This document shows positions 1 to 64,000 of a stretch of 64,000 bases of DNA, one piece after another. This DNA comes from Octopus vulgaris (taxonomy: Eukaryota). The position numbers and the translations under genes are program-made. The stretch is from contig OX597817.1 of the NCBI GenBank assembly GCA_951406725.2, forward strand, positions 67,332,001 to 67,396,000. Direction: 5' to 3'. Each line of letters opens with the position of its first letter. Position 1 is the stretch's first letter. Below the pieces are notes generated by a model that was not told where the DNA came from, made no database searches, and saw nothing but the letters and a program-made list of their open reading frames with translations.

Positions 1-383
1 TTCGTATCTCGACCAACATGTGTCCCCGCTACCGAAACGGTAATTATTTCTACGCCAGCTATGTTGTTGTTGTTTCTGTCTCATTTGGTCTAAAGTCGTA
101 TGACAACCACCGTTATATATGTTTTGTTTGTTCATTACCGTTTTCAATTTCGTTTTCGTCTCTTGTGTTTACATCCGTCTTGTGCGTTCACATTCCTGTC
201 TTCTACCAAGAAATCTAATGCTTACAGCTTAGTTTTTTTTCTTGGGGCTGGCCGAGTTGGAGCAAATATCAGAATTGAACAGCCGAAATTTGCTATGATG
301 GTTCGGTGTCTGACTGAAGATTGAAGGCTTCGAATGATTTGTCTGTGTTCCGTGTTCGTCCCTTCCTGTGTTTCACGTTCATT
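1..383 (+). mobile_element. Fragment of a (TA)n-associated interspersed repeat, probably a Penelope-like terminal repeat
   Basis: Carries the HHR-like motif and ends at a TA run; no coding capacity. The Penelope assignment is inference. Confidence 0.4.
198..328 (+). ncRNA. Candidate non-circularly permuted hammerhead ribozyme
   Basis: Core CTGAAGA 314-320 and GAAA 285-288. Stem III AGCAAAT 261-267/ATTTGCT 288-294 with an AUA triplet (H=268). Stem I TCAGA 269-273/TCTGA 309-313. Stem II GGCTG 246-250/CAGCC 280-284. Extra helices 198-205/321-328, 206-213/238-245 and 251-258/300-307. Confidence 0.7.
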
Positions 384-402
384 ATATATAAAAACATTCA
401 TT

Positions 403-403
<1 letters not shown>

Positions 404-456
<53 letters not shown>

Positions 457-467
457 TATATATATAT

Positions 468-559
<92 letters not shown>
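404..559. repeat. (TA)n then (GATA)n microsatellite
   Basis: Directly visible. Confidence 0.98.
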
Positions 560-560
<1 letters not shown>

Positions 561-562
561 CA

Positions 563-822
563 AAAATTACTTGGAAGTGGATGCGTGGCGTTCGATCATA
601 TAATAACAAAATAATAAATAAAACATATACATATATACATTCATATATGTACATACCTACATCTATATGTATATATACATGCATATATGGGTACAGGGCA
701 CCAAAAAAAAAAACGTAGAACACAATGAGAAACGAAAACATATGCATATCTATATACATATAGATGTAGGTATGTACATATATGTATGTATACATATGTT
801 TTATTTATTAATTTGTTATTAG
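563..822. repeat. Fold-back repeat terminus with inverted arms ~601-680 and ~745-821
   Basis: taataacaaa...gtacatacctacatctatatgtatata is inverted at tatatacatatagatgtaggtatgtac...tttgttatta. The head sequence ttacttggaa(g/a)tggatgc recurs at ~47826. Confidence 0.75.
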
Positions 823-898
<76 letters not shown>

Positions 899-904
899 AT
901 ATAT

Positions 905-1466
905 GATGCCTGTCCAATTGTGACCGAGGAAGACCGTTACTGACTATTGCCAATGCAAAATGTCAGCAATGCTTGTCCAATAAGGCTTGCACGACATCTC
1001 ATAGACCCTCTCCACCCTACTGATGTGATCCGAAGACGAGCCAGGGCAAAACATCTAGTGACAATGTGGGTCACAAGCTCAGGAGTATGGAAGCTCCATG
1101 ATCTCAAGCGCAAGCAAAAGATCCCAAAAATGTCCTGTGTCATTCCCTGCATATCTGGTTTTCTACCAGAGTGACCTTCTCCAAGAGACATGCCTTAACA
1201 AAAAATCCCAATGGTCTACCAACACGCCGGACACCAAACCGGAATTTTTGAAGGCTCTTGCTATTGCTAGATAGTCGTTGAGCCTACACTGGGATTATTT
1301 GTCCTTTGACAAGTCTTGTTTTTAGCCCTGCTTAGTCTCTAGCAACCTTCCTCAGCAAGTAAGCTCAGTGAGGTTGCCGATTTAATCGCCTACGACCCGA
1401 TTATGTGACAGGTTGTACTGGATTCCATGTTACTTGTAGCACCCATGAGGGACCTCACAAATGACC
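905..1466 (-). mobile_element. Possible degenerate non-autonomous RTE-like element
   Basis: Higher-complexity island between microsatellites. The minus-strand peptide RCRASLIGQ weakly resembles the RTE C-terminal CxSRIGL motif. Confidence 0.3.
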
Positions 1467-1959
1467 TGACACATACATACATGCACACACACATATACAT
1501 ATGCACACACACACACACACACATATATGCACACGCGCACGCACACATGCATACACACACACACACAATACATAGATATGCATGTACTTTAAATCCTTTG
1601 TTCCTTGTAGGGCATAGACCATTAACAACCTATCTCCACTGCTCTTGACTCTGGGCTGCCTTTTAGGCCTTTTCCTCCAGCTCTTGGTGGTTTTGGAATG
1701 TCATCGATGCTTCTGTAATTTTTATTTTTTCTAAGTAAGGCTGTTGGCCCTAGGCAAACCCATTATTTTTACTTCTAGGAGAGAAGGTTTATATTAGTCT
1801 GTCTCCTTTGATTTGCTCAGTATGGAAGGCTATCCAGGAGCTTACGCTCCATTGACACGAATCTCAGGGTCATTGAGACACAAAAGCCACCATTTGCAAC
1901 AGGTACTGGACTTTATGATGGATATATAATGTAACTATATTGGTAAAGTAGAGAAGATA

Positions 1960-3200
1960 CGAATGGTGATGATGCTGAAAGAGTCGAAAAAATACAAATC
2001 AGGCGTAATCCACCAGATGTAAAAACAGCCAAGAAGTGCTTCATGTACACACCGAGACATGGTTCGTGCAACGCAAATTCATTCGGCGTAAATCGGTTCA
2101 GACCGTTTGCAAGCATGATGCGGAGTGAACGTAGATCTGTTGTTAGCAACAGGGTCAAAGCGAGGGAAACAAAGAGAAGAGAGCTTCATTTAATTCAATT
2201 TTCTCAGCAGGGACAGATGACGAAATGTGAGGAACACAATGTTGAGAAAAAAAAAAGTTTGAATGAAATATGGAAGTCTAAGTTTTCTGATTCGTTCATC
2301 CTACGATGTCTTGCCATCGCCTATAAACCTAGTTAGATGGAACGTATCAGAAAAGGATATATACAGATGCGGAAAAGTCGGAACACTGAAACGTATTCTT
2401 TCCAATTGTTCACTGGCATTGAATAGAAATACATGGACGTACAATCTGGTCCTTAAGGTTATCTACAATGTTATAAAGAATCAAATTGCTCTCATCAACA
2501 GTGGCAAAAAAAAACACTGAAAGAACCAGCCAGAGATTTCATTACCTTTGTGTGCACAGGACAGTTGGTCCGTTAGACAAAGAAACTTCCTGTGAGCGAT
2601 GAAAAGTTGAACAGCTATTAGGATGTAGCAGCAGATTTACCATGGCGCCAAGGATTCTTTTCCATTCTGGTTACGAAGAAACCGGATATCGTCGTATGGT
2701 GTGAGGGAAAGAAAGCGATAAATCTAGTCGAGTTAACGGTTCCTCATAAAGATAACATGATCGGCGCTCGGAAAACCTCCTCGAGTAATGTGAAAACGCA
2801 ACCTTGAAAGCGGGCATTTTTCAATCGAAGTCGGATGTAGAAGATTCGTTGGATACAGTGTTAGGCAACTGTTGTTATTGTTAAGGCCTAACTCATCGTA
2901 AAGCAAATACCACCATGAATGATATCCAGACTATAATGGAAAAGGCAAGCCACTGGATTTGTTTAAAAAGAGACGATGAGCAATGGCTAGAAGAATATTG
3001 TGCGAAACCTGATAACCAGTTGATTTAGCAAGCAGGACTTCATTTCAGTGAGGGGGCGGGGCGCAATAATGCCGTCGAGAAGTGGGCCTCGAAACAGTTC
3101 GTATTCACTCCTGATGACCCCATAAACTCGCTAGCGTCCGGTATGCTGAGCTTTCAACTGGTAACACTTGCATCTGCTAGTTGCTTGAAAGAAAATATAT
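1960..3200 (+). mobile_element. 5'-truncated, frameshifted HERO-clade non-LTR retrotransposon (C-terminal zinc-knuckle region and RLE endonuclease, plus 3' UTR)
   Basis: Peptides PPDVKTAKK, FLIRSSYDVLPSPINLVRW...CGKVGTLKRILSNC, PDIVVW...LVELTVP (PD-(D/E)xK-type RLE), IEVGCRRFVG and EKASHWICLKR, in shifting frames. Confidence 0.85.
3050..3121 (+). ncRNA. Candidate permuted hammerhead in the HERO 3' UTR
   Basis: GAGG 3050-3053/CCTC 3087-3090 directly before GAAA 3091-3094. GCCGT-C 3071-3076/ACAGT 3094-3098 with a GUC triplet and one mismatch. GAG 3077-3079/CTC 3108-3110 directly before CTGATGA 3111-3117. Confidence 0.55.
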
Positions 3201-3398
3201 CATAAAAATATATAGTTTTGATGTGTTAGCATAGCCAAACACGAGGAATTAAAGCAACTGCAATTTTATAGTTTAGCAACTTTCAGGATAGAACCGAAGG
3301 TGTTTATTGGCTTTCTTTTCCTTTCTTTTTAACATTGTTTTTCATTATTTTTTTTTGCTTCTCTTGGAGTTTCGTTTGTGCCTAGGTGGTTTGATTAC

Positions 3399-3419
3399 AC
3401 GCACACACACACACGGACA

Positions 3420-3459
<40 letters not shown>

Positions 3460-3502
3460 CATGTATATACATGTATATACATATATATGTACACACACAC
3501 AC

Positions 3503-3563
<61 letters not shown>

Positions 3564-3768
3564 CATATATATACATTGATACATACATATATATATATAT
3601 GTATATACATATTCTATATACGATATATAATAAACACACACATATATAATGCATGTATATACACACACAGACATATATACATATGTGTGTATGTGTATGT
3701 GTGCATGTGCGTGTGTGTTTATGTGTGTGTGTGTTTGTGAGCATGCTCGTGTGTGTGTGTGTGTGTGT
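3399..3768. repeat. Compound (CA)/(TA)/(TG) microsatellite
   Basis: Directly visible. Confidence 0.95.
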
Positions 3769-4923
3769 GGTGGTTAGGGTTACATTCTCTTTGTCGAAAA
3801 TAACGAATTGTTGGTTCTTCTTTACGTGTTTGATTAGACTCAACTTTGTTCAGTTTATAAGCTGTTGGTGGTGAGGGTGAGGGTGAGCGTGAGTGCGAGT
3901 GTGAGCTAAGCAAAGATACGTAGGAACGTTTCTGGCAGATCACAACACAAACACTGAGCTAGCTTGTTAATACAAACACGCAACTTTAAATCTGTAGACA
4001 CTCGTAGAATCACACACCATATATTCAATCTTTCCTGCTTTCCTTCCTTCCTTCCTTCCTTCCTTCCTTCCTTCCTTCCTACGTTCTTTCTTTATCTTCT
4101 CTAGGTCACGATTTTTTTTTCTTTTTTAATTTTTGTCTGTTTTTTTTTATTAGGGGTGGGTGGGACCGAGGTAAAAAACACAATTAACCCAAACACAAGA
4201 TACGCTATACTAAGATCCACCAGTTCGCTGCCAAAGACACGATTATGTAAATGTCCGAATGCGGAGAACGACCGCCCTAAAAGACAGTTTTTTTTATTTT
4301 TGGTTTATTTGTTTATGTATTTACTTATTTATTGCTTTATCCATTTTAATGGGAGTCCATTTTTAGAGAGTGAGTATGGAACGGTGTGAGCGTGGGCGCG
4401 TCGAAAAGACAATGATATAGTGTGTTATAGATAGATATTGATGGGACGGTGTGACAATTCACCTGTCATCAGAGCCCTGTGGTTGGGCGGGGATCTAGAT
4501 TCTACTGTACCATGCTAAACCAATTTCATGATGGTACGGATCGGCAGTCAATGATATCGACGCCAGGTGTTTCACTAGTACGTCATTTTGTCGGCCCTGG
4601 AAGGATGGCAGTCAGAATTAACCTCAGCGAGTTTGGAACTCACAATATAAAGAACCTAAATTAATATTACAAAACATCTTGTCCAATGCCCTCCCCCCGC
4701 CACCAAATTCTATGAAATCTCCTCCCTAAACAATTTTTAATTAAGCATGCGCATGCACGCACGCACACACACACACACACACACATTCACGCAAACACGC
4801 ACATACGCGTTCGTGCACGCACACACATTCACACTCACGCATGTAGATGTGAATGTGCCTGCATATAGGTATGTGTGCATGTGTGTGTGTGTGTATGTTA
4901 GTGCAAGTCTGTACGTGTGTATA

Positions 4924-4962
<39 letters not shown>

Positions 4963-5516
4963 AATTTATGATTTATTGAAACTATCTTCGTTTCCAGAAA
5001 AGGTAAAGAAACACCTGATGACAAATGCGATCCAAACGGGGAAGGGAGATAATTTCAACATTCGGCAATACTCCTGAAATGACGATTCATTAAGGATAAG
5101 TCAGCCTGTTTTACTATTTCCTTTTCTATTTGTCAGCTGTGGACATTTGCTAGTGCTTCAATAGGACTCATCACCGGAGTAGTTGTCCTGTGTGACTCTT
5201 GCAGATATATGATTTAAGCATAATCAAAAAAAAAAAAAAAAGCGGAGAACATTTTTGATTTTAGGCAATTTGCATACTTAAAACAAAAACGATGTTTTAA
5301 GTACTCCTTGTATCTGTTCATTCTCCATCACAGCTTGCGACTAACATGTCGAAGCCAACTCCACCTGCCGTTCTGCAATAGTATGTATCGCCTTAAGATG
5401 CTGGCCAACAGATGCATCTTAGTGTCACGGATCTTGTCCGACTTGAGGGCATGCAGGATGCTACGGCTATACCAAAATGTTGAAATGGTTTAGTTGCTTT
5501 CATATTTGTCTCTTAC

Positions 5517-5812
5517 GGAGGCGCAATGGCCCAGTGGTTAGGGCAGCGGACTCGCGGTCGTAGGATCGCGGTTTCGATTCCCAGGCCGGGCGTTGTGAGT
5601 GTTTATTGAGCGAAAACACCTAAAAAGCTCCACGATGCTCCGGCAGGAGGTGGTGATCCCTGCTGTACTCTTTCCCCACTCTTTCATCTGTTGGCCTGCT
5701 CGCTTAGCCAGCGGGGTAGCGTCATTCGAAGGCTAAAACAATGCGAAGCACATTGTGACCAGCGATGTGTAACAACATCTGATGGTCTGGTCGGTCACGT
5801 GATCATGTGATA
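5517..5812 (+). mobile_element. tRNA(Arg)-like-headed SINE (family A)
   Basis: Box A TGGCCCAGTGG, box B GGTTTCGATTCCC, non-tRNA body. Flanked by an imperfect direct repeat ending tctcttac. The same head occurs at 32106, 35249 and 38381. Confidence 0.9.
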
Positions 5813-6301
5813 TTTTATCTCTTACAGTCTCTCCAGAACTCATAAACCTCATAAAAGTGGCTTGAGACCGATACACCTGCGCTCACAAAATTTATCTCGA
5901 AGTATGCCGAATGTAGTGTGGACTTTGAAAGAGATCATGCTGTTGATCACTTCTCGTATGTTTGCTGCACTTGAGATTGTACCGTCTGTTCAAGGAATTT
6001 CTCAACTGCCGATAGTTTTCGTAACATTTGCTGTGACCTGAGGTTTCTGCAACTACTTTCCAGGGGCAGAGTGGAGGCAAAAAACAAACAAAATACAAAA
6101 GAAAAAAACAAAAAAACATGATGGCGCTTCTTTCAGGATATGCGGCCAACAGATAGCATTAGCTATAGAGAAACCAAGGGATCATATGTTAGTCGATTTA
6201 ATAGGGAGAGTTCGTGGAGTCGGAGTGTAAAGGCAAGCCAAGCGTTAAGAGATTAGTCGTCCATGAAGAAAATGTTTTTGAGACCACTTGTATATGGGTT
6301 T

Positions 6302-6302
6302 G

Positions 6303-6385
<83 letters not shown>

Positions 6386-7141
6386 GTCTGCCTGCCTGCC
6401 TGTCTGTCTGTCTGTCTGTTGCCTGCCTGTCTGTCTGCCTGCCTGTCTGTCTGTCTCTCTATCTGTCTGTCTGCCTGTCTGTCTGTCTGTCTTTATATAC
6501 GTGTGCATGTATGTATGCATGTTTGTATGTAAGTATGCATGCATGAATGTATGTATATATGCATGCATGTATGTATGTATGTATGTATGTATGTATGTAT
6601 GTATGTATGTATGTATGTATATATGTATGTATGTTTGTATGTATGTAAGCATACATATGTACGAGGCGTGCTAAAAGGTTCTTGGTTTTAAGAGTGTCGC
6701 GAAAGGCCTGGTTAGAGGCCCAACCTTCTGAGTTCTTTTACAGGGTTTAGAAAAACTGAAAGGGCCGCTGCAATAAGTGTGTGAATCTGAGAGGAGAATG
6801 TTTTGAACAAAATTATAATTAACCGATCCTCTTGTATTTTCCTTTACCAAAAGCCAGGAACTTTACCAAAAGTCAGTATCTCCTTGTATGTATGTGTGTA
6901 TGTATGTATGTATGTATGTATGTATGTATGTATGTATGTGTGCATGTATGTATGCATGTATGTATGTATGTATGCATGTATGTATATATGTATGTATGTA
7001 TGTGTGTATGTATGTGTGTATGTATGTATGTATGTATGTATGCATGTATGTATGTATGTATGTATGCATGTATGTATATATGTATGTATGTGTGTGTATG
7101 TATGTATGTATGTATGTATGTATGTATGTATGTATGTATGC
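6302..7141. repeat. (TCTA)/(TCTG)/(TATG)n microsatellite block, interrupted by a mariner MITE
   Basis: Directly visible. Confidence 0.95.
6662..6886 (+). mobile_element. Tc1/mariner deletion derivative
   Basis: TA on both sides. Imperfect TIRs cgaggcgtgctaaaaggttcttggtttt / aaaagccaggaacttt...tcagtatctccttg. Internal peptide GLEKLKGRCNKCVNLRGECFEQ matches the mariner transposase C-terminal pattern. Confidence 0.8.
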
Positions 7142-7495
7142 ATGTATCTGTTGTTAAGATACATGCGCTAACTGTTAGTTATTTCTCTCAGTTCATTTTT
7201 GTTTACATTATGCAAATTATCTAAGGTATAAGTGTGTTCTTCTTTTCGTGTAGATGTAAGTCCTTCGGCTGCTGGAAATAAGCTCGGAGAGTTGTTGCAC
7301 TGTGAACTGCTATTTAACCAGAAACGCGTCTCACAACTCATCTTTTTACTTATAATTTTCTTTAACGGCATGTCAGTTCTGAAGAGGTGGAGCTGGTCTG
7401 CATTGCAATTTGGTAATTATGATATATCATCTTGAAGTGGAGATAATTTTTTATAAAGAAAGAATTTATGTTGTATAGTACTGAATCTATAAATA

Positions 7496-7910
7496 TGCAG
7501 GAGTGGCTGTGTGGTAAGTAGCTTGCTAGCCAACCACATGGTTCCGGGTTCAGTCCCACTGCGTGGTACCTTGGGCAAGTGTCTTCTGCTATAGCCCCGG
7601 GCCGACCAATGCCTTGTGAGTGGATTTGGTAGACGGAAACTGAAAGAAGCCTGTCGTATATATGTATATATATATATGTATGTGTGTGTGTGTTTGTGTG
7701 TCTGTGTTTGTCTCCCTAGCATTGCTTGACAACCGATGCTGGTGTGTTTACGTCCCCGTTACTTAGCGGTTCGGCAAAAGAGACCGATAGAATAAGTACT
7801 GGGCTTACAAAGAATAAGTCCTGGGGTCGATTTCCTCGACTAAAGGCGGTGCTCCAGCATGGCCGCAGTCAAATGTCTGAAACAAGTAAAAGAGTAAAAG
7901 AGTAAAGAGT
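7496..7910 (+). mobile_element. tRNA-derived SINE family B with internal (TA)/(TG) tract
   Basis: Box A TGGCTGTGTGG, box B GGTTCAGTCCC, CCTTGGGCAAG block, tail GGCGGTGCTCCAGCATGGCC...GAAAC and (GTAAAAGA)n. Many copies in the window. Confidence 0.9.
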
Positions 7911-8504
7911 TTCAGTCATTAGAGTGCAGCCATACTGGGGCAGCGCATTGAAGAATTTTAGTCGAATGTATTGACTCCAGTACTTTTTTAAAGCCTGATA
8001 CATAGTCTATCAAACTATTTTGCCGAACCGCTACGTAAACACACTAGCATCGGTTGTCAAGCGGTGGAGGGGGGGGGACAAACATAGACACGAACATGCA
8101 CACACATAGATACATTTATACGACAGGCTTCTTTCAGTTTCCGTTTACCAATTTCCCTCAATGCTTTGGTCGGCTCGGAGGCTACAGTAGAAAACATTTG
8201 CCCAAGGTGCCACTCGGAGCCATGTGGTTGGGAAGCAAGCTTCCTACCACACAGCCAAGCCTGCTCATTCGTCTGCAGCCTTGCTAGGGTAACGCTGTGA
8301 AGGGTTTAGACGAACAAAAATCAACCCCAGTACATCTTTTTACATCTGGTATTTATTCTATTGCTCTCTTTTGCCGAAGTGCTAGGTTACAGAGACGTAA
8401 ACAAACCGACACAAACAACACAAATACAATGACAACACACACAAGCACCTATACTCACCCAACACACACACATACACACATACATACATACATATATATA
8501 TTTT

Positions 8505-8672
8505 TTTATTGCCCACAAGGGGCTAAACATAGAAGGGACAAACAAAGACAAACAAAAGGATTAAGTCGATTACATCGACCCCAGTGCGTAACTGGTACTT
8601 TATCGAACCCGAAAGGATGAAAGACAAAGTCGACCTCAGCGGAATTTGAACTCAGAATGTAACGGCAGATGA
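8505..8672 (-). mobile_element. SINE family C (Meta-domain-like), partial
   Basis: Reverse complement of the 13663 family (GTCGACTTTG.CTTTCATCCTTTCGGG). Confidence 0.75.
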
Positions 8673-9726
8673 ACTAATATATATATATATGCATGCATGT
8701 ATGTATGTATGTATGTATGTATGTATGTATGCATGTATGTATGTATGTATGTATCCACACATCCACTCCTGCGCCTATATATACAAACATACATGATGGA
8801 AATCTCTCGTAGTCGGAGAACGGTAGTTCTGCAATTTCTTGCTGAACGAACTGCGCAAAATGATTTGTCTATGGTCATGAAACGTATGTTCTATACATTA
8901 ACTAATTTCTTCCATCAAATCAGTGATATCTGAACAGGTGAAAAGTGTACCACACGTCAGGTGTCCAAGTGATCACAGAGCAACGTGAGATGAAGTGATT
9001 TGTTCAAGAAAACAACGCACCGCTTAGTCTAGGAATTGAATCTACGATCTCGCAATTGGGATGGCAACGCTCTAACCTCTTGGCCATACGTATCAGACAA
9101 ACACACACATATACACACACACGCACACAAACACACACACACGGACACAGTTTGGTTGTACGTGGGCATCTGTATTTATGTATTTATGTATCTGTACATG
9201 TTTTGGAACTGCACGCATGAATTCGTCAAAATAGTCCTCTCTCAACAACGAACGAGTGGATATAAGAAAGACATCAACATTAGATATAACCTTAAATACA
9301 CACACTATCACACATTAATACACACACACACATTCACGCTGTAGCATGCTCACACACACTTCAGCTGACGCGCATTTACACGCATGCGTGCACAATATAA
9401 TTTATGAATGGCAATATACTTTTGAGGTCGCTAGTTCAAAGAACTATATATAAGTAGAATGACAAAGACTATTTTCGTTATTTTTGAAGCATATTTTCTA
9501 TTTCTGATTTCATCTGTATCATTAGATTCATTTGTTATTGTTGTAGCTGTTATTGTTGTCGCAGTTGTAGATTGTACGGATGTTATTTTATGTTGTTGTT
9601 TTTATATCTTAAGTTATTTTGTCGTTGTTTTTTTTTCTTACAAAATAATACAAAAAAAAAATGAAAGTAAAGGAGCGGTTGGTTGTTATTGTTATTGGCA
9701 TTTTACTTTATTCTGTAGTTAAGATT

Positions 9727-10655
<929 letters not shown>

Positions 10656-10959
10656 TGTTTGAGCATGTGTGTGTATTACAATGATAAAAATTATGAGCAC
10701 ATCACACAAGTAATGTAACAAACATTCCTATTTACACATGTAATTATATGTATGTCCCTTTCTGCATATATATGTGTGCGCATGTGCATGTACGCATACA
10801 TAGTCACGCGGACACATAAAGACACACACATGCCCGCATACGCATACACTTACACACGAGCGAATATATATATCACTCGGAAGTATTTTGACATTTTTTG
10901 AAAATAATATTCTTTTTTTAATTTCAAAGACAATTTTTGTAATAACCGGATAGAACTAG

Positions 10960-10975
10960 TACAACAACAACAGCA

Positions 10976-11039
<64 letters not shown>

Positions 11040-11040
11040 A

Positions 11041-11120
<80 letters not shown>
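10960..11120. repeat. (CTA)n trinucleotide run
   Basis: Directly visible. Confidence 0.98.
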
Positions 11121-11498
11121 TATCGTTGTCATCGTTTCTTAATTCCTCATTCCGATATTTTTTCTTATAATTGTCTATCTCCGATTGTGTATTTATATTT
11201 GTTCTTTTCCTCTTACAATAATTCCAGCTGTCTTTTTTTGTTTTTTACTTTTTTCCCCCCCTTGTTCTCACTCACTTCCTTCCATCTATCCTTTCTCTCT
11301 CACACACACACTCTCTCTCCTCCTCTTTGAACACAGCTACGAATACTGTGTGTGTGTGTGTGTACCTATGTGCGTGTGTGTGTGTGTATGGGTGTGTGAG
11401 TATGTAAATATGTGTGTATATGTGTGTGTGTATGTACATATATGTATTTATATATATATATGTACACATATTCATACACACATACATGCATACATACC

Positions 11499-11540
<42 letters not shown>

Positions 11541-11667
11541 TTTATGTATATTACATATATATATATACATATGCTTATATATATGTATAAGTATGTGTCT
11601 GTATATATATATGTGTATATATTTATAATATATATATATAACGGAAGGTTTATATATATATGTATAT

Positions 11668-11724
<57 letters not shown>

Positions 11725-11767
11725 TAATCCAAACAAGAAAACAAAAAACAACAACGCAAGGATGTGG

Positions 11768-11853
<86 letters not shown>

Positions 11854-12486
11854 CGTGTGTATGTCTACACACAGACAGAAATACGCGCGCACACGCATGC
11901 TCCTCGCTCTACAGTAACTTTTTTTTGGTTCACTTCTCATTGTTTTATAGACCATTTTTCTATTGTTTTACTTATATCCTTTTCCCAATATATTCCTGTT
12001 TCTTTCTGTTCATCTTCGTATTTTTTTTCCCTTCATTTCAACTTCATATTAGCTTTTTTTTCTATAATCATATGTATTTATATATATAGACACGCGCGCG
12101 CGCGCACACACACACACGCACACACACACACACACACACGCATAAATACATTCATTCGTATCTTTAAATGTAGTTTTTTTCCCGTTGGTTTTCTCTCGTT
12201 CTTCATTTGGAATGCTTTCCCTCCGTTTGTTTATCGCATCTGTGTATACGCCTCTTAACTAATTTTACCCACCCATTTTAAAAAGAAATATACCATGTAC
12301 TTTATGATGTTTCGTTCTCCTTTAGTATCCAATATTAGTCGCCGACAATATATATATATATATATACATGTTTTATATTTTATTTATATTATATACATAC
12401 ATACATACATACATACATAGAGAGAGATGTGGGAGAGAGGGTGAGAGAGAGAGGGCAAGAGAGAGAGATAAATAGACAAATAGATA

Positions 12487-12524
<38 letters not shown>

Positions 12525-12547
12525 CATATTATTACGCATAAATATGA

Positions 12548-12592
<45 letters not shown>

Positions 12593-12632
12593 AATATCTG
12601 TGTGTATACATATATATACATTTATATATATT

Positions 12633-12679
<47 letters not shown>

Positions 12680-13662
12680 CTCATGTATGTGTATATATAT
12701 ATATATTTCTTCCCTTCTTTCCTGAGCGTCCAATAGTACTTCATTTGTTCCACGTCCTCGCGTTGGTGTGTGTTTTTTTTTGTGTTTTCTTGTTTGGATT
12801 AACTTTATATATATATATATATAGCGCTCATATAACAACAGATATCTGATCTCATATCAGTACCCGCCTCTGCTGATTCCTCTCATGAAACCGCAAACTG
12901 CGATCAGCTGTTATTTGCCTTAAGGAACATCCCGGTCTACATGTTAGTCTCACATTTCCATAGAAAACCTTCCTCTTCCGTTTACAAGGCTAGCTTTTGA
13001 TCTTATTGATGCTTTAACCTCCAGCCAACTTTTCTCTTAATACTTAAGCCGCATATATTTTGTCAGTTCACTAAGCAGTCTAAGAAGCTTAAAGAGAAAC
13101 GCAACCATTTATATTTTGCTTCCTTCGCTTTTATTGTTAAAACGCTTTAGAAATTGGAATCGTTTCAATTTATTTATAAACGTAAACCCTCAAGTACTTA
13201 ATATCGGGTAGCTAACTACTTTTCTTAAAATAATCCGCAATAATTCTTCAAAGAATATTTGTCTAGCTTTGTTAATAAATATATGCAACGAACAACAACT
13301 TCCGTCCATATCTTTTCTTATTTCTTAAAATCAGATTAATCTTATAGTCAATGAGCTTTAACTGTCTTTAAGGAAAATCGTTACATCTTTTCCTCTTTTT
13401 CCATATTGTTTTGATTCCTCATTTCTGTTTTTGTTATTGAAAATTCTTGCCTAAACGTCATTTTAGCAAATTTTTGTGCCATATTCTTTGTTCAGTCAGA
13501 CTATTCTCATATCTAATAATGTTTCTCATATCTAATAATGTTTGGCTACATATCACTAGTAAGATATTATTGGATAATAATTAACCTCTTTACGTCTTGC
13601 ATATAAAATTTCGCGCGCACACACTCACACACACACATTAATATTAATATAGTCCAAGACTG

Positions 13663-14940
13663 TAAGCTGGCAGAATCTTTAGCACGCCAGGCGAAATGCT
13701 TAGCGGTCTTTCGTGTGCCGCTACGTTCTGAATTCAAATTCCGCCGAGGTCGACTTTGCCTTTCATCCTTCCGGGGTCGATTAAACAAGTATCAGTTACG
13801 CACTGGGGTCGATGTAATCGACTTAATCCCTTTGTATGTCCTTGTTTGTCTCCTCTGTGTTTAGCCCCTTGTGGGTAGTAAAGAAATAGGTATTTCGTTA
13901 GCACGCCAGGCGAAATGCTTAGCGGTCTTTCGTGTGCCGCTACGTTCTGAATTCAAATTCCGCCGAGGTCGACTTTGCCTTTCATCCTTCCGGGGTCGAT
14001 TAAACAAGTATCAGTTACGCACTGGGGTCGATATAATCGACTTAATCCGTTTGCCTGTCCTTGTTTGTCCCTTCTATGTTTAGCTCCTTGTGGGCAATAA
14101 AGAAATAAGAATAGTTAGCACAATGGGTATAACGTTTAGCGACATTTCGTCCGTCCTTACGTTTGGAGTTTAAATTTCGCTAAGGTCGACTTTGTCTTTC
14201 ATTTTTGTGAGGTCGATAAAATAAATACCAGTTGAACTCTGCGATCAATGTCATCGACCTATCCCCTCCCCCGAGCTTGCTGGCCTTGTGGCAAGATTTG
14301 AAGCCAATATAAGGTGGCGTGCTGGTAGAAACGTTAATACGAAATGCTTACGTACTGAGTTCAAATTCTGCCGAGGCGACTTTGCCTTTTATCCTTTCGG
14401 GGTCGATAAATTAAGTACCAGTTCCGTACTGGAGTCGATCTAATCGACTGACCTAGAGTAGAAAAGATTTGAAGCCAATATATTCCAAGACGGTAAACTC
14501 GCAGAGTCGTTAGCACGCTGGGCAAAATACTTAGCGGCACTTTGTCCCGCTTTATGTTCTGAATTCAAATACTGTTTCGATCGATGTTTTGCCTTTCATT
14601 TTTTCGAGAGTCGATAAAATGTATACCAGCTGAGCACTGAGTGTTCATGTAATCAACAAAATTTCAGTGTTTGTGCTTATTGAAGAAAGGATTAATCACT
14701 AATTAAGGATAATGGATAGCCGAATCGCTAGAATGTCAGAAAAATTCTTTAGGGTATTTCAAAATATCTTGAGGTAGTTAGTTACAGCTCAAAACCTCTT
14801 TTGGGCTCAAATACCACCGATGTAAAACTTTGCTTTTCATCCTTCTGGAGTCGCTAAAATAAGTACCAGTTGAGGACGTGGGAAAACTTTATTGACACTG
14901 CTCTTACTTCAAAATTTGTCTTTGTATCTATAAGAAATCC
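13663..14940 (+). mobile_element. Head-to-tail cluster of about six SINE family C copies
   Basis: Repeated (G/A)TTCAAATTCCGCCGAGGTCGACTTTGCCTTTCATCC...GTCGATAAA..AAGTACCAGT units starting near 13665, 13895, 14113, 14315, 14490 and 14712. Confidence 0.85.
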
Positions 14941-15796
14941 ATATTTTATCGATTTCATATTCTTAAAATTTTTTTAAATCCTTTCTTGCTTTCAAGATAT
15001 TATACGAGGACTTGCTGGTATTCGTAGAGAAATACAATCAATAAATTAGGATCTCAAATCCTTTCTATATTTTTTATTTAATCCTAAGTTAGCATTATAC
15101 ACACACACACAAAAGCACAAACATAAATACACACACACATGCTCACACACATTCACATATATCTTTAAACTAACGAGTAAGGTCATCCCTCGGTCATTCG
15201 TCTTGTGCGAAAATGCGTCAATTTTGTTTCCATCCGTGACAATCATGTAGTTAATATAAACATAATTATATTGTTCAGTAGTGTTTTTGTTTTAATACAT
15301 TTAAGACAAAATTATGTGGTTTGAGGCAGATTCGTCTCTTATATCTAGCAGATACACCAGTCACTTAGAATCTCTCCTGTGGTGTGTTGTTAAGATCACT
15401 AACACTATTCTTAATATTGACAGAAGAATTCTGTCCTAATTTCTAAATTCTTCTTGTAGCTAACCATTTTGTCTAATCCGCTAGAGATTATGCAATGTAC
15501 TTAAACCCGATGTACTAACACACGCACTTATACTAGTGGTTGGTCAACATATATTTTTCTATCATTTCCCTATGTAATTTATATTCTACCTATATTAATT
15601 CTTTATGGAAACTTTCTCTATAAACATTGGATTTCTGTTTTATTCCATTTGCGCTAATCTACTGCAATCAATCATCAAATTGTATTAATTTTCACTATTT
15701 TTACGCACAATTTTCATACATCCATTCATTAATTGTAGAAATTCTACTGTTTTCATTCTATGGGACACAATTTATTCTCAGGGTGCTTTTTTTCTC

Positions 15797-16155
15797 CGCA
15801 GGCGCGGCTGTGTGGTACGAAGCTTGCTTCCCAACCACATGGTTCCGAGTTCAGTCCTACTGCGTAACACTTTGGGTAAGTATTTTCTACTATAGCCTCG
15901 GGCCGACCAAAACCTGAAGACTGTCGTATATAAATGCATGTCTATGTGTGCGTCTTTGCGTTTGTGTTAGTCCTCCCCACTCCGCTTGACAACCGGTGTT
16001 AGTGTGTTTATATCGCCGTTACATAACGGTCGGCAAAAGAGTACAAGGATTAAAAAAGTAAGTCATGGGGTCCATTTGTTCGACTAAAGCACTCCAAGGC
16101 GGTGCTCCAGCATGGTCGCAATCAAATGACTGAAACAAGTAAAAGAATAAAAGAA
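15797..16155 (+). mobile_element. SINE family B, diverged
   Basis: Same head and tail as 7496-7910. Confidence 0.85.
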
Positions 16156-16628
16156 TGTTACTTAAAACTTCAAACTTCAAATCTGATTCTCATATCATAC
16201 ATAACCTTGTATCTGACCCTATGTCAACTGTTGTTGGTTTGTTTGAGAATCAAGAACTAACGCCGAGATACAACAAAAGGGATATGAAGAGAGAAAAGGA
16301 CGTGAATTCGTGACTCTAGGGGTGGATGGATGTGTGGGTGGACACACCACTCCTATTTATACTTTCGGACAAATAACCGTTATTTAAACATCTGGAGGTG
16401 ACAAACCAATCTCACGTAGACAGAAGTCAATATGGGCTGTGACTGGTTAACAACAACCAATGAGATGTCAAAGAAAAGGTCAGTCACATTCAAGCTGAAA
16501 GTAAAGTTATGTTTTGAGCCGATCCTATCAGCAAAATTCATAGTGAACCAATGTCGTCATCGCAATTCACTTCACATAAGACTAGGAGACATTTGGCAGT
16601 ATATTAATGTGGATGTAGCGATAAGGTA

Positions 16629-16688
<60 letters not shown>

Positions 16689-17358
16689 CATATATAGTAA
16701 ATCCCCAAAAAGAAGAACAAACGCAAAAAAATAAACCATAAATAGTTACAACAGATAAATGATTTTATTCAACGGCCGTTTCGCAGCCTTTTCATGTAAT
16801 AATAATTTCTGTGTACACTGAATAACATTTACATGTTTGCATTAATATGCCTGCAGCAAATTATATAATACAATTGCAATGTGTAATGCGCATGCATATT
16901 AATGCAAACACGTGAACATTACTTATTTAACACAAATTCACTCATAACGCTTTGGTAGGCCTGGGTTTATTATAGAATACATTTGCCCAAGCTGCTAAGC
17001 ATCGGAAACATGTAGTTGGAAAGCAAACTTCTTACCACACAGCCACGCCTGCGCCATAAACTATGTTAGCATAATATCTGGGTGCTGTACTTCATATTTG
17101 GACAATGGTTTTCGTTTTTTTTCCTACATAACATTAGTTACTTTTTCATTTCTTATTCATTTGCGCTTCAGTAATATGACTGCAGCCATGTTTGGGCAAC
17201 ACCGTGAAGGACTTTCCTTTAGTCGATCAGATCGGCCTCACTAATTATTTTAAGTTTAGTACTTACTCTAACAAACTCGTTCTTTTTTTTACCGAACTGC
17301 TAGGTTATGGGCATGTAAAGAAACCCACCCTGGTTACCAGCCATTGGCGCACATATGC

Positions 17359-17413
<55 letters not shown>

Positions 17414-17613
17414 AGTGTGTGTGTGTCTGTGAAAATAACTTTATACAGTTTTTAAATTTAAATGGGATTAAAAAAAATATTTTAAAAAAAGTTATGAAAT
17501 CTTTTATCAGGATGTTACTAACCTTTTTTGGAAGAAGTTTTTTTGTAGTGTGTGATCGCTTTCAGTTAACCTTTTCAAACACACGTGTCCTCAGTTAACG
17601 TATGAAAGAGGAA

Positions 17614-17664
<51 letters not shown>

Positions 17665-18834
17665 TCTAGTATATATATAAAAGTGAAGTTGTGTGAGTGT
17701 CTGTCTCCTACGATTTAGATTCCTAACTACTCCCACATTTTGCGGTGCAGTTTAACCAAAAGCGGGTATCTTATAGTCGTGATTCATATCGAGCCCTTCT
17801 GGGTATTAGCGTGCGTCTACCATGAGTCTACGATTTAAAAAAAAAATTACCATCAATTTTTCCCATTTTTGGCATATATAAGGGAAGTAACTCTCTAAAA
17901 ATTTATTATTAAATCTCAGAACGTAAAAAGATACAGTAACACCCTCCCCCTTTGTGGTTAGCCATATTAAGATGGCTATTATACTTTACATCTCTAAAAA
18001 TGCATATATAGTTATTTCATCCTTACAAACCCGAGCAACGCCGGGCGATACTACTAGTCTTTATATATAAAAGTGAAGTTGTGTGTCTGTCTCCTACGAT
18101 TTAGATTCCTAACTACTCCCACATTTTGCGGTGCAGTGTAACCAAAAGTGGTTATCTTATAGTCGTGATTCATATCGAGCCCTTCTGGGTATTAGCGCGT
18201 GTCTACGATGAGTCTACGATTTAAAAAAAAATTACCATCAATTTTTCCCATTTTTGGCATATATAAGGGAAGTAACTCTCTAAAAATTTATTATTAAATC
18301 TCAGAACGTAAAAAGATACAGTAACACCCTCCCTTTGTGGTTAGCCATATTAAGATGGCTATTATACTTTACATCTCTAAAAATGCATATATAGTTATTT
18401 CCCTTACAAACCCGAGCAACGCCGGGCGATACTGCTAGTCTTTATATATAAAAGTGAAGTTGTGTGTCTGTCTCCTACGATTTAGATTCCTAACTACTCC
18501 CACATTTTGCGGTGCAGTGTAACCAAAAGTGGTCATCTTATAGTCGTGATTCATATCGAGCCCTTCTGGGTATTAGCGCGTGTCTACGATGAGTACGATT
18601 TTTAAAAAAATTACCATCATTTTTTCCCATTTTTAATGCATTTTTTTGCTATTATATAAGGGAAGTAACTCTCTAAAAATGTATTATTAAATCTCAGAAT
18701 GTAAAAAGCTACAGTAACACCCCCCCCCCCTTTGTGGTTAGCCATATTGAGATGGCTATTATACTTTACATCTCTAAAAATGCTTATATAGTTATTTCCC
18801 TTACAAACCCGAGCAACGCCGGGCGATACTGCTA

Positions 18835-18835
<1 letters not shown>
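17665..18835 (+). mobile_element. Three tandem copies (~380-395 bp) of a non-autonomous Helitron
   Basis: Each unit runs TC..TATATATAAAAG to a subterminal hairpin CCCGAGCAACGCCGGG and a CTAG end. Junctions CTAG|TC at 18057/18058 and 18438/18439; the last CTAG is followed by T. Confidence 0.88.
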
Positions 18836-18908
<73 letters not shown>

Positions 18909-19084
18909 GAAATATGTTTCAAAAAGAAAATAGAAACTACACGCGGAAAAGGTACGGAGAAAGTAAGAAGAGAAAAAAGCGAAAATACACGTTAGATATC
19001 AGAAAAATAAAGGCTTTTTTGTTTAATGAAAAGTACAATTAGATGAACTGATGTAGAATTAAGAGGAATAAAAGTTATTGTGAA

Positions 19085-20170
19085 TTATTGAAGGGATTCA
19101 AAGTCAGGTGGGGGCATGTGTCACAGTTAGGCCGACCGCATTTTTTCACTTTTGGTTCCGTTATTAATGGATATAGTCTTGCGTTGGTTAATATTTTTTT
19201 CAATGATTTCGGTTGCATTTTACTCTTGATAATTTTGTGTGAGCCTAAGATTTTCTTCATTATTTTATCTTTTGTGAGAATGGGTAGATTTTCGATGATA
19301 ATGTTGAAGGCTTCATTGTTTCTAGGGTTATGTGTAGAGTGGTATGGGAGTATTTTAAAGTCAGGTGTAGTATTTCGGTTAACTTCCCCTAATATTCGTA
19401 TATCTGTTTCCTTTGCCCGTCTAATCCCATCATTTATTAATGATGTTGGGTAATGTCTCTTGATTAGTTTTGATCTGAGTTCAAGGAGTCTTCGTTCACG
19501 AGTATTATTGTCTGAAACTATGGTGCAGATTCTTTTCGCTAGATTATAGCGTATATTAGTTTTTATGTGTTTGGGGTGGCATGAGTTGAATAATAGGTAT
19601 TGTTTTTAATCTGTGGGTTTATAGACGATGTCTGTTTCGATGTGGTTATTGACTATTTTAATTAGGATGTCAAGAAAAAGGAGTTTTTTGTTGCTGCGTT
19701 CCATGGTGAATTGTATGCTGCTATTGATATTGTTGAGCATTATTTTGAAATCGAAGAGTTTGTCCATGCTATCTTTCCAAAGTATAAAGCAAATCATCTA
19801 AATACCTCTTCCAGTTCTCCTTTAAATAGCAATGAAATGAGGTGCCATATTTTTGTAGTGATGATTAGTATATTTTAAGATCTAGATAACCCATTACAAG
19901 ATTCGCAATCACTGGAGCAGATCGGGTTCCCATTGCAATTCCACATTTTTGTTGATAATAAACTGTATTGAACATGAAATAGTTGTTCAGTAGGATGAAT
20001 TTAAGTGCTGCGATTATGAATCTGTGGTTGATGCATCCTGGAACCTCTCCTGGGTATTTTTCTAGTCAGAAGGTAATTGCTTGTATACCATAGTCGTGTG
20101 GGATATTGGTGTACAATTTCACCACATCGAATGTTACTAACAAGGTTCCTTCATTTATTGTCTTTGGGTG

Positions 20171-20173
<3 letters not shown>
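19085..20173 (-). pseudogene. Penelope-like element reverse transcriptase fragment with stops and frameshifts
   Basis: TFDVVKLYTNIPH, GIAMGTRSAPVIANLVMG, WKRYLDD, IQFTME..FLDI, YKPTD..SCHPKH and CGRPNCDTC. Bounded by (TA)n. Confidence 0.9.
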
Positions 20174-20236
<63 letters not shown>

Positions 20237-20492
20237 AAATATAAGGATAAAATCTATATAATAATTAATCAAGTAGCCAGCGTGAAAAACCACTTAAGGG
20301 TAAAATTTATACAAAATATATAATCATTTCTTTTAAATATGAATACATTCATTATATTAAGGGCTATTACTTCACGTAAATGATTCAGGCTGTAAGGGAC
20401 TCTTAAAATCAATACTACTTTAATAAATATACACGGTACTGAAAAAAGAGGAAGGTAACTTGGAAGTCGCCTCTTAAAAATAGATTTAGTCG

Positions 20493-20548
<56 letters not shown>

Positions 20549-20559
20549 AAATAATTAAT

Positions 20560-20800
20560 AAATACGCCCTTTTAAAGCCTAGCCAGGCTCATGGGCTCGG
20601 TTTCAGTGGCATATGTGTTCCCCAGCTGGAAGGGACGCCAGTCCATCGCAGCGTTACTCATTTTTGCTCGCTGAGAGGACTGGAGCAACGTGAAATGAAG
20701 CGTTTTGCTCAAGAACACGGCGCATCGCCTGGTCCAGGAATCGAAACCACAATCTTACGATCATGATGCTGACACCCTAACAGCTAAGCCACGCGCCTCC
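20560..20800 (-). mobile_element. tRNA-derived SINE family D
   Basis: Reverse complement of the copy at 38744-38990; box B GGTTTCGATTCC. Confidence 0.85.
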
Positions 20801-20876
20801 ACACACACACACACACATATATATATATACATACATACATTGATTGATAGATAGATATTTATATACACACTCACAT

Positions 20877-20970
<94 letters not shown>

Positions 20971-21179
20971 GACGGACTTTCGTACAGTTTCTGTCTATGA
21001 AAATCATTCATATGGCATTGGTCAGCTTTGAACAGTAGTAGATGACGCCCAGCAACAAAATTTGCTAAGGGTGTGCAAACCCAGGTCCTAATTTTTTTTA
21101 TGAAAGATGTGGATTTTTCCAATCTTAACATTAAAACAAATGCAGGTATGATAAATTTTTCTTATTATGAGGGTCGGCT

Positions 21180-21665
21180 GGGATCTTTTCCTTTTGAACG
21201 GCACATGTCAACACAATTTCTAGTTAACTAAACACTTTAAAACTTCGTATACTGGTTGAATGTGTCAAAATAAAACATTTTTTTCTCTTGGCTTTCTTGA
21301 TAGAATTGTAATTCGTTTGTTTAACGTAGTTTAATTTTTCGAATTTTAAGCAATGAATCGCCTCTAATTGAGCTAAAATCACTTACTGCGTCTAAAACTG
21401 AGACAACATCCTGTCACTAACCCTAAACCTCACCCTAACCCTAACCCTAATTTTTTTTTCTTAATTGTTAAATTAATTTAATTGTTACGCGTGTAAAAAA
21501 AAACGGAAGGCTAAAACGAAAGCAATGGAAAATAATTTAAACAATTAACAAACAAAATAATTCTATAATTTTATACACACGCTTTCCGTACGTATACGGA
21601 AAGCGTGTGTTACGGAAAGCGTGTGTATAAAATTATAGAATTATTTTGTTTGTTAATTGTTTAAA
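21180..21665. mobile_element. Non-autonomous element fragment with internal (CCCTAA)n-like repeats, ending in a long palindrome
   Basis: ctaaccctaa units at 21417-21450; perfect 55-bp inverted arms 21536-21590/21611-21665. Confidence 0.55.
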
Positions 21666-21747
21666 GGAAGTTAGGAAAGAAAAGAATGAAAAGTGAAAAG
21701 ATAAACTGGGGATCTGAAATGAGTACTAGGCAGGAAATTGGCCCCTG

Positions 21748-21929
21748 TCCCGGTGGCACGTAAAAACAGCACCCACTACACACTCAGAGTGGTTGGCATT
21801 AGGAAGGGCATCCAGCTCTAGAAACACTGCCAGATCAGACTGGAGCCTGGTGCAGCCTCCTGGCTTCCCAGGCCCCAGTCGAACCATTCAACCTATTCCA
21901 GCATGGAAAATGGACATTAAACGATGATG
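21748..21929 (+). mobile_element. SINE/RTE-related 3' fragment
   Basis: GGTTGGCATTAGGAAGGGCATCCAGC block and a tail ending GGACATTAAACGATGATG, typical of RTE-associated SINE ends. Confidence 0.55.
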
Positions 21930-22364
21930 TCTTACCTATGCACTGGTCAAGTAGAAAAACGATGAGTGACAAAAAATTGGATTGTCTTTTGGTACCAAAA
22001 AAGTGAAGAAAGAGAGTAGAGAAGGTTAGGGAAGAGCAAGTAGGAAGAAAGAGAGAGTGCGGAGAAATAAGGGAATAAAGATAGCCAGTAGGTAGTTGAC
22101 AGAGATGGACAGAGGAAGAAACGGAAGGCAGTAAAGAGAGAAAAGCAACAGAGAGGTAGATAGAGGGGAGAGGAGAAGGACAGAGAAATAGATAGAAAAG
22201 AGAGACAGTCTTGCACAAAATATTGAACACTGCGTAGGGTACCACTGAGTGGGAACAGAAGTGAGTGTGTGACATTACATTGACTAACAGACCTAAAATA
22301 CTGCACAGAAAGTCAACAAACACACATATATAATGATAAAGGAAATTGTTGTATACAGTGCTCA

Positions 22365-23060
22365 GGAATTTGGAAAATCCTAGGAACTTACTAGTAAGTT
22401 TCGGACGAAAATTCTTGGAACTTCCCAGGAAGTTTTTGATCAAATTTCCAGGAAGTTAGAAAATCCTCGAAACTTTCCAGGAATTTCCGACCAAATTCCG
22501 CGGAAGTTAGAAAATCCTCGGAACTTTCCAGGACCTTTTCGACCAAATTTCCAGGAAGTTAGAAAACCACGGAACTTTCCATGAAGTTTTCAACAAGATT
22601 TCCCGGAAGTTAGAAAATCCTCGGAACTTCCCACTAAGTTTTCGACAAAATTTCCAGGAAGTTAGAAAATCCTCGGCACTTTCCAGGGAGTTTTCCACCA
22701 AACTTCCAGGAATTTAGAAAATCCTCGGAACTTCCTAGAAAATTTTCGACCAAAGTTCCCGGAAGTTAGAAAATTCCTCGGTACTTTCCAGGAAATTTTC
22801 GACGAAAGTTCCCGAAAGTTAGAATATACTCGGAATTTCCGGAATATACTAGGAAGTTTTCGACGAAATTACCAGGTATTTAGAAAATCCTCGGAACCTC
22901 CCAGGTAGTTTTCAACCAAACTTCCCGGGAGTTAGAAAATCCTCGGAATTTCCCAACAACTTTTCTACGAAATTTCCCAGAAGTTAAAAAACTCTCGGAA
23001 CTTCCCAGGAAGTTTTCGACCAAATTTCAATGAAGTTATAAAATCCTCGGAACTTCTTAG
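22365..23060. repeat. Minisatellite, unit ~51-52 bp, about 13 copies
   Basis: GGAAGTTAGAAAA recurs at 22451, 22502, 22554, 22605 and onward; the unit continues (t)cc(t)cggaact..cc.ggaa.ttttcgac.aaattt. Confidence 0.95.
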
Positions 23061-23062
23061 AC

Positions 23063-23905
23063 AAGCCCGCGCCCGTTCGGATGGCCAAGTTCTGAACCCA
23101 TTCCAGGTGCTGAATGTCTTTCTGGAGATATGGGTTTGAGGTATGGATGTAATATTCGAGGATGGGTCAAACTAGAGTGATATATACAGGCCAAATGACT
23201 CCACTGAAAGGTTAGCAAAGGATCGGTGGATGAAGAAAAAATTCCTTCTGGCTTTGTTCACCGCCTCGATACCCTACCGTGGTAGTTTGAAAGTAGTATC
23301 GATCATTATGCTGAGATCCTTTTCTTCAGTGACCATCTTTAGATGTTGATGTTTGTGGCCAATAGTCAAGGGTGAGTTTGTAGGTGAACCTATTGGCAAA
23401 TGGCTGCATTTTGAGGCGTTCACGTTCAGATTCCATTCTTCCGCCCAATTCCAAGCTCGGTTCAGCGACAATTGGGGTATGTCGTATTGATTCCTAGGCG
23501 AGACAAGTTTGACGTCGTCTGCAAATAGGAGAACTCTTCCATCAAGAAAATCTGGCAGGTCGTTGATATAGAGAAGGAAAAGTATTGTCCCCAGCACCGG
23601 CCCCTGAGGAACGCCGCTGTATGCATTCGTCTCCGCGGAGAGATCTCCATTTATCTGCACCCAAAAGGTTCGATAGCTCAGGAAGGAAGAAATCCACAAA
23701 GTCAACAATGGATGAATCTTGAATGCTCGAAGTTTGCGCAAGAGACGTCAGTGATTAACGGAGTCAAACGCCTTTGCGAAGTCCAATAATACCACGTCCA
23801 CCAAGTCTTTTTCATCCATGGTCCTTGTAATCCATTCTTCAAGAAGGAGAAGATTTGTTAGGCAAGATCTTCGGGGTAGAAATCCATGCTGCGAGTCGGA
23901 TATTT
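23063..23905 (-). pseudogene. CR1-group LINE reverse transcriptase fragment
   Basis: QHGFLPRRSCLTNLL, LDFAKAFDSVNH*, SGVPQGPVLG..FLLYINDL and LFADDVKL; in-frame stops. Confidence 0.92.
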
Positions 23906-25246
23906 CTTTGTACCATATACAGATAATTGTATAATGCTTTGGTTGGAAATAGCTGTGGGAATGACATGAACATTGTGAATAAAAACAAAGTCGAGTATGC
24001 TATTTTCCCCTAATTGGACAGGTAATAATTTGTTGTATGGGAAAGTCTTTTGTTGTATCGAGGAAAGGGTCCATATCCCTCCGCATCAGTTGCTTAGTTC
24101 CAGGCAGGATATAATCCTCGGACCAGCTAAGATTAGTAAAATTAAAGACCCTTGTTAAAAGCAAATTAGCCTGTGTGCTGGCCTCAGCTAGGGTTAGATT
24201 TATGAGTAAAAAAAAGCACCTCTGAAGTGATCTTTGTAGTTAACTGCGTCAGGATGACGGTAGGTAATGCTTTTAATATCATTTCCTTATATAAATTAGT
24301 CTGAAATTGCTGAATACATTTCTTTGCAAATTAGGTAATTTCGTGGTTGGTCTGCAATCAATTATAGTCAAATGTTTCCTTTCTAAATCTTTTTTTTTAT
24401 TATTATTAAACTAGACTAGTATTTCGAATGAGCAATAAGTATCAAAGCATTTAACAATGATCATTAAATATCAAAGAGAAAAATAAATCATTTTGTTCCC
24501 TTGTCAAACTTTAGACCTTACAACCTAAATGAGAAAACCGATATGACTAAATTTTTAAAGGGCTTTTATATTTAGGCTGAGGTCAAACAGTCGAATCCAT
24601 TCAACCATGTCGTCGGTCTTTAGCAACATCAACTACAAAGAACTTGAGAGAGGTGACAGACTGAGAGAGGACAAGAGCCTTCACACATTTTCAGCATTGC
24701 AAGATTTAGGAGTTATTTTTGTCAGAATAGAGCTGTCTTCAAGAATCCAAGTAATGCTATGTATTGAAAAGTAGCCGTAGATGCTGGTCATATTGTTGTT
24801 CTTGTTGTTTGCTGCTACTGTTGTTGTTGTCACATACTTTTTATTTTGACGCTACTTTGCTTCAGAAGCTGGTTAGTCATAAATTCCCTTGGGAATTTTA
24901 AGCCCAGCTACATCACTTTTATTTATTTATTTTTGTTCTTTGTTTTTGCTTTGAAACGAAATCTAGTTTCAAGCATCTTGTACAGATAATTTTTTAGACA
25001 CTATTTTCTGAAACTGGTAAAATTATGTAGGGGGTGCAAATTTTGATCTTGCACCACCTGAGGTGCATTCCAAGGGGTGCAGATGCACCCGCTGCACTCC
25101 CTGGTCCCGGGCCCTTGCTGCCTGGATGCTGCACAGTGGAGACTGGACTCGAAATAACGTGATTGCAAATCGAACTTTTTAACCACACAGCCATGCCTAT
25201 GTCACTCTCTCTCTTTCATTCTTTCTTTCTCTCTCTCTCTTTCTCC

Positions 25247-25281
<35 letters not shown>

Positions 25282-26496
25282 CCTCTCTCTCATTATATAT
25301 GATCCACATGTTAATATGTCTAATCTTTTTCCCCTACTTAGCCTCTGTTTGAGTAGTAATTTTAACGTTCTGAAATATTTGTTTCTAGAAAGTTATTTTA
25401 TATCAGTTCCCCTTATCTTATCTATCTCTCTTATACTTAAGTATTTTTAGCTTAATCTATCAGCCATTTTTATGAATTCCTCTTTTGCTAATTGTATCCT
25501 AGCACTTCCCTTTATCTTTCCTGTTTACATTAATAAACCACCATACTACTTTAATTTTATATTCCACCATACCATCTTCATTACGTACATATATTGCTTG
25601 CACGAAAAAAATCTATTTAGTCTTCATTCTGTTACGAACAGTTTCAAATCATCCATAAATGCATGAGGTTTTGCTGTCTCTGCTGCCTACTGTGTATCAA
25701 TATCAATGCAGCATCAGCATGTCTGTGTGATTAAGAAAATCACTTCACCACTATATAGTTCCAGGTTCGACCTTACGACACAGTATTTTGGGAAAGAACA
25801 TTGTGTCGTAACCTCGGTTTGACTAGTAATTTCTATGAATGAAGATTGTACAGAAACTGTGTATAAGCTTGCTGAGGATTCCTTTCTTTTCTCTGAGTGA
25901 AAGATGTAACCGTCACCCTGTTTAACATCACCGCTGGGTCCCTTAATGGTAATGGCTTTAGTCGAGTTAACTGTGTTGCAAGCATTCGGGATTGGTCTTT
26001 CACAATCCAGTTGGCGGCAGTGGGTAGCGATGGAATTTTAGCATGGTATTTGCCCTTTTTCATTATAGCTAAGAATAATGTAGAATGCTGTTTTATAAAC
26101 GATACAGTTTATTAGTGTATTAGTTCTTGTAACCACGGAGTATTAATACACTAAACATTAATTGACCCTTGATATGTTTATAATACATTTATTCTCCGCT
26201 TGGTATATCACTGCTCAAGTAGTTTTTGTATACATACATACATACATACATACATACATACATACATACACACCCTCACTATGAAAATATCTTTGTATGA
26301 TATTAGCTATAAACTTATCAATGACTTGGTCATTATTGTTTGTGTCGTCGTAGCTTGAGTCGCTCATTCTGGCAAAAGATATATCTTCGACATAGCATAT
26401 ACTATAAATAAGTTGAAAAATAAAAAGGATTACACAAGAAGGACAAGGACTGGCAAATACGATATTAACTTAACGCTTTCCTGGAAGGAGAAAGTG

Positions 26497-26532
26497 TCTC
26501 AACGCTTCGGACGTTAGTCCTTCATCAGAAGA
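26497..26532 (-). ncRNA. Minimal Penelope-type hammerhead motif, probably inactivated
   Basis: Minus strand reads TCTT-CTGATGA-A-GGAC-taac-GTCC-GAAG-CGTT-GAGA; GAAG replaces GAAA. Confidence 0.6.
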
Positions 26533-26588
26533 AAGAGAAAAAGCAGAGTGAGTGAGAGTAATAGTCAGTAAGATAAGAGAGAAGGAGG

Positions 26589-26623
<35 letters not shown>

Positions 26624-27308
26624 GGAGAGAAAGAAAGAAAAGAAACTGAACAAAAAGTTAGAAACCATTTCCCCCTAAATAGCAAAAGGTAAATATCATG
26701 CCCGACACCTCTAATTGACACTGACGGTAGGGTGTGGTTTGAAGAATATTTGGCCGCTACTTTCAGCATGATAAGTAGTTACGTAGATGTTGACTCGTTG
26801 GTTGGTAATCTGGCTGTTGTTTGTTTTGTTATATTTGATGTTGTTCTTGTTGCTGGTGTTACTGTTATAGTTATATTTAGCTCCAAGTGGGCACCTTTTC
26901 GAGCACTGTACTTCAGCTTTGATCATTCAGTTTTTTCTCCATGAATAAAGTGTTTTCTCCGCCGGTCTCAACGATTAATACTTATTTGTTCGACCAACTG
27001 AATTAAAACTGATGAAAAAAACATGTGAGTGGTTGAGTATTCCGTCGATAATTGTATATTTAATGCAGTTCTCAGTTCGAATCATAATGACTCAGTGCGA
27101 CCAGGCTGGAGCTTTGAATGGCAGTAACAAATTCAGAGAGGAAAACCAGATCAGAGACAGAGGTAGAGAGACAGAAAGACAGAGAGAAAATTAATCAACC
27201 AAGTCACCTAATAGAATGAAAAGCAAAGTTGACTCCGGCAGAATTTGAACTCCGAACGCAGAAAGAAGAAGCGGGCACCCTACCATACCACAAGACATTA
27301 ATTCTGAC

Positions 27309-28006
27309 CAGTGGCGGCTCGTTTATAGGCACTGTGGAACTGCAGGGCCCCCTATTTCCACTCGATATTATCGATAGCATTCAATATAATGAGAGTCCTT
27401 TTTTCATTAATTCTTTCTTTATACTTGTACATTAAGTTTAATGTCAGTAGCCTTCCTCTAGTTTAAGAAAAAAGTACAAAAATCCTTGTATAGAACTGTG
27501 CGCTTCACAGTTCCAGTGATGTGGTGTTTGGCTGTTGTGCGCATGCTCACATGTTCGAGATAGGAAGCTGCACGCTAGGGAGAGAGAGAACTGTGGTTCA
27601 CGCAGTGCCGACCTTGGTGTGCTGGTGAAAGGTAGTGTTTCTTTTTGACTCCGTGTGTGTTGTGATAAAATCGTGCTTGTATTCTTGAATGTGATAAAGT
27701 GTAGAATAAGATTATTATCCTGCTTCCAGCTACGGTGTTGCTGCCAGGATTTGAAAAATAGGGCAGATTTCCCCACCTTATTTTGTGATTTTAGGGAGGA
27801 GTTTTTGAAAAACAAGGGGTAATTCGCGGCGATGTTCAGTGAACAAATTAAATGCACTTATCCGGCAGTGGCTAAAACGCGAACCGATCGAGTTTATGTA
27901 TAACTTTTCCATTTTTATGTTTGTTCCCTTCAACACAATATTAAAACAACGGCTAAACATTTTCTGAAACAGCATCCCCACTAATTCTATCTACGAGCCG
28001 CCACTG
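27309..28006. mobile_element. hAT-type MITE
   Basis: Perfect 14-bp TIR CAGTGGCGGCTCGT; 8-bp flanks ATTCTGAC / ATTCCAAC. Confidence 0.85.
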
Positions 28007-28442
28007 ATTCCAACATTCGAACAACCTAACCAATTCGCCACCAGCCTAAGCATACCGTACACTGGATCACATTAGTCAATATATCTCCCCTTTCCTTAGA
28101 TGACGGAATAATTTGGGGAAGATTTAGCTGCTATTTTTAGCAGGTTGAATCACCCTGCCCCCACCCATATACAGGTATTAACGTTGGCTATAAATTACAT
28201 TGCTATATTTTGTTTTACGTAGCTTTCTTCTGTGTCATTGTTTTCTCAATGTCGCCGTCGTTGCCGATGTAATACTTGTGATTGTCATTGTTACTCTTTT
28301 TCGCCTTCTTTCGTTTCGAACCGATTATTATTGAAATTGCTGTGCCGAAGGAATTGAGTACTGTATTTCGATTTCAATAGCTACACACAATGCACCGTAT
28401 ATAACCGCAAACCCCATACAATTGCTCGGCTTGCGCCCATGT

Positions 28443-28803
<361 letters not shown>

Positions 28804-29244
28804 TTCGCCCCTTGTCTGTCGATATTCAGTGATATTTTTATTTCCCACGCTTGCAATAATACCATTCTGTAACAATATGTGTGCACAACAGAAAGAGAGA
28901 GAGAGAGAGAGAGAGGGGGGGAGGAGCGACAGAGAGAGGGGGAGAGAGAAGAAAAGTGAGTGAGAGAGAGACGGATAGGGACAGAGAAAGACGAAGAAAA
29001 AGTGGAAAAAGCGCAGACTATGTTTGTGTGTGCGTGTGTATGTGTGTGTGTGTGTGTGTGTGGGTGTGTGTACGTATATGTATGTATGCGTGCGTATTTA
29101 TATGTGTACGCGTTCGTATGCAACTCTATATTTAAAAATGCGTGCGCACACATACATATGTATGTGTGCTCATATGGATTTGTAGCGATCTCACCTTTAT
29201 CTTGCCTTTTCTGACTTTTCCTCTCTTCCGATCTCTCTCACTCA

Positions 29245-29288
<44 letters not shown>

Positions 29289-29671
29289 TTCTCTCTCACC
29301 CTTTCAGTCTTTCACTTTCTCCCTCTCTCACTTACTTTCCATCCCTCTCACTTCTTCTCCTCTCTTTCATTCTCCCACCCCTTCTATTTCCTATTCTTTC
29401 AGGTTTGGTCTTTATGAGAATGTTTACCTTTTGGTTAAGTACACCAGCCTAAATAAGCAGCTGGTCTTAACAGAAAATAACCGATACGCGGATGGTCATA
29501 ACAGAATCGGGCGGAGAAACTTGCCGGCAGAATTTTGTTTGTTTTAACCTTTTATTTATTTATTTATATATTTATTTATTTATTTATTTATTTGGCATCG
29601 TGAGCACTTGCGTTGCGTCATTGTTCACGCTGAACGTAGACTTGTGCTTGCAATGTAAGTATTGCTGTATT

Positions 29672-29746
<75 letters not shown>

Positions 29747-29934
29747 TTGTTTCAGTCATTTGACTGCGGCCATGCTGAAGCACCGCCTTTTATCGAGCAA
29801 CTCGATTCTTTGTAAGCCCAGTACTTATTCTATCGGTCTCTTTTGCCGAACCGCTAATTAACGGGGACATAAACATACCAGCATCGGTTGTCAAGCAATG
29901 CTAGGGGACAAACACAGACACACAAACACACACA

Positions 29935-30010
<76 letters not shown>

Positions 30011-30013
<3 letters not shown>

Positions 30014-31062
30014 CCTTCAACAATATAACATATATATTCACTTTATTTATTTTTTATTTTATTGTATTGTTATCAATCTCTGCATTTGGTCTTCTAATTA
30101 TTTATTTATTTGCCTATTTAAGTGTGGATGTTTACATACATATCAAGTCATCTAATTTGTTATCTATTTATTTTTTACTTATTTACTTATACTAGGGTAG
30201 TTTTATACATACATATCTATCATTTATTTTTATTTAGATTTTAATAATATATGTATACATATATACTGGTTTGTACTTATAATATGTGTATAACCGTATT
30301 TATTCCTTCGTGTTTATTCCTTCTTATTCATTTTATCGCATTTTATCTTAAGTATTTATAATATAAATTTTTTTAAAATTTCTGTGATGTTCTCATAAAC
30401 GTTTACATTAGTACTTCCCCTTCTATTTTTTAATACCTAAACTGGTATATTATGGCATTAAATTTATTAAGTAAATATGTGATTTATTTATAATATATAA
30501 ATTAATATATATTTTATATTTTTTATTTTATATTTTAGCGTACTTGGAATCATAACAAACTTACGATAAATCTAACAACCGTATGTTTACTATGCAACAA
30601 ACCGGTGTTATAAATTTTAAGTTACCCATGAAATAATTATCTGACTTAGTAACATACTGATATTTAAAAATATATTTATATCTAAATTAAATATTTTATG
30701 AAAGGCATGGATGGTTCTTTTTCGTTATTTGAAGCACAGTTATAATTTTGTAGGACTAAATGGTAGCATAGTTGCTTCCCTTTTTGTTTATCTATGTGCT
30801 AGTTGTTGCTTGTGATTATGTATGCGTATAAGTGTATGTATATACATATAACTATGTGTGTATGTGCGATTGATCTGTAGATGCGTGTGTGAATATTGGC
30901 GTTCCTTGACTAACCAACCGTATAATTTTCTTTTGTGATTTAAATTTCAAACCAATAGCCAATCGAATTAATCTAAATTTTCTTTACCTAGTGGTCAGCA
31001 TTTCTAAACTCATAGTTATTTCGTTCTTGAAAGGATGGACTTTGTGCAAACTTAACTGTATC

Positions 31063-31117
<55 letters not shown>

Positions 31118-31761
31118 ATTATAGTAATTTTTATTAACTTTTATAGCTTTAGAATTTTATGAACTGAACCATGGTTTTAATTATTTTTCATCTCCCTATG
31201 TGTTAGGTTTTTTTTAAAAAAAATATTAGCCAAATATGTATAATATCGGTACTTATTAATATTAATATTAATATATACACTGATATATATTTTGTTTTAT
31301 TTTGTTCTGTTTACCTTCCTTTATTGTACCAATGTGTATTATATTATATAAGTGTAGCATTATGATGTATAAGTTTTTATATTTTACATTTTTATATTTT
31401 TATATTTATATGTATATGATTATATAATAATTTTCACAATTATAACAAATTTAATTTAATTCTCTGAAGAGGCCGTGGGGCATCCTTGTTAATGCCTCAT
31501 TTATACCTGCCTTTATGGCTTATAGGTTAAATGAGGTATGACTGCCCTCACTGCCGAAACAGCTGTCAGTTTTGATTAATTGCATATTATATTTGAAAAT
31601 TTTTTACTTATATCTCTTTATCTTTTTACTATTAATGTATATCTCTTTTTGTATAATGCCTCTACTCATATGTAATGGTGTATTAAAGTATTGATTGGGT
31701 ATCATCGGATAGTTGATGTTTTATTGATTTAAGTATGTTTCTCCATTCTCTAATTTTGTAG
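30011..31761 (+). mobile_element. AT-rich insertion with a hammerhead, probably a Penelope-like 3' region/pLTR
   Basis: Flanked by (TA)n on both sides, lies inside a SINE, and contains a type I HHR; no ORF. Confidence 0.65.
31458..31575 (+). ncRNA. Type I hammerhead with palindromic stem III and long stem II
   Basis: CTGAAGA 31464-31470; GGC/GCC closing pair; GTGGGGCA/TGCCCTCAC and ATGCCTCATTTA/TAAATGAGGTAT helices; GAAAC-AGCT-GTC 31556-31567. Confidence 0.8.
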
Positions 31762-32038
31762 TATATATATATATATATATACATATATACGACGGGCTTC
31801 TTTCAGTTTCCGTCTACCAAATCCACTCACTATGCTTTGGTCGGCTCGAGGCTATAGTAGAAGACACTTGCCCAAGGTGCCCCGCAGTGGGACTGAACCC
31901 GGAACCATGTGGTTGGTAGACAAGCTACTTACCACACAGCCACTCCTGTCTCTAGTAGCATATTCAATATCAGCGTGGAAGGTGTAAATAAGCAATTAAA
32001 AACACGCAACAATCGCTAGATTCACTTCAACATTTAAA

Positions 32039-32089
32039 TTTGTCAAAATATTTTCGTCGCTTTGAGACCGCGACCTGTTCACTTACAAA
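32039..32089 (-). ncRNA. Minimal hammerhead with G3-C8 core, diverged copy
   Basis: Minus strand TTTGTAA-GTGAACA-G-GTCGC-ggtctcaaa-GCGAC-GAAA-ATAT-TT-TGACAAA. Confidence 0.6.
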
Positions 32090-32105
32090 ATTCTGTGCAC
32101 GGAGT

Positions 32106-32235
32106 GGAGGTGCAATGGCCCAGTGGTTAGGGCAGCGGACTCGCGGTCGTAGGATCGCGGTTTCGATTCCCAGACCGGGCATTGTGAGTGTTTATTGAGC
32201 GAAAACACCTAAAGCTTCACAAGGCTCCTGCAGGG
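32106..32235 (+). mobile_element. SINE family A, truncated
   Basis: Same tRNA-like head as 5517. Confidence 0.85.
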
Positions 32236-32301
32236 TGTAGTGGACCCTCATCGTCGTAACCAATGGAGTGCTCCTCTCTGTGCACGGAATTTTGTCAGTG
32301 A

Positions 32302-32334
<33 letters not shown>

Positions 32335-32350
32335 TACATATATATATATT

Positions 32351-32558
32351 TCTTTTTTACTTGTTTCAGTCATTTGACTGCGGCCATGCTGGAGCACCGC
32401 CTTTAGTCGAGCAAATTGACCCCGGGACTTATTCTTTGTAAGCCCAGTACTTATTCTATCGGTCTTTTTTGCCGAACCGCTAAGTGACGGGAACGTAAAC
32501 ACACCAGCATCGGTTGTCAAGCAATGCTAGGGGGACAAACACAGACACACAAACACAT

Positions 32559-32599
<41 letters not shown>

Positions 32600-32763
32600 C
32601 GACAGGCTTCTTTCAGTTTCCGTCTACCGAATCCACTCACAAGGCATTAGTCGGCCTGGGGCTATAGCAGAAGACACTTGCCCAAAATGCCACGCAGTGT
32701 GACTGAACCCGGAACCATGTGGTTGGTAAGCAAGCTACTTACCACACAGCCTCTCCTGCGCCT
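32351..32763 (-). mobile_element. SINE family B, full length
   Basis: Reverse complement of 7496-7910. Confidence 0.9.
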
Positions 32764-32788
32764 ATAATAAATGCTAAAATACGTACAC

Positions 32789-33050
32789 ATAGGACAGACA
32801 CAGAAGGACCCTAATTCTTCATCAGTTATCGACCGAAATACTAATACACAGTTTCATGCCTATAAGGATAAGACTGAGAACTTCGCATATCGGCGGCACC
32901 CGCAAAATTTGTGGAGAATTAGGTCTCGAGCCCTACAGAATGCCGCCGTTATGCGAAGATCTAAGTTTTATCGTTAAATGCATGAAACTGTGTATTAGTC
33001 TTTCGGTCAATAACTGATGAAGAATTAGGGTTCTTCTGTGTCTGTCCTAT
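32789..33050. repeat. ~260-bp imperfect fold-back made of two opposed copies of an HHR-bearing repeat
   Basis: ataggacagacacagaa...ggca (32789-32898) is inverted at tgcc...ttctgtgtctgtcctat (32941-33050). Confidence 0.9.
32807..32925 (-). ncRNA. Candidate non-circularly permuted hammerhead, best-preserved copy
   Basis: Minus strand: CCTAATTCT - hairpin - GTGCC - GCCGATATGC - CAGT C TTATC - GGCAT GAA ACTG - GTATTTCGGT - GATAA CTGATGA AGAATTAGG. GUC triplet; predicted cut between 32872 and 32871. Confidence 0.75.
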
Positions 33051-33061
33051 ATATATATATT

Positions 33062-33386
33062 GAGGAGGAGATCCCTTTCGGTCATGAATAACCATGGAAT
33101 TGCACCTAGAAAGTTACCCCCCGAGGCACAAATCTGGGCTAGTTTGTGGAAGGGTTGTTTGTGGAAGGCCAGCAGTCGCCCATGCATACCAGCCACCCCT
33201 CTCCACACCACTGATGTTACCCAAGGGAAAGGCAAAGGCCGATACAGCTTGGCACCAGTGATGTTGCAACTCATTTCTACAGCTGAGTTAACTGGAGCAA
33301 CGTGAAATAAAGTGTCTTGCTCAAGAACACAACGCACAGCCCGGTCCGGGAATCGAACTCACAACCTCCTGATCGTAAGCTCGACG
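33062..33386 (-). mobile_element. tRNA-derived SINE related to family D, 5'-clipped
   Basis: Box B GAGTTCGATTCCC and TGTGTTCTTGAGCAAGACACTT block on the minus strand. Confidence 0.75.
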
Positions 33387-33619
33387 GAAAGCAAGCTTCT
33401 TACTACACAGTCACGCCTAAGCCTTAAAAAGCTGTCAGAAGAGGGCCACGGGAGTCAAATCTGTATTCCTTAGATACAGGCTGAGTACTCTACCGTTAAG
33501 CTAAACGTTCTTACACACAAAGATACACACACATACTAACGGTTTTACACTCACACACCCGCACACACACATACACACGGTCTTACACACTCACATACAC
33601 ATACAGGGATATATGTGTG

Positions 33620-34090
33620 TGTGTAAGAATTTTGCTTCCCAGCCACATAGTTCCGGGTTTAGTTCCACTGCGTGGCACGTTGGGCAAATATTTTCTGCTT
33701 TAGCCTCGAGCCGACCAAAGCTTTGTGAGTGCATTTGATAGGCGGAAACGGAATGAAGCTCGTCGCACATATAATATGTGCGTGTGAGTGAGTGTGTGTG
33801 TGTATGTGTGTGTATGAGTGTGAGTGTGTGTGTGTGTGTGTGTGTATGTGTGTGTGTGTGTGTGTGCATGCGTCTTTGTGTCTGCTTTTGTAACCCGCCC
33901 ATCGTTTGACAACCGGTGTTAGAGTGCTTACGCCATCGTAGCTTAACGGTTCGGCAAAGAGACCGGTAAAATAAGTACCAGGCTTAAAGAAAAATAATAG
34001 TGAGGTCGATTCATTCGACAAGAAATTCTTCAAGTCGGTGCCCCAGAATGACCGCAGTCTCATGACTGAAACAAGTAAAAGATAAAAGAT
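33620..34090 (+). mobile_element. SINE family B, diverged
   Basis: Recognisable head, (TG)n middle and GACTGAAACAAGTAAAAGA tail. Confidence 0.75.
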
Positions 34091-34866
34091 ATATGTCCAT
34101 AAACAAGTATACACAGTACTCATACACAAGCATATATATATATATAAGAATTTAAAAATGAGATAAGAACGCAACAGGCGACAACAAAACATCCAGACAG
34201 TTGCTTGCAAAACAGTGAGTCGTTTGCAGAGGCAAAAGCTGTAGATGCTAGAAAAGCGACAGTGACTAGAGAAGCGATCAAGCCATAAAGATGGCGGCAA
34301 AAGAAAGAAGTTCCAACATGCAAGGAACTTGGGTGTTGATCAGGCACCAAAGGAAGAAAATGCATGGAACGCTACGTGATACAAGGAAAAATGTGTTTAT
34401 GAGAGGTGGTTTGAGCGTCCTACAAACCAGCGAAAAAACTGATGATAAATACACGTAAGGAGCTTTTTGTCGGATGAGAAATAAACATTCACTGTATGCA
34501 AGTTAATGACATTAAATTGCACTAATTATAGCCGGTAATGACCGTAGTATGCATTATACACTGATGTTGTAATTCAAAGCTCACAAAAATATCAAGGAGT
34601 AATATACTACTAAGACAGAAAATTACGAAGGGTGAAATGGACAAACTGAGAAAAAGATTAAACTTTCCTCCTACTGAAATTTAAAGCACAATACGTTATT
34701 TCCAAGTAAAGGCAACTGGGGCTATAAAAGAAATTTTTAAACTAGTCCTTAGCAGTTCGACGAATTTTAATTGCATTATGAGATATATTGAAACTGTTTG
34801 GAGGAAGTGCCTCACTTGATATAAACTCTCTCTGGTGTAAGTGAAATACTGAATGAAGAGTAAAAT

Positions 34867-35249
34867 GGAAGCATTCCGTCGGTTATGACGACGAGGGTTC
34901 CGGTTGATCCGAATCAACGGAACAGCCTGCTCGTGAAATTAACGTGTAAGTGGCTGAGCACTCCACAGAAACGTGTACCCTTAACGTAGCTCTCGGGGAT
35001 ATTCAGCGTGACACAGAGAGTGACAAGGCCGGCCTTTTGAAATACAGGTACAACAGAAACAGGAAGTAAGAGTGAGAGAAAGTTGTGGTGAAAGAGTACA
35101 GCAGGGATCACCACCATCCCTGCAGGAGCCTTGTGGAGCTTTAGGTGTTTTCGGTCAATAGACACTCACAACGCCCGGTCTGGGAATCGAAACCGCGATC
35201 CTATGACCGCGAGTCCGCTGCCCTAACCACTGAGCCATTGCGCCTCCAC
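34867..35249 (-). mobile_element. SINE family A, full length, with 12-bp TSD
   Basis: TSD GAAGAGTAAAAT at 34855-34866 and 35250-35261. Confidence 0.93.
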
Positions 35250-36087
35250 GAAGAGTAAAATAAGCAATTAGCTGAGCCAGTTGCTATTGCTTAGCTCCCA
35301 TCTCCAAGTCAACTCTAATCATGTAGACTATAATCAATGGTATTGTATCTTGTCTTTGTAGTGGTATGGTGGATTGTGCTATCAAATAGATAATGTGTAC
35401 TTTCTTTTGAGAAAGTATGGTGTGATTTCAGTAAATATTGGCTGCTATTTCTTGCAGATCTAGCGACCACATACAAGGGTTCTCTTCAGCAATGCAGTCT
35501 AGCATGGGAAAATGCCAAGAACAGCAATCGCAACACAGTACCGACTACAGATAAAATTAACCTAATATCAATACCAAGATCTGACAATTTACTGGAAATT
35601 TTCCTAAAATACTAAAAAGAAAAGTTGGGGGTTCGATCCAAACTGCTTGAAATACTCCTTCAATATAGCTTGCTTAACGTACGTTTATAGTTGAAAAACC
35701 AGAGACGACGGTTTTTCAGTCGGGGGAAAAATCCCTTTATAATCACATTGTGTTAAAAAACAAACAAAATAATATACTTAAGAGATAAGCGAAATGAAAT
35801 CACTCCCGAAAGTGACCGCGATAGTTATTTCACTGTTGCTACGTACTTGTGTCACTTCAGCAACGAAATCGAATCAGTTTGAAGAATTTATATATATAAT
35901 CTATAAACTGATTTGCGAAGGCGCCACATGTATTTTCTGGAAAATGGTGCGCTTATACCACTAAAATAATATAACTAAAAGGAAGCATAACAATTCTTCA
36001 ACAAAAGAAAAGAAGTAGAGTAAGCTCTAAAAATTGCAAGAAATTTCTCTGACCACACATAATGTATGTGTTATAATCCCGGTTAGT

Positions 36088-36722
36088 TTGACAGATCGAT
36101 AGCTCTTTCTCGATTCTGTGGGTGGTGGTGCATGGCCGTTCTTGGTGGTGGGATCCGTCTAGTTGATTCCGATAATGAACGAGATTTCGGCTTGCTAACT
36201 AGCACATTGATTAGTGCTTTTCCGGTGGCGCGGCGGCGCCGAAACCATCGTCGGTAGCCCCGCGCACTGCCCGGGCTTGCCGTTGCCGCCGCTCTCCTTC
36301 GCGTCCGGTGCTACAGCCGCATCTGGCTGCAGCCCCCTCGCGGGGCGGTCGTGGCGTGGTTGCAGCGTCAGTTGTGGAGCGGTGGAGGTTATCCGATCGA
36401 CTCAGCCCGTGCAAGCCCGACGGCGGCACGCCGTCGCGTCCGGGCCAGTCGGTTGGCGAACACAGCACTTTTTAGAGGGACGGGTGGCAGAAAGTCGCAC
36501 GAGGCGGAGCGATAACAAGTCTGTGATGCCCTTAGATGTCCGAGGCCGCATGCGCGCTACACTGGAAGTATCAGCGGGCACATCTCCCCCGGCCCGAGAT
36601 GGTCGGGAAACCTATGAACCACCTGCTGAGATAGGGATCAGGGCCTGGAACCAACCCCGTGAACGAAGAATTCCCAGTAGGTGCTGGTCATCAGCTCGCG
36701 TCAATCACGTCCCTGTCCTTTG
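36088..36722 (+). pseudogene. 18S rRNA pseudogene fragment (V7-V8 region)
   Basis: GATAGCTCTTTCTCGATTCTGTGGGTGGTGGTGCATGGCCGTTCTT, ATAACAAGTCTGTGATGCCCTTAGATGTCC and GAATTCCCAGTA...ACGTCCCTG.CCTTTG, with lesions in conserved blocks. Isolated from any rDNA unit. Confidence 0.95.
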
Positions 36723-36730
36723 CAATATAA

Positions 36731-37130
36731 AGGCGCAGGAGTGGCTGTGTGGTAAGAAGCTTGCTTTCCAACCACTTGATTCCAGGTTCAGTCTCACTGT
36801 ATGGCACTGTGGGCAAGTGTCCTCTACTATAGCCTCGGGCCGACCAAAACCTTGTAAGTGAGTTTGGTAGACGGAAACTGAAAGAAGCCTGTCGTATGTA
36901 TATGTATATATATATATTTATATTTGTGTCTGTGTGTGTTCCCCACCATCGCTTGACAACCGATGTTGATGTGCTTACGCCCCCGTTACTTTGCAGTTCG
37001 GCAAAAGATACCGATAGAACAAGTACTGGGCTTACAAAGAATAAGTCCTGGGGTTGATTTGTTCGACTAAATGCGGTGCTCCAGCATGGCCGCAGTCAAA
37101 TTACTTAAACCAGTAAAAGAATAAAAGAAT
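36731..37130 (+). mobile_element. SINE family B, full length
   Basis: Same structure as 7496-7910. Confidence 0.9.
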
Positions 37131-37998
37131 ATCGGAAATGTCGGGAGGAACTGATTTACGTTCCGAGAAGAGAATGACTTTGTTTCGTGATACTCAGAGC
37201 AATTCCTGCCCAGTTAGAAGCTGCCTCACGCAACAGCTGCCTCATCACGACAGGATGTTAACACAGATAGACAATCAGCAAAAGCATTTGTCATATATCA
37301 AGTCTTTCTGAAATCTCTTCACAAAGTTTGATTATAAGATAATGCCACCGGCTGCGGAACCTAGCTAAGCATAGTTGGAAATCTAAAAAAGTTATTGCAT
37401 AACCTTTTAAAGAAAAGAATTTATTGCGACCAGTGTAGATTTTAAAGAAATTAGCAAATGTTAGTAGAATATCTGAAGAAAAAAATCTGTCGTGGGTCCG
37501 TTACTCTTTCCAATTGTACTCTCAGACATATCATTCGCTATTACAACACTCACATCGACTACTTTATGTTGATAGTACTAAAATATGAAAAGCCAAGCAG
37601 AGTCCTTTAAGATCTCAAAAATTTATAAGATTCCCTTCATAAGATATACAGGTCGGATGATTAAAAAATACGCACTTCAATGTTGGAAGGTGTTGAGTAT
37701 TTCGCAGACGACCTCCACAAAAAAAAAAAAAAAGAAAATTACGAAGGCACAACAAAAGAAACACAGCATCGTCAACACGAAACCACCAAACTTGTAAACT
37801 AAAGAACTCACCTAGCATATGCATTTTTATGTAAGCATGAAAGTTGTAAACATCATGACTCAAACTGTAACAGTTAGTATAAAATGTACAATACTTTCTC
37901 ACCGACCGAACATGCATTTTACAAGGAGATCGTGCAGTACATTGCAATGAGAAAGCCGATCAAAATTTGGCAGAAAAACATTTGTTGATAATACATCT

Positions 37999-38381
37999 GG
38001 AAGCACTCCGTCGGTTACGACGACGAGGGTTCCGGTTGATCCGAATCAACGGAACAACCTGCTCGTGAAATTAACGTGTAAGTGGCTGAGCACTCCACAG
38101 ACACGTGTACCCTGAACGTAGTTCTCGGAGATATTCAGCGTGACACAGAGAGTGACAAGGCCAGCCCTTTGAAATACAGGTACAACTGAAACAGGAAGTA
38201 AGAGTGAGAGAAAGTTGTGGTGAAAGAGTACAGCAGGGATCACCACCATCCCCTGCCGGAGCCTCGTGAAGCTTTAGGTGTTTTCGCTCAATAAACACTC
38301 ACAACGCCCGGTCTGGGAATCGAAACCGCGATCCTATGACCGCGAGTCCGCTGCCCTAACCACTGGGCCATTGCGCCTCCC
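37999..38381 (-). mobile_element. SINE family A, full length, with 11-bp TSD
   Basis: TSD ATAATACATCT at 37988-37998 and 38382-38392. Confidence 0.93.
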
Positions 38382-38650
38382 ATAATACATCTATCTTCTA
38401 TTGAAATACATACATGTAAGTGTATGTGCAAGCGTGTTTGTATGTGCGCGCGCGTGTGTAAGGGAGAGATAGTGGTAGAGAGAGTGTGTATGTGTATGTG
38501 TGTGTATGGGTAAATGTGTGTGTATCTTCATTGAACACCTCTTCGATTGTCGTTTTTGTGCTTAATATTTCTAAGCTTTCTCATTCACGAGATTTCGCTT
38601 GTTGTGCCCTCTTTGTCTCTTAATCCCACTTTTGTTATTTGTCTGACGTT

Positions 38651-38739
<89 letters not shown>

Positions 38740-38743
38740 GATG

Positions 38744-38990
38744 TGGAGGCGTGTGGCTTAATGGTTAGGGTGTCAGCATCATGATCGTAAGATTGTGGTT
38801 TCGATTCCTGGACCGAGCGACGCGTTTTGTTCTTGAGCAAAACACTTCATTTCACGTTACTCCAGTCCACTCAGCTGGCAAAAATGAGTAACGCTGCGAT
38901 GGACTGGTGTCCCGTCCAGCTGGGGAACACATTCGCCATAGAAGCCGGGCCCATGAGCCTGGCTAGGCTTTAAAACAGGCGCATTTATAT
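38744..38990 (+). mobile_element. SINE family D
   Basis: Box A TGGCTTAATGG, box B GGTTTCGATTCC; homologous to 20560-20800. Confidence 0.88.
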
Positions 38991-39636
38991 TTTTAATTTC
39001 TATCTATCCATCCGTCCGTCCGTCCATCCATCCATCTATCTCCCCATCCCTCCCAGTGTTTGACTGATACGTATTACACCGACCTCAAAAAGGATGAAGA
39101 GCAAAGTCGATACTGGTGGAATTTGAACTCGTTCTGAGTAAAACTAGAAATGCCGATTAGCATTTTGTCCGGTGTTCTAGCGATTTTGCCAGCTCACCGC
39201 CTTTGTAACTATAATGATAATGCTTTCTTCTATAGGGACAATGGCTGAAATTTTTCGGTGACGGACCAGCCGATTACAAAGATCGTTAATGCTCAGCTTG
39301 TACTTAATTTATCGATCTCGAAAGGATAAAACGCAAATTCGACATCGGCGGAATTTGAACTCAGAAGAAAAAACCGACTGAAATGCCGCTAAGCATATTG
39401 TACGATGTCCCAACGATAATTATAATGACAATAAAAATTGCTTCAAGCCGAAAACTTCTCAAATTGCATCTCAATGTTTCAGATTTTACCGATTCTCAGC
39501 CAACAAAAATAGATAAATAAATAAAATAAGACAAATAAAAAAAAAATAAAAGAAAGAAGCGAAGATTAAAATAGAAATAAATCAGGTTGCCTTATATTTA
39601 TATATGAAACAGAACCCGTTCGATATACGAGGTTCA

Positions 39637-40026
39637 TCTATATATATAAAAGTGAAGTTGTGTGAGTGTCTGTCTCCTACGATTTAGATTCCTAACTACT
39701 CCCTCATTTTGCGGTGCAGTTTAACCAAAACCGGGTATCTTATAGTCGTGATTCATATCGAGCCCTTCTGGGTATTAGCGCGCGTCTACGATGAGTCTAC
39801 GATTAAAAATAAAATTTACTATCATTTTTCCATTTTAATACATTTTTTCGCTATTATATAAGGGAAGTAACTCTCTAAAAATGTCTACGATGAGTCAACG
39901 ATTTAAAAAAAAATTACCATAATTTTTTATTCCATTTTTAATGCATTTTTTTTGCTATAACTCTCTAAAAATGCTTATATAGTTATTTCCCTTACAAACA
40001 CGAGCAACGCCGGGCGATACTGCTAG
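39637..40026 (+). mobile_element. Solo non-autonomous Helitron, same family as 17665-18835
   Basis: A|TC start, CTAG|T end, subterminal hairpin, no TSD. Confidence 0.9.
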
Positions 40027-40569
40027 TTTAATAATAAAACAACTTGGTGTTTGGCTTTAGTTGGAGCATGTAGCGGTATTATTATTCAACACTGCTCGAC
40101 TCTTTTCCACTAGGTATTTGAAAATATTTAATTGATTTATTATGACAAACTCGTTGAATATGAGATGCGTGTTAAGGATACAATATTTGAATTGGTTTGG
40201 AAAGTATAATATAATTAGGCCGACTGCGGTTTAAGACTTATTGTACGGGGCTGTTAATTAAGCATTATGAAATATCTGAAACATATTACCTTCGCTGTTA
40301 CAGTGAAAATTACGCCACTCCTGGTTTGATTAGATGATAACAAATTTCCAAACATAACAGACGGGATGAGGTAAGGACTGAGTGATGGAGAGAGAGAGGG
40401 AGAGAGGCAGACAGACAGAGACAGAGAGAAGATGGGCGAGTATTTACCGAGGAGCTATAAGTTTGCATAGAGAGGAGTAGAACAAAGGATTTAATTAGAT
40501 ATGCTTTTAGTACAGACATAGTCGAGACGTGAACGCTAGATAGTTAATATGTATACTGGGCTCCAAATG

Positions 40570-40785
40570 CGGCGTGGTGGTACAATCATTAGCACGCTGG
40601 GCAAAATACTCTGCCGCATTTCGTCCGTCCTTATTTTCTGAGTTCAAATTCCGCTCGAGTCGATTTTACCTTTCATCCTCTCGGGGTCGATAAAATAAGT
40701 ACCAGTTCAACATTGAGGTCGAGGTAATCGACTAGCCCCATCCCCTGAAAGTGGTGGTCTTGTGCCAAAATTTGAAACCAATATT
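40570..40785 (+). mobile_element. SINE family C
   Basis: GAGTTCAAATTCC...CCTTTCATCCTCTCGGGGTCGATAAAATAAGTACCAGT. Confidence 0.8.
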
Positions 40786-40984
40786 CTGGTTTTATGTGCA
40801 TTACTTTCCCATAATGCCCATTAGGTTTGATTTTTTTTTAGACTTATACTATTATTGCTTGTATATCCGCTTTCAGACCTCTTTGAATTGGATAATATAG
40901 CTTCAAGTAATCTCCTGTAATCAGTTTAGTCGCCCATAACGTCTTCTACAAATGCTTGTTGTTATGCCAATAAAATATATTTAT

Positions 40985-41043
<59 letters not shown>

Positions 41044-41073
41044 TTATACATAATACACATAAAACATATACAT

Positions 41074-41148
<75 letters not shown>

Positions 41149-41699
41149 ATATATACATATATATATTAGTGATGCGTGATTGTGTGTGTGCCGTGACGTA
41201 AACATAGATATTTATACGAATAGGTGCGTGTATTATGCATTTCTCATATGTATACATATTCGTAATGAAATAAGGCATCGCATGGTATTTGGATTATTAA
41301 ATTCGATATATGTAAACATATTTATGTTCGCTCTGTAGATATTCTAGTTGGCACTGAATCTCCGAGAATAGGAAAAAGAGAGAGAAAGACACAGAGAGAG
41401 AGCGAGAGAGCGAGAGAGAAGACGGAGCGAGAGAGACCACGAAAAGTGCGAATAGAATATTGGTATGCCGATTCTTGTGACTGTGAGGTATCAATTATCA
41501 GGTTAAATGTGATTTGATGAAATCAAGAGATCTGGAAGGCAAATCTAGTTTTTGCTATTTTTATTCAGAGCACAGGAAGAATATTTCACATTGTTTGTGT
41601 GATTGTTTGTGTGTGTGTATCTGTGTTTGTGTATACACACCCACATACGCGCGTTCACACACACACACATGTAAGTATTAGAAAATCTAGCAATGAAAG

Positions 41700-41920
41700 C
41701 AGTCGTGGCACTCCGTCGGTTACGACGACGAGGGTTCCAGTTGATCCGATCAACGAAACAGGCTGCTCGTGAAATAAACGTGCAAGTGGCTGAGCACTCC
41801 ACAGACACGTGTACTCTTAATGTAGTTCTCGGGAAGATTCAGCGTGACAGAGAGTTCGACAAGACTGGCCCTTTGATATACAAATACAACAGAAATAGGA
41901 AGAAAGAGTGAGAGAAAGCT
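41700..41920 (-). mobile_element. SINE family A, 3' portion
   Basis: Homologous to 37999-38220. Confidence 0.8.
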
Positions 41921-42011
41921 GTGTGCATATGTGTGCTTATATCCATGTGTATGTGTGTGTTTGTCTATGTATGTATGTATGTATGTATGTATGTATCTAT
42001 GTATGTATATG

Positions 42012-42043
<32 letters not shown>

Positions 42044-42683
42044 TGTATGTATGTATGTATGTATATGTTTGCGTGTATGAGATAGAGAATATTTATATTT
42101 AGAAGAATGGTAAAAAGAAGTGTAACTTTTAATCTTTTACTTGGTTACAGTCATTGGATTGTGGCCTTGCTGGGGCACCATCTTTTAGAGGTTAGTCGAA
42201 CAAATCTACCCCAGTATTTGTTCAATAGGTTTTTTTTTTAAATCTACCTCTAAGTTAGAGCGATGTAAGCAAATCAAAACCGGTTATCAAGAAATGGGAT
42301 TACGGACGAACACAAAAGCAGACACGCAACTACAGACACACACACACACACACATATGCGTCGGATTTAAGGATTAATATATAGTTATAAGGATTAGTGC
42401 ATTTTAATTTTATTTCATATATAAAAAGATTAGTATCATCAGAAATATACCTATTTCCTGTATTTCAGTCAGTAGATACTTAAATATTAAGGGTGCATCA
42501 AATAACTATAGTATTAGCAGTAGCAAGGGTAATAGAAGCCAATGATTTTTGCGTGTGTATTTTGCTGGTAATTCCATCTCGTATCTGTTTATTTTTTCGG
42601 AAAAGAATCCGTGAATAAATAAAAACATTCCCTTTTTCGCTATTCAGATCCAGTCATGGCTGTGTGGTAAGAAGCTTGCTTCC

Positions 42684-44394
42684 GGTATAGCGTTTGGCAG
42701 TTGGATTGTGGATTTTGAGTGTAACATACGTGTTTTTTGGTTGTCTTGGCGGTGCGACGTTTTTCCGCTTGTTTAATGGATGGGCGTCGTGTGAGGAGCT
42801 GTGAAGGCTTGAATTGTTCAGACTTTGTGAACTACCCTTTTTCGCACTTTGTGTCGTCTGAGGAGAGATGGCAGAATGCTTAAATAGAATTTATGAGAAA
42901 ATGGAAGCAAAAAATTATGCTACAGCGGCAAAAGAAGAAAAAAGTGAGGACGTGAGTCTGGAAGAATTAAGTAAATTTTTTAAAATGCTTAAAAGGGAGG
43001 GGAACGAAGTGAAAGGGTTCCCTCCCAAAAAAGTTTTAAAGGAGAAATAAGAAAGAACAATTATTTACAGGACGTATTCTGTAGCAGCAAAGAGAATTGA
43101 AGTCACGCCGACAGTACAAATCGAAAAGGCACTTAGACCTATCTGGCAAGGGATTTCCTACCTTGCCAGAGGAAAAAAGTTTGGAATGGTGGAGGTGCAG
43201 TTCCAGGAGGTAGTTAACACCAGGCTAAACCGTTGAGAACAGACGAAATGGTGCTTCTACCCGTATACCTTGGGAGACGTGCTTCCAGGGTTAAGGTAGA
43301 GGAAATACTCTCAGAAGTGGAGGTAGCTTGGCTAGTAACTGCCATACTGCTAGGCATGGAGAAGGTGGTGGTCCTCCACGCCACCAGAACACCTCACATG
43401 AACTGGCAAGGACAAAACCTGGCATGGATAAAAGTTGCAGAGGAAGATATTGAAAATATGGCCGAGACCATCACTGTTAGAGTGGAAGGAAGGATCCCGC
43501 GGTGCTATAAATGTTGCCTTAAAGGCCACATTGGAGCGGACTGTCTTCCACCACTCGTGAAGGATAAAGAGAAACAAGAGAATGAGTGGGAAATTGAGAC
43601 TTCACTTCCGACGAAAACTAGTACCAGCATCGCGGAGGTGGAAGTGAACGAGGAAAGGAGCGGATGCGAAGCGGCTTGGAAGAAAAAAGAAAACGAAGAA
43701 AAAGAGTACAGGTTGTAAATGACGACCCCATTCCACACCTACCCGACTCCCACCCACATCCACTCTTCCCCAACCACTCCCAAGAGATACTAACACTCTT
43801 TATGCCCCACCTGACATAAAGACAAGCACAAGCACATAGGAGCCCCAAATTTCCCCACCCTCACCTGGTAATGAAAAATATGTCATACTGTACGATGGAG
43901 AAAATGAATAACTTGATAATGAGATAAACTCGTGGAATAGAGTGATAAAAGTAGATATAACAGGAGTAAAGGGGTTGCCCGGGTACATGCGCTGTGTAAT
44001 GGCAGACTCGGGGTGCCTTTCAAGATTAACGGATTATGAGGAAGACTTTGACTATGAGTGGTGGGTAAAGAAAATAGACACCAGCACAATGCTAGAACGG
44101 ATAAGCTGTATTGATATTCAAAAAAAAATATAATATAAACATTTTGCGTAAAAATGAAAGCTAGTTGTTACAAACGGTGTTACAAATAGTGTTATAAACC
44201 AGTATCCGAAAAAATCAAGTTGTATTAACAGGTTCAATGAAGTCGCTCGGAGGAGGGGCCGAACAGATTTATTCCATTGTTTCATTATATTCAGTTCATC
44301 TTTTCCATTCGTTTTGCTGGGGTTTTTTTGGGTTTTTTTTGTCCCCACCTTGTTCCCTCTATGTAAGTCCTTCATGGTCAATTTCATGAAATAT
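42684..44394 (+). mobile_element. ORF1-only L1/Tx1-like insertion (decayed gag-like ORF with CCHC knuckle) inside a SINE B head
   Basis: 14-bp TSD AGAAG(C/T)TTGCTTCC at 42670-42683 and 44395-44408. Broken ORF 42868-43718 with VRVEGRIPRCYKCCLKGHIGADC. No RT or EN motifs seen. Confidence 0.75.
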
Positions 44395-46185
44395 AGAAGT
44401 TTGCTTCCCAACTACATGGTCTTGGGTTCATCTCACTGCGTGGCACTTTGGGTGAGTTTCTTTCTACTATAGTTCCGGGCCGAGCAAAGCCTATTGAGTA
44501 GATGGATTTGGTAGGTAGATGGAAATGGAAAGAAGCCCGTCGAATATACATCTCTGTGTGTGTGTGTATGTATTTATGTCTTTACATTTGTGTATTTGCA
44601 TCTGTTCCCCTCTCCAGCTTGACAACCGTTAATGGTTTGTTCACGTCCCTTAAGAGAAAAAGTACAAGTCTTAAAAATAAAATAATTGTTGTTTGCCTAA
44701 AACCTTTAAGGTGGTTCTCCAGCATGGCCACATTTTAATGAGAGAAATAAATAAACGATAAAAGCCCCATACTTTGAATATCACGGTTATATTTATAAGG
44801 GAAGACATTCTTGACGTATCTAAAAAGAAAGAATTTAAACATGTTTAGATCAATTGTAGATGGAGATTAGTGGAATTACTGATTTACAAATTACGATAAC
44901 ATTCGAGCTTTAGTATTGTTTAGACAAAAATCAGCTCTAATTGGGCAGAACTGTGCTTAAGGTCATCTCTACTGTAACTTTAAAAAAAAAGTGGTATTGA
45001 GAACAATTATTTTTTAAGACGGAAAAATGTAGTTTGAAGAAGTTATTGTTATATTTACCAATTTCATAGTTTAAAGCTTATTCGTTAGTTCGACGTCTTA
45101 GTACTTTTAGTAGGTTATATTAGTGTTCCAAATTGGAGAATTTACTTGAATAGAATAGTAATAGCTGAGAAATTCGTTTATCTTGAGAGTGCAGCAGTGA
45201 GAAATTCATTACTAAAGTGGTCTATAACTCTTGGGATGAGTTGCTCTAAAAACAATTCATGAAATTGAAGAATTCAGAGATTCCATGACACTCCTTTGAC
45301 ATTATGTAACGTTATAAGTCGGTGATCTTACAGAGCCGTTAGTATGCTGGCCAAAATGCTTAACTGCATTTCGTCGGTCAAATTCCGCCGAGGTCGACTT
45401 TGCTTATCATACTTTCGGGATCGATAAAATAAATACCAGTTGAGTATTGGGGTCGTTGTGATCGACTAGACCCCTCCTTCAAAATGGCTGGCCTCGCACC
45501 AAAATTTGAAACCAATATTATGTAAAGTTATCATCTTCCTTCCATTGATTCTATTACTTTTCTTTCCTCTCTTCATCTGTCTGATTATCATCATTATAAA
45601 TTCTTCGTTTAAATGTCTGATATGAATATCATATGTTTTTACTCTACATAATCCCATAATTTAAGATTCAACAACAGAAAATGCGTTGAGTTATAGAAAC
45701 GCAATCATAAATAATTAATTAGAAAATCTGTTATCATTGTCAATATTCTCAAAACAAAAATACAGCTAATATAAGCAAGTTTAATAATTCCTCTTCGGCT
45801 ATGGCTAAAAATTAGCGTTACCACGTTCATGCCCAATCAAAATTTGTTGTCACACACTTCTGATTATAAATCAGATTTCTGCTCTTCGGTAAACTTATGC
45901 GTTATATATTTTATTCTTTGTGTTCTTTTACTTGTTTCGGTCATGTGACGGCGGCCATGCTGGAGCACCGCCTTTAGTCGAACAAATCACCCATAGGGTT
46001 TACTCTTTGTAAGCCTAGTACCTATTCTGTCGGTCCCTTTTGCCGAACCGCTAAGTTACGGGGGACGTAAACACACCAGCATCGGTCGTCAAGCGATTGT
46101 GGAGCGACAAACACAGACATACAGATACATACATAGATATATATGCAACCATATACATGTACACATATACATATCCGCACACACG

Positions 46186-46232
<47 letters not shown>

Positions 46233-46817
46233 ACACATACACATACGCGCTCAATTATATTATGCACGTTTAAAATATGCATATGCATGTGCTCACTCAC
46301 ACTCGTGTGAAACACATGCATGCACACCCACACATGCACCTATATATATATACATATATATGCAACCATATACATGTATACATATACATACCCGCACACA
46401 TGTACACACACACGTATATATATACCCATACGCGCACAAATATGTTCCTATACACGTCTATATACGCACATGCACAAAAAATGCAGAGTGAAAGGTGATA
46501 TACAGAAAAAATATGTAAAAATATATAAAGCAATAAAAATATATAAAAATATATATAAAAATAAAAATATATATAAATATAGAGAGAGGGATAAAATGCT
46601 TGTACGCGGACACAATATAAAAAGCTGGTCCTATCTGTGATCTTGGCGGGGACCCAAAACGCAACAAATATTTAGCCATATGTGGACATGATACAAAAAG
46701 TTCACTTCTTGAATTTAGACATGTAGTGGGGTCTAAGCTGCATTTCCATGACCGCCCCGACATCCGAAACTCGGAGTTTTATTATGGTAACAGAATAAAT
46801 GTCACATATTATATTAC

Positions 46818-46970
<153 letters not shown>

Positions 46971-47120
46971 CATATATATAGATTGAGAGGGGGGGAAGGA
47001 GGGAGAGAAGAGAGTAACAGACCTCGGACTGACCGAATGAGAGACAGACAGAAAAACAGACAGTGAGACAGCGAGCCAGCCAGCCAGACAGACAGACAGG
47101 TAGGTAGGTAGGTAGGTAGG

Positions 47121-47221
<101 letters not shown>

Positions 47222-47738
47222 TTAAATAAATGCATATACAGAAACATGGAAACACACTTATTGAATTGAAGATAATTCCTGGATGCCATTACATTGTGGT
47301 AGTGCATTTTAATTATGAATGTACAGACACCTGTCATAACATCCTGTTATAGATAATATTGCTCAAGGTAAAATATGTTCAGAATTAATTGTAGACAATC
47401 ACTCAGGAAGTGGAGTCTGTGGGTTGTGCATGTATCCTTGTATTTTTGGAGACACAGACATAGCAATCGAGGACGTGCTTGTACACATACATGCATGCAC
47501 ATACATACATACATACATACATACATACATACATACATACATACACAAACACATACATCTACATATACAAACTACATGTTCATATAATATATATATATGC
47601 ACACGTCCTTGAATATGGATATATACCTATGTGCATACGTGTATATTAGCGTGCTCGGATACACATATGTGTGTGTGTTGATATATATATATATAATATG
47701 CGTAACTATATACAAACTCGTGTGTACACATATGTATG

Positions 47739-47807
<69 letters not shown>

Positions 47808-47877
47808 GATAGATAGATAGATAAACTTACTTGGAAATGGATGCATGGCGTTCAATCGTATAATAATATAATATATA

Positions 47878-49356
47878 TCTCCCCTTGCTAATCTGTGGAG
47901 AAACTCACTGGATGCTGGCTATATTCCAAAAAACCTTCTGTCCCAGTCTGTTGTCCCAGTTTTCAAAAAGGGAAACAAGTCCCTTGCAGTGAATTACCGT
48001 CCGATCTCACTCACCTCTCATATCATCAAGGTATTTGAGAGGGTGGTGAGATCTCGAATAACCCAATTTCTGGAAAGCAACAGACGGCTGATCTCCAACC
48101 AACATGGGTTCCGTAATGGAAGGGACTGCCTAACGCAGCTCCTGCATCACTTTGAGGACATTTTGAGAGCTTTGGGAGAGGGCTCCAACACCGATGTCAT
48201 CTACCTTGATTTCAGTAAGGCCTTCGACAGGGTCGATCACAAGATCCTATTGAAAAAACTATCCAACATTGGTGTCTCTGGAAAGTTACTGAAATGGATC
48301 AAGTGTTTCCTGACAGACAGATCTCAACATGTTGTAGTTGAAGGGGTAAAATCAAGCTCAGCCAAAGTCAGTAGTGGCGTTCCGCAAGACACTGTGCTGG
48401 GCCCACTTCTTTTCATCATTTACATTAATGACATTAATGACATCATCAAGCACAGCAACATAAAAATCTTTGCAGATGACTCCAAGCTACAGAAGGTCAT
48501 AAATGAGGCGAGTGACCGGACATGCCTTCAGTCAGATCTACTGGCTGTTATCCAATGGGCAGAAAAAAACAATATGCTGCTGAACGAGGATAAATTTGAG
48601 CTAATCCACTTTGGAAAAGAGGATGCCCTGAAACTCCCATACTCCCTTCCTTCAGGTGAAACTCTCGCGGCGTCCAACAACATCAGAGACTTGGGAGTAA
48701 TTGTGGACAACAACATAAGCTGGGCCACTCATATAAACACCAAAGTTGACATGGCCCGCAGAATGTGTTCCTGGATTCTCAGAACTTTCCAGTCGAGAGA
48801 TATCCACACCATTATCCTTCTCTTCTCCACTTTTGCCCGACCCCACCTTGAATACTGTTGTCCACTGTGGTCTCCCCACACAATACAAGGTATCATAAAA
48901 GTTGAAGCACCTCAAAGGGCAATCACAAAAAAGATAGATGGCATGACAGGCCTCGACTATTGGGGTCGACTAGAAAAGCTAAAACTCTATTCTCTCCAAC
49001 GTCGTCGTGAGCGCTACATCATCTGCATGATGTGGAAAATATTCCATCAGCATTGCCCAAATGATGTTGGCATCACCTTCAGGGTACATCCAAGGCTTGG
49101 GCCCCGTGCCATCCGCCCAAAACAAAAATCGCACTCTCATCTCATAACAACAATACGGCACAATTATTTCACCTCAATTGGCCCCGCTCTCTTTAACATT
49201 ACACCAAAACACATTAAAACAGAAACTGACCCTATAGGGTTCAAGAAGTCTTTGGACAGATTCCTTCAAGAAATCCCGGATAAACCCCCTACACCTGGAT
49301 ATGTCTCTGTAAACAATAACTCTCTACTTGAGTGGGCCATAGTGCCCAAATTCTGA
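47878..49356 (+). CDS. LINE ORF2 C-terminal half (reverse transcriptase); no true start, no endonuclease
   Basis: NYRPISLTS, QHGFR, LDFSKAFDRVDH, SGVPQDTVLGPLLF (G to D in the QG motif), FADD, RPHLEYC. Confidence 0.85.
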   Translation, partial: SPLANLWRNSLDAGYIPKNLLSQSVVPVFKKGNKSLAVNYRPISLTSHIIKVFERVVRSRITQFLESNRRLISNQHGFRNGRDCLTQLLHHFEDILRALGEGSNTDVIYLDFSKAFDRVDHKILLKKLSNIGVSGKLLKWIKCFLTDRSQHVVVEGVKSSSAKVSSGVPQDTVLGPLLFIIYINDINDIIKHSNIKIFADDSKLQKVINEASDRTCLQSDLLAVIQWAEKNNMLLNEDKFELIHFGKEDALKLPYSLPSGETLAASNNIRDLGVIVDNNISWATHINTKVDMARRMCSWILRTFQSRDIHTIILLFSTFARPHLEYCCPLWSPHTIQGIIKVEAPQRAITKKIDGMTGLDYWGRLEKLKLYSLQRRRERYIICMMWKIFHQHCPNDVGITFRVHPRLGPRAIRPKQKSHSHLITTIRHNYFTSIGPALFNITPKHIKTETDPIGFKKSLDRFLQEIPDKPPTPGYVSVNNNSLLEWAIVPKF

Positions 49357-49430
49357 CTTGAAAGACTTCACCAGGTGGTGCTATTAAGTTAGACATGGCC
49401 TGGGCCAATAATGGCCGAAACCTATCAAAG
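47878..49430 (+). mobile_element. 5'-truncated CR1-group LINE with intact 3' end, inserted in (TA)n
   Basis: Uninterrupted frame from 47878 to the stop at 49356, short 3' UTR with stem-loop, TA-rich flanks. Confidence 0.93.
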
Positions 49431-49447
49431 TATATATGCATATATAC

Positions 49448-49514
<67 letters not shown>

Positions 49515-49591
49515 TGCAGCGTGGAAGGTGTTTATAAGCCATTTAAGAAACACACAAAAGCCGTTCGATTCACTCCAACATTTAAGTTTAA

Positions 49592-49641
49592 TTTGTCAAA
49601 ATATTTTCGTCGCTAAAATCCGCGACCTGTTCACTGACAAA
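49592..49641 (-). ncRNA. Inverted duplicate of the G3-C8 hammerhead
   Basis: Exact reverse complement of 51324-51373. Confidence 0.7.
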
Positions 49642-50028
49642 GTCCGTGCTGCATCTAAGAAAGTAACAGTTAGTTCGTCATATATATGTACGTATGTATG
49701 TGTGTATGTATGCATACATGTGTGTATGTATGTACGTATGCATGTACGCACATACGCCTGTGTGTGCATGTATGTATGTATGTATGTATATATGTACGTG
49801 TGTGTATAAGCACGCATATACACTCTATAAAACATAAAGTTATAAACCTGTAGCGATGGATGGATGTAGAGTGACCACTCATCACAACGCTATCAAATTT
49901 CAACTCCCTACGGCCGAGGCTAGAAAGTGAATTTATGACGCTTGCTCACAAGAACTATACCCTAAAATCTATTATCAGATTTTTATCTCTATATCACAGA
50001 ACTAATGTTTTACTATTGTTCGTATGTA

Positions 50029-50345
50029 TGTGCCAGGAGGGAGCTTGCGCGGCTAACCCGGAGTCATACATAGGTGAGACCTCTAGAAGCATCAATGATA
50101 GGTTCAAAGAACACCTGGACAACTACATTGTAAGGAAGCCAAACTCCATCTTCTACCAACATGCTGTAGACTGCCACAAGGGATCCTTAGGGGAGCTTAA
50201 GTTGAACATCCTATCAACACATCCCACCGATGCAATGCTGAGACAGGTCACAGAAGCTGTTTGTATACAAGAATACAAACCTACTCTCAACCGAAAGTCC
50301 GAATGGAATAACATCCAGAACCCATTCAGAAGGACTATTCTATAA
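50029..50345 (+). pseudogene. GIY-YIG endonuclease C-terminal fragment, Penelope-like (Naiad-like signature)
   Basis: SYIGETSRSINDRFKEH...HAVDCH...LRQVTEAVCI...LNRKSEW. Confidence 0.88.
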
Positions 50346-51323
50346 CCACCCCTCTCTCTCTCACTTTCACCTGTAATCCTTACATACAGGTTGCAATGCG
50401 TATGTGCAGTTATATACAACGGTATGAGCAGACGTTGTTTGATACGAACAGTTGCACCTAGGCGTTGTATCCATTCACGGTTAGACGATGATGAGAGGAA
50501 CAAACACACACCCACACACATATATATATATGTGTGTGCGTCTATACTAACATATATGTAAATATGTATACAACCTTCAGCAAAGTAACAGTCATGTACA
50601 CAACTTGGACGGACACATGCCAGTACACGGACATACGTTCACATACACATACACATGTACACTCTCTCACGGACACATCTACCCATTCTCCTAGACACTC
50701 ACATACATACGTAGCACATGAATACAAACATACATACATACCTACGTATGGGCATACACACGTACATACGCACGTACATGTACGCACACACATACATGGG
50801 CACATGCATACGAGCGCGTATACATACATACGCACATGCGTACGTATGTACATACACACATACATACATACATACATACATACATACATACATACATACA
50901 TACATACATACATACATACATACATACGCACATACATACATACATACGAACAATAGTAAAACATTAGTTCTGTGATATAGAGATAAAAATCTGATAATAG
51001 ATTTTAGGGTATAGTTCTTGTGAGCAAGCGTCATAAATTCACTTTCTAGCCTCGGCCGTAGGGAGTTGAAATTTGATAGCGTTGTGATGAGTGGTCACAC
51101 TACATCCATCCATCGCTACAGGTTTATAACTTTATGTTTTATAGAGTGTATGTGCGTGCTTATACACACACGTACATATATACATACATACATACATGCA
51201 CACACAGGCGTATGTGCGTACATGCATACGTACATACATACACACATGTATGCATACATACACACATACATACGTACATATATATGACGAACTAACTGTT
51301 ACTTTCTTAGATGCAGCACGGAC

Positions 51324-51373
51324 TTTGTCAGTGAACAGGTCGCGGATTTTAGCGACGAAAATATTTTGACAAA
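51324..51373 (+). ncRNA. Minimal type I hammerhead with swapped G3-C8 core
   Basis: TTTGTCA-GTGAACA-G-GTCGC-ggatttta-GCGAC-GAAA-ATAT-TT-TGACAAA; sense orientation, downstream of the GIY-YIG ORF. Confidence 0.7.
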
Positions 51374-51534
51374 TTAAACTTAAATGTTGGAGTGAATCGA
51401 ACGGCTTTTGTGTGTTTCTTAAATGGCTTATAAACACCTTCCACGCTGCAATTGTTTTCGTTTCAGCACACGATCTCAGATCAAATTACTTGCTATGCGA
51501 GTACATCTCCCTATATATATATATATATGCATAT

Positions 51535-52147
51535 ATGCATATATGGGTACAAGACATCGCAAAACATGAAATACGAAATCATGGAATACGAACTTTTTTA
51601 TGCAAACAACGAAAGAAAGAAATGGAAAAACAATACAAGTAACATAATGAACAACCCTTCATCAGTTGTCTCTCTCTTTCTCTCTCTCTCTCTCCTTTCG
51701 TTTCCTCTCTCTTCCTTCCTTTAATTTCTTTTATCTCCCCTTCTCCTCCTTCCATTTTTTTCTCACCTTCACCGTTTTCTATCTGTACCTCTCTCTTTCT
51801 CACTCTTCCTCATTTACTCTCACGTTGCTCACCCGTGGCCATCGGCCATCTTTCTTTTCCTAACTTGAGCTTCTTTCTTTCCTTCCTGTCTGCCGCACAG
51901 ATCAGACGCATTCTTGTCTGTCTCCTCTCCTATCTTTTCTCCTGTCAAAACTTGTTCCTCCAGCGTTCGCCACCTTACTTCGTAATGGTTTAGCAGCCCT
52001 TACTGTTTGTTTTTCACTGTCTTGTTTTTCCATTTGTTTCTTTCGTTGTTCGGATAAAAAAGTTCGTACTCCATGTCTTCGTATTTCATATTTCATATTG
52101 TTTTACGTTTTGTGACGTCCTGTACCCATATATGCATATATACATAC

Positions 52148-52229
<82 letters not shown>

Positions 52230-52325
52230 GTTGTTCGGATAAAAAAGTTCGTACTCCATGTCTTCGTATTTCATATTTCATATTGTTTTACGTTTTGTGA
52301 CGTCCTGTACCCATATATGCATATA
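51535..52325. mobile_element. (TA)n-associated repeat with inverted ~100-bp termini and a local duplication
   Basis: 51535-51635 is inverted at 52020-52140; 52228-52325 duplicates 52044-52141. A lone CTGATGAAGGG lies on the minus strand at ~51655-51665. Confidence 0.65.
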
Positions 52326-52376
52326 TACATACATAAACATACATTACTAATTAATATAAATATCAATATTTGTCAG

Positions 52377-52907
<531 letters not shown>

Positions 52908-53091
52908 TATTCCGAAATACTTTTCCTACCCGACATGCAGTTCGAAAAAGCCCGCCATTTACCGAATATATGATTTATAAACATTCCATGTGCTTGGCCG
53001 GAGTGAATAGATGTCTGTTCGTCTTCGCTAGGTAAGGTTGGTGGTTTATTTATGATGTGTTCAGAATCAGTTCTGCTGAGGATCATAAGAC

Positions 53092-53139
<48 letters not shown>

Positions 53140-53143
<4 letters not shown>

Positions 53144-53284
53144 CATAAGGGACTAAAGCCATCTGAATATGGCTAGGGACAGGGCAGGGTGGTGGGGGTG
53201 TTACTGTTGCATTTAGCCCCAGACACCCCCACCACCCTGCCCTGTCCCTAGCCATATTCAGATGGCTTTAGTCCCTTATGTTAT
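53140..53284. repeat. Perfect 62-bp inverted repeat with 21-nt spacer
   Basis: Arms 53140-53201 and 53223-53284. Confidence 0.93.
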
Positions 53285-53323
53285 CGAGCAGTTACTGTCT
53301 ATATCTCTTTTAGAATTATTAGA

Positions 53324-53389
<66 letters not shown>

Positions 53390-53433
53390 TAAATGTAATT
53401 CTTTTTCCAAATAAACTGCAGTTCACATTTCAG

Positions 53434-53512
53434 GCTCTGATGAAACAATAAGCTGTTACGCAAGCACCCAACGATGAGTCCACCGCATCTTACTGCAGAA
53501 ACAGCTGAAAGT
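53434..53512 (+). ncRNA. Decayed Penelope-type hammerhead
   Basis: CTGATGA 53437-53443 ... GAAACAGCTG-AA; the GTH triplet is lost and stem II is degenerate. Confidence 0.45.
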
Positions 53513-54939
53513 TCATATGATAATCGTTTAGTTCTTTGTAACATAGCGGACCTGTGCTAAAATGTGTTCAAGCCAATTTCTTCCCACACTAGTAATGATG
53601 TATGTAGAACTACATTATACAGTGTCTCTTCTTTTAAAGACATTAAGAATGTGCTTTGATGAAAATTTCTCTCTGTTCAAACGACTGCCAAGATATTCCC
53701 TTTTTCTACAGCTTTTTTTTGTCTTTTGCTTTTGTTTTTTCTTTTGTAGTTTTCTTGAATCTGTCAGAATTGAATTTCGAACGAGATTCGCAAGATTTCA
53801 ACAGAAGATCACGTGATACTAGCCATATATTCAACAAGTTATTGGTCGCTATGTAGTCGTTCGATTTACTAGAAATCGGAGCTAAATCATTCTCAAATCA
53901 CTCTCTTTTATCTTAAAGGAAGATTTCATTTATGTAGCTCTAGCTCTTGATTTAGAATGACTGGTCTTCAAGAATGGTTCTCTGTTCCTCCTTTTTTTCT
54001 CTTCTTTTTTGTTCATGGTTCATTTCTGACGATATTGTATTTTACTTTTCATACGTTGATTAATTATCCTGCGCTAATTTGGCAAAAATTTCCTCTTTTA
54101 CATAAATAAAAGAAAAGCAAAATCAAGGTGTTCGGAAAAATGTGTTCTTATCGACTGATTATTCAAGCGTTTCCGGTATCAACACGTTTCTTTCAACATC
54201 TTGATTTTTTCTTTCTCTTATTTGAAAAGGAGACTTTTTCTCAAAATATTAAAGGATCATTCAGCAGCCCATGTAAGGTAATGCAATATCTTTTTTCTAT
54301 TTTTCATTCATTGACATCACCTTTCATATTTTGCCTAACTCCTAAGTTGCATTGCTCAAAGATTTTTGTAAACACCTCATTGCAAAAACTTAAAGCAAAT
54401 CACAATACTAGTTTTATAATGTATCTTTTATTCTATTTCAGAAAAATTCTTAGAAACACAAGATATATAGCAACAATAAATGTTCTTATAACTAGCACTG
54501 TAGTTAGTGTGAGGCTTGTGTTTGATATAAATTCACAAGGCTTTTTTTCACTAGCGTCATTGGTTACACATTAAGATCACTTATCTTTACAATATCGGGT
54601 GGTTGCGAGATTTTGACTGGAGGAAGTCACCCAGTTAAAATCAGATTCAAAAAGTAAAGAAGCTGGAAAGACAATACATACAATTTTACTTTCTTTCAGA
54701 TTAGTGGAATTTTCTCGCAATTTAAGTACATAAATTGTTTACCGTGCTGGTATCTAACTGGGCCTTTTGATTACTCTGTAATTTATTAAGGCTTTGCTGT
54801 AACCTAGTGTCTATACCTGTTGCATTTTCTTTTAATGAATCTACCTCTAACCTGGAATACTCCCTCTATCCACCTTATCCGCCCACTATTCCTGAGAGGG
54901 ATGTAGGTATAGAATCCTCACATACTTTCTCAAGAGTCT

Positions 54940-55215
54940 TATCAGAAGAAACAATCTTTACACTTTTCGGTTGGATTCCCAAGCATGACCAACTGAAACT
55001 ATGGATATCATCCAAGTATCACGTTGTTGGTTTATCCCTAGATCTCTTGCCCTTCGGCTAAGTTTGAAGACTCTGTCTTGTGATTCTTTCTTCCGATATT
55101 GTAATCACATGACCGTAATACTGGAGCTGTGACCTCTCAATGCAGAGTAGCTGCTTGAGCTCGAGAGACTCCCTAATCTCCGAGCTATCTGCCCTGTCGA
55201 GTAACGTTAGTGCAG
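54940..55215 (-). pseudogene. RTE-clade LINE 3' fragment
   Basis: LLDRADSSEIRESL...IERSQLQYYGHV..ERITRQ...GKRSRDKP...YLDDI. Confidence 0.75.
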
Positions 55216-56621
55216 GGATCATCACCTCTAAATCGTGGAATCGAACTGTCATATCAGTGTATATATATGGTTCAAATGCTTGACTTATCTATACAGATAA
55301 CTTATTATCTTGAAGCTCCATGTCATTGGTAACCCATAACTATTATTTCCATTATATCTCTCTTAATTTCTTTTAATTCACTCCAGATAACTTCTATGGT
55401 GTTTTTTGTTGACAGAGTTTGAATATAGCTTGTTATATCATCATTGGACCTACAGAATACGTTTTGGTGTAACTGACAATAACCCATCTCATAAGATAAC
55501 AAAATGCAATGATTATTATTTCATAGCTATATACGCTCTTTAAACAGTTACTAAATTAAATGTTTCTGGGTTTTATGTGTTCCAATATTATCTTATTGAA
55601 TAGTAAAATAGGAATAAAGCATTGACAAATAAGGTAGAAAAACAAAAATAAAATGGCCGGAGATTAGTAACTATATGAAGTCTTGTGCAGCATTATTCTA
55701 TTCTACGGCTTTCGCCAAATATTCTTTTATTTTTTACCGAGTTTAGTCATTGGCTACGCTGGAGCACCGCCTGGAAGTGTTTAGCCGAACAATTAAAGCT
55801 AAGTCCTTATTATAAGTCTGGTACTTTTCTATCGGTCTACTTTTCTATCGGTCTACTGAACTGCTAACTCTTATCATGCAGTGGTAGAGAGACAAACACA
55901 ACACACACATACACAGCGGGTTTCCACACAGTTTTCGTCTACCTAATTCACTCACAATTAGCCTTAGGCTATGGTAGCAGATAAGCAGATACTTACCCAA
56001 GGTGTCGCGCGGTGGAACCAAACCTGGAACCACTTGGTTACAAAGTAAGCTTCTTAAACATACGGCTATGCGTAAAAAATTGTTTAAGATGCTGTTTCAA
56101 TACTTTTGTCTCGTATTTTTAGTAGTTAGCACAGAATAGTAAACAATCGCAATGTACAATATCTGTACTAGTGAAATTAGCTAAAAAAAAAAAGAGAGAG
56201 ATGAGAACTCTGTCGATATGTTCGTCCGGATAACAGTTAAAAATGTATATGGCGTCCAAAAGTCGTATTTTTCACGTGGTTTCGAAAAATTATGGTGTGG
56301 ACCATTTGAGGGAGGAGCATAAGGATCCCAGTTAAGAATCCCTGATCATGAGTTTATATCAGTTCAGATAGCTTTATAAGTCTTAAATAAATAAGAAATT
56401 GAGGTAGCGAGCTTTCACAATCGTTAAGCACGCCGGCCAAATTTTTAGCGGCATTTCATCCACTTTCATATTCTGAGTTAAAATTCCGCCGTGGGTGATA
56501 GTTGGTTTCATCTTTTCGAGTCGATGAAATAAGTACCAGTTGGGCACTGGGGTCGATGTAGTCGACTATCCCACTCCCTGCAAAACTTTCAGACCCTGTG
56601 CCTTTAATAGAAAGAATATAT

Positions 56622-56837
56622 ACTCTTTACTCTTTTACTCTTTTACTTGTTTCAGTCATTTGACTGCGGCCATGCTGGAGCACCGCCTTTAATCGAGCAA
56701 CTCGACCCCGGGACTTATTCTTTGTAAGCCCAGTACTTATTCTATCGGTCTCTTTTGCCGAACCGCTAAGTGACGGGGACGAAAACACACCAGCATCGGT
56801 TGTCAAGCAATGCTAGGGGGCAAACACAGACACACAA

Positions 56838-56897
<60 letters not shown>

Positions 56898-57035
56898 GAC
56901 AGGCTTCTTTCAGTTTCCGTCTACCAAATCCACTCACAAGGCATTGGTCGGCCCGGGGCTATAGCAGAAGACACTTGCCCAAGATGCCACGCAGTGGGAC
57001 TGAACCCGGAACCATGTGGTTGGTTAGCAAGCTAT
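56622..57035 (-). mobile_element. SINE family B
   Basis: Near-identical to 32351-32763, missing the extreme head. Confidence 0.9.
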
Positions 57036-57515
57036 TGAGAATATTAATTTTGAAAGAGTTGTGTAGCTTTGTTTTAATATTTTTCTGTGTATGTGTCTGA
57101 ACATGGCGCATGTACGTGCGCGCGTATGTACGCATGTGCGCCTGTGTGTCTATTTATGTGTGTGTACGTACTATTGTTGCAGCATGGATTTATCATGGGT
57201 TCAACAAAGACATCTTGTCAGTCACGAGGTTCCGAGTTCAATACAGCTACGTGACGCATCTTGACCTTCTACTAGACCCAAGCCCTGTGAGTCATACCGG
57301 GTTAAGGAAACTGTAATGAAACTCGATGGACAGATTATATTAGTAATATAAAAGTCCATATTTGTCACCTGAAACGCTGATTGTGTCCGAGATTTACATT
57401 AAAGATAGACGCGACTGTAAAATAGCTAGCCACTTACAGATTGGTTCACTGAACAGGTAGTTCAGTTTTCGGACAACTAGATACTCATCGTCGAAACCGA
57501 CGAAGATCCATTTAA

Positions 57516-58100
57516 GTGTGTACGTGTGTGCATATGTGTGTATTTGTCTTTGTATTAGTGTTGTTATTGTATGTGTGCAAGTGATTGAGTGTGTACGTAC
57601 GTATGAGTATGATGAGCGTGTGTGTGTGTGTGTGTGTGTGTGTGCATGTATGTGTATCGAACGTGTGTATGCGAATGAATGAATATATGAGTGTAGTCTC
57701 GTGTGTGTATGCGTGTGAGTGTGCACGTATGTATATGTGTGTTAGTAAGTGCGTGAGTTCGTGTTTATGTGCGTGTGTGTGAGTGTTTGTGCTTGTGTAT
57801 CTGCGTTCGCACGTATGTACCTGCATATGTATGTTTGCATGTGTGTGCGCGAATGTAGTTGTGTGTGTGTGTATGTACGTGAGTGTATATGTGTATGTGT
57901 ATGTGTGTGTGTGTGTATGTACGTGAGTGTATGTGTGTGTGTATGTGTGTGTGTGTATGCGTGTGTGTGTGTGCATATGTGTGTGTGTATGTACGTGAGT
58001 GTATGTGTGTGTGTGTGTGTATGTACGTGAGTGTATGTGTGTGTATGTGTGTGTGTGTGTATGCGTGTGTGTGTATGCATATGTGTGTGTATGTACGTGA

Positions 58101-58180
<80 letters not shown>

Positions 58181-58200
58181 ATGTGTGTGTGTGTATGCGA
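57516..58200. repeat. Degenerate (TG)n tract with recurring gtatgtacgtgagtgtatg sub-units
   Basis: Directly visible. Confidence 0.9.
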
Positions 58201-59814
58201 GCGCGCGTACGCATGTATAAGAAGCACTTTCTCCAAGTGCTCCTGTTGATAATTTCTCCGCCGCTATCAACTTTTTAAAGCTACATCTACAAATGCTCCA
58301 TGACCTATTCCCTCGATAATCTCTTTGCCTCCTGGATTCTTAAATGCTACAAGCACAACAACAGCAATAGCAATAAATAACAGCGGCAGCAGCAGCCCAA
58401 CCTACTTGGTCCCGCCCTCTCGTGGCGTCGAGTTAAGAGGAGCAAAATTTCACCAATATTTACTGTTGTACGCGTTATTGTTGTTTTTGTTCGTTGATGT
58501 TGTTGTTGTTATTGTTGTTGCCGCTGCTGCTCTTTAACTCTGTGTCTGTTCTTGTCTGGTCGAGCAATCTTATATATCAAAGGTTTTCCTTCCATGACAA
58601 CCACATCTAATTTATTTAGAACTGTATCATTGTCCAATGTATCTTACCTTCTTTTATGAGGTGCAGTACGATTTGAGGGGGACTAGGCTGCTATTTCCAG
58701 CTGGTCGTTCGAACGCGCAGATGTTGTTTTTGTTTTTGTTAAGATTGTTGTCGTTGTCAAGCCTGTTGCTGTCGTTTAAGATGTTGATGCTACTAAGAAT
58801 GTCATTGCTACAAAAGATGTATTTCCTTTTAAGGGTTATGACTTTGCTGTCGTCGACGTTGTAGTTAAAACTGGTCTTTAGCCCCAGGCCAGCTCTCAAT
58901 AGACAGACCCGTGTTCAAAGATGATTTAGCTATGGCTATCCTACCATTTTTGCATATCAAGGACTACATTATCCCAAGTACGCATCATATAAGGGTGGTG
59001 TAATTTTCATAAAGATTTAACTGCTACTTCTAGCATACTGATCGACCACACATATGTTCTCTATTTGGCTCGTGGATCCCTCTGTATGTAGGGATGGTAG
59101 AACAGTTTTCGAGAGAAACTGGGTCAAGAAGATACTAATGCTATTTTTAAAAGCTTCGTGGTTGCGAATAGGTTAATAGTGAGGCATGGCAAATACAAGG
59201 ACATCTACTTTACTTCTTAAATACACTCTTCTGTCATTTTCAGGTCCTTTATATTTTTTTGTTTGCACTTCCTTTCCTTCTTAACGCGTGATTTTCGTTT
59301 ATAAACTAACGTATGTCTTCAGACATGTTTGTTGGCGGTGGTATATATAAATTTCCGTGCAGTCACACTCATACATATGTATACACATGTATACTTATTT
59401 ACATGCCTTTGTATGTATATATACATATGTACGTACACACGTACATGCGTACATAGGTAAACACGTATATACGTGTGTGTGTGTGTGTATGTGTGTGTAT
59501 GTTTGTAAACAGGTAACCAATTAAATTACATAGTTACCACCACACACACATAGCGGGCTCTATTGACGTGCACTGAACAGTTTAATATATCCGCATGTAA
59601 ACTACAACAGGCACATACTTTCTATATACATACACGAGTCAATGTAAGAACCTCTATGCGGTCGTTCAGCTTGCTAGAAAAAAAAAGCAACCGTCTTCTT
59701 TTTAAACACACACACACAAACACACACACTAAATCATGTGATCTTAGATACAACACCGTTGCTTCTTATTGGGGTGAGTGGTTCTTCCAGTATAGTACTT
59801 ATTTATAACTCGGT

Positions 59815-60060
59815 GGACGAGACAATAGGAGTATATTTCCCACAGAAGATAGGTCTAGAATCGAGACAACTGAAGAAAGCCACCGAGGAGACAGGCATGG
59901 AAGCTGAATCAAGCTTAAGGTGGCTATGATTCATAAGAGACCGCACACAAAGGCTAGTTCAGTCCTCGCTGCCCCACTCAGACGAAGAGTACAGACTAAG
60001 GGACGAAACGTTTGTGACCCTGTGAAACGTGCGGATGATATGGAAAGATTTCCAACATAT
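59815..60060 (+). mobile_element. Extreme 3' end of a second HERO-like LINE with a decayed permuted hammerhead
   Basis: KIGLESRQLKKATEETGMEAESSLRWL*FIR parallels the HERO C-terminus at ~2890-2975. The UTR has GTCCT/GGGAC-GAAAC, a GTA triplet and CGGATGA. Confidence 0.55.
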
Positions 60061-60289
60061 TAATGGCTTTAGAAAAAGAGCTTGCCATCCCTCCGAGTAG
60101 CGAGTAGCTCCTACAGTTTCTGCGTGGGGCAAACCATCTCCGATGTTTTATTTCATCAACTTTTCAGCCTGGGACAGGAGCCGTTCACCTTTCATTTGAC
60201 ACTCCTAATCTAACAGCTCAGTTACATTTTCTTAGTAACATTTTTTTCTTCTTTTTGTTTTATTTTTATTTTTGTTTGATATGGATCAA

Positions 60290-60520
60290 GAAGCAGTGCT
60301 CATGGCTTTTACAGGCCCTCCAAGATTGGTGAGATGGATGCCATTGATGTTATTCTTGAATCGTTGTAAGTCAATATCTGTAGGAAAAGCACGTGCAGGG
60401 AGGGCGTTCTAAAGGGTCGACAGACATTCTGTGGAGAAAAGACGAGACTAAATGTTTTTAGTTTGGGGCCAGTATTTTAATTTGGGGCCTGGGTGTTGGA
60501 TTCTGTACTTTACTGAATGT
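60290..60520 (-). pseudogene. Jockey/CR1-group LINE C-terminal remnant
   Basis: Minus-strand *NALPARAFPTDIDLQRFKNNIN matches the WNxLP...FK C-terminal motif. Confidence 0.6.
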
Positions 60521-60754
60521 CGGATCTTTTCTGAGTGGTTCTAGCAGCGTATCAGTTATTCTATGATTAGAGGTCGATGGCCCCTTATTCAAAGGGGCCA
60601 TCGACTAGATTTCTAACTCAGAATTAGCTAAACAAATGCTCAGTCACGAATGTGTTGCTCAAAGAACAGGTAGTTCATTTGATCGAGTAACCGGATGCGC
60701 ATCCTCGAAACTGATGAAGATCCATTTAGTGAGAAAGTGTATGTGCGTGCGTGC

Positions 60755-60795
<41 letters not shown>

Positions 60796-61113
60796 TGTGT
60801 GTGTGTGCGTGTGTGTGCGTGTGCTCTATAGCGTCTGGAATAGATTATGCGTAGGAGGAAAGTGTCTTTTTGAAATAAAGTACGTGAAAGAGGGAAAAAA
60901 GAGAGGGAGAGAGTGAGAGAAAGAGAGAGAGAGAGAGAGACGGAGAGACGGGGAGAGAGAAGGTGGTGGGGAAGAGAATAAAGAAAAGACAAGGTAAAGA
61001 GAAAGATTATACTATTTGATAAAAGAAACGAGTGAATATGAGATTGAAAATGAGCCTTTGCAACGTGTGTGTGTATGTGAGCGCATGTACGTGTAAGTAT
61101 TCATTGAATGCGC

Positions 61114-61178
<65 letters not shown>

Positions 61179-61434
61179 AATATATATATATGCCACACAC
61201 ACACACACATATATATATGTACGTACACACATATATATATATGTATTTCTCCGTGTGACGATGAAGAGAGAAAGACAGAGACAGAGTGAGAGTGAGAGAG
61301 AGAGAGAGAAAGAGGGAAAAGAAAAAAGAAAGAAAGAAAGAAAGAGGTTGAGTGTGTTTGGCAGGATGAGGAGAAAAGAGAAAGTCACACGTTACTTTAA
61401 TTTATGGAATCCGTTAGTCAACTACTGTGTGTGT

Positions 61435-61471
<37 letters not shown>

Positions 61472-62569
61472 TGTGTGTCTGTGTGTGTGTGTGTCTGTGT
61501 GTGTGAGAGAGAGATATGTGTAAATATTCGTTGGTAACGAAAAGTGGACCCCGCCCCACTCCACAAGTTAAATTCGTTTTTTTTTCCCTTGCCAGAAGTT
61601 TTTTTTTCCCCTAATCACATATACGAAACCCTGCCGCTCAGAAGTCTTATCGAGGTCAAAATTGTGACACATAGAGCCTTAAAAGAAATAGAAAATTGTA
61701 AAATTAAAAATATAAAAATGGAAATATATTCCGTTAGATCTGACCTTGTGATCCCAGTCGGGGTTTAAAAAAACCATATTCCGTCTGCATATATCACAAC
61801 GATGTTTTATGGGGGGTTTTTTCTTCTCTATTGAAGACCTGTTGCATAATTTGTGTTACTGATCTAAGGTTGGACAGGTTAGCAATTAGGTTAACAGAAG
61901 AATAATATTTATATCTATAACTCGGTGGGAATTCGGCGATGAACACCGGTTAGGTGAAACGAATGTCATATTTATTATATTATGAATACAACATAATAAA
62001 GCCGTGTATTTTGTGTGAATCGCTGAAGACCTACATCATAGCATTATTGCAATCGAAGCGCCAGTGGGTCGTTTCCTAATAGCACAAATGCCCTGTGTAC
62101 ATGGCAAATATAGTTAATTTGTGGCTCGGGTGTGGTTGTGTGGTTAAGGAGTTCACGTCTCAACCATGTAGTTCTCATTGGTTCTCATTGCACGGTAGTT
62201 GTTTTCCACAGTAGTTTCCGGTTGACAGTGGTGTAGCTAGAGTATGTACTGCTTGGGTCAGTCCTTCATTTTCCTGTCCCTCGAGCTTCTTAGTCTATGG
62301 AGGCTTATGCAGCAGACCCAAAAGTGGAGCCTCCATAAAAGTGTCACCTATTCATGCTTCTGAAAGATAGGCAGAAATTGAATTCGATTGCCCCGTGACT
62401 CAGCTGCCACGCCACCGCAATCTTCTAAAGTTTTCTGGATGCTAAAAACTCAAGTAAAAAGACAATGAAATTCAGTTTATGTAAATAATATTTTCTACTC
62501 TAGGCACAAGGCCCGAGAGTTTTAGGGAAGCGTGAGCAGTCGATTAGATCGACCCCAGTATGCAACTGG

Positions 62570-63118
62570 GGGAAGACTTCTGCCCGTCCCCCCACTATTT
62601 TCTCCCAAATTTGTTTATTCTTAAAATTTTCTTTGCCCAAAACCCACGTATTCGGATACGGAGGTTCCGGAAAATTGCCAAATTAGTTAAATTTTACCCC
62701 AACCTCACCCACTTCTCCAAAATTCTTCAATTTTGACTTTTTTTCCCAACACTAACCCTAACCCTAAAACCGTAACCTTAACCCTAAAACCGTAACCCTA
62801 ACTCTAAGACCGTAACCATAACCGTAACCCTAACCCTAAAACCCTAATCCTAACCGTAACTACAGAACTGTTTTGACATTTTTGTCTGAATCATAATGTC
62901 CATATTTTTCCGCATATTTTGAGAAAAAAAATTTCTGAAAAAAGTTAAAAAATGAAGGAAATACGGGTGGGGGTGGTAATTTAAAAATGCTGATTTTTGC
63001 CAATTTTTTTGCAGATTAGTATTCCCCGTAGCCGAAAAGGGGCAGGGTTGTGTCGAAAAAAGAAATATTTAGAAAAAGGAAAGGATGGTTGGGGGTGGGA
63101 ACGGGCGGAAGTCTTGCC
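62570..63118. mobile_element. MITE with GG-start TIRs, 8-bp TSD and internal telomere-like repeats (Merlin-like), nested in a SINE C
   Basis: TSD GCAACTGG at 62562-62569 and 63119-63126. TIR GG(G/C)AAGACTTC(T/C)GCCCGT. (CCCTAA/CCGTAA)n at ~62752-62860. Confidence 0.85.
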
Positions 63119-63300
63119 GCAACTGGTACTTAATTATCGACCCCAAAAGGATAAAAGACAAAATTGACCACGGTGGAATTTAAAGTTTACGTAAATAATA
63201 CTCTGCAATTGTATTCCTTACGTTTTTCTTATGTTGACAAACTAAGAAGTTTAAATAAGTAAACACACACATAGATATGATATATATATATATATATATA

Positions 63301-63345
63301 TGGCGGTGCCCCAGCATGGCCACAGCTCATAAGCTGAAACTAGAA
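63301..63345 (+). mobile_element. Isolated CR1-type/SINE 3' tail inserted in (TA)n
   Basis: GGCGGTGCCCCAGCATGGCCACAGCTCATAAGCTGAAAC has the same architecture as the tails at 49374-49421 and in SINE B. Confidence 0.65.
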
Positions 63346-63521
63346 TCAATCAATCATATATATATATAAAGGAAATGAAGAAAATGCTGACAAAATAATT
63401 TAAGTAAGGGAGAGTGTATTTAATTAAGTGAAAGTTCTTTTTACCGGTTGCGCATTTGTTATGCTTATCAAAAGATATTTTTTTAAGAGAGATAGAGTTC
63501 CTTTCTGATAGATTTTTTTCT

Positions 63522-63598
<77 letters not shown>

Positions 63599-64000
63599 GT
63601 GTGTGTGTGTGTGTAACTTCTGACCGATATATAACGATGAAGAATGGGAAATTAGAAGACCGAAAAACCGGTGCTCTCCGAATGATATCCCTTACGATTT
63701 AGTCTTGCATCGAATTAGAAGCTCTCCCTTGTCACTCTCACGCCTCGAAATTCAATGAACCATTTATTAACCCTCCTGAAATATGTAAGAAATGATGTTA
63801 ATGTTTAGCAATTAGGATACATAAAGGATAAAAAAAAGACGAGTGCGATCGTTAATATAGTCTTAGATACATTTGGGTGGGGAAAAGGCATGATAGTCTC
63901 GGCTGGAGAGTCATAGATATCGTAGATCAGCTCCATAAGTGCAAGCCTGGGATTAAGAAACAACAGCAACTACTACTACTATATTCCAGCCTTCAGCAAA

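Follow-up and report, generated by a model that had tools for sequence, protein, structure and literature searches.

A hammerhead-like RNA fold with an interrupted core block in the 3′ UTR of an R2-group LINE of Octopus vulgaris

A decayed non-LTR retrotransposon copy, found in a 64,000-nt stretch of the Octopus vulgaris genome (contig OX597817.1, hereafter the window), carries downstream of its ORF a motif that, as far as its nucleotide sequence and that of its relatives can tell, resembles a hammerhead ribozyme yet lacks one defining feature of both the classical and the type-SGC forms. The link between A9 and G10.1 appears to be replaced by a perfect four-way junction with two extra helices, IV and V. 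The motif very probably self-cleaves, and the patterns of genomic copies point to ribozyme-made templates of unit length that are probably circular, which bears on gene-insertion tools of the R2 type.

The motif would break the stated assumption that the CUGANGA block of hammerheads is uninterruptible, so that a large family of genomic ribozymes would have escaped the descriptor searches published so far. The fold also offers a compact RNA for structure work, with an engineerable point inside the core, and the copy patterns challenge the textbook account in which R2-group LINEs use the 3′ end of a linear RNA for priming. Young, near-identical copies of the LINE with full ORFs are present in the genome, so that the claims on both ribozyme and template are directly testable. 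No report of the motif or of circular templates in HERO/RLE LINEs was found in the literature, in a search whose coverage is thin for subscription papers, Repbase reports and the supplements of PMC10085705.

The host LINE and the motif in its 3′ UTR

From position 1944 on, the window copy aligns with other genomic copies at 72-79% identity over ~1.3 kb, and its 3′ end was placed from an alignment of 30 copies; 1656 candidate copies of the LINE 3′ end are present in the 2.8 Gb genome. Intact family members encode a single frame of 1175 aa with an RVT_1 match (E=7e-19), and the best PDB matches of the family protein are R2 proteins, which together identify the element, by its protein sequence, as an R2-group (RLE) LINE with a single ORF in which the RT is followed by a C-terminal PD-(D/E)XK nuclease. 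The CxxC/H and PD...ELTVP columns, which we take to be the motif of this nuclease, are conserved among relatives of the protein, and the PD...ELTVP region can also be recognized in the broken ORF of the window, where the family stop codon (2999-3001) reads TGT. No Pfam match was obtained with the C-terminal protein fragments, and no relatives were found in the viral contigs searched; among named proteins, the closest is one of Argonauta hians, at 52% identity.

Assignment to the HERO clade, which draws on the original prediction, on sequence motifs and on the occurrence of homologues in fish, lancelets and molluscs, is plausible. The insertion flanks of the copies are unrelated to each other and often AT-rich, i.e., there is no sequence-specific target, and HERO elements have been described as non-site-specific (PMC3636483). 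One decayed LINE tail with common flanks recurs on six contigs (L009, L012, L015, L017, L019 and L020), where it adjoins a transposase-like ORF and apparently lies inside another repeat.

The core words of the motif, GTC (3074-3076), CGAAAC (3090-3095) and CTGATGA (3111-3117), are found on the + strand where the original prediction had put them. They start ~75 nt 3′ of the position of the family stop codon, and the predicted cleavage site falls between 3076 and 3077. The place of the motif, predicted at 3050..3121, was thus correct, its extent was not, the full motif spanning 3025-3134 (Table 1).

Table 1. Features of the LINE copy, of the predicted fold in its 3′ UTR and of the second motif (window coordinates)
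Feature	Positions	Strand	Basis
Decayed, 5′-truncated non-LTR retrotransposon copy, R2-group (RLE, HERO-like)	1944..~3198	+	Alignment with other copies
ORF remnant with frameshifts and stops; CCHC-type knuckle, C-terminal restriction-like endonuclease	1947..3001	+	Three-frame translation
Helix IV, 5′ strand (outer 3025-3032; inner 3034-3037, decayed here); partner 3118-3134	3025..3037	+	Family alignment, covariation
Hairpin V; 3′ strand contains GAGG	3038..3053	+	Alignment, covariation
Stem II, 5′ strand, first base G10.1, upstream of block S; partner 3086-3090	3053..3057	+	Parses, covariation
Helix X, 5′ strand and bulge; equals the bridging helix between stems I and II of type SGC	3058..3070	+	Helix of at least 5 bp in 26 of 27 representatives
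Block S: stem III 5′ strand, G16.2-U16.1-C17, predicted cut, stem I 5′ strand	3071..3081	+	Parses, copies starting there
Block G: stem II 3′ strand, G12-A13-A14-A15.1, stem III 3′ strand	3085..3098	+	Sequence, alignment, covariation
Block C without its stem II strand: stem I 3′ strand and CUGAUGA	3106..3117	+	Sequence, alignment, covariation
Helix IV, 3′ strand, beginning directly after A9	3118..3134	+	Alignment, parses, covariation
Remaining 3′ UTR to the insertion end, ~120 nt past the cut	3135..3198	+	Copy-end alignment
Second, independent four-way-junction hammerhead fold (predicted), in a non-coding head-to-tail repeat	32805..32925	-	Family majority fold, parses

The core nucleotides C3-U4-G5-A6-N7-G8-A9 and G12-A13-A14 are intact in the window copy, and the C.A mismatch in stem III had been rightly ascribed to CpG decay (CGG in the family, CAG in the window). 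Over 116 nt, the window motif differs from that of a young copy by 19 substitutions and a 2-nt gap, and the pairing of helix X (TGCGC with GCGCA at ~3097-3102 in the family) has decayed. It fails the core filter described below, folds no better than shuffled sequences (z-score +0.73), and no hammerhead was matched in the window by Rfam at gathering thresholds; the window copy is probably an inactive, decayed relic. The nested fold of the young copy itself reaches a z of only -1.1, with competing pairings between G/C runs. Small deletions between the repeated G/C runs of the motif recur in copies L262, L263, L347, L370, L384, L394 and L413, and take out hairpin V or helix X.

Conservation, covariation and topology of the fold

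Relatives of the LINE protein, 29-53% identical in the C-terminal region, are encoded at 79 metagenome loci, 66 of which include enough downstream DNA. When stems I of at least 4 bp and III of at least 3 bp were required within 430 nt after the ORF, a hammerhead core was present downstream in 49 of these 66 relatives; the 66 reverse strands contained none, and of 412 windows taken upstream 2 had one. The non-circular S-G-C order noted originally is far beyond chance at the level of the family. A relaxed descriptor, in which GAAA, CTGANGA and five helices were required while the triplet, the cut gap and the junction linkers were left free, parsed 50 of the 79 loci and left 16 of the 66 with downstream DNA unparsed. 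Since the descriptor demands both core words, their conservation among the parsed loci is partly selected. The elements left free are strongly patterned: the cut gap is 2 nt in 44 of the 50 parses, the cleavage triplet, with its bases unconstrained, is then RUH in 44/44, and in these same parses U16.1 is invariant and N17 is never G. The A15.1-U16.1 position is U-A in all 30 aligned sequences, G10.1-C11.1 forms a G-C pair in 44 of the 50 parses and a G-U pair in 5, and N7 varies (T28, C12, A6, G4). All three junction linkers have zero length (0/0/0) in 44 of the 50 parses versus 12 of 196 parsed shuffles, in which both core words had been kept; the linker between stems I and II measures 1-8 nt in nearly all parses.

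This conservation spans considerable protein divergence, the 32 representatives (<80% alike) having a median amino-acid identity of 43% and falling into 25 clusters at 60%. For covariation, 28 of them were aligned by MAFFT together with the young copy and the window copy (L035, L041, L064 and L087 were left out owing to long insertions or doubtful parses); the alignment was not fitted to the pairs, and segment ends were taken from the descriptor. Across the 29 pairs of the proposed structure 87.5% of cells are paired, versus 58.9% after shuffling, which ignores relatedness, and 35-47% in slid registers, which retain it, and double-sided changes occur in 27 of the 29 pairs. Stems I, II and III pair in 94.6%, 89.3% and 94.7% of cells, respectively, with double-sided changes in 13 of 15 pairs; the corresponding values are 83% and 8 of 8 pairs for helix IV, and 79% for hairpin V, where 6 of 6 pairs covary. 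In the aligned relatives, the 3′ UTR of an RLE LINE thus holds a conserved core with covarying stems, as originally anticipated. RNAalifold, which cannot draw pseudoknots, recovered from the same alignment, with its unevenly aligned outer helices, stem I only, extended by pairs that clash with the core.

Stem II, in contrast, was not where it had first been drawn. A pairing of GAGG with CCTC needs a C>T change at 3089 that is absent from most copies, and on the cross-family alignment it is paired in 53.8% of cells versus 48% after shuffling, GAGG being instead the 3′ strand of hairpin V. Nor is the motif a plain member of the six known permutations: stem II as in type SGC, between the strand after CUGANGA and the strand before GAAA, was tried and rejected, being paired at chance level (42.0% versus 40.6% shuffled), with its first pair kept in 3 of 30 sequences and 0 bp in 44 of the 50 parses. 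A kink-turn-like pattern (a 3-nt bulge and tandem GA) between stem III and helix X is visible in 16 of 27 representatives, e.g., L057, L062 and L085, and absent from the subgroup closest to the octopus LINE family; it was not adopted as part of the core model, the count of 16/27 being one without a chance control and the octopus family not fitting it.

In the 5′ to 3′ direction the predicted elements follow the order helix IV 5′ strand, hairpin V, stem II 5′ strand, helix X, block S, a short linker, block G, helix X, stem I with CUGANGA, and helix IV 3′ strand. The A9-G10.1 link is absent, as the strand after A9 pairs upstream to form helix IV. Eckert et al. (PMC10085705) distinguish six permutations, taking it as given that CUGANGA is inseparable from the stem strands next to it, and give interruptions of block C by more than 1-2 nt as unknown in hammerhead alignments; natural hammerheads with one additional base at the stem II 5′ end are known. 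With type SGC (HRIMA-1 and variants), as presented there, the LINE motif shares the S-G-C order, two pseudoknots, all core nucleotides, a short linker between stems I and II and an extra helix bridging them. However, the stem II strand directly follows CUGANGA in type SGC, while it lies upstream of block S in the LINE motif, which places the latter outside the six permutations as listed in that text; type-SGC RNAs are moreover reported there from metatranscriptome and metagenome data, and no genome of a known organism is among their sources. Because block C is interrupted, activity is not to be assumed from the letters.

Ends and junctions of genomic copies

In all 30 young copies, blocks G and C are retained and the insertion ends 118-133 nt beyond the predicted cut. 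The young-copy query selects copies bearing that tail segment, but the same 3′ end is reached by 30 copies retrieved with a query lying largely on the upstream side of the cut. As insertions end 118-133 nt beyond it, the cut does not set the end at which target-primed reverse transcription (TPRT) is primed. The original prediction that cleavage makes the RNA 3′ end where TPRT starts, which agrees with the position of the motif near the 3′ end of the element, is contradicted by these ends and we regard it as barely tenable.

When the whole genome was searched for copies without the two bases preceding the cut, 12 matches were obtained: 8 start exactly at the cut in unrelated flank, 1 is a join to a piece of the ORF and 3 carry TC>CT. 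At the control positions -3, +2 and +6, true truncations numbered 1/4, 1/7 and 0/1, so that 8 at the cut compare with 2 at the three control positions (binomial p=4e-4); a control at -6 (0 truncations in 2 matches) was left out, since copies in the common AT flank do not fit its pattern. Of 788 listed copies, the first 100 include 4 that begin at the cut and none that begins 1-6 nt upstream of it, while ~8 truncations 7-37 nt upstream each lie at a different position. These 4 overlap the earlier matches, providing a better denominator and no replication, and the numbers are small. About 96% of the same 100 copies cross the cut. Copies that start exactly at the predicted cut are likely a trace of cleavage in vivo and, in the simplest reading of these sequences, a few per cent of the templates had an RNA 5′ end produced at the scissile bond. 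In L259 (C13:19076367) a short internal piece of the ORF directly adjoins the base that follows the predicted cut, which is what a template jump at a free 5′ end would produce. The TC>CT change in L253, L254 and L257 (C3:176280508, C3:176573387 and C7:65579713) sits exactly at the scissile dinucleotide, and represents either an inactive allele or a junction scar.

Copies also stand head to tail. In 6 of 19 long loci a full 3.7-kb unit stands directly behind a piece of its own tail and, of the 30 loci retrieved with a 5′ UTR query, the head is reached in 24, of which 23 continue into a tail copy. The tail pieces upstream of the head in these 23 loci range from 22 to >1,700 nt, and 18 extend across a second cut (two of the head-to-tail loci are one duplicated locus). 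The 3′ UTR tail runs through an invariant junction into the 5′ UTR of the element, the junction being identical across copies that are 80-100% identical to the young copy, and solitary ends blend into the junction sequence by a variable number of bases. Upstream and downstream copies match in age (rho 0.88, n=18); by within-locus identity ranking the own partner came first in 3 of the 11 loci listed, a mixed outcome. None of 86 seams has an indel, in loci that came from similarity searches favouring intact seams. A similar arrangement is seen in the metagenome relatives, where 7 of 31 loci with at least 400 nt downstream read straight into the next ORF start. Four contigs assembled from public sequencing runs, of either RNA or DNA origin, gave coverage but neither ends nor strand, and are given no weight here. 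Five internally deleted head-to-tail loci (L277, L286, L287, L291 and L295) have periods of 564-1434 nt, 4 of them joining unit position ~680-820 to ~3100-3400, and possibly derive from short non-autonomous circles or from jumps.

Head-to-tail genomic copies of more than one unit, with one ribozyme motif per unit, are as expected from replication of the Penelope or retrozyme type. Penelope-like elements with pLTRs likewise carry hammerheads in terminal repeats and form head-to-tail copies longer than one unit, and a circular template for reverse transcription has been proposed for them (Cervera and de la Pena 2014, PMC4209133). Their hammerheads are, however, of the classical or minimal type I and accompany a telomerase-like RT and a GIY-YIG nuclease, whereas the LINE has an R2-group RT and a C-terminal restriction-like nuclease. 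A self-cleaving RNA, predicted here, would bring the element close to R2 and L1Tc as non-LTR retrotransposons that process their own RNA with a ribozyme; according to a review (PMC6765202), the ribozymes of R2 and L1Tc belong to another class (HDV-like) and lie at the 5′ end of a linear RNA, and some LINEs and SINEs, the clade unnamed there, use hammerhead or HDV-like ribozymes.

Replication route, its alternatives and a second repeat

The route that we favour would begin with the formation of helices IV, V, II, X, III and I, in agreement with their conservation and covariation. Helix IV would stack on V, and II on the core, bringing A9 next to G10.1 although the two are not covalently joined. 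The copies that start at the cut suggest that cleavage after N17 takes place in vivo; at two successive sites, as in head-to-tail loci, it would likely free a unit-length RNA, which would likely be religated into a circle. In a cut-to-cut unit RNA the junction would lie 120 nt from the 5′ end. Insertions end 118-133 nt past the cut, blending into the head-to-tail junction, and internal priming at this junction would account for the fixed 3′ ends, the short copies starting at the cut and the uneroded junction, just as rejoined ends would account for the scar-free crossing of the cut and the copies of more than one unit. Most cDNAs would then cross the rejoined cut without a scar and could run past one unit, yielding a complete element preceded by a stretch of its own tail that varies in length, and so regenerating two ribozymes for the next round; the few per cent of templates that stay linear would give the ~120-nt copies beginning at the cut. 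The same route has been proposed for Penelope elements; here the element using it would be an R2-group LINE. Taken as a whole, the chain of cleavage, unit-length RNA, covalent circle and internal priming ~120 nt past the cut seems to us rather likely from the copies and their seams. Its extension to an entire clade of R2-group LINEs, replicating via a closed RNA circle with a hammerhead of a seventh topology, internal TPRT and retrozyme-like passengers, is a proposition that we hold in even balance.

The unit RNA could alternatively stay linear, with the R2-type RT jumping from its 5′ end to the 3′ end of the same or another RNA. R2 RT is known to copy non-continuous templates; the copies stopping at the cut and the junction in L259 show that free ends and jumps occur, and the internally deleted loci, with their differing breakpoints, look like jumps. 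End-to-end template jumps usually leave added or lost bases, yet all 86 seams are free of indels, the three TC>CT copies being the only odd ones, and 86 of the first 100 of 788 listed copies extend for at least 30 nt upstream, the 11 nt before the cut showing nothing but substitutions. We therefore consider such jumping unlikely as the general route. Somewhat more improbable appears a slow or regulated ribozyme, acting on templates that are mostly uncut read-through tandems, where the cut would trim the 5′ end or down-regulate the RNA. The large majority of copies crossing the cut would fit an RNA that was never cut equally well, natural permuted hammerheads are slow (0.004-0.19 per min; PMC10085705), and R2 uses its ribozyme only to free the 5′ end (PMC6765202). 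A linear template would however lose upstream sequence to 5′ truncation in each generation, whereas old and young subfamilies, and other animals, still have upstream tail pieces (22 to ~2,000 nt) and a junction that is not eroded.

That the fold is hammerhead-like in appearance only, and serves as a non-catalytic element bound by a protein, e.g., for recognition by the RT or the RLE during TPRT, would agree with a priming site fixed ~120 nt from the fold in two repeat families and with the interruption of block C. It would leave aside the absence of G at N17 and the invariance of U16.1 where both were free to vary, as well as the accumulation of 5′ ends exactly at the predicted scissile bond, and appears very improbable. 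The circular route is thus preferred over these readings.

The second of the two families is a repeat with about 1,000 candidate copies. In the window it occurs as an inverted pair, at 32805-32925 (-) and 32930-33035 (+), the + copy of which appears to be without hairpin V. Its majority fold comprises helix IV (10 bp), hairpin V (7 bp) and stem II (5 bp), plus X, III and I; 14 of 24 copies parse, 10 of them with zero linkers. The units, ~665-695 nt long and arranged head to tail, end ~120 nt past the cut as in the LINE. Six-frame reading and tblastn with the LINE proteins gave no Penelope or other ORF and no similarity in this repeat. The suggestion that the fold is common to unrelated retroelement classes is accordingly not supported, the second motif residing in a repeat that is non-coding. 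Given its LINE-like end spacing, the ~680-nt repeat may be a non-coding passenger of such a LINE. Its closest match is with animal non-LTR retrozymes, which are likewise non-coding tandem units with one hammerhead each (PMC7229834; bioRxiv 10.64898/2026.07.22.740005). The hammerheads of animal retrozymes are of the classical type I, and these retrozymes are linked to Penelope elements, unlike the ~680-nt family with its four-way-junction fold and LINE-like spacing of ends.

Two further sequences of the window were noted. At ~26490-26540 (-), a sequence resembling a classical type I hammerhead (CTGATGA, a stem II hairpin and GAA) adjoins a CT-rich tract and gave no match in Rfam at gathering score. 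A degenerate 18S rRNA fragment with a long GC-rich insertion occupies 36035-36670 (+).
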